From positions 83,681 to 107,680 of the forward strand of contig CAJTXR010000002.1 in the NCBI GenBank assembly GCA_910584005.1: a stretch of 24,000 nt of DNA, written 5' to 3'. This document shows positions 1 through 24,000 of the stretch, in pieces. The notes beneath the pieces are model-generated. The model was not told the origin of the DNA and did not search any database. It saw only the letters and a program-made list of their open reading frames with translations. Numbering within the stretch: the stretch's first letter is position 1; each line of letters opens with the position of its first letter. The position numbers were made by a program, and so were the translations under genes. The DNA is from an uncultured Anaeroplasmataceae bacterium. Its GTDB lineage: Bacteria > Bacillota_I > Bacilli_A > Acholeplasmatales > Anaeroplasmataceae.

Positions 1-55
1 TTCTGAAAGAAATAATGAGTTGATTCTTAAGTTTTAAAAGAGTTAAATAATTGAT

Positions 56-86
56 AGCTTGTATTAATTTACAGGCTTCTTTTTTT
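56..86 (+). terminator. Rho-independent terminator of an upstream gene lying outside the window
   Basis: Stem AGCTTGTA (56-63), loop TTAATT, stem TACAGGCT (70-77, one G-T pair), followed by TCTTTTTTT. Confidence 0.5.
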
Positions 87-122
87 GACAATAATTTTAT
101 TTTGAAATTTTTATGAATTATA

Positions 123-151
123 TTGAATTTATTTTAATTGTAGTGTATAAT
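123..151 (+). promoter_or_regulatory. Sigma-A-type promoter of the six-gene operon
   Basis: -35 TTGAAT (123-128), 17-nt spacer, extended -10 TGTATAAT (144-151). It lies inside the long ORF-track version starting at 113, which argues for the downstream start at 176. Confidence 0.5.
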
Positions 152-175
152 ATAAGTATAAAGGAGGTAGAAATC

Positions 176-553
176 ATGTTAGAGTTTTTTGAATATGATC
201 AGTTATCTGGCTTTGCAAGCATCTATGATAGTCATATAACTTTGAATAAAACTCTTTTGAATTATTTAACAGATGCGTATCGAGTAAGAGTTGCGGTGAA
301 TAAAGAAAAAAATGAAATTCAAATTTACACAATTAATAAAGATTATGCATTGAGTGGAGAGTTAAATGAAGCATCCCTTTTGCCTGTTTCTATTTCTAAG
401 ACATATGCTAGAATATGTTCTAGACCTTTGATTGAGTATTTATCTAAGGCATTCAATCTAAGTATAGAAAAAAAAGAATTTAAAAGGTATCCAGCATGTT
501 ATAATAAAGAGAAAAAGGTAATAATAATTAATATGGAGAAAGAGGTGTCATAA
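176..553 (+). CDS. Hypothetical 125-aa cytoplasmic protein with an apparent internal duplication; first gene of the operon
   Basis: ATG at 176 sits 8 nt after AAGGAGG (161-167). The track start at 113 has no RBS and overlaps the promoter. Two motifs are each repeated: ITLNKT / VSISKT and NKEKNEIQI / NKEKKVIII. The stop overlaps the next start (TAATG at 551-555). Confidence 0.6.
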   Translation: MLEFFEYDQLSGFASIYDSHITLNKTLLNYLTDAYRVRVAVNKEKNEIQIYTINKDYALSGELNEASLLPVSISKTYARICSRPLIEYLSKAFNLSIEKKEFKRYPACYNKEKKVIIINMEKEVS

Positions 554-996
554 TGGAAGCTTATATGGTATGGATATGGTTAGGGGTATTCATTATTACA
601 GTTATCATTGAGTCTTTGACGCAGGAATTAGTTTCTATTTGGTTTTCTTTAGGATCAGTTATTGCATTGATTTTATCTGCTTTTCCAAACATCAGTTGGT
701 ATGTGGAATTAGTTGTTTTTACAATTGTTTCACTTTTGACTCTTGCTTTAACAAGACCGTTCGTAAAAAAATTGTTGTTCAACGCAATCCGTTATACCAA
801 TGTAGATGAATTTGTCGGTAAAAGAGTCAAAGTGGTTTCTGACATTTCAAAGTTTGAAAATGGAGAAGTTAAAATCCATGATATAATTTATCATGCGAGT
901 TTAATGGAAGAAGAAACAGAAACCATCAAAAAAGATGAAATTGTAGAAATTGTTACTCTTAAGGGAAATAAAGTTATTGTGAAAAAAATTAATTAA
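553..996 (+). CDS. NfeD-family membrane protein (short form: N-terminal TM helices plus a C-terminal OB-like beta domain)
   Basis: RBS GAGGTG (542-547). About three hydrophobic helices are followed by a soluble C-terminus (GKRVKVVSDISKFENGEVKIHDIIYHA...IVEIVTLKGNKVIVKKI) typical of NfeD. It lies immediately upstream of an SPFH gene, the canonical arrangement. Confidence 0.8.
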   Translation: MEAYMVWIWLGVFIITVIIESLTQELVSIWFSLGSVIALILSAFPNISWYVELVVFTIVSLLTLALTRPFVKKLLFNAIRYTNVDEFVGKRVKVVSDISKFENGEVKIHDIIYHASLMEEETETIKKDEIVEIVTLKGNKVIVKKIN

Positions 997-1016
997 TATA
1001 GGAGGAAGTTATATTT

Positions 1017-1976
1017 ATGGGATTAATTTTAGGAATCAATTCGGGTATTATTGCCGCAATTGTATTAAGTGTTTTAGGTTTAGTTATTTTAATTTTATTA
1101 ATTACAAGAATTAAAATTGTTCGTCAAACTCAAAAATTAATTATTGAAAGATTAGGGGCTTACCATGCCACTTGGTCAGTAGGGTTTCACTTTTTATTAC
1201 CTTTTATTGATCGTGTTGCTCAAGTAGTTTCTATGAAAGAACAGGTTAGTGACTTTGATCCTCAACCAGTAATTACAAAGGATAATGTTACTATGCAAAT
1301 TGATACGGTTGTTTTCTTTCAAATTACAGATCCAAAGTTATATTCATATGGTGTGGAAAACCCTATTGCAGCATTAGAAAATTTATCTTCAACGACTTTA
1401 CGTAATATCATTGGTGAATTAGATTTAGATGAAACCTTAACTTCACGTGATATTATAAATACAAAGATGCGTTCTATTTTAGATGAAGCTACAGATCCAT
1501 GGGGAATTAAAGTTAATCGTGTAGAGGTAAAAAACATTCTACCTCCAAAGGATATCCGGGAAGCAATGGAACGCCAAATGCGTGCAGAGCGTGAGCGTCG
1601 TGAGAAAATCTTATTAGCTGAAGGAGAAAAGCGGAGCCAAATTCTTCAAGCTGAAGGTGAAAGAGAATCTCAAATTTTAAGAGCTGATGCAGAAAAGCAA
1701 GCAATCATTAAAAAAGCAGAAGCTGAAGCAGAGTCTATTTTGAAAGTGAAATCTGCAGAAGCTGAAGGTGTTAGATTAACTCGTCAAGCTCAAGCGGATG
1801 GTTATAAAATGCTTGTTGAAGCAGGAGTAACAAAAGAAGTTTTAGCAATTAAATCATTTGAAACATTTGAAAAAGTATCTGATGGTCAATCTACAAAGAT
1901 TATTATCCCTTCTAATATGCAAGATTTAGCTTCTACAATTGCAGGAGTTGCTGAAGTTGTAAAAGACAAAAAATAA
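1017..1976 (+). CDS. SPFH/band-7 (stomatin/QmcA-like) membrane scaffold protein
   Basis: N-terminal TM helix, then IVRQTQKLIIERLGAYH...LLPFIDRV...VITKDNV...VVFFQITDP...RVEVKNILPP, then a Glu/Ala/Arg-rich coiled coil (RAERERREKILLAEGEKRSQILQAEGE...). This is the classical stomatin-type SPFH signature. RBS AGGAGG at 1000-1005. Confidence 0.9.
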   Translation: MGLILGINSGIIAAIVLSVLGLVILILLITRIKIVRQTQKLIIERLGAYHATWSVGFHFLLPFIDRVAQVVSMKEQVSDFDPQPVITKDNVTMQIDTVVFFQITDPKLYSYGVENPIAALENLSSTTLRNIIGELDLDETLTSRDIINTKMRSILDEATDPWGIKVNRVEVKNILPPKDIREAMERQMRAERERREKILLAEGEKRSQILQAEGERESQILRADAEKQAIIKKAEAEAESILKVKSAEAEGVRLTRQAQADGYKMLVEAGVTKEVLAIKSFETFEKVSDGQSTKIIIPSNMQDLASTIAGVAEVVKDKK

Positions 1977-1993
1977 ACTGCGGAGGGATATAC

Positions 1994-3346
1994 ATGAGAT
2001 TAGGTAAGTACTTAAAAGGGTGTAATGAGGTATATCATACCACATTTGATCCGCGAAAGACTAGTGCCATCCGAATTCATTTAGTTCCACCGAAAAAACC
2101 CAAGGCAGGCATACCTTGGGTTGTTGTCTTAAATGGATATGCTATTCTTCCTTTACAGACTTCATGGGCAATTTTATTAAAAGAATTTATGGAAGAGTTA
2201 AATGAAACAGATGGAATTGGTTTAACAGATGAGGATATAGATGAGCTGATTTCAAAAACGATTTTACGTGTGAAAAAGGTATTTACAAAGACAGATAAGG
2301 AAATCATAAAAAAAGATTTAGCTCAAATTGTTTTAACTTTAAAAGACGTTGCGTTTGGGAAAGAGCCAAACGAGGCTATTGGGTATATGAGCCTTTCTAC
2401 ATATGCAAAATATATGCAAGCTCCTCATCGCATGGATTTAATGGTTTCTGCAATGGAAAAAGAAGGTCAATGGCATTGCAATCAACATTGTCTTCATTGC
2501 TATGCTGCAAATGAAAAAAAGTCCAATGAAAAAGAATGCACAACAGATGAATGGAAACAAATGATTGATGCATGTAAAAAAGCATGTATTCCAGCTCTTA
2601 CGTTTACAGGTGGAGAAGCAACCTTGCGAGAAGATTTAGTAGAATTAATTAAATATTCACAATGGTTCGTTACTAGATTAAATACAAATGGGATTTTGTT
2701 AACAAAAAAATTATGTGAAGAATTATATGAGGCTAGCCTAGATAGTGTGCAAATTACTTTGTATTCTTTTGATCCTGCAATTCACAATACATTAGTTGGT
2801 GGAGATCACTTTAATCAAACTGTCTTAGGAATTAAAAATGCAATTGCTGCTGGGTTAGATGTGAGTATCAATACCCCTCTATGCAGTCTAAATCGTGAAT
2901 ATAAAAAAACGGTTCATTTTGCTGCGAGTCTTGGAGTTCATTATTTCTCTTGCTCAGGCTTAATTCCTACGGGAAATGCGAAACGCGATGAATCTAGTAT
3001 TACAGCTTTAAGTAAAGCAGATATTTTACAGGTAGTAAAGGATGCTGTTATTTACGGCAGAGATCATCAGTTGGATATCGCTTTTACATCTCCAGGCTGG
3101 ATCAAAGAAGCTGACTTAAAACAATTAAACCTTGTTGTACCATCTTGTGGGGCCTGTTTATCTAATATGGCCATTGCACCCAATGGAGATGTAATTCCCT
3201 GTCAGTCATGGTTAAATGGAATTACCTTAGGAAATATTTTGAAAAATGATTGGAAATCCATTTGGAATCATAAAGAATCATTACGAATACGGAATATGGC
3301 GAGTAAGACCCAACAAACTTGCTTGTTAAAACAGGAGGTAAAATAA
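1994..3346 (+). CDS. Radical SAM enzyme with an N-terminal extension of about 160 aa and a C-terminal Twitch/partial-SPASM auxiliary-cluster motif
   Basis: CX3CX2C = C162-N-Q-H-C166-L-H-C169 (2477-2500). GGE-type SAM motif TFTGGEATL. C-terminal CGAC-x9-G-DVIP-C (3146-3202) matches CX9-15GX4C, with one further Cys (C443). The CX2CX5CX3C block of a full SPASM domain is not seen. RBS GGAGGG at 1982-1987. Confidence 0.85.
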   Translation: MRLGKYLKGCNEVYHTTFDPRKTSAIRIHLVPPKKPKAGIPWVVVLNGYAILPLQTSWAILLKEFMEELNETDGIGLTDEDIDELISKTILRVKKVFTKTDKEIIKKDLAQIVLTLKDVAFGKEPNEAIGYMSLSTYAKYMQAPHRMDLMVSAMEKEGQWHCNQHCLHCYAANEKKSNEKECTTDEWKQMIDACKKACIPALTFTGGEATLREDLVELIKYSQWFVTRLNTNGILLTKKLCEELYEASLDSVQITLYSFDPAIHNTLVGGDHFNQTVLGIKNAIAAGLDVSINTPLCSLNREYKKTVHFAASLGVHYFSCSGLIPTGNAKRDESSITALSKADILQVVKDAVIYGRDHQLDIAFTSPGWIKEADLKQLNLVVPSCGACLSNMAIAPNGDVIPCQSWLNGITLGNILKNDWKSIWNHKESLRIRNMASKTQQTCLLKQEVK

Positions 3347-4314
3347 TGAAAAAAATTTACTACTGTTTTTGTTTGGTTGTATTCTTGTTTTTAACCTCTT
3401 GTCAGGATAAAATAGAACCTCTAGATGAAATAGAAGAATATATAATTCATATAGCCCCAACAGAAGAAGGGAATCTTCAAATGAATTATAAAATTGTTTG
3501 GAAAGTTTTAAATTCAGAAAAAGAAGGGCCATTAGAGTGGGTAAAAATTGGTATTCCTAATTATCATATTCAATCTTTAACTAGTCAAAGTTCTTCTATA
3601 AAAGATATCAGTGTTTCCTCAGATGATGGTGCGTATGTTAGAATCAATTTAGATAGATCCTATTATGCAGAAGAAACAGTTACTATGGAGTTTTCTTTTC
3701 TTCAAACCCATATTTACTCCTTAAAAAAAGAAGAGGTACAATATCGGATTATTCCAGGCTGGTTTGATGAAATACAAGTTAAGCAATTAATCGTTTATTG
3801 GGAAAAGAAAGATGTTATAAGCGAGAATTCAAATTCAAATGATGATAAATATTATATTTGGAGTACTTCTTTAGATTTTGGAGAGAGCATTCAAGTGGAT
3901 ATACAGTATAATGCGTCATCCTTTACAAATTTATCAAAGAATAATGCGGTACCTAAGAATTACGATCAGTGGATTATTGTTGCAGTTGTAAGTATAATTT
4001 TATTATTTGTGGTTATTATTCTTATATTCAATTGGCTGAGAAGAGATGAGTATTATACTTATCGTGGGTTTAGTGGAAGAAATTTTCATCATCACCATTG
4101 GTGGTGGTACTCCTCAGGAGTGAATCATCATGGAGATCGTATTCAAGATCCAAGAATTATAAATCGGGGTTCATCTCATTCTGGTGGATCTTCTTGTGCC
4201 TGTGCTTGTGCATGTGCCTGTGCTGGTGGTGGAAGAGCAGGATGCTCAAGAAAAGATTTTTATTCTAATGATTCAGAAATGGACCAGTTACTTTCTAAAT
4301 TAAATCAAAAATAA
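3346..4314 (+). CDS. Lipoprotein-type single-pass membrane protein with a His/Trp/Cys-rich cytoplasmic tail; function unknown
   Basis: ATG at 3346 overlaps the radical SAM stop (TAATG), with AGGAGG at 3333-3338. The track start at 3319 is an in-frame upstream extension. Signal peptide with lipobox LTSC (Cys19 at 3400-3402). Ectodomain of about 190 aa. TM helix WIIVAVVSIILLFVVIILIFNWL (3970-4038). Tail begins RRDEYY and contains HHHHWWW (4087-4107) and SSCACACACACAGGGRAGCS. Confidence 0.75.
   Translation: MKKIYYCFCLVVFLFLTSCQDKIEPLDEIEEYIIHIAPTEEGNLQMNYKIVWKVLNSEKEGPLEWVKIGIPNYHIQSLTSQSSSIKDISVSSDDGAYVRINLDRSYYAEETVTMEFSFLQTHIYSLKKEEVQYRIIPGWFDEIQVKQLIVYWEKKDVISENSNSNDDKYYIWSTSLDFGESIQVDIQYNASSFTNLSKNNAVPKNYDQWIIVAVVSIILLFVVIILIFNWLRRDEYYTYRGFSGRNFHHHHWWWYSSGVNHHGDRIQDPRIINRGSSHSGGSSCACACACACAGGGRAGCSRKDFYSNDSEMDQLLSKLNQK
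4195..4224 (+). repeat. Five tandem TGTGCN hexanucleotides encoding (Cys-Ala)x5 within the lipoprotein tail
   Basis: TGTGCC TGTGCT TGTGCA TGTGCC TGTGCT, in frame with the CDS starting at 3346, followed by GGTGGTGGA (GGG). Confidence 0.9.
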
Positions 4315-4329
4315 TTAGGAGAAAAACTT

Positions 4330-5097
4330 ATGGAAGTTTTAGTTGAATTCTTTGTAGAGATATTTTTAGAAATCTTTTTTGAGATTGGTGGAGTTGTAAT
4401 TTCTAAAATTGCCATTGATAAAAGAAAAAGAAAAATTACAAAGTATTGTATTTCCTTTTTTGTGTTTGCTTGTTGTTTATCTTTAATCATTTATTCTCTA
4501 ATTGTTAAAAAAATGTTATATGTTCAATTAGCTATGGCTTATTTTTTAGGATTATTGGTATGCTATATTTTAGAATTTATTAATAAAAATATGATTTACT
4601 CAAAAAAATTGGGAAAAGTTCTGCTTTACATTAAAAGAGGAATTCATTATGTATTTCCTATCCTTGTCATCACCCTCGTAAACATATATAAGACAGACCA
4701 ATCTGTATTGATTACCTGTTTAGCAGTTGTGGTACTTGTTTTGTATTTTGGAGTTATCCTTTACCGAATTACTTATCGCGATACATATTCTAATTTCAAA
4801 AGAAGAGCGAAAAAATTTCTTAAGGATTTTCAAGAATCTGAAGATGAAAAATATTTTGAATCCTTGCTGAAATTATCGGAAAAAAGTCCATCTTACCTGT
4901 TGAAATGGATAGAAGAATGTACGAAAAAAGAGGTAAATCCGATTTTAAAATTTATTATATTTAGTGAGAGATATTGTACACAAGAATTTTATGATGTTCT
5001 TCAAGATATAGCAGACAAGTATAATTTAAATATTGAAAGCGAATTATTAGAATTTAAAAATAAATTTATAGAAGAAAGTGAACCTGAAATTTATTAG
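4330..5097 (+). CDS. Polytopic membrane protein with a C-terminal soluble helical domain; function unknown; last gene of the operon
   Basis: RBS AGGAG (4316-4320). Acidic amphipathic N-terminus (MEVLVEFFVEIFLEIFFEIGG), about 4-5 hydrophobic helices, then a charged C-terminal domain of about 100 aa. Followed directly by a terminator. Confidence 0.65.
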   Translation: MEVLVEFFVEIFLEIFFEIGGVVISKIAIDKRKRKITKYCISFFVFACCLSLIIYSLIVKKMLYVQLAMAYFLGLLVCYILEFINKNMIYSKKLGKVLLYIKRGIHYVFPILVITLVNIYKTDQSVLITCLAVVVLVLYFGVILYRITYRDTYSNFKRRAKKFLKDFQESEDEKYFESLLKLSEKSPSYLLKWIEECTKKEVNPILKFIIFSERYCTQEFYDVLQDIADKYNLNIESELLEFKNKFIEESEPEIY

Positions 5098-5101
5098 CTT
5101 T

Positions 5102-5136
5102 AAAAAAAATCACTTTGAATTGAAAGTGATTTTTTA
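5102..5136. terminator. Rho-independent terminator ending the six-gene operon (A-tract/T-tract flanked, potentially bidirectional)
   Basis: AAAAAAAA + stem ATCACTTT (5109-5116), loop GAATTG, stem AAAGTGAT (5123-5130), then TTTTT. Confidence 0.8.
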
Positions 5137-5206
5137 TTTGTTTAGAAAAGTCGCTAAAAAAACAGCATTTATTTTTCAAAGTTCTTTTAAATTCATTGAT
5201 AAAAAA

Positions 5207-5235
5207 TGGTAAAATTTACCAAATTATGCTATAAT
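5207..5235 (+). promoter_or_regulatory. Promoter of the PAPS-reductase/ParB pair, with an overlapping palindromic operator candidate
   Basis: Extended -10 TGCTATAAT (5227-5235). Weak -35 TGGTAA (5207-5212) at a 17-nt spacing. Perfect palindrome TGGTAAA-A-TTTACCA (5207-5221) covers the -35 and the start of the spacer. Confidence 0.45.
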
Positions 5236-5267
5236 AAAGTGAATTTTGTTCTAAAAGGAGCCGGTTT

Positions 5268-6587
5268 ATGAAAAAGAAATACTTAGATATTAATGTATAT
5301 GAAAGCCTATTAAATCGATTAAAATTCATTTTTGAGGAATTTGAGAATATCTTTGTATCTTTTTCAGGAGGAAAAGATAGCGGATTACTATTAGAACTGG
5401 TTTTAGACTTTCAAAAGAAGCATTACCCTCATCGCAAAATTGGTGTATTCCATCAGGACTTTGAAGCTCAATATTCCTACACAACAAAATATGTAGAAGA
5501 AACATTTGAACGAATCAAAGATGAAGCAGAGCTATATTGGGTATGCTTGCCAATGGCTACTAGAACAGCACTGAGTAATTATGAAATGTTTTGGTATCCT
5601 TGGGATGACAAAGCCAAAGATATATGGGTAAGACCTATTCCAAACCATGAATATGTAATTACTTTAGAAAATAATCCAATTACAACCTATAAGTATCGTA
5701 TGCATCAAGAAGATCTTGCGAAGCAATTTGGTAGATGGTATAAACTATCTCATGGGGATACATCAACCATCTGCTTATTAGGAATTCGAGCAGATGAATC
5801 CTTACAACGATATAATGGTTTTTTAAATAAAAAAAGAGGATATAAGCATAATTGTTATATTACTCAACAATTTAAAAATGTATGGTGTGCCTCTCCGCTT
5901 TATGATTGGAGTGTTCAGGATGTATGGCATGCGATTGCCAAAAATGGATATACCTATAATCAATTATATGATATGCTTTATTTGGCAGGAGTTAAACCAA
6001 CCCAAATGAGAGTAGCTTCTCCTTTTAATGATTACGCTAAGGATTGTCTAAATTTATATCGTGTGATAGAACCTGAAACATGGACTAAATTATTAGGTAG
6101 AGTTAAAGGCGTAAATTTTGCTTGTATATATGGACGGACAAAAGCCTTAGGATATCGCAATATTACACTGCCTGAAGGTCATACATGGGAATCTTATACA
6201 AAGTTTTTACTCTCCACATTGCCAAGAAGGATTAGGAACAATTATATTAAAAAATTTAAAACATCAATTGATTTTTGGCATACAATTGGTGGTGGTCTTG
6301 AAGAAGAAACAATTAAAGAGTTAGAGGAGCATGGATATTTAATTCGTAGAAATGGAGTTTCAAATTATACTATTTTTAGAAATTCTAGAATTGTATTTAT
6401 GTGTAAGATACCTGATCATACAGATGATATTAAATCCACAAAGGATATCCCTAGCTGGAAAAGAATGTGTTATTGTATATTGAAAAATGATCATATTTGC
6501 AGATCTATGGGATTTGGACTCACTCGAGATCAGCAAAATAAAATAAAAATGATAAAAGAAAAATATGATGGATTGGAGGAATTATAA
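5268..6587 (+). CDS. PAPS-reductase-like PP-loop ATP pyrophosphatase with a long C-terminal extension (IbrA-like / DndC-like)
   Basis: PP-loop SGGKDS (5364-5381) within FVSFSGGKDSGLLLELV. The central LLGIRADES region is typical of the PAPS reductase fold. The extra C-terminal region of about 200 aa matches the architecture I associate with the DUF3440-type IbrA family. RBS AAGGAG at 5255-5260. Confidence 0.8.
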   Translation: MKKKYLDINVYESLLNRLKFIFEEFENIFVSFSGGKDSGLLLELVLDFQKKHYPHRKIGVFHQDFEAQYSYTTKYVEETFERIKDEAELYWVCLPMATRTALSNYEMFWYPWDDKAKDIWVRPIPNHEYVITLENNPITTYKYRMHQEDLAKQFGRWYKLSHGDTSTICLLGIRADESLQRYNGFLNKKRGYKHNCYITQQFKNVWCASPLYDWSVQDVWHAIAKNGYTYNQLYDMLYLAGVKPTQMRVASPFNDYAKDCLNLYRVIEPETWTKLLGRVKGVNFACIYGRTKALGYRNITLPEGHTWESYTKFLLSTLPRRIRNNYIKKFKTSIDFWHTIGGGLEEETIKELEEHGYLIRRNGVSNYTIFRNSRIVFMCKIPDHTDDIKSTKDIPSWKRMCYCILKNDHICRSMGFGLTRDQQNKIKMIKEKYDGLEEL

Positions 6588-7153
6588 TGGAGTTTAAAAG
6601 TCCTGTTTACAATATTAGATCGGTTCCGATTGAAAAGATTGATCCTAATGATTATAATCCAAATTCTGTTGCACCTCCAGAGATGAGGTTACTTTATGAT
6701 AGTATCAAAGAAGACGGATATACGATGCCAATTGTTTGTTACTATAATAAAGCTGAAGATCGTTATATTATAGTTGATGGGTTTCATCGCTATCGAGTAA
6801 TGCTTGAATATCAAGATATTTATGAAAGAGAAAAAGGATTACTCCCTGTATCTGTTATAGACAAGCCATTAGAAAAGAGGATGGCAAGTACAATTCGGCA
6901 TAATCGGGCTCGCGGGACTCATAATGTAGATTTAATGAGTAATATTATTAGTGAACTTCATGAACTTGGACGTTCTGATGCTTGGATTTCTAAGCATTTA
7001 GGAATGGAAAAGGATGAAATATTGCGTTTAAAACAAATCACGGGTCTTTCAAAATTATTTCAAGATGTTGAATTTGGAAAAAGTTGGATTCCTGAAGATG
7101 ATTTTGATATGAACTTTGAAAAAGAAGAAGAGTATTTAGTTGGAAGTAAATAA
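6587..7153 (+). CDS. ParB/sulfiredoxin-like N-terminal domain protein (IbrB-like / DndB-related)
   Basis: The start overlaps the upstream stop (TAATG at 6585-6589), with GGAGGA at 6575-6580. ParB-N motifs: PNDYNPNSV, IIVDGFHRY (DGxHR at 6776-6790), and the Arg-rich IRHNRARGTH. Confidence 0.8.
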   Translation: MEFKSPVYNIRSVPIEKIDPNDYNPNSVAPPEMRLLYDSIKEDGYTMPIVCYYNKAEDRYIIVDGFHRYRVMLEYQDIYEREKGLLPVSVIDKPLEKRMASTIRHNRARGTHNVDLMSNIISELHELGRSDAWISKHLGMEKDEILRLKQITGLSKLFQDVEFGKSWIPEDDFDMNFEKEEEYLVGSK

Positions 7154-7160
7154 AAAATAA

Positions 7161-7188
7161 AAAAAAGCCAATAACTGTTGGCTTTTTG
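7161..7188. terminator. Hairpin terminator shared by the convergent ParB-like gene (+) and the tRNA operon (-)
   Basis: AAAAA + stem AGCCAA (7166-7171), loop TAACTG, stem TTGGCT (7178-7183), then TTTTT. A- and T-tracts on both sides. Confidence 0.7.
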
Positions 7189-7198
7189 AATTTTCTTA

Positions 7199-7275
7199 TG
7201 GCGCACCCTAGAGGATTCGAACCCCTAACCTTTTGATCCGTAGTCAAACGATCTATCCAATTGATCTAAGGGTGC
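7199..7275 (-). tRNA. tRNA-Arg (anticodon ACG), CCA encoded
   Basis: The reverse complement folds into a full cloverleaf: acceptor GCACCCT/AGGGTGC, D stem GATC/GATC, anticodon stem TTTGA/TCAAA with loop CTACGGA, T arm AGGGG-TTCGAAT-CCTCT, then GCCA at the 3' end. Confidence 0.95.
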
Positions 7276-7287
7276 AAGCTTTTCTAA

Positions 7288-7363
7288 TGGCGGTTCGGAC
7301 GGGACTTGAACCCGCGATCTCCAGTGTGACAGACTAGCATGTTAACCACTACACCACCGAACC
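7288..7363 (-). tRNA. tRNA-Asp (anticodon GTC), CCA encoded
   Basis: Reverse complement GGTTCGGTGGTGTAGTGGTTAACATGCTAGTCTGTCACACTGGAGATCGCGGGTTCAAGTCCCGTCCGAACCGCCA. Acceptor GGTTCGG/CCGAACC, anticodon stem CTAGT/ACTGG, loop CTGTCAC, T loop TTCAAGT. Confidence 0.95.
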
Positions 7364-7381
7364 ATCTCTTAACGCTTGATT

Positions 7382-7411
7382 ATTATATCATATTTACTAG
7401 TTTAAAAACAA
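7382..7411 (-). promoter_or_regulatory. Candidate promoter of the tRNA-Asp/tRNA-Arg operon
   Basis: On the minus strand: -35 TTGTTT (7406-7411), 18-nt spacer, extended -10 TGATATAAT (7382-7390), about 19 nt upstream of the tRNA-Asp 5' end. Confidence 0.4.
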
Positions 7412-7467
7412 GTACTTTTTTTCTTTTTTTAAAAAGCATATAATTAATACAAGAAAGAAGGATGGTT

Positions 7468-8496
7468 ATGAATAAAGAATATTTATCTCAAATAATAAAA
7501 CAAATTTTTGCGTGTGACTCTCCAACTGGATATAGTCATAATATAAATCAAACCCTTTTACAGTTGTTAAACGATCTTGGGTATTATCCTGAGATTACAA
7601 ATAAAGGAAATATCCAACTTTTTATTGAAGGGAAAAATCATTCCAAAACGGTAGCAACAAGTGCCCATGTGGATACATTAGGATTGATGGTGCGGTCTAT
7701 AAATTCAGATGGGACCCTATCTGTGACAAATGTAGGAGGGCCATCTATTCCAACATTAGATGGAGAATACTGTACCATTGTGACCCGTTCACATCAAAAA
7801 TATACAGGAACAATTTTATGTACAAGTGCATCTGTTCATGTTTATGAGGATGCGAAAAGTAAACCTCGAGATTTAGATTCAATGATGGTTCGGATTGATG
7901 AAAAGGTCTTCTGTAAGGAGGATGTTAGAAATTTAGGAATTGATCATGGAGATTATATCTTTATTGATCCTAAAACAACAATAACTCCTAGTGGTTTTTT
8001 AAAAAGTCGATTTATTGATGATAAAGGAAGTGTATGTGCAATTCTTTGTGTGTTAAAAGAAATAAAGGAAAAAAAGATTATGCCTGCATATGATACTTTT
8101 GTTTATTTTGTGAATCAAGAGGAAGTAGGACATGGTGCAGCTACTGTGAATGCTAAAATTGATGAGTTTGTTACAGTAGATATGGGATGTATAGGAAAAG
8201 ATTTAGCTGGAAATGAATATAAGGTTTCTATATGTGCGAAAGATTCAGGTGGACCTTATAGTTATGATCTTACTACAAAGCTAATTCATTTGGCTCAACA
8301 AAATGAAATTCAATATGTAGTAGATATTTTTCCATATTATGGTTCAGATATAGGAGCAGCATGGAGAAGTGGAGTAGATTGTGCAGGAGCTTTAATTGGG
8401 CCAGGAGTACATGCAAGTCATGGAATGGAACGAACTCATTTAGATTCTATTGAGCAGACAATAAAGCTTTTATATTTATATCTCATTCACGAGTAA
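7468..8496 (+). CDS. M42-family metallo-aminopeptidase (glutamyl aminopeptidase / FrvX/YsdC-like)
   Basis: SAHVDTLGLMV, RFIDDKGSV, NQEEVGHGAA and HASHGMERTH are metal-ligand-type motifs typical of M42 peptidases. ATG at 7468 has better spacing from AGAAGG (7456-7461) than the track start at 7462. Confidence 0.8.
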   Translation: MNKEYLSQIIKQIFACDSPTGYSHNINQTLLQLLNDLGYYPEITNKGNIQLFIEGKNHSKTVATSAHVDTLGLMVRSINSDGTLSVTNVGGPSIPTLDGEYCTIVTRSHQKYTGTILCTSASVHVYEDAKSKPRDLDSMMVRIDEKVFCKEDVRNLGIDHGDYIFIDPKTTITPSGFLKSRFIDDKGSVCAILCVLKEIKEKKIMPAYDTFVYFVNQEEVGHGAATVNAKIDEFVTVDMGCIGKDLAGNEYKVSICAKDSGGPYSYDLTTKLIHLAQQNEIQYVVDIFPYYGSDIGAAWRSGVDCAGALIGPGVHASHGMERTHLDSIEQTIKLLYLYLIHE

Positions 8497-8530
8497 AAAG
8501 AAGAGAAGAGTATCTTCTTTTCTTTTTTAT
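8497..8530 (+). terminator. Probable terminator after the M42 peptidase gene
   Basis: Purine-rich arm AAAGAAGA (about 8497-8504) pairs with TCTTCTTT (8513-8520), followed by a T-rich run CTTTTTT. Confidence 0.45.
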
Positions 8531-8534
8531 TTCG

Positions 8535-8543
8535 TGATATAAT
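8535..8543 (+). promoter_or_regulatory. Extended -10 element upstream of the orphan gene
   Basis: TGATATAAT (8535-8543) with no convincing -35. It overlaps the track ATG at 8542, supporting the downstream start at 8569. Confidence 0.3.
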
Positions 8544-8568
8544 GAAAAAAAGAATAGAGGGGAAAAAT

Positions 8569-9657
8569 ATGCTTAAAGATTTGATATTAGATAACGAAAG
8601 AAAAATAGAAAAATTTGATATAAATTATTTTAAAAAAGCAAAAAATTATCCTGTGGTGGCTTCTCTTTCAGCATTAGAAACGACGAATGAAATACAAAAA
8701 TGCTACTTTGAACAGGAGGATTCAACCATTTCTTTTAATGTATTAAAACTCTATGCATTATTGCAGAGTCTTTTTGTTTCAATAGATTCTTTATATGCCC
8801 TCTCTTATTCGTTAACGAAAAGTAAAAGTTTTATAAATATTAATAAAAATCAAATCCTAAGAGAATTAAAATATATTCGAAATGATGTGGTTGGGCATCC
8901 TGCCAATCGTATGTATAATTCTTCTGTTCTTGCATACTGTATCCTTGATAATGAGAGCGTAACAAAAAAAGAATTTTCTTATGATATTTATACAGGACAA
9001 GGTGTGGAAAAAAAGAAAGTGGATGTTGAACAATTAATCCAATCCTATTATTTAGAATGTAATACATTATTAAAAGAATTACAAAGTGTTGCTAAGGATG
9101 AACGACAAAATTCAATGTTGATTCATATGTCAATAGAGGCTATAAATTTATTTGATATGGAAGGAAATTACAAAGATAAACTTGAGGAATTAAAAAAATT
9201 GTATTTTACTTTGTACCCTTCTGCAACCTCTAATCAGCATCGTTTCTTATGGCGAATGGAGCTCATTGAGGAATTATTAAATTATGAAAACAAAGATCAA
9301 GATATTCAAGAGTTAAAAGAATATGCAATTGGTCTAGAAATTATTAAAATTTATCAACTTCTTTCAGGTAAACTTTATCCAATGTCTTTAGGGAGAAGAA
9401 AGCCATTTTTAGTTTCATCTTTTTATCGATTTATCAAGAAAAATAAAACTTCATTACAGCATATAGATAAAATAACGGATATCAAAAATCCATTAATTAA
9501 AAATTCTTTTGAAGAATTATTAAAATTGGCCATAGATAAAAATGCGATAGGACCAATAAAATATATAACATTATTGCAGGAATTATATCAAAATCAAAAT
9601 GATTCTTTGCTCTATGCATTATCATTACCATTAAAGGAGTATAAAAAAGGGAAATAA
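8569..9657 (+). CDS. Hypothetical all-helical protein with a HEPN/Abi-like R-N-x4-H motif; monocistronic
   Basis: ATG at 8569 sits 6 nt after GAGGGG. Motif LKYIRNDVVGHPANRMYN (RNDVVGH at 8878-8898). No TM segment or signal peptide. Flanked by a terminator upstream and the typA promoter downstream. Confidence 0.6.
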   Translation: MLKDLILDNERKIEKFDINYFKKAKNYPVVASLSALETTNEIQKCYFEQEDSTISFNVLKLYALLQSLFVSIDSLYALSYSLTKSKSFININKNQILRELKYIRNDVVGHPANRMYNSSVLAYCILDNESVTKKEFSYDIYTGQGVEKKKVDVEQLIQSYYLECNTLLKELQSVAKDERQNSMLIHMSIEAINLFDMEGNYKDKLEELKKLYFTLYPSATSNQHRFLWRMELIEELLNYENKDQDIQELKEYAIGLEIIKIYQLLSGKLYPMSLGRRKPFLVSSFYRFIKKNKTSLQHIDKITDIKNPLIKNSFEELLKLAIDKNAIGPIKYITLLQELYQNQNDSLLYALSLPLKEYKKGK

Positions 9658-9690
9658 TCCAAAATTTATATAGATATAATTCTTAATTTT

Positions 9691-9699
9691 TGGTATAAT
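9691..9699 (+). promoter_or_regulatory. Extended -10 element upstream of typA
   Basis: TGGTATAAT (9691-9699), 30 nt upstream of the ATG at 9729. It lies upstream of the GGAGG RBS and overlaps nothing in the real CDS. Confidence 0.35.
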
Positions 9700-9728
9700 A
9701 CCTTTTGTATTTTTGTTGGAGGTTGCTT

Positions 9729-11561
9729 ATGGATATAAGAAATATTGCGATTATAGCTCATGTCGATCATGGGAAAACTACTTTAGTCGACAAGTTATTA
9801 AAAAGTTCACATACTTTTAGAGAGAATCAGGTTGTAGAAGAACGAGTAATGGATTCTAACGCTTTAGAGCGTGAAAGAGGAATTACAATCTTGGCTAAAA
9901 ATACAGCAGTGATTTATAAGGATACAAAAATTAACATATTAGATACACCTGGACATGCCGATTTTTCTGGTGAAGTAGAACGAATTATGAAAATGGTGGA
10001 TGGTGTGGTTTTGGTTGTGGATGCTTATGAAGGAACAATGCCACAAACAAGGTTTGTATTAAAAAAAGCATTTGAAGCTCATTTAAAGCCAATTGTTGTT
10101 ATTAATAAAGTGGATAAACCTTCTGCAAGACCAATTGAGGTAATTGATGAGGTCTTAGAGCTATTCATTGATTTAGGCTGTGATGAGGATGAACTAGATT
10201 TCCCTGTTTGTTTTGCATCAGCAGTTAATAATACTTGTTCATTGTCAAGTGATCTTTCAACTCAAAAAGTAGGAATGGAGCCTTTATTAGACATGATTTT
10301 AAAAGAAATTCCTGCTCCTTGTATGGATAAAAAATCTCCTCTCCAACTCCAACCTGCTTTGCTAGATTATACAGATTTTGTTGGTCGTATTGGAATTGGT
10401 AAGATTGCAAGAGGAACAATTCACTCAGGTGAAATTGTTTCTTGTTGTAGACTAGATGGAACAATTAAAAGTTTTAGAGTACAGAAACTTTATGGCTTTT
10501 TAGGTTTAGATCGTATAGAAGTTAAAGAGGCTTCAGCTGGAGAAATTGTGGCTGTTTCAGGCTTAGGGGATATTTCAGTTGGGGAAACCATATGTACACA
10601 AGGACAAGAAGAAGCATTAGAAAAAATCCATATTTCAGAACCTACTGTCCAAATGACTTTTGGTACGAATACCTCTCCTTTTTGTGGAAAGGATGGCAAA
10701 AATGTCACCGCAACAAAATTAGAGGAACGTTTATTTAGAGAGGTTCAAAAGGATGTATCATTAAAGGTCCAAAGAATTGAACGGGCAGAAGAATGGCTTG
10801 TATCTGGTCGTGGAGAATTACATTTGAGTATTTTAATTGAAACAATGCGTAGAGAAGGCTATGAATTTCAAGTTTCACGGCCTCATGTCATTATGAAAGA
10901 GGTAAATGGGGTAACTTGCGAACCCTATGAATATTGTGTGATTGATGTGCCTTCAGATTCAGCAGGTTCAGTAATTGAAATGCTTGGAAATCGACATGGA
11001 ACTATGGAAAGTATGTCTAATACGGAAACCCAAACACGATTAATTTACACAATTCCTTCTCGAGGATTAATTGGCTTTAATACAGATTTTATGACTGCGA
11101 CAAAAGGTTATGGCATTCTAAATCACAGCTATTTAGAATATCGTCCTATGGAAAATATAGCAATTGCAGAACGTTCGACAGGAGTTTTAGTTTCTATGGC
11201 TTTAGGTCAATCTACAGCATACTCTATTGGTGCTTTAGAGGATCGTGGAACAATGTTCATTGCTCCAGGAGAAGAAATTTATGAAGGCATGATTGTTGGT
11301 GAAGCAAATAAAAATTTAGATTTGGCTGTCAATGTAGTTCGAGCAAAACAACAAACCAATACTCGTTCTTCTAATAAGGACACAACCGTTGTCTTAAAAA
11401 CTCCAAGAGTTTTAACTTTAGAAGCTTGTTTAGAATTTATAAATGAGGATGAACTCGTTGAGATTACACCTAAAAATATTCGTTTGCGTAAACGTATATT
11501 AGATACAGTAGAACGAAAAAAATATGATGCTAAAATTAGAAATATGAAAGAAGAGGCCTAA
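9729..11561 (+). CDS. typA: Translational GTPase TypA/BipA
   Basis: [21 protein letters not shown] (G1), DTPGHADF (G3), NKVDK (G4), and EF-G-like domains through the C-terminus. ATG at 9729 follows GGAGG. The track start at 9705 adds 8 unlikely residues. Confidence 0.95.
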
Positions 11562-11620
11562 TTTCATAAAATTTCTCTTCATATGTTTATTTTTTAAAAA
11601 ATAGAATCCTTTGGAAACAC

Positions 11621-11650
11621 TTGACAAAGTCAAGTAAAACATTTTATAAT
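11621..11650 (+). promoter_or_regulatory. Near-consensus sigma-A promoter for the DUF4234 gene
   Basis: -35 TTGACA (11621-11626), 18-nt spacer, -10 TATAAT (11645-11650). Inverted repeat ACTTGAC-AAA-GTCAAGT (11619-11635) overlaps the -35. Confidence 0.55.
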
Positions 11651-11686
11651 ATGAATATATTCATTAAGATGTAGGAGAGGATAGTA

Positions 11687-12019
11687 ATGAAAAAAAGAGA
11701 AGTATTAACTGTTGTTTTACTTGGCCTATTTACTTGTGGAATCTATTCTTTATATTGGTTTTATACAACCGCAGAAGATTTAAATGTGGAAGATGATGAA
11801 GAACCATTAATGAATTATATTCTTGCAATACTTTTAGGCATAGTCACTTGTGGTATTTACTTAATTTATTGGGATTATAAGTTCTATCAAAAGGTGGACA
11901 AGGTTACAGGTGAAAATAACGCAATTGTTAACTTTTTACTAGGGTTATTCCTTACACCAATTGTTGGTATGGCAATTGCCCAAAATTCAATTAATAGTCA
12001 CGCAAAAGATGAGGATTAA
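11687..12019 (+). CDS. DUF4234-type small membrane protein
   Basis: Two copies of the hallmark TCGIYxxYW motif (FTCGIYSLYWFY and VTCGIYLIYWDY) in hydrophobic segments. RBS GGAGAGG. Confidence 0.7.
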   Translation: MKKREVLTVVLLGLFTCGIYSLYWFYTTAEDLNVEDDEEPLMNYILAILLGIVTCGIYLIYWDYKFYQKVDKVTGENNAIVNFLLGLFLTPIVGMAIAQNSINSHAKDED

Positions 12020-12025
12020 GACAAG

Positions 12026-12064
12026 AGAATTCACCTGTTAAATTTAACAGGTGAATTCTTTTTT
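12026..12064 (+). terminator. Strong rho-independent terminator (perfect 34-bp palindrome)
   Basis: AGAATTCACCTGTTAAA / TTTAACAGGTGAATTCT (12026-12059) followed by TTTTT. Confidence 0.85.
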
Positions 12065-12078
12065 AAAGGAGAAAGAAC

Positions 12079-12516
12079 ATGAAAAAAGCAATTAAAAATT
12101 TGATGTGTTTTATAAGTGAATATAATGTTTTATTATCCTTGTTTGCTTTATATGTATTTATGACTCATGCTTTGGAAATTCAAAATTGTATAGTAAAGCT
12201 ATTGATTGGATACCCTTGCCCTGGCTGTGGAATGAGTAGGGCAGCATTTGCATTAATGCGATTTGATTTTGCTGAGGCTTTTCGGTATAATCCGTTTATT
12301 TATTTGTTTCCTTTTGCTGTTTTTGGTATTGCTTTTAAAGACAATAACATCATTCAAAAATGGATAAAAAAACCTTTGATTTGGAGTATTATCCTTATTG
12401 TTATAATTCTCACGTACATTTTAAGATTTATTTTTATTTATCCCAATGCTCCTATGGACTATTATCCCAATAATTTATTAGCTTTCATTTTTTCTTTATT
12501 TAAAAAAGGAGCTTAA
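12079..12516 (+). CDS. DUF2752-type membrane protein
   Basis: YPCPGCGMSRA motif (CPxCGxxRA, typical of DUF2752) followed by hydrophobic helices. RBS AAAGGAG. Confidence 0.7.
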   Translation: MKKAIKNLMCFISEYNVLLSLFALYVFMTHALEIQNCIVKLLIGYPCPGCGMSRAAFALMRFDFAEAFRYNPFIYLFPFAVFGIAFKDNNIIQKWIKKPLIWSIILIVIILTYILRFIFIYPNAPMDYYPNNLLAFIFSLFKKGA

Positions 12517-12524
12517 ATTAAAAA

Positions 12525-12565
12525 AAGATGTTTATAAACCTTTTTTTCTTGTTTAAAAACATCTT
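12525..12565. terminator. Bidirectional terminator between the convergent DUF2752 gene and pepT
   Basis: AAGATGTTTATAAAC (12525-12539), T-rich loop of about 11 nt, GTTTAAAAACATCTT (12551-12565). A 15-bp stem with one mismatch, flanked by an A-tract upstream. Confidence 0.6.
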
Positions 12566-12571
12566 GTCATT

Positions 12572-13780
12572 TTATTTAAATTTAGCAATTTGAATTAAAA
12601 TCTTAGTTACAAGCTCCATTTCCTCTAGACAAGCAAATTCATATGGTCCATGACAATTATAACCTCCTGTGCCAAGATTTGGAGTTGGTAATCCCATAAA
12701 CGTGATTCTTGCTCCATCTGTGCCCCCTCGTATTGGACTTGCAATAGGAACAATATTTAAATCCTTCATGGCTTGTTTCGCATGTTCTATACACTCTGGA
12801 TTTTGTTTGATTATTTCTGCCATATTTTTATAAGAATCTTTTATTTCAACTTCAACGATATCTTTTTGGTATTTTTGGTTAATGAAATCTTTTGCCGCAA
12901 GAAGAACTTCTTTTTTTTGTTGCAATTTTAAAGCATCATGATCACGAAGAATATAGGACAATTTTGCTTCACCTACAATACCTTTCATTTCTGTTAAATG
13001 AATAAATCCATCATATGCATCTGTGTATTCGGGCTTTTGTTCTTTTGGTAAAAGACTATGATATTCAACTGCAATTTCACTTGCGTTAATCATTTGATTT
13101 TTTGCACTTCCAGGATGAATATCTAATCCTTGAATGGTTATTAAAGCTGCTGCAGCATTGAAGTTTTCAAAGTTGATTTCTTGGTATGCACCACCATCAA
13201 CGGTATAAGCATAATCACAATTAAATAAAGATAAATCAAATTTTTCAATTCCCGTTCCAATTTCTTCATCAGGGGTAAAAGCTACATGTATCTCTGTGTG
13301 AGGAGTATTTGTCGTTTTAAAATACCAAAGCATTGCCATTATTTCGGCAATCCCTGCTTTGTCATCTGCTCCTAAAACTGTAGTTCCATCTGTAGTAATT
13401 AAAGTCTTTCCTTTCAAATGTTTTAAAAAAGGGAATTGCTTTGTGGATAATACAATATTTTTTAAAGAAATATCCTCCCCATCATAGTTTGAAATGATTT
13501 GAGGGTGGACATTTGCACCGCTAAATCCAGGAATTGTATCCATGTGAGCGATAAATCCAATGGATTTTTCTTTTGTAGTAAGCGTAGAGGGAAGGGTTGC
13601 ATAAACAAAGCAGTGCTCTGTTAAAGAAATATCTACTAATCCCAATTCCTTTAATTCTTCTATAAGGAGATGAGCTAAATCAAATTGTTTTTGAGTTGAT
13701 GGTGTTGAAGTAGATGTTTCACTTGACATGGTATCTATTTTCACATAGCGGATAAAATTTTCTAATATTTTTGTCTTCAT
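12572..13780 (-). CDS. pepT: Peptidase T (M20B tripeptide aminopeptidase)
   Basis: N-terminal FIRYVKIDTMS, HMDT, GADDKAGIAEIM, FTPDEEIG and a C-terminal YNCHGPYEF. This is the characteristic PepT/M20 metal-ligand pattern, and the length of 402 aa fits. Confidence 0.9.
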   Translation of the reverse strand: MKTKILENFIRYVKIDTMSSETSTSTPSTQKQFDLAHLLIEELKELGLVDISLTEHCFVYATLPSTLTTKEKSIGFIAHMDTIPGFSGANVHPQIISNYDGEDISLKNIVLSTKQFPFLKHLKGKTLITTDGTTVLGADDKAGIAEIMAMLWYFKTTNTPHTEIHVAFTPDEEIGTGIEKFDLSLFNCDYAYTVDGGAYQEINFENFNAAAALITIQGLDIHPGSAKNQMINASEIAVEYHSLLPKEQKPEYTDAYDGFIHLTEMKGIVGEAKLSYILRDHDALKLQQKKEVLLAAKDFINQKYQKDIVEVEIKDSYKNMAEIIKQNPECIEHAKQAMKDLNIVPIASPIRGGTDGARITFMGLPTPNLGTGGYNCHGPYEFACLEEMELVTKILIQIAKFK

Positions 13781-13909
13781 TATTTTCTTCCTTTCGTTTT
13801 TATTTTAATTATAATATAGAATTTATAATAATAAAAGATTGAGAGAAATTCTTTTTTAAAAAATGCGATTGAAAAATAATCACTTTTTGTTGAAATTCAT
13901 TTAAAAACC

Positions 13910-13938
13910 TTGCTTGAAGCATATTTTTGAGGTATAAT
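13910..13938 (+). promoter_or_regulatory. Candidate promoter of the cold-shock gene
   Basis: -35 TTGCTT (13910-13915), 17-nt spacer, -10 TATAAT (13933-13938), then RBS AAAGGAG before the ATG at 13967. Confidence 0.5.
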
Positions 13939-13966
13939 TAATTCATAGGGTTGAAAGGAGTAACTC

Positions 13967-14164
13967 ATGAAGGGTAAAGTTAAATGGTTTAATGCCGAAA
14001 AAGGCTATGGTTTTATCGTTTCTGAAGATGGCAAAGAAATTTTTGTTCATTTCAGTTCAATTTTAGCAGATGGCTATAAGACATTAAATGAAGGCGAAGA
14101 AGTCACTTTTGAAGTTGTAGAAGGTGAACGTGGTCAATTAGCTAAGGATGTTAAAAGAGCTTAA
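13967..14164 (+). CDS. csp: Cold-shock protein (CspA family, S1-like OB fold)
   Basis: [17 protein letters not shown] (RNP1 KGYGFI) and VFVHFS (RNP2). 65 aa. Confidence 0.95.
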
Positions 14165-14180
14165 GTTTTAATTTGATTAC

Positions 14181-14210
14181 AAAAGGGGATTTTGGTATCT
14201 CCTTTTTTCT
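14181..14210 (+). terminator. Rho-independent terminator after csp
   Basis: AAAAGGGGAT (14181-14190), loop TTTGGT, ATCTCCTTTT (14197-14206, one G-T pair), T-run. Confidence 0.7.
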
Positions 14211-14238
14211 TTTTGTCATATAATAAAATGGTGATCAT

Positions 14239-15114
14239 ATGATAAAAGGAAGCATTGTGGCATTAGTCACACCTTTTGATGAAGAAAATAAAATTAATTT
14301 TAAAGAAATTAAAAGATTATTAGATTATCATATTGAAAATAAAACAGATGGGGTTTTACTTTTAGGAACAACTGCTGAAGCAGAAAGTTTAAGCGATGAA
14401 GAACGATATTCTGTCGTTCGGTATGTATGTGAATATTTAGATCATCGTATACCGATAATGGTAGGAATCATCTCGAATAATACAAAAAAAGCTGTTTTAT
14501 TTGCTGATGCTTTAAAAGATCTCAGTATAGACAGTTATTTGGTAAGTGCTCCTTATTATGTGAAAAGCAATACCGAAGGATTAATTCGTCACTTCACGTA
14601 TATCGCGGATCATGTAAATCGACCGATTATTCTTTATAATGTTCCAAAAAGAAACGGATTTTCATTAGATGCTGAGGTTGTAAAAATATTATCCTATCAT
14701 AAAAACATTATTGGAATAAAAGAGGCATCAGGAGATTTTGCTTATCAAACAAAAATTTCCATGTTTTGTAATTCATCCTTTGTTTTATATGCTGCAGATG
14801 ATTTGACTTTGCTTCCATCTTTGTCCTTAGGGGCAGTAGGAGTTATTTCGGTAATAAATAATGCTTTTCCAAAAGAAATGAAAGTCATTGTCGATGCATA
14901 TGAAAAGGATAGACCTTTATCCAAATTAATGTATGAAAAAATTTTTCCTTTGACAGAAGATATATATGTTGAACCTTCTCCAATCCCAATAAAATATTTG
15001 TTATACATTATGGGGTTTCAAACTAGAAAAGTTCGATTGCCTTTAGCAGAACCTTCCCTTTCGTTAAGAAGAAAGTTAGAAGAAGATTATTTATTTTTAA
15101 TAAATGATGACTAA
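14239..15114 (+). CDS. dapA: 4-hydroxy-tetrahydrodipicolinate synthase (DapA/DHDPS family)
   Basis: VALVTPF, GTTAEAESLS (a variant of GTTGES), YNVPKRNG and GIKEASGD (Schiff-base Lys). No other lysine-pathway genes are nearby, so another DHDPS/NAL-family lyase specificity cannot be excluded. Confidence 0.75.
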   Translation: MIKGSIVALVTPFDEENKINFKEIKRLLDYHIENKTDGVLLLGTTAEAESLSDEERYSVVRYVCEYLDHRIPIMVGIISNNTKKAVLFADALKDLSIDSYLVSAPYYVKSNTEGLIRHFTYIADHVNRPIILYNVPKRNGFSLDAEVVKILSYHKNIIGIKEASGDFAYQTKISMFCNSSFVLYAADDLTLLPSLSLGAVGVISVINNAFPKEMKVIVDAYEKDRPLSKLMYEKIFPLTEDIYVEPSPIPIKYLLYIMGFQTRKVRLPLAEPSLSLRRKLEEDYLFLINDD

Positions 15115-15130
15115 ATACTTGTATTTTAAT

Positions 15131-15152
15131 GCTCTTTAAAGAGCTTTTTTCT
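15131..15152 (+). terminator. Rho-independent terminator after dapA
   Basis: Palindrome GCTCTTTAAAGAGC (15131-15144) followed by TTTTTT. Confidence 0.7.
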
Positions 15153-15234
15153 TTGAAAAAAGGAAAAAAGCTAAAACGTTTTCTCGAAAAACAGAAAAAA
15201 TAAAAAAAATTTGATTGGTTTGGTTTGTTGATTG

Positions 15235-15263
15235 TTGATAATTTTTGTTAAAAAGTTTATAAT
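15235..15263 (+). promoter_or_regulatory. Sigma-A promoter of the PFOR gene
   Basis: -35 TTGATA (15235-15240), 17-nt spacer, -10 TATAAT (15258-15263). AGGAGG RBS at 15293-15298. Confidence 0.55.
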
Positions 15264-15303
15264 AGAATCGTATAAAAAATTTTTATCTCATTAGGAGGAT
15301 ATT

Positions 15304-18300
15304 ATGAGTGAGAAAAAGAAAAGAATGGCGATAGATGGTAACTATGCTGCTGCATATTCATCTTATGCATTTACAGAAGTTGCTGGTATCTATCCAATTA
15401 CTCCATCATCCCCAATGGCGGAGTATACTGATGAATGGGCATCACAGGGTAAGAAAAACTTATTCGGAATGCCAGTCAGAGTTGTTGAAATGCAATCTGA
15501 AGGAGGAGCTGCTGGTACGGTTCATGGTTCTTTACAGGCAGGAGCTTTAACTACAACTTATACAGCATCACAGGGATTATTATTAAAGATTCCTAATATG
15601 TATAAGATTGCTGGGGAATGCTTACCTGGAGTAATCCATGTTTCAGCACGTACACTTGCTGCTCAATCTTTATCTATTTTCGGTGATCATCAGGATGTTA
15701 TGGCTTGCCGTCAAACTGGCTTTGCTATGCTATGCTCAGGATCTGTTCAAGAGGTTATGGATTTAGCTGGTGTTGCACATTTATCTGCAATTGAATCTAG
15801 TATTCCTTTCCTTCATTTCTTTGATGGTTTTAGAACTTCACATGAAGTAAATACAATTGAACCCATTGATTATGAAGTATTTGATAAGTTGTTAGATCGT
15901 GATGCAGTTGCTAAATTTAGAGCAAATGCTTTAAATCCTGCTCATCCTAAAACACGTGGTACTGCTCAAAATGATGATGTTTATTTCCAAACAAGAGAAT
16001 TACAAAATCATAAATATGAAGAGGTTTATCCAGTTGTAGAAAAATACATGAAGGCTATTTCTAAAGCAACTGGTCGTAAATATCAACCATTTAGTTATTA
16101 TGGAGCACCAGATGCAAAGAATGTGATTGTCGCTATGGGTTCTGTAACAGAATGTGCTGAGGAAGTTGTAGATTACTTATTAGCAAGAAAAGAAAAAGTA
16201 GGTTTATTAAAAGTTCATCTATATCGTCCATTTGTCGTAGATAAGTTCTTAAAGGCAATGCCTAAAACAGTAAAGAAAATTGCAGTTTTAGATCGTACAA
16301 TTGAACAAGGGGCATTATATGAACCTTTATGCTTAGATGTACAGGCTGCTTACTATGGTGCAAAAGAAGCTCCAATTATTGTTGGTGGTCGTTATGGTTT
16401 ATCTAGCAAAGATACAACCCCAGATATGATTAATGCCGTATATGCAAATCTAAAGAAAGCAAAACCAAAGGATCATTTCACTCTTGGTATTAATGATGAT
16501 ATTAAATATACCTCTTTAGATGTTACTGAAAAAATCGATGTTGCTGATCCTACAACTACAGAATTATTATTCTTTGGTTTAGGTTCTGATGGTACTGTTG
16601 GTGCTTGTAAAAATATTTCTAAGATTGTTGGAGATTATACAGAATTCTATTCTCAAAGCTATGCAGCTTATGACTCTAAGAAATCTGGTGGATCTACAAG
16701 ATTACATTTACGGTTCTCTAAGCATCCAATTCGTTCTACTTATTTAGTTAATCAACCACATTTCGTTTCTTGTTCATTAGATGCTTATCTTGATAAGTTT
16801 GATATGATTGCAGGTTTACGTGATGGTGGTACATTCTTATTAAATACTGTAGTAGATGCAAAGAATATTGAAAAGCGTTTGCCAAATCGGTATAAGAGAA
16901 TTTTAGCTCAAAAGCATGCGAAGTTCTATATTATTGCTGCAAATGCTGCCGCTAGAGAATGTGGATTCCGTCCAGGCTTAGGTGTAAATACAATTATGCA
17001 ATCTGCTTTCTTCAAATTAAATGAACAAATTATGGATTATGAAGAAGCAAAACAACATATGAAGGAATTTGCAACTAAGACATATTTAAGAAAAGGTCAA
17101 GAATTAGTAGATCAAAACCATAAGGCTATTGATATGGGTGGTACAAAACTTGTTGAAGTAGAAGTTAAACCTGAATGGGCTAATTTAGAAGATGAAGAAA
17201 AGAAAGTAGATATGAAGCGTCCAGCATTCGTAAGAGAAATTGCTGATGTTATTAACGCAATTAATGGAGATTCACTACCTTTATCTGCATTTGCTAAATT
17301 TGGGGATGACTGCCATATGCCACAGGGAACTGCTGCATATGAAAAGCGTGGTGTAGCTACAGATGTTCCTCTATGGAATTCTGAAAACTGTATTCAATGT
17401 AATCAATGTGCATTTGTATGTCCACATGCATGTATTCGTCCATTCTTATGTACAGAAGAAGAAGTTGCAAAGGCTCCTAAGGGTGCTCAATTCTTAGATG
17501 CAACTGGATTTAAAGGATATAAATATACATTACAAGTATCTACTTTAGATTGTACAGGTTGTGGTGTATGTTTAACTGTTTGTCCTGGTAAGAAAGTGAA
17601 AGATGAAACAGGTGCTTTAGTACAACGTCCTGCATTAACTTCTCATTCTATGGCAGAATCTAATAAAAATAAAGAAGCTAAAGTTTGTGAATACTTCTAT
17701 AATAAGGTAAGCTATAAGGGCGATGTTGCAGGAACTGCAAACGCAAAGAATGTTCAATTCTCTAAGCCTTTATTTGAATTCTCTGGTGCTTGTGGTGGAT
17801 GTGGAGAAACTCCTTATGTTAAAGCTGTATCTCAATTATTTGGTGATCGTATGATGGTTGCTAACGCAACAGGTTGTACTTCAATTTATTCTGGTTCTTA
17901 TCCATCTAGCCCTTATACTACAAACGCAGAAGGCCATGGTCCTGCTTGGGCAAACTCTTTGTTTGAAGACAATGCTGAATTTGGATTTGGTATGAGAATG
18001 GCTGTTGAAACATTACGTGATCGTATTCAAACGGTTATGGCATTAAATATGGATGAAATGCCTGCGGATGCTAAGACACTTTGTCAATCTTGGATAGAGA
18101 ATAGAACATCCGGGTCTAAGACAAAAGAATTAGCTCCAAAAATTGTTGCAGCTATGGAAGCAATTGATGCACCATATGCAAAAGAAATTCTATCTTTAAA
18201 AGATTATTTAGTTAAGGTAAGTCAATGGATTATCGGTGGTGATGGTTGGGCTTATGATATTGGATATGGTGGACTTGACCATGTTATCGCAAATAACCAA

Positions 18301-18882
18301 GATGTTAATATTTTAGTTGTAGATACAGAAGTTTATTCTAATACTGGTGGTCAAGCATCTAAATCTTCTAGAACTGGTGCTATTGCAAAGTTTGCTGCTG
18401 CTGGTAAACCTACATTTAAAAAGGATTTAGCTTCTATTGCTATGTCTTATGGTCATGTTTATGTTGCAACTGTTTCTCATGGTTACAATCAAAATCAAGT
18501 AATAAAAGCGTTAAAAGAAGCAGAAGCATATGATGGTCCATCTATTGTAATTTGTTACTCTCCTTGTATTGCTCATAATATTAAAAAAGGTTTATTCATG
18601 AGTCAAATGGAGGCTAAGAAGGCTACTGAATGTGGATATTGGCCAACTTTCAGATATAATCCGGATTTAGCTAAGGAAGGTAAGAATCCATTCCAAATGG
18701 ATTCTAAAGAACCAGATTGGTCTAAATATAATGATTTCTTAATGAATGAAGGTCGTTATGCTCAATTGGTTAAGATTAATCCAGAAAAGGCTCAAGAATT
18801 ATTAGAATCTAACTTAAAGGATGCTCAAAAGCGTTTTGCAAACTATACACGTTTAGCAAATATGGAATATCCAAATAAGTAA
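15304..18882 (+). CDS. nifJ: Pyruvate:ferredoxin (flavodoxin) oxidoreductase, single-polypeptide NifJ/PFOR type
   Basis: 1192 aa. N-terminal MAIDGNYAAAYSSYAFTEVAGIYPITPSS. Two ferredoxin-type motifs, CIQCNQCAFVCP and CTGCGVCLTVCP. TPP-binding GGDGWAYDIGYGGLDH. Confidence 0.95.
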   Translation: MSEKKKRMAIDGNYAAAYSSYAFTEVAGIYPITPSSPMAEYTDEWASQGKKNLFGMPVRVVEMQSEGGAAGTVHGSLQAGALTTTYTASQGLLLKIPNMYKIAGECLPGVIHVSARTLAAQSLSIFGDHQDVMACRQTGFAMLCSGSVQEVMDLAGVAHLSAIESSIPFLHFFDGFRTSHEVNTIEPIDYEVFDKLLDRDAVAKFRANALNPAHPKTRGTAQNDDVYFQTRELQNHKYEEVYPVVEKYMKAISKATGRKYQPFSYYGAPDAKNVIVAMGSVTECAEEVVDYLLARKEKVGLLKVHLYRPFVVDKFLKAMPKTVKKIAVLDRTIEQGALYEPLCLDVQAAYYGAKEAPIIVGGRYGLSSKDTTPDMINAVYANLKKAKPKDHFTLGINDDIKYTSLDVTEKIDVADPTTTELLFFGLGSDGTVGACKNISKIVGDYTEFYSQSYAAYDSKKSGGSTRLHLRFSKHPIRSTYLVNQPHFVSCSLDAYLDKFDMIAGLRDGGTFLLNTVVDAKNIEKRLPNRYKRILAQKHAKFYIIAANAAARECGFRPGLGVNTIMQSAFFKLNEQIMDYEEAKQHMKEFATKTYLRKGQELVDQNHKAIDMGGTKLVEVEVKPEWANLEDEEKKVDMKRPAFVREIADVINAINGDSLPLSAFAKFGDDCHMPQGTAAYEKRGVATDVPLWNSENCIQCNQCAFVCPHACIRPFLCTEEEVAKAPKGAQFLDATGFKGYKYTLQVSTLDCTGCGVCLTVCPGKKVKDETGALVQRPALTSHSMAESNKNKEAKVCEYFYNKVSYKGDVAGTANAKNVQFSKPLFEFSGACGGCGETPYVKAVSQLFGDRMMVANATGCTSIYSGSYPSSPYTTNAEGHGPAWANSLFEDNAEFGFGMRMAVETLRDRIQTVMALNMDEMPADAKTLCQSWIENRTSGSKTKELAPKIVAAMEAIDAPYAKEILSLKDYLVKVSQWIIGGDGWAYDIGYGGLDHVIANNQDVNILVVDTEVYSNTGGQASKSSRTGAIAKFAAAGKPTFKKDLASIAMSYGHVYVATVSHGYNQNQVIKALKEAEAYDGPSIVICYSPCIAHNIKKGLFMSQMEAKKATECGYWPTFRYNPDLAKEGKNPFQMDSKEPDWSKYNDFLMNEGRYAQLVKINPEKAQELLESNLKDAQKRFANYTRLANMEYPNK

Positions 18883-18893
18883 AAAAAGTGGTG

Positions 18894-18927
18894 AAAAAAC
18901 TGCTTGGGTAAAACCAGCAGTTTTTTT
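18894..18927 (+). terminator. Rho-independent terminator after PFOR
   Basis: AAAAAA + CTGCTTGG (18900-18907), loop GTAAAA, CCAGCAG (18914-18920, one bulged T), then TTTTTTT. Confidence 0.8.
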
Positions 18928-18940
18928 CTTTTTCTTTTTA

Positions 18941-18949
18941 TGGTAAAAT
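18941..18949 (+). promoter_or_regulatory. Extended -10 element upstream of pcp
   Basis: TGGTAAAAT (18941-18949). It lies inside the long track ORF starting at 18904, supporting the ATG at 18976 as the true start. Confidence 0.3.
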
Positions 18950-18975
18950 ATATTGGGAAGGAAAAGAGGGATTAT

Positions 18976-19569
18976 ATGAAAATACTTCTAACAGGCTTTT
19001 CAACCTTTGGTCCACATGAAAATAATCCTACAAGTATTTTAATACAGGAACTGAGAAACAGAAGAAATGAAAATATAGAAATTCTACAACTAGATGTAGG
19101 TTATGAACAAGATGGGAAAACGGTAGTAGAAAAAATTAAAGAAATAGAACCTGATATAGTGCTTTCTTTTGGGTTGGCAGGAGGAAGATATAAAGTATGC
19201 TTTGAGGCGATTGCATTAAATGTAAGAAGTAGTTTAATAACCGATAATCAAGGGATGCTTTGCAGTCATCAAAAAATTGGAAATGGACCTTTAGCTTATG
19301 AATCTACAATAAACTATAAAGAGTTAGAGAAAAGTCTTTCTTTAGAAGATTTTGCCATATCTTATCATGCAGGAACCTTTGTATGCAATGATGTATACTA
19401 TCAAGAATTAGAATATATAAATTTGAATCATTTAAATATTCAATGTGGATTTATTCATATTCCTTATGTGGAAGAATTTGCAAAGCAAATCCCTTCTATA
19501 AAATGGGAAAGATTAATCGACATAACCATGAGAATCATAGATAAAATTTTGGAGGAATATAATGTTTAA
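18976..19569 (+). CDS. pcp: Pyroglutamyl-peptidase I (C15 family)
   Basis: MKILLTGFSTFGPHENNPTS. Catalytic-triad contexts are CFEAIALN (Glu), AGTFVCNDVYY (Cys) and GFIHIPY (His). ATG at 18976 follows AAGAGGG. Confidence 0.9.
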   Translation: MKILLTGFSTFGPHENNPTSILIQELRNRRNENIEILQLDVGYEQDGKTVVEKIKEIEPDIVLSFGLAGGRYKVCFEAIALNVRSSLITDNQGMLCSHQKIGNGPLAYESTINYKELEKSLSLEDFAISYHAGTFVCNDVYYQELEYINLNHLNIQCGFIHIPYVEEFAKQIPSIKWERLIDITMRIIDKILEEYNV

Positions 19570-20395
19570 AATTGGATGTCATTTATCCATTGCGAATGGA
19601 TTTTTAAAAGCAGGAAAAAATATAGTTGCACTTGGAGGAAATACTTTTCAGTATTTTTCTAGAAACCCACAAGGAGGACAAGCACGCCCTTGGGATCAAG
19701 GAGATTTTGATGGATTCATGGAATATGCATCAGTTGTTGGAATTGAAGGGTTATTATGTCATGCTCCTTACACTTTAAATGCTTGTTCGGCAAATCCTCA
19801 AACAAGAGAATTTGCAAGAATGGTATTTAAATCAGATATTATTATGTTAGAACATTTTCCGAATGCTTTATATAATTTTCATCCTGGAAGTCATACAGGT
19901 CAGGGTGTAGAAGAAGGGATTCGTCAAATTGTTGAAATTTTAAATGAAGTTATTTATCCTGAAATGAAAACGACAATTTTATTAGAAACTATGGCTGGTA
20001 AAGGTAGTGAAATTGGTAGAAGTTTTGAAGAGATTGCCGAGATTATCCGCAGGGTAGATTATAAAGAAAAATTGGGGGTCTGCTTAGATACCTGTCATGT
20101 TTATTCCGCAGGATATGATATCGTAAATCATTTAGATGAAGTATTAGAGGAATTTGATGCAATTATTGGATTAGAACGATTAAAAGCGATTCACTTGAAT
20201 GATTCTAAAATGCCTTTTGCTTCTAATAAGGATCGTCATGAAAAGATAGGCCAGGGTACAATTGGTTTAGAAGCAATCTTACGAATTATTAATCATCCAA
20301 GACTAAAGGACTTGCCTTTTTATCTTGAAACGCCAAATGAAGATGAGGGATATCAAAAAGAAATTGAACTTTTGAAAAAATGTCGAAAGTACTAA
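19562..20395 (+). CDS. nfo: Deoxyribonuclease IV / AP endonuclease IV (Nfo, TIM-barrel xylose-isomerase-like)
   Basis: MFKIGCHLSIANGF, HAPYTLN, NFHPGSH, LLETMAGKG, LDTCHVYSAGYD, AIHLNDSK, DRHEKIGQG and YLETP. These are typical Nfo metal-ligand blocks. The gene overlaps the pcp stop by 8 nt. Confidence 0.9.
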   Translation: MFKIGCHLSIANGFLKAGKNIVALGGNTFQYFSRNPQGGQARPWDQGDFDGFMEYASVVGIEGLLCHAPYTLNACSANPQTREFARMVFKSDIIMLEHFPNALYNFHPGSHTGQGVEEGIRQIVEILNEVIYPEMKTTILLETMAGKGSEIGRSFEEIAEIIRRVDYKEKLGVCLDTCHVYSAGYDIVNHLDEVLEEFDAIIGLERLKAIHLNDSKMPFASNKDRHEKIGQGTIGLEAILRIINHPRLKDLPFYLETPNEDEGYQKEIELLKKCRKY

Positions 20396-20467
20396 AAAAT
20401 TGTGTTGATTTTTCCTTTTCAACGAAGCGATTTATATTTATAATAAATATGAAAAGCTGGTGAGAGT

Positions 20468-22213
20468 ATGTTTAAATTTATTAAAAGCCTATGGTGGTTT
20501 ATTTCTAAAAACTGGTATCGATATCTTAGCATTGTTTTTGTGGGAATTCTTTTTCCTATCCTAAATTTAGTTCCCGGCTTTATTGTTAAGATTTTAATTG
20601 ATGCAGTAAAAAATGAGGAAATCACTTTGGCTTTTTTATTTTATAAAATCATATTGCCATATCTTGGTACAATGCTTACGATTTATCTAGTTACGACTAC
20701 AAAACGTGTGCTTCAAAATCGTTTAAAGGTTCGCTTATACTATGCTTTACAAGTTCGATACATGGAGAATATATTAGTACAAGATGCAACCTTTTTTGAA
20801 AAGTTTCAATCTGGAGATTTATTGACAAGAGCATTGGGTGATGTCAAAAGTGTAAATTTTAGTGGTGGGAACCGCCTTATTAATATGTTTTTGGAGTTTA
20901 TGACTGTTGTCGTAACTTTAGTGGCGATGATGCTCATTCATCCAATTCTTGCAATTCTATGTTTTCTTCCACTTAGTTTAATTTTTGTTACCAATTTACT
21001 CCTTAAACGAAAAGTGAAAAGAAATTGGCAATTGGTTCGTGAAAAATCTTCTTTGATGGGGAATGTCATTTTAGAAAGTATCACAAATGTAAGAACTATA
21101 CGTGCCTTCTCAAAGGAAGAAGAAAATTACCAAAAAAATTTAAAATATTCTAAGGATACATATGAAATTGAAAAGGCTAATCTTAAGATTAATGTAATCT
21201 TCCAGCCGATGTTTCAATCAATTGTTGCTGTAGCAACGATTATTGCCTATGGTTTAGGAGCCTATTATTGTTATCAAAACTATATAGATGTAAGTGAATT
21301 AGCTCAATTTATTTTATATTTAAATTTATTTCAAGCTCCACTAACAAATATTGGTAATATGATTAATAATTTTTATCAATCCTTAATATCTGCAGATCGG
21401 ATTAATGAAATTTATGATGCCAAAAGTAGTGTTGTGGATAAAAAGAATGAAGACCTTCAAGAAATCAAAACAATTGAATTTAAAAATTTTTCATTTCGAT
21501 ATTTTGGAGATACAGAAGATGTATTAAAAAACATTGACTTGAAAATTGAAGAAGGACAAACCCTAGGAATTGTTGGTAAGACAGGAAGTGGAAAGTCAAC
21601 TTTAGTTCGCCAACTTGTTCGTCAACTTCCAATTGAAGAAGGTACGCTTTTTATTAATGGTGAAGAGATTGAAGATTATAACCAAAATAATGTACGTAGT
21701 CATATTGGGTATGTTCCTCAAGAACATATGCTATTTTCCAGGTCTGTAATGAAAAATGTTTTGTTAGGAGATTCAAGTGCTAGTTTAGAAGAAGTGAATG
21801 AAGCAGTGGTAATGGCCGATTTTGAAAAGGATATTGCTGAACTAGTTGATGGATATGATACAGTTGTAGGTGAGTATGGAGTGACTTTGTCGGGTGGACA
21901 AAAACAAAGACTGGCAATCGCTCGAGCATTTTTAAAAAATGCAGATGTGTTAGTTTTAGATGATTCTTTATCCGCTGTAGATGGTAAAACAGAAGCAAAT
22001 ATTATCCATTCTTTAAATCAATATCGTAAGAATAGGACAAACATCATTGTAGCTCATCGGTTATCTGCAGTTATGCATGCGAATTTAATTATCGTTTTAG
22101 ATCAAGGAAAAATTGTAGAACGAGGAACCCATGAAGAATTGATGGAATTAAAGGGATGGTATTATGAACAATTTTTAGCTCAAGCAATGGAAGAAGGTGA
22201 AGAACATGCGTAA
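20468..22213 (+). CDS. ABC exporter half-transporter (TMD-NBD), the subunit with a non-catalytic Walker B
   Basis: Six-helix TMD. Walker A GKTGSGKST, Q-loop VPQEHMLF, canonical signature LSGGQKQR, Walker B VLVLDD followed by D instead of the catalytic E (GAT GAT at 21959-21964), and H-loop VAHRLS. Confidence 0.9.
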   Translation: MFKFIKSLWWFISKNWYRYLSIVFVGILFPILNLVPGFIVKILIDAVKNEEITLAFLFYKIILPYLGTMLTIYLVTTTKRVLQNRLKVRLYYALQVRYMENILVQDATFFEKFQSGDLLTRALGDVKSVNFSGGNRLINMFLEFMTVVVTLVAMMLIHPILAILCFLPLSLIFVTNLLLKRKVKRNWQLVREKSSLMGNVILESITNVRTIRAFSKEEENYQKNLKYSKDTYEIEKANLKINVIFQPMFQSIVAVATIIAYGLGAYYCYQNYIDVSELAQFILYLNLFQAPLTNIGNMINNFYQSLISADRINEIYDAKSSVVDKKNEDLQEIKTIEFKNFSFRYFGDTEDVLKNIDLKIEEGQTLGIVGKTGSGKSTLVRQLVRQLPIEEGTLFINGEEIEDYNQNNVRSHIGYVPQEHMLFSRSVMKNVLLGDSSASLEEVNEAVVMADFEKDIAELVDGYDTVVGEYGVTLSGGQKQRLAIARAFLKNADVLVLDDSLSAVDGKTEANIIHSLNQYRKNRTNIIVAHRLSAVMHANLIIVLDQGKIVERGTHEELMELKGWYYEQFLAQAMEEGEEHA

Positions 22214-23969
22214 AAAGGAAACAGTTTATTCAAAATCAACCTTATTTAAAAAGACATTACCTTATATCTTGAAGGAAAAATGGTTAGTGTTACTTGCTTT
22301 TGTGCTATCCATAGGAGTAGCTGTTTTAACGACGATTTCTCCATTACTTACAAAAAAAATTCTAGATGAGTTTATTGCGATTCAAGCAACAAATAAAATC
22401 ATTGAGTACTTAATTATTTATTTTGTTTTAATCATCATTGTAGTTATTATGCGATATTTTTTGCAATATGTTCAAACTTTAACAGGAATGCATATTGAAA
22501 AAAATTTAAGGGAAGATGCAATTCGTAAAATTGATTATTTACCTGTGGACTACTATTCTTTAGAACCAGATGGAAAGATTGTTGCTAAAATAACATCTGA
22601 TAGTAATGGGGTTCGTACATTTTATATGACCATGTTTTCTATAATAAATGCTTTATTAAATATTTGTATAGTTTACGTAGGTTTAATTTTATTAGAACCA
22701 ATGCTAGGATTAATCATCTTAGCTGTGGTACCAGTAATCCTAATATGGATTACAATATACCGTAAGAAAGTTCATGGATATTATTTAGATTTAAGAGAAA
22801 CAGGCTCGAGAATTACGGGTAAATTAAATGAATTAATCAGTGGGGCTTTAATTATTCAAGATTTTAATCAAGAAGAAAATATGATGGATGAGTATAAAGA
22901 ATTGGTAAATCGGTATAATTATAATGACGTTAAAGCGAATACAATTAATATTTACTTTGGATGGGAATTGTTAGTTATCGTCCGCCGTTTAGCTGAAACA
23001 GGAATTCTATTTTATTTAGGCTTCCAAGCTACTCAAATTGGAGGTATTGTTGTTACAGCGGGATTAATTACAACCTTTTTAGATTATCTTGCTCGAATGA
23101 TTAACCCAATCAATGCGATTTTTAATAATTTAAACGAATTAGAGGATTCTTTAGTTGCCGCAAATCGTGTGTTTATGTTTATGGATGAGGATAATGATAC
23201 AAGAGTATTAGATGGTGAAGAAGCACCTGAAGAAATTATTGGTGCGGTTGAATTTGAGCATATTAAATTTGCATATATAGATGATAATTATGTTTTAAAG
23301 GATTTATCTTTAAAGGTAGAAGCTGGCAAGAAAATTGGTATCGTTGGTCATACAGGGAGTGGTAAGTCTTCTTTAATGAATTTATTATTAGGATACAATG
23401 ATTACCAAGAAGGTAGACTTTTAGTAGATGGAGTAGATATTAAAACGTATAATAAAGCCTCCTACCGGAAGAACTTAGGAATTGTATTGCAAACTCCTGC
23501 TTTATTCGCTGGAACGATTCGTTCTAATGTAACAATGGAACGGGATATTTATACCGATGAAGAAATAACAAAGGTCATTGAAGAAGTTGGAGCGGGATAT
23601 ATGCTATCTAAAAATGAACTTGGACTAGATACACCGATATCTTTTAGAGGGGAAAACTTATCCTTAGGGGAAAAACAACTTTTATCTTTTGCTCGTATTT
23701 TGTTACGCAAACCTAAAATATTAGTTCTAGATGAAGCTACTGCTAATATTGATAGTGAAACGGAAATTAAAATCAAGCAGGCTATGGATGTTGTAGCTAA
23801 GGGAAGAACTACTTTTATTATTGCTCACCGGCTTTCAACAATTAAGGATGCGGATGAAATTGTGGTTTTAGATCATGGAGAAATTGTGGGGAAGGGAAGT
23901 CATAGTTCTTTATATCAGGAATGTCCGATTTATAAAGATATGTATGATTCACAATTTGAACAAAAATAA
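22206..23969 (+). CDS. ABC exporter half-transporter (TMD-NBD), the subunit with a degenerate signature motif
   Basis: ATG at 22206 follows GAAGGTGA and overlaps the upstream stop by 8 nt; the track start at 22197 is a GTG. Walker A GHTGSGKSS, Walker B ILVLDEAT (catalytic E present), degenerate signature LSLGEKQ (23658-23678), H-loop IAHRLS. Confidence 0.9.
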   Translation: MRKKETVYSKSTLFKKTLPYILKEKWLVLLAFVLSIGVAVLTTISPLLTKKILDEFIAIQATNKIIEYLIIYFVLIIIVVIMRYFLQYVQTLTGMHIEKNLREDAIRKIDYLPVDYYSLEPDGKIVAKITSDSNGVRTFYMTMFSIINALLNICIVYVGLILLEPMLGLIILAVVPVILIWITIYRKKVHGYYLDLRETGSRITGKLNELISGALIIQDFNQEENMMDEYKELVNRYNYNDVKANTINIYFGWELLVIVRRLAETGILFYLGFQATQIGGIVVTAGLITTFLDYLARMINPINAIFNNLNELEDSLVAANRVFMFMDEDNDTRVLDGEEAPEEIIGAVEFEHIKFAYIDDNYVLKDLSLKVEAGKKIGIVGHTGSGKSSLMNLLLGYNDYQEGRLLVDGVDIKTYNKASYRKNLGIVLQTPALFAGTIRSNVTMERDIYTDEEITKVIEEVGAGYMLSKNELGLDTPISFRGENLSLGEKQLLSFARILLRKPKILVLDEATANIDSETEIKIKQAMDVVAKGRTTFIIAHRLSTIKDADEIVVLDHGEIVGKGSHSSLYQECPIYKDMYDSQFEQK

Positions 23970-24000
23970 ATGAAGCTAATTTAATTTGCAAAATATAATA

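Follow-up and report, generated by a model that had tools for sequence, protein, structure and literature searches.

A radical SAM enzyme strictly paired with a membrane protein whose tail carries an invariant cysteine motif: a candidate enzyme–substrate cassette of gut bacteria

Radical SAM enzymes that combine an N-terminal peptide-binding domain with a SPASM/twitch domain are encoded beside Cys-rich targets in several described systems, such as SkfB/SkfA, CteB/CteA, PapB/PapA and SCIFF. The precursors of sactipeptide/ranthipeptide pairs are short leader–core peptides. Another radical SAM/SPASM enzyme, QhpD, cross-links Cys to Asp/Glu in QhpC, a subunit of quinohemoprotein amine dehydrogenase. 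Once thioether-cross-linked, QhpC, a small soluble periplasmic subunit of that known enzyme, remains a functional part of the cell and is not a secreted natural product. anSME, likewise a SPASM enzyme, targets a Cys residue within a folded protein. In addition, NCBIfam holds pairs defined in silico (TIGR04133, TIGR04340, GeoRSP, His-Xaa-Ser), where a SPASM enzyme strictly adjoins a protein whose short, Cys-containing motif is invariant or repeated.

We analysed a block of six genes within a window (the whole stretch of DNA analysed) of 24,000 nucleotides from an uncultured Anaeroplasmataceae bacterium. The six + strand ORFs reported in a preliminary description were confirmed, as were their junctions: TAATG overlaps at 551–555 and 3344–3348, and gaps of 20, 17 and 15 nt elsewhere. 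The features of the block are as follows.

123–151, + strand: promoter-like site preceding gene 1, TTGAAT-17-TATAAT (consensus match only)
161–167, + strand: ribosome-binding site AAGGAGG, 5′ of gene 1
176–553, + strand: gene 1, 125 aa, travels with NfeD–SPFH in related genomes
553–996, + strand: gene 2, short membrane NfeD protein with a C-terminal NfeD domain (PF01957, 38 bits, cut-off 29.1)
1017–1976, + strand: gene 3, SPFH/Band 7 protein, stomatin/HflK-like (PF01145, 140.5 bits)
1994–3346, + strand: gene 4, radical SAM enzyme, 450 aa (PF04055, 67 bits; PF13186, 36 bits)
1994–2398, + strand: N-terminal domain of gene 4, aa 1–135, four strands then three helices
2477–2500, + strand: CNQHCLHC, a CX3CX2C motif (Cys162, 166 and 169), invariant in alignment A1
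3146–3322, + strand: auxiliary-cluster region, Cys385, Cys388, Cys403 and Cys443 (with Cys320 upstream)
3346–4314, + strand: gene 5, bitopic membrane lipoprotein of 322 aa that invariably accompanies gene 4
3346–3402, + strand: signal peptide with lipobox L-T-S-C (Cys19), read from sequence
3403–3960, + strand: extracytoplasmic all-beta sandwich domain, structured residues ~27–190 (AlphaFold2 pLDDT mostly >90)
3961–4038, + strand: single transmembrane helix, aa 206–231, then a conserved juxtamembrane Y-x3-R-G-F
4195–4263, + strand: tail motif CACACACACAGGGRAGCSRKDFY, aa 284–306, encoded by a (TGYGCN)5 run
4330–5097, + strand: gene 6, 255-aa polytopic membrane protein, lineage-specific and outside the gene 4–5 cassette
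5104–5135, + strand: AT-rich hairpin with an A-run on one side and a T-run on the other (−12.8 kcal/mol, z = −4.19)

In the mechanical ORF list, gene 1 begins at 113 and gene 5 at 3319. We placed these starts at 176 and 3346, each of which has a Shine-Dalgarno sequence; the former yields 125 residues, the same length as the called homologues, and the latter agrees with homologue N-termini. The bracketing of the six genes also held, with the promoter-like site at one end and, at the other, a hairpin that a T-run follows. Promoter-like sites of this kind show no enrichment in DNA so rich in AT (33 found versus 37 expected from shuffles), so that the site at 123–151 is weak evidence alone. The hairpin at 5104–5135, which the terminator scan missed because it is AT-rich, is likely the intrinsic terminator of the block. 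The sole + strand hairpin called within the block (2097–2122) lacks a + strand T-run. In this organism all six genes may well share one transcript. The 1-nt stop/start overlap of genes 4 and 5, together with an internal Shine-Dalgarno sequence, suggests that their translation is coupled.

We compared the neighbourhoods of 80 loci, one per species, each encoding a relative of gene 4; the genomes belong to Clostridia, Bacilli/Anaeroplasma, Treponema and Coriobacteriaceae. In all 80, a gene 5 homologue lies downstream of the enzyme in the same orientation, and in 79 it comes immediately after; in the remaining one (L078) a single ORF intervenes. Independent reverse look-ups starting from gene 5 found the enzyme directly upstream in 8 of 8 cases (6 by motif and 2 by protein), and the motif-only look-ups (6/6) include two distant branches where enzyme identity is 29–32%. 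The preliminary description had envisaged NfeD and SPFH as partners of this pair. The survey it proposed bears out the co-occurrence of genes 4 and 5, but not that coupling: NfeD, SPFH and gene 1 are nearby in only one of the 80 loci, or one of the 69 that hold at least 3 kb upstream, and thus homologues of the pair sit away from SPFH/NfeD almost always. The adjacency was seen only in the window's close relatives and one Acholeplasmatales genome, and represents lineage-specific synteny. Gene 6, also proposed as part of the system, has no homologue in any of the 80 loci. Clustering of all flanking ORFs revealed no other conserved neighbour of the pair, the next family coming from 12 sources. 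The conserved unit is thus genes 4 and 5 only, an unnamed pair present in hundreds of gut bacteria; the gene 5 family comprises 764 clusters at 50% identity. Neither gene has a Pfam or NCBIfam family of its own, and we found no literature on the pair.

Functionally, the six-gene cluster is therefore a composite of three separable parts and not one module. Genes 2 and 3 are, as had been recognised, an NfeD/SPFH pair, with NfeD and Band_7 family matches; the matches of gene 3 to HflK/HflC models are below cut-offs. Together with gene 1 they form an ordinary NfeD/SPFH module plus a small companion gene. One locus (L017) has a gene 1 homologue upstream of NfeD, and three others (L087, L090 and L091) have a 125-aa gene at the position of gene 1, matched by length and position, not sequence. 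The internal duplication once ascribed to gene 1 was not found, as its halves give no alignment with each other in BLASTP. Gene 6 is a lineage-specific membrane protein bordering a variable spot. Outside the window organism it was found in just one relative (L091 and L092, enzyme 77% identical), and in relatives with a 71–72% identical enzyme LuxE/LuxC occupy its place. The family assignment search gave no match for genes 1, 5 and 6.

Radical_SAM and SPASM family matches agree with the earlier assignment of gene 4 as a radical SAM enzyme. Its AlphaFold2 model (mean pLDDT 83.7) comprises an N-terminal domain (aa 1–~135), the radical SAM core and a truncated SPASM/twitch-like C-terminal domain. 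The CX3CX2C motif is the binding site of the radical SAM [4Fe-4S] cluster. The C-terminal cysteines are reduced to five conserved, versus seven in a full SPASM domain, with the terminal CX2CX5CX3C missing; the distant enzyme homologues L085 and L086 retain the full Cys set. The best PDB matches to gene 4 found by Foldseek are the peptide maturases SkfB, SuiB and CteB, over 435–486 alignment columns, whereas anSME and PqqE, which lack an N-terminal peptide-binding domain, align over only ~300–330 columns. SkfB is also the best sequence match among solved structures. The N-terminal domain is very highly conserved (RIHLVPP and NGY..LPLQ.SWA.LL), and this unusual conservation fits an invariant ligand. 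Judging from predicted topology and from Foldseek alignments of high rmsd (8–15 Å), it appears to have the order of a RiPP recognition element (RRE) and may be called RRE-like, although it has no sequence match to PqqD/RRE families or PDB chains.

The description of gene 5 as a lipoprotein with a Cys/His/Trp tail was borne out: it carries a lipobox LTSC (Cys19), a single transmembrane helix and a tail rich in His, Trp and Cys. Its relatives share one architecture: a lipobox or else an ordinary signal peptide, then a beta-sandwich ectodomain, a single transmembrane helix, a cytoplasmic linker that varies, and the motif; no NCBIfam or Pfam model matched gene 5 or its distant relatives. Foldseek matches of the ectodomain are ribophorin I/Ost1 and the N-terminal domain of M1 aminopeptidases (E ~1e-6). 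The signal peptide or lipobox, the single helix and the positively charged juxtamembrane stretch place the tail in the cytoplasm, on the enzyme's side. The tail is disordered in the AlphaFold2 model. The linker from the membrane to the motif varies, with a zinc-ribbon insert in 23 of 67 proteins, and the motif thus behaves as a tethered module. Certain adjacent paralogues are entirely without a tail.

At the end of the tail is the family motif CACACACAGGGRAGC[S/T]xKDFY, 8–42 residues from the C-terminus. It contains 15 consecutive invariant columns (C286–C300) plus K303 and D304, in an alignment (A2) otherwise 46% identical. The motif is present in 83 of 87 sources in 83 distinct DNA versions, with synonymous variation free at every codon; selection therefore works at the protein level. 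KDFY and R297 are not conserved in the two distant branches (L085 and L086), and a PapB-like Cys-X3-Asp link is therefore not the universal reaction. The sulfatase motif C-x-P/A-x-R is absent from the tail on direct reading.

These comparative data (80/80, 8/8 and the invariant motif) point to a reading already offered, in which a cytoplasmic radical enzyme acts on the tail of a membrane partner. The pair probably represents an enzyme modifying its neighbour's tail, for which we propose CACACACACAGGGRAGCSRKDFY as the modification site. We lean towards the fuller view that genes 4 and 5 are a self-contained two-gene enzyme–substrate cassette, in which the enzyme would modify its partner's Cys-rich tail, plausibly by installing thioether cross-links, to give a membrane-tethered product. 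The N-terminal domain of gene 4 would dock onto the tail, and the radical SAM core would take a hydrogen atom from the motif. The most plausible product would be thioether (sactionine- or ranthionine-type) cross-links made from the alternating cysteines across the GGG turn. Cross-linking would turn the disordered tail into a rigid element, which may bind metal or be redox-active. The modified product would stay on the membrane protein, with neither cleavage nor export.

It is also conceivable, but unlikely, that the motif is an unmodified metal or Fe–S site and that gene 5 serves as the enzyme's membrane anchor, electron/cluster partner, sensor or regulator. At least five invariant Cys alternate with Ala and in an extended strand would share one face, beside the Gly turn; many members have His-rich stretches before the motif; and the enzyme has lost some of the auxiliary-cluster cysteines that distant homologues retain. 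However, the maturase-like architecture and best structural matches indicate peptide modification, and plain metal-binding tails do not normally depend on a radical SAM enzyme of their own that is strictly inherited with them. The invariance, moreover, includes residues that are not ligands (A, G, R, K, D, F and Y), which suits enzyme recognition better than metal binding by itself.

No NCBIfam model attains its cut-off with gene 4, and the top similarities are to the small-molecule enzymes NirJ2 and AhbD (the highest scores) as much as to peptide maturases. The enzyme might then act on a tetrapyrrole, lipid or cofactor, as NirJ, AhbD and Tes do, with gene 5 a coupled receptor or transport-related protein and not a substrate; the Tes model matches too, and GDGT-MAS, MoaA and BlsE are among the structural and sequence matches. 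We consider this improbable, since all such NCBIfam scores are far under cut-offs (for example, 118 versus 500), pathway genes are not conserved nearby, and the invariant cytoplasmic motif and extra N-terminal domain would be left unexplained.

The core-peptide-like position of the motif near the C-terminus, and the enzyme's resemblance to RiPP maturases, could mean that gene 5 encodes a RiPP precursor of unusual length, from which the modified C-terminal peptide is cut free to serve as a natural product or signal. This is slightly less probable again: no protease or exporter is conserved beside the pair, the tail faces the cytoplasm, the ectodomain has good conservation and a confidently predicted fold of its own, and the short database proteins bearing the motif (13 of 31 matches read) appear to be fragments of full-length genes. 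Least probable of all is a single membrane-microdomain module of six genes, with SPFH/NfeD scaffolding or quality-controlling the enzyme and membrane partners, since, for all the tight packing on one strand from one promoter-like site to one hairpin, and the order gene 1, NfeD, SPFH, enzyme, gene 5 kept in close relatives and one Acholeplasmatales genome, it has against it the survey counts, the replacement of gene 6 by LuxE/LuxC, ~350 nt between the SPFH and enzyme genes in L017, and a literature without a functional link between the families, where the one paper containing all three terms concerns Bacteroidetes iron deficiency and names each of them once.

Among known systems, the stomatin-operon pair shares the standard NfeD-then-SPFH order with genes 2 and 3, and is unrelated to the gene 4–5 cassette, its neighbour only in this lineage. 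The anSME core aligns structurally with gene 4, over ~325 columns versus 435–486 for the RRE-bearing maturases, and anSME has no extra N-terminal domain. The in-silico NCBIfam pairs rest on the same type of evidence as ours, but their models score gene 4 at 81 versus a cut-off of 425 (TIGR04133, ‘rSAM with lipoprotein'), 52 versus 400 (TIGR04340, the ACGX-repeat system) and 99 versus 400 (GeoRSP). Of the sactipeptide/ranthipeptide maturases, SkfB is the best match to gene 4 in both sequence and structure. Unlike in those pairs, the proposed target belongs to a membrane protein of ~320 aa, of which it forms the cytoplasmic tail and which also has a folded ectodomain, and no protease or exporter is conserved nearby; NCBIfam maturase models score gene 4 far below cut-offs, and the chemistry is a prediction. 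In contrast to QhpC, gene 5 is a membrane protein, its motif has a core of Cys-Ala repeats and GGGxAGC, and partner dehydrogenase genes are absent from its surroundings. The likeness to QhpD/QhpC lies in a SPASM-type enzyme and a target that, as we propose for gene 5, stays in the cell.

We analysed the layout of the six-gene block and the signals around it. As can be seen from the list below, the ORF list bears out six genes on the + strand at the positions assigned to them in the preliminary description.

Features of the six-gene block in the window
123–151, +, promoter-like site TTGAAT-17-TATAAT, consensus match
161–167, +, AAGGAGG, upstream of the gene 1 ATG at 176
176–553, +, gene 1, ORF of 125 aa, no family
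553–996, +, gene 2, NfeD (PF01957, 38 bits; cut-off 29.1)
1017–1976, +, gene 3, Band_7/SPFH (PF01145, 140.5 bits; cut-off 23.6)
1994–3346, +, gene 4, Radical_SAM and SPASM (Pfam)
3346–4314, +, gene 5, no family
4330–5097, +, gene 6, no family
5104–5135, +, hairpin 3′ of gene 6, fold −12.8 kcal/mol, z = −4.2, followed by a U-run

Two junctions are TAATG stop/start overlaps (551–555 and 3344–3348), and the remaining gaps are 20, 17 and 15 nt, the first of these separating NfeD from the SPFH gene directly downstream on the same strand. The terminator scan missed the hairpin 3′ of gene 6, whose sequence is too AT-rich for it. The sole + strand hairpin called within the block (2097–2122) is without a T-run on that strand; it is a near-perfect 26-nt palindrome (AACCCAAGG...CCTTGGGTT) inside the region coding for the N-terminal domain of gene 4. 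The promoter-like site lies in AT-rich DNA where such matches are not enriched (33 found in the window, 37 expected). The public gene call for gene 1 begins at ATG 113 (146 aa) and would take in this site; it is probably over-extended, because the start at 176 is preceded by a strong AAGGAGG and fits the 125-aa homologues. Genes 1, 5 and 6 had no family in Pfam, NCBIfam, PHROGs and PADLOC scans, and the internal duplication earlier proposed for gene 1 was not supported.

We surveyed the loci that encode relatives of the radical SAM enzyme, gene 4, taking one genome per species. Gene 4 has thousands of full-length relatives at 50–77% identity; at least 452 stretches encode one, and the best 80 were fetched. 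A homologue of gene 5 (the 322-aa membrane lipoprotein) lies downstream on the same strand in all 80 (tblastn), and it follows the enzyme immediately in 79, with one ORF in between in the last (L078). The pair occurs in gut and rumen Firmicutes, the hosts of these loci being Clostridia (Lachnospiraceae, Oscillospiraceae) and Bacilli (Anaeroplasma, Acholeplasmatales, Solobacterium), together with one Treponema and one Coriobacteriaceae MAG. When the 1013 flanking ORFs were clustered all against all, conservation was confined to the enzyme and gene 5; the next flanking family, an ABC transporter, came from 12 sources, and the immediate neighbours of the pair vary in family and strand. Neither a leader protease nor an exporter is conserved near the pair across the 80 loci, and an Rfam scan of the window and eight loci revealed no riboswitch or leader associated with it. 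One locus has a SAM riboswitch (L024, 517–624), but about 7 kb away on the opposite strand and with no link to the pair. Two unrelated loci have a tRNA gene shortly after the gene 5 homologue (L010, 10430–10503; L024, 10339–10418).

The same arrangement was met when starting from gene 5. A metagenome scan seeded with its tail motif gave 600 pattern hits, most without a gene 5 relative; in all six confirmed loci the enzyme is directly upstream, including two distant higher-GC branches where it is 29–32% identical. An exact-sequence look-up of two gene 5 homologues likewise placed the enzyme upstream of each; their surroundings are unrelated, with comEC/holA beside one pair and genes for a surface protein and a methyltransferase beside the other.

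Gene 5 belongs to a large family which its sources name only ‘hypothetical protein’. A word-index search returned 2987 relatives, and an HMMER scan of 1.84 billion representatives gave 764 clusters (at 50% identity; E ≤ 1e-3). None of the 120 best homologues listed carries a precomputed Pfam domain, and neither gene 5 nor its distant relatives matched Pfam or NCBIfam. A presumed resemblance to DUF2207-type membrane proteins was not borne out: Pfam gave no such model for gene 5 or for the ectodomain alone at E up to 10, nor among the matches of three distant relatives up to E = 0.05. The architecture is constant: a signal peptide or lipobox, an all-beta domain of ~165 residues and one transmembrane helix, followed by a juxtamembrane Y-x3-R-G-F, a variable low-complexity linker and the C-terminal motif. 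The predicted structure has a beta-sandwich at residues 27–190 (pLDDT mostly above 90), a helix at 206–231 and a disordered tail; among known folds it comes closest to the luminal domain of ribophorin I/Ost1 and to the N-terminal domain of M1 aminopeptidases.

In the alignment of gene 5 proteins (46% mean identity), the tail motif shows no variation at C286-A-C-A-C-A-C-A-G-G-G-R-A-G-C300, K303 and D304, in the numbering of the window's gene 5. Of 87 sources (the window and 86 loci), 83 have the motif; in three of the other four a contig end truncates the gene, and the fourth has a close variant. The 13-codon motif core occurs in 83 DNA versions with every synonymous codon used, which argues for selection on the peptide and not on a DNA repeat. 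Among the best 150 representatives, the motif is strict in 110 and closely similar in about 10; the remainder are mostly fragments, tail-less forms or readings frameshifted in the Cys-Ala run. Distant branches carry it as CACACACAGGGAAGCAKK and CACACAGGGGAGCSRK, so the universal core is alternating Cys-Ala, GGG, one variable residue and AGC. A protein database search with the tail alone, for other architectures, gave 31 short hits, 13 of which were examined and look like fragments of the same family; no stand-alone small peptide carrying the motif emerged. Full-text literature searches turned up neither the motif nor the pair, and nothing relevant on Cys-Ala repeats, membrane-anchored precursors or NfeD/SPFH in connection with radical SAM enzymes.

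Several variations were seen in the tail and its copies. The Cys-Ala run (window 4195–4224) corresponds in the DNA to a (TGYGCN)n hexanucleotide repeat, and the number of Cys-Ala units differs between species from about 3 to 7. Several database entries (P0329, P0354, P0360) have the run in a different frame (e.g. ...FMCMCQQLCLCVCLC...), and the repeat may have been subject to slippage or misassembly. In 23 of 67 homologues the cytoplasmic linker that joins the membrane helix to the motif has an inserted zinc-ribbon (CPxCG...CxYCG, Pfam Zn_ribbon_3), with Lachnospiraceae examples in L026, L028, L029, L034 (2907–4154), L035 and others. In a few loci extra gene 5 paralogues accompany the pair (L014, 7032–7757; L025, 8443–9183 and 9147–10136; L034, 35–1300, − strand), some tail-less, ending just past the transmembrane helix, and others having their own motif, which may hint at hetero-oligomers.

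We compared the enzyme with known radical SAM families, using an alignment of 22 relatives. The radical SAM domain is clear (PF04055, 67.3 bits against a cut-off of 29.5), with the CX3CX2C cysteines 162, 166 and 169 invariant, as is SPASM (PF13186, 36.4 against 21.5). A full SPASM set of seven cysteines binds two auxiliary clusters. Gene 4 is without this set: the terminal CX2CX5CX3C is absent, the only conserved C-terminal cysteines are 320, 385, 388, 403 and 443, and the protein ends shortly after the last of them. As only five are conserved, the domain is better called truncated SPASM/twitch-like; the distant homologues in L085 and L086 have CxxCx5CxxxC and the full set. Every NCBIfam radical SAM model scored far below its cut-off, including NirJ2 (118; cut-off 500), TIGR04133, a radical SAM family associated with a lipoprotein (81.1 bits, and 89.7 for L085; cut-off 425), and TIGR04340 of the ACGX-repeat system (52.1 bits; cut-off 400).

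The predicted structure of gene 4 (mean pLDDT 83.7) places four strands and three helices ahead of the radical SAM barrel. Its best Foldseek matches in the PDB are SkfB, which is also the top sequence match among solved structures, SuiB, CteB and TigE, over 435–486 columns, compared with ~300–340 columns for anSME, PqqE, MoaA and viperin, which have no N-terminal peptide-binding domain. The alignments reach across the N-terminal domains of SkfB, SuiB and CteB, and the order of strands followed by three helices resembles that of a RiPP recognition element (RRE). At the sequence level, an RRE was sought in this domain with Pfam (E up to 10), by scanning 17 members and by searching the PDB with a profile; all of these gave noise only, with no match to PqqD or to any PDB chain. 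On the model, the N-terminal domain may be a recognition element.

The strict pairing, the invariant tethered cytoplasmic motif, the same-side topology and the maturase-like enzyme lead us to favour, on balance, gene 4 and gene 5 being an enzyme and its substrate, the enzyme modifying the tail motif and the product staying on the membrane protein. The comparative evidence supports the earlier suggestion that a radical enzyme acts on the tail of a membrane partner. The N-terminal domain of gene 4 would dock on the tail of gene 5, and the enzyme would modify the Cys-rich motif, most plausibly with thioether cross-links, by analogy with its nearest relatives. As to function, the modified tail might serve as a rigid structural element, form a site for metal or redox chemistry, or act as a signalling switch linked to the ectodomain. 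A PapB-like Cys-X3-Asp cross-link (C300–D304) was rejected as the universal reaction, since Asp304 is not retained in the distant branches and is Asn in 10 of the 83 sources.

The cysteines of the tail might instead form a metal or Fe–S site with no modification, which is unlikely beside an enzyme so strictly paired and so maturase-like. That the enzyme acts on a small molecule is more doubtful still, given beside it an invariant motif on the same side of the membrane. A released RiPP, as the kinship with SkfB might suggest, is slightly less probable again; with no conserved protease or exporter, the modified product would remain on gene 5.

The idea of the preliminary description that NfeD and SPFH organise all six genes as one module is the least probable, and we give it very little credit. 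The gene-neighbourhood survey which that description proposed shows NfeD/SPFH almost never beside the pair: NfeD, SPFH and gene 1 are near the enzyme in only one of the 80 loci (L017, an Acholeplasmatales genome) and a homologue of gene 6 (the 255-aa polytopic membrane protein) in none, with the same outcome for all four by phmmer against all ORFs of the loci. A relative at 77% enzyme identity retains all six genes; those at 71–72% have a 125-aa gene at the gene 1 position, NfeD, SPFH, the enzyme and a gene 5-sized gene, and then LuxE/LuxC where the window has gene 6 and a PAPS-reductase/ParB pair followed by two tRNA genes. On this evidence the SPFH adjacency is inherited synteny in one lineage, and gene 6 is at the edge of a variable spot. 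The six genes have the appearance of a single system, but their tight packing is misleading here, as NfeD/SPFH and gene 6 adjoin the pair through lineage and not as its partners.

Genes 2 and 3 form an NfeD/SPFH pair of the ordinary type, and gene 1 may be a third component of that module. A 125-aa gene stands at the gene 1 position, ahead of the NfeD–SPFH pair, in four other loci; its similarity to gene 1 was compared for L017 alone (47% identity). The regions concerned are 176–996 in the window, 5892–7655 in L017, 4198–5980 in L087 and 716–2513 in L091; the called genes overlap NfeD in L087, L090 and L091. Beyond gene 6, a PAPS-reductase/DUF3440 gene and a ParB_N gene (window 5268–7153, +) overlap by 1 base, with tRNA genes at 7202–7275 and 7291–7363 (−) directly after them. 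Both match phage families strongly (phrog_2302, phrog_2159) and DndC/BrxP weakly. As relatives have LuxE/LuxC there, this region appears to be a site of variable or mobile insertion.

If the tail is modified, the RiPP-type chemistry of radical SAM enzymes would reach beyond small secreted peptides and include an integral membrane protein, at its cytoplasmic tail, and the large gene 5 family (764 clusters, at least 452 genome stretches with the pair's enzyme) would gain a functional handle. The motif is short and invariant, which makes the modification directly testable. A broader reading, to which as a whole we allow somewhat less than an even chance, is that the pair represents a widespread, unnamed modification class, whereby a type-I membrane protein has an invariant Cys-Ala motif of its cytoplasmic tail cross-linked or otherwise rewritten by a dedicated radical SAM enzyme, yielding a membrane-tethered RiPP-like element, possibly a metal/redox cofactor or an ectodomain-coupled signalling switch. 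The pair is retained even in Anaeroplasma- and Acholeplasmatales-type bacteria.

Genes 4 and 5 resemble a sactipeptide/ranthipeptide or QhpD/QhpC-type maturase–target pair, and both partners fall outside every curated family. Sactipeptide and ranthipeptide systems use a short leader-core precursor, whereas the candidate substrate here is a 322-aa membrane protein; they have a leader protease and/or an exporter, in contrast to the gene 4–gene 5 pair, where none is conserved. Their products contain the Cys-derived thioether cross-links that we propose by analogy for the gene 5 tail. The pair would be of a known kind, a radical SAM maturase with a Cys-rich target, the novelty being that the target would be the tail of a membrane protein.

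Follow-up and report, generated by a model that had tools for sequence, protein, structure and literature searches.

The IbrA/IbrB pair is among the more widespread two-gene units of bacteria, phages and plasmids that lack a known chemistry, and our literature searches turned up no biochemical work on it. The original description, from 2002, reportedly had IbrA/IbrB activating prophage eib gene expression, and in databases the family's name is 'co-activator of prophage gene expression'. One search returned at least 8000 relatives of IbrB, and the family is represented in 221 records of phages and 727 of plasmids. Escherichia coli encodes the homologous pair YbdN/YbdM as well as the island paralogues IbrA/IbrB (ECOR-9). 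The E. coli ybdNM genes are repressed by CitR, a separate LysR-type protein (PMC9068703), and the same paper counts YbdM among predicted transcription factors.

Here we analyze a copy of the pair from an Anaeroplasmataceae bacterium of the mouse gut (genome of 1.7 Mb, 98.8% complete), located in a window of 24,000 nucleotides, which is the whole stretch of DNA analyzed. The kind of system is already known and the copy is an ordinary one. On balance we lean slightly towards reading it as a self-contained, long-resident IbrA/IbrB operon that would be autoregulated and act on nucleic acid. Its compact, strongly footprinted promoter and putative operator, in a gut-bacterial clade that lacks the helicase found beside some relatives, offer a handle on DNA binding by IbrB and on autoregulation. 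If the substrate of IbrA were identified, thousands of 'PAPS reductase' and 'ParB partition protein' annotations would require correction.

Gene architecture and family assignment

The ORF list gives ibrA at 5268–6587 (+ strand, 439 aa) and ibrB at 6587–7153 (+ strand, 188 aa); base 6587 is common to the TAA stop of ibrA and the ATG start of ibrB, and the two genes are translationally coupled. Both reading frames and the three motifs noted in the original prediction are present: the PP-loop SGGKDS (residues 33–38 of IbrA; 5364–5381, + strand), a predicted binding site for the α/β-phosphates of ATP, and, in IbrB, DGFHR (residues 64–68; 6776–6790, + strand) and RHNRARG.

The assignment to an IbrA/IbrB-like family, also made in that prediction, is borne out by Pfam profiles and by alignment with the E. 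coli proteins. IbrA exceeds the curated cut-offs for both PAPS_reduct (PF01507; E = 6e-13) and, C-terminal to it, DUF3440 (PF11922; E = 3e-86). IbrB scores 25.7 bits against ParB_N (E = 1.2e-5), slightly below the cut-off of 26.3 bits, and its ParB-type assignment is made because of its homology to YbdM and the outcome of a fold search (see below). Homology to the E. coli proteins is full-length in each case (IbrA and YbdN, 31% identity, E = 8e-62; IbrB and YbdM, 48% identity, E = 3e-52), and the pair also matches the phage families phrog_2302 (E = 2e-100) and phrog_2159 (E = 2e-80). By these sequence comparisons the pair is almost certainly an intact IbrA/IbrB (YbdN/YbdM)-family cassette.

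Conservation and predicted folds of IbrA and IbrB

IbrA has two halves, an N-terminal PP-loop PAPS-reductase fold and a C-terminal DUF3440 half that is strongly basic (pI 9.4, charge +11). In an alignment of 43 diverse homologues, conservation of S33, G34, G35, K36, D37 and S38 is complete or at least 90%, and D64/E66 and the motif GIRxDES are conserved too. C93 is the sole nearly invariant cysteine in these homologues and an Fe-S cysteine set like that of DndC is absent, so nothing indicates sulfur chemistry at the DNA backbone. The DUF3440 half carries a 35-residue insertion (approximately residues 325–359) that is missing from YbdN.

A search for solved structures by sequence gave none for IbrA (best match E = 0.5). 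With an AlphaFold model (pLDDT 90), Foldseek matches in the PDB cover the N half alone and include PAPS reductase, CysD, FAD synthase, TilS, TtuA and NcsA, the nearest being PAPS reductase, FAD synthase and CysD rather than the tRNA enzymes. The Atlas structure search found no match above TM 0.3 to the DUF3440 half outside DUF3440 itself, and as modeled this half is without a structural relative beyond its own family.

IbrB consists of a ParB/Srx-type N domain (with DGFHRYR and RHNRARG), a helix-turn-helix (HTH) and an acidic C-terminal tail (charge −6.5). Among 24 homologues there are 59 invariant columns, and the box II-like DGFHRYR and box III-like HNRAR are invariant throughout. The top Foldseek matches are KorB, Noc and ParB, over 150–160 columns (E about 1e-7) with the HTH within the alignments; the model is of moderate confidence (pLDDT 68.7), and on it IbrB is predicted to be a KorB/Noc/ParB-like N domain joined to an HTH.

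Promoter, putative operator and probable terminators

Upstream of ibrA is a perfect 15-bp palindrome of the form TGGTAAA-N-TTTACCA (here TGGTAAA-A-TTTACCA; 5207–5221) that covers the −35 position and is a proposed operator. It is followed by an extended −10 element, TGCTATAAT (5227–5235, + strand), and by a ribosome-binding site, AAAGGAG (5254–5260, + strand), 7 nt 5′ of the ATG. A simple promoter scan missed this promoter because its −35 is weak (3–4 of 6 matches); the predicted promoter is supported by cross-species conservation, with the palindrome and the TGnTATAAT of the −10 element invariant in a 7-species alignment in which the flanks have diverged. Of the 8 genus orthologues, 7 have the palindrome, those located elsewhere in the chromosome among them. 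The promoter and palindrome that had been described as the pair's own are thus present, conserved across species, and travel with the genes.

In the 1.7-Mb genome the palindrome has this single match with up to one mismatch allowed, and therefore no regulon is visible. In the wider clade, 27 of 72 upstream regions contain related TGGWAA/TTWCCA palindromes, compared with 56 of 3892 control windows. The palindrome itself is missing upstream of E. coli ybdN, from the phage trios (see below) and from a Clostridium perfringens plasmid copy, and the putative operator is specific to the clade of these gut-bacterial pairs. It is probably a binding site for IbrB, and we give autoregulation through it an even chance. 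A host factor could bind the palindrome in place of IbrB. The locus is contained in sequencing runs of mouse-gut metagenomes that are labeled transcriptomic but flagged as probably DNA, and the contigs of these runs are directionless.

Terminators had been predicted on either side of the pair, and there are hairpins in both positions. The upstream one (5104–5135, + strand) is AT-rich and followed by a T-run, with adjacent 16-nt arms that are 94% complementary; it is likely the terminator of the upstream operon and the 5′ limit of the cassette, and was missed by a terminator scan because it has fewer than three G-C pairs. The downstream hairpin (7162–7187) is listed by the scan on both strands and may therefore equally serve the convergent tRNA-Asp/tRNA-Arg genes. 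Just beyond it is tRNA-Arg(ACG) (7199–7275, − strand), whose 3′ end is, as predicted, 45 nt from the ibrB stop; we regard this gene as a neighbor in the hotspot described below, outside the cassette.

Distribution, genomic position and descent

A presence/absence comparison, suggested with the original prediction, shows the pair to be accessory: of the 20 species in the genus, 8 carry it, and a search of 21 genomes belonging to other genera in the family and order found no copy. In four of the eight carriers it occupies a variable hotspot that is bounded by an SPFH gene and tRNA-Arg, and in the other four it is elsewhere; in one other species it lies upstream of a co-directional tRNA-Thr. The tRNA adjacency is a property of the hotspot and not of the pair. 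The hotspot is occupied in sister species by SDR-LuxE-LuxC with an HTH gene, a uridine kinase, an aminotransferase, DUF3737, or an integrase, and with ordinary accessory genes there we reject a reading of the hotspot as a defense island.

Its position next to a tRNA 3′ end does not make the pair a fresh island. The genus copies of the pair form one clade (SH-aLRT 99) and have diverged to the same extent as the flanking core genes, and within 1900–7400 there is neither an att-like direct repeat of the tRNA-Arg 3′ end nor an integrase; a recently integrated island is accordingly rejected. Both genes are under strong purifying selection, with dN/dS of 0.018 for ibrA and 0.051 for ibrB, compared with 0.025 for typA and 0.095 for the M42 peptidase. 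From the single genus clade together with this selection it follows that the pair is an old resident that is sometimes lost or relocated, and it acts as a long-resident gene under strong selection and not as a fast-turnover defense island.

Gene neighborhood in relatives

The order of the two genes is constant, with ibrA directly 5′ of ibrB at each of 80 loci in other genomes. Adding four more genus copies gives 84 related loci, in every one of which the two genes are neighbors and among which there is no conserved third gene, in agreement with the prediction of a self-contained two-gene unit. The sole recurrent neighbor is a MatE transporter, in 14 of the 84 loci and at varying positions. Other genes in the searched flanks include SurE, surface proteins and others, with no ParA-like or other partition partner among them. 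Distant relatives are preceded by an SNF2 helicase, and three of them lie where a phage or prophage lysis module ends; these SNF2-IbrA-IbrB trios are in phage CR28, three prophage places and one Listeria record. In a fourth look-up, a fragment upstream of the pair was read as the C terminus of an SNF2 protein.

Proposed function and alternatives

In the autoregulated operon that we favor, IbrB would bind the palindrome over the −35 and repress its own operon, IbrA would split ATP through its intact PP-loop and adenylate a substrate, and IbrB would target or gate IbrA. The substrate would most probably be a position on DNA, a choice that we hold tentatively, with a good deal of room for others; it is favored because the obligate partner is predicted to bind DNA, the DUF3440 half is basic, and distant relatives are in operons (several of them phage or prophage) with an SNF2 DNA translocase. 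As counterpoints, PP-loop relatives act on tRNA (TilS, TtuA) or on small molecules (FAD synthase, CysD), and activation of eib, which is the sole published phenotype, fits regulation as well as it does modification. The prediction of a minimal module for modification or conflict stands as far as the two-gene accessory unit is concerned, whereas the modification or conflict role is still an inference.

A role purely in transcription regulation is rather unlikely. IbrB would then be a KorB-like regulator and IbrA would make or sense a small-molecule or nucleotide signal that controls it, the output being changed expression of other genes (e.g. prophage genes, as in the reported eib observation). 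The KorB/ParB-like fold of IbrB with its HTH, the conserved putative operator in the pair's own promoter, the 'co-activator' name of the family and the listing of YbdM as a predicted transcription factor (PMC9068703) are all consistent with this. However, the palindrome is without a second genomic copy, the 84 loci show no conserved prophage partner next to the pair, and the constant coupling of a strongly selected 439-aa enzyme (dN/dS of 0.018) to a regulator is left unexplained.

By analogy with Dnd, Ssp and type 4 BREX, the pair might instead mark or damage incoming DNA in anti-phage or anti-plasmid defense or counter-defense, to which we assign a low probability. Its presence in the genus is patchy, the family is common on plasmids and phages, and distant relatives occupy a 'moron' position after temperate-phage lysis genes and by an SNF2 helicase. 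There are also weak PADLOC matches of IbrA to DndC (E = 2.5e-10) and BrxP (E = 1e-7), although these are confined to the shared PP-loop core. Yet a restriction or effector partner is conserved in none of the 84 loci, the neighbors are housekeeping or ordinary accessory genes with no defense genes among them, and the DndD profile has no match in the 98.8%-complete genome. Vertical descent with very low dN/dS is also unlike fast-turnover defense genes.

It is very unlikely that IbrA is an RNA-modifying (e.g. tRNA-modifying) PP-loop enzyme like TilS, TtcA or TtuA, with IbrB acting as a regulator alone. TilS, TtuA and NcsA are among its structural neighbors, there is a weak match to a TilS N-terminal model (E = 2e-4), and the C half is basic, but the closest folds are PAPS reductase, FAD synthase and CysD, and the Fe-S-binding Cys triad of TtuA/TtcA is missing. 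The SNF2 DNA translocase linkage in other clades points to DNA, and the nearby tRNA belongs to the hotspot.

A housekeeping pair of CysH/CysD-type sulfate assimilation and chromosome-partition ParB is contradicted by profile scores and by distribution within the genus and has next to no probability, as its matches are at the superfamily level alone (CysH, CysD and APS-reductase models at 17–19 bits against cut-offs of 154–254, parB_part at 25.8 against 58.45), the pair is missing from 12 of the 20 genus species, the genes read in the flanks that were searched have nothing to do with partition and include no ParA-like partner, and IbrB is without a C-terminal dimerization domain. A ParB_N profile search of the same genome gave no match at E ≤ 1e-3 and missed even IbrB, so it lacks the sensitivity to show that the genome is without a canonical ParB.

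Comparison with known systems

The E. coli pairs, YbdN/YbdM and IbrA/IbrB, have the same gene order and overlapping genes, with a PAPS_reduct plus DUF3440 enzyme and a partner that has a ParB-like N domain and an HTH. The present copy differs from YbdN/YbdM in having its own putative palindromic operator where E. coli has a divergent LysR repressor gene, citR, and it is unlinked to citrate or prophage genes. The trios of phages and prophages (e.g. Lactobacillus phage CR28, Streptococcus thermophilus phages and Listeria) encode homologues of IbrA (38–47% identity) and IbrB, again in this order and overlapping, with the same phrog_2302/phrog_2159 matches. Their pair follows an SNF2-type helicase after a temperate-phage lysis cassette, whereas the clade of the present pair (84 loci) is without the helicase and has its own predicted promoter.

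With DndC/DndB, SspD and BrxP the pair shares a PAPS-reductase-fold PP-loop enzyme with or near a ParB/Srx-superfamily protein, and weak local profile matches. The likeness to DndC/DndB that had been proposed proved to be one of superfamily alone: IbrA scores 31.4 bits with the DndC equivalog TIGR03183 against a cut-off of 290.4, with residues 165–226 alone matched, and no DndB model (NCBIfam, PADLOC) matches IbrB. The IbrB motif is DGFHR in contrast to the DGQHR of DndB, and IbrA is without the Fe-S cysteine set.

KorB (of RK2), Noc and ParB are CTP-dependent DNA clamps. The predicted fold of IbrB is that of their nucleotide-binding N domain and HTH, there is likewise a short palindromic site by the gene, and the GxxR and NxxR motif positions are retained. 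Two ParB CTP-contact residues are altered in IbrB (QPR to NPN, and the first Arg of GERRxR to His, giving DGFHRYR), the C-terminal dimerization domain is missing, with the protein stopping at 188 aa in an acidic tail, and scores with the Noc model are low (25.3 bits, cut-off 315). IbrB also pairs with an enzyme, and no ParA or KorA partner was seen. As a long shot, IbrB might be a nucleotide-gated clamp of the KorB/ParB type that loads at the palindrome of its own promoter and carries or activates IbrA, which would modify DNA by ATP-dependent adenylation. If so, IbrA would face the DNA through its orphan DUF3440 fold, and the pair would be a two-protein, locus-seeded DNA-marking system separate from Dnd, Ssp, Dpd and BREX.

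The ibrA–ibrB gene pair

The ibrA (5268–6587, 439 aa) and ibrB (6587–7153, 188 aa) open reading frames are both on the forward strand and overlap at base 6587, which belongs to the ibrA stop codon as well as the ibrB start codon. The two reading frames and the motifs SGGKDS in IbrA (5364–5381) and DGFHR (6776–6790) and RHNRARG in IbrB are all where the original prediction placed them, and its observation as a whole is confirmed. Upstream of ibrA are a perfect 15-bp palindrome (5207–5221), an extended −10 sequence (TGCTATAAT, 5227–5235) and a ribosome-binding site, AAAGGAG (5254–5260). The pair has a hairpin with a T-run after it on either side, upstream at 5104–5135 and downstream at 7162–7187. 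The downstream hairpin can be read as a terminator in both orientations and is probably shared with the convergent genes for tRNA-Arg(ACG) (7199–7275) and tRNA-Asp (7288–7363), both on the reverse strand. The ibrB stop is 45 nt from the tRNA-Arg 3′ end.

Family assignment

IbrA matches the Pfam families PAPS_reduct (E 6e-13) and DUF3440 (E 3e-86), and IbrB matches ParB_N at 25.7 bits, slightly below the 26.3-bit cut-off. With the ybdNM region of E. coli K-12 as reference, IbrA aligns with YbdN over its full length (31% identity, E 8e-62) and IbrB with YbdM (48% identity, E 3e-52); in PHROGs the two match phrog_2302 (E 2e-100) and phrog_2159 (E 2e-80), respectively. Other profiles fail, those for IbrA being DndC (31 bits vs a cut-off of 290) and CysH, CysD and APS reductase (17–19 bits vs 154–254), and those for IbrB being parB_part (25.8 bits vs 58) and Noc (25 bits vs 315). 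The Pfam, YbdN/YbdM and PHROGs matches and the failed rival profiles show that the pair belongs to the IbrA/IbrB (YbdN/YbdM) family, as originally predicted, and that it is neither CysH/CysD nor a partition ParB. The predicted closeness to DndC/DndB was overstated, and the likeness to Dnd is at the superfamily level only.

PADLOC returned weak matches of IbrA to DndC and BrxP, confined to the core region, and no match for IbrB, and a DndD profile search of the whole genome (98.8% complete) found nothing. A search of the same genome with Pfam ParB_N (E ≤ 1e-3) also gave no match; a canonical Spo0J/ParB may thus be missing, leaving IbrB as the sole ParB-like protein, although the search missed even IbrB and is too insensitive to decide this. 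We found no biochemical study of the family in the literature, and a survey of Listeria lists the pair merely as a guilt-by-association toxin–antitoxin candidate (PMC7020466). Within this known but functionally uncharacterized family, the pair is intact and ordinary.

Conserved residues and predicted structures

Across 43 diverse aligned homologues of IbrA, conservation covers SGGKDS, D64 and E66, a GIRxDES motif (G172, R174, E177 and S178), and D213, D218, Y234 and six tryptophans. Only one cysteine (C93) is nearly invariant, and a set of cysteines for Fe-S binding is absent. AlphaFold models IbrA with confidence (pLDDT 90), and Foldseek aligns only the first ~230–260 residues, with PAPS reductase, CysD and FAD synthase, and more weakly with TilS, TtuA, NcsA and LarE. 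Structure searches with the model, including Foldseek, found no relative of the DUF3440 half beyond its own family; this half is strongly basic (pI 9.4, charge +11).

The DUF3440 half contains a 35-residue insertion (window 6270–6380, IbrA residues ~325–359) that is a gap in the YbdN alignment, and residues ~342–378, comprising the insertion and residues following it, are predicted to form a strand-helix-strand-strand element. Of the more distant homologues, about half match IbrA in two stretches with a break near the insertion, which suggests that these also lack it.

IbrB has 59 invariant columns among 24 sequences, including the motifs YNPN, VAPPE, DG-HR and STIRHNRARG, and an HTH-like segment (GxSDxxI...GM...E.LRLKQ) followed by a variable acidic tail. 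Its model is of moderate quality (pLDDT 68.7). It is most similar to RK2 KorB, Noc and several ParB proteins, across 150–160 columns with the DNA-binding domain among them; for sulfiredoxin and SbnI the match is limited to the N domain. In the Noc alignment, the ParB motifs QPR and GERRWR lie opposite IbrB NPN and DGFHRYR, and we take the ParB consensus box III (ENxxR) to correspond to IbrB HNRAR.

Distribution and the tRNA-Arg hotspot

The sequencing runs holding the locus are mouse-gut metagenomes, and the genome (G000) is 1.7 Mb in 19 contigs. A full-length orthologue with 80–95% identity is present in seven of 19 other species of the genus and absent from all 21 genomes searched of other genera in the family and order; a weak match in another species of the genus (G017) is a different protein. 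We compared the interval from the SPFH (Band_7) gene to tRNA-Arg(ACG) (1976–7199) with other loci (L015, L036–L047). It is empty in species G012 and G017, and contains the pair alone in G005 and the pair with a radical-SAM block in G000. Elsewhere it has an SDR-LuxE-LuxC set (G016, G008 and G015, with an HTH gene identified alongside in G016), genes for a uridine kinase, an aminotransferase and DUF3737 (G009), a tyrosine integrase adjoining the tRNA (G018), or a 315-aa ORF in the position of that integrase (G004). The pair is within this interval in G000, G001, G005 and G014 and at other sites in G002, G012, G010 and G013, where its neighbours are unrelated (MatE, surface proteins, SurE and an SbcC-like ATPase); in G010 it is upstream of a co-directional tRNA-Thr. 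Such varied contents among species make the interval a variable hotspot of a general kind, next to a tRNA, and not a defence island. The original reading of an island at a tRNA was overstated, and both an integrase and a tRNA-end repeat were looked for and are absent from the window.

The block separating ibrA from the SPFH gene (1994–5097) consists of a radical SAM/SPASM gene and two genes for unannotated membrane proteins; all of it is absent from the otherwise syntenic G005 locus. We also note a 371-aa ORF (8542–9657) with no Pfam match, which is conserved beside the gene for the M42 peptidase in most species of the genus at just 46–81% identity, its neighbours being far less divergent.

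The wider family and its history

IbrB relatives are both very abundant and very highly conserved, with at least 8000 matches and identity mostly 75–85% among the best 120 of these. In all 80 loci examined in other genomes, chiefly Lachnospiraceae, Oscillospiraceae and Bacilli, ibrA is directly upstream of ibrB, establishing the pairing as obligate; identities are mostly 70–75% for IbrA and 75–85% for IbrB. Clustering of all flanking ORFs at 84 loci revealed no third conserved gene. The family is present on 221 phage and 727 plasmid records, with copies of 70–72% identity on plasmids of Clostridium perfringens, Enterococcus faecalis and Subdoligranulum. More distant members (31–47% identity) have a different organization, with the pair after an SNF2-type helicase gene (L051, L132–L135). 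In Lactobacillus phage CR28 and at three prophage loci, this trio comes after the lysis cassette, a usual place in temperate phages for accessory genes that the prophage expresses. One of the prophage trios (L134) has an integrase close behind, and at the fourth locus examined we read an upstream fragment as an SNF2 C terminus. An SNF2-related gene also adjoins the family match in a Listeria record.

In a tree of 79 IbrA sequences built by a quick method, the copies from the genus group in one clade (SH-aLRT 99) together with one MAG labelled 'Bacilli'; Anaeroplasma bactoclasticum is the sister of this clade, which lies nested within Lachnospiraceae sequences. Between G000 and G001, dN/dS is 0.018 for ibrA, 0.051 for ibrB, 0.025 for typA and 0.095 for the neighbouring M42 peptidase gene, ratios that are rough at dS of 1.05–1.7; by this measure the pair is constrained as strongly as a core translation factor. 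Nucleotide identity is 84–85% for ibrA, ibrB and typA alike. The single clade, the dN/dS values and an identity equal to that of typA mark the pair as an old resident, which some species have lost or relocated.

One contig in a Prevotella sp. bin bears an ibrAB pair only 0.012–0.016 changes per column from the A. bactoclasticum copy in the IbrA tree. The upstream regions of the two (L090, L117) are nearly identical and both MAG names have the prefix NALB; a binning error is the probable explanation, the alternative being a very recent transfer.

A conserved promoter palindrome

The block AAAWTGGTAAAWTTTACCAAWTTATGNTATAAT is present in seven of the eight genus orthologues irrespective of chromosomal position. 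An alignment of the seven species has 29 invariant positions in or just before it, with both flanks diverged, and the block persists despite saturation at the synonymous sites of the coding sequences. The palindrome so footprinted is unique, occurring once in the 1.7-Mb genome with one mismatch allowed. In the wider clade, TGGWAA/TTWCCA half-site palindromes are found in 27 of 72 upstream regions, compared with 56 of 3892 control windows drawn from those loci and 8 of 707 AT-rich control windows, counts that are not independent because the loci are related. Neither the region upstream of E. coli ybdN nor the phage trios nor the C. perfringens plasmid copy has the motif. With its own promoter palindrome and no third conserved gene, the pair is self-contained, as had been proposed.

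Possible function and comparison with E. coli

We propose that IbrB would bind the palindrome and repress the operon, and that IbrA would act as an ATP pyrophosphatase and adenylate a substrate. This substrate could be DNA, with IbrB targeting or gating IbrA, because the partner is DNA-binding, the DUF3440 half is basic and there is SNF2 linkage in other clades. The case for DNA is not strong, and the pair may instead act in regulation only, in defence or in RNA modification. Repression by IbrB would differ from the control of the E. coli ybdNM operon, whose repressor is the divergently encoded LysR protein CitR (PMC9068703); ybdN has no such palindrome upstream, whereas the pair described here has its own.
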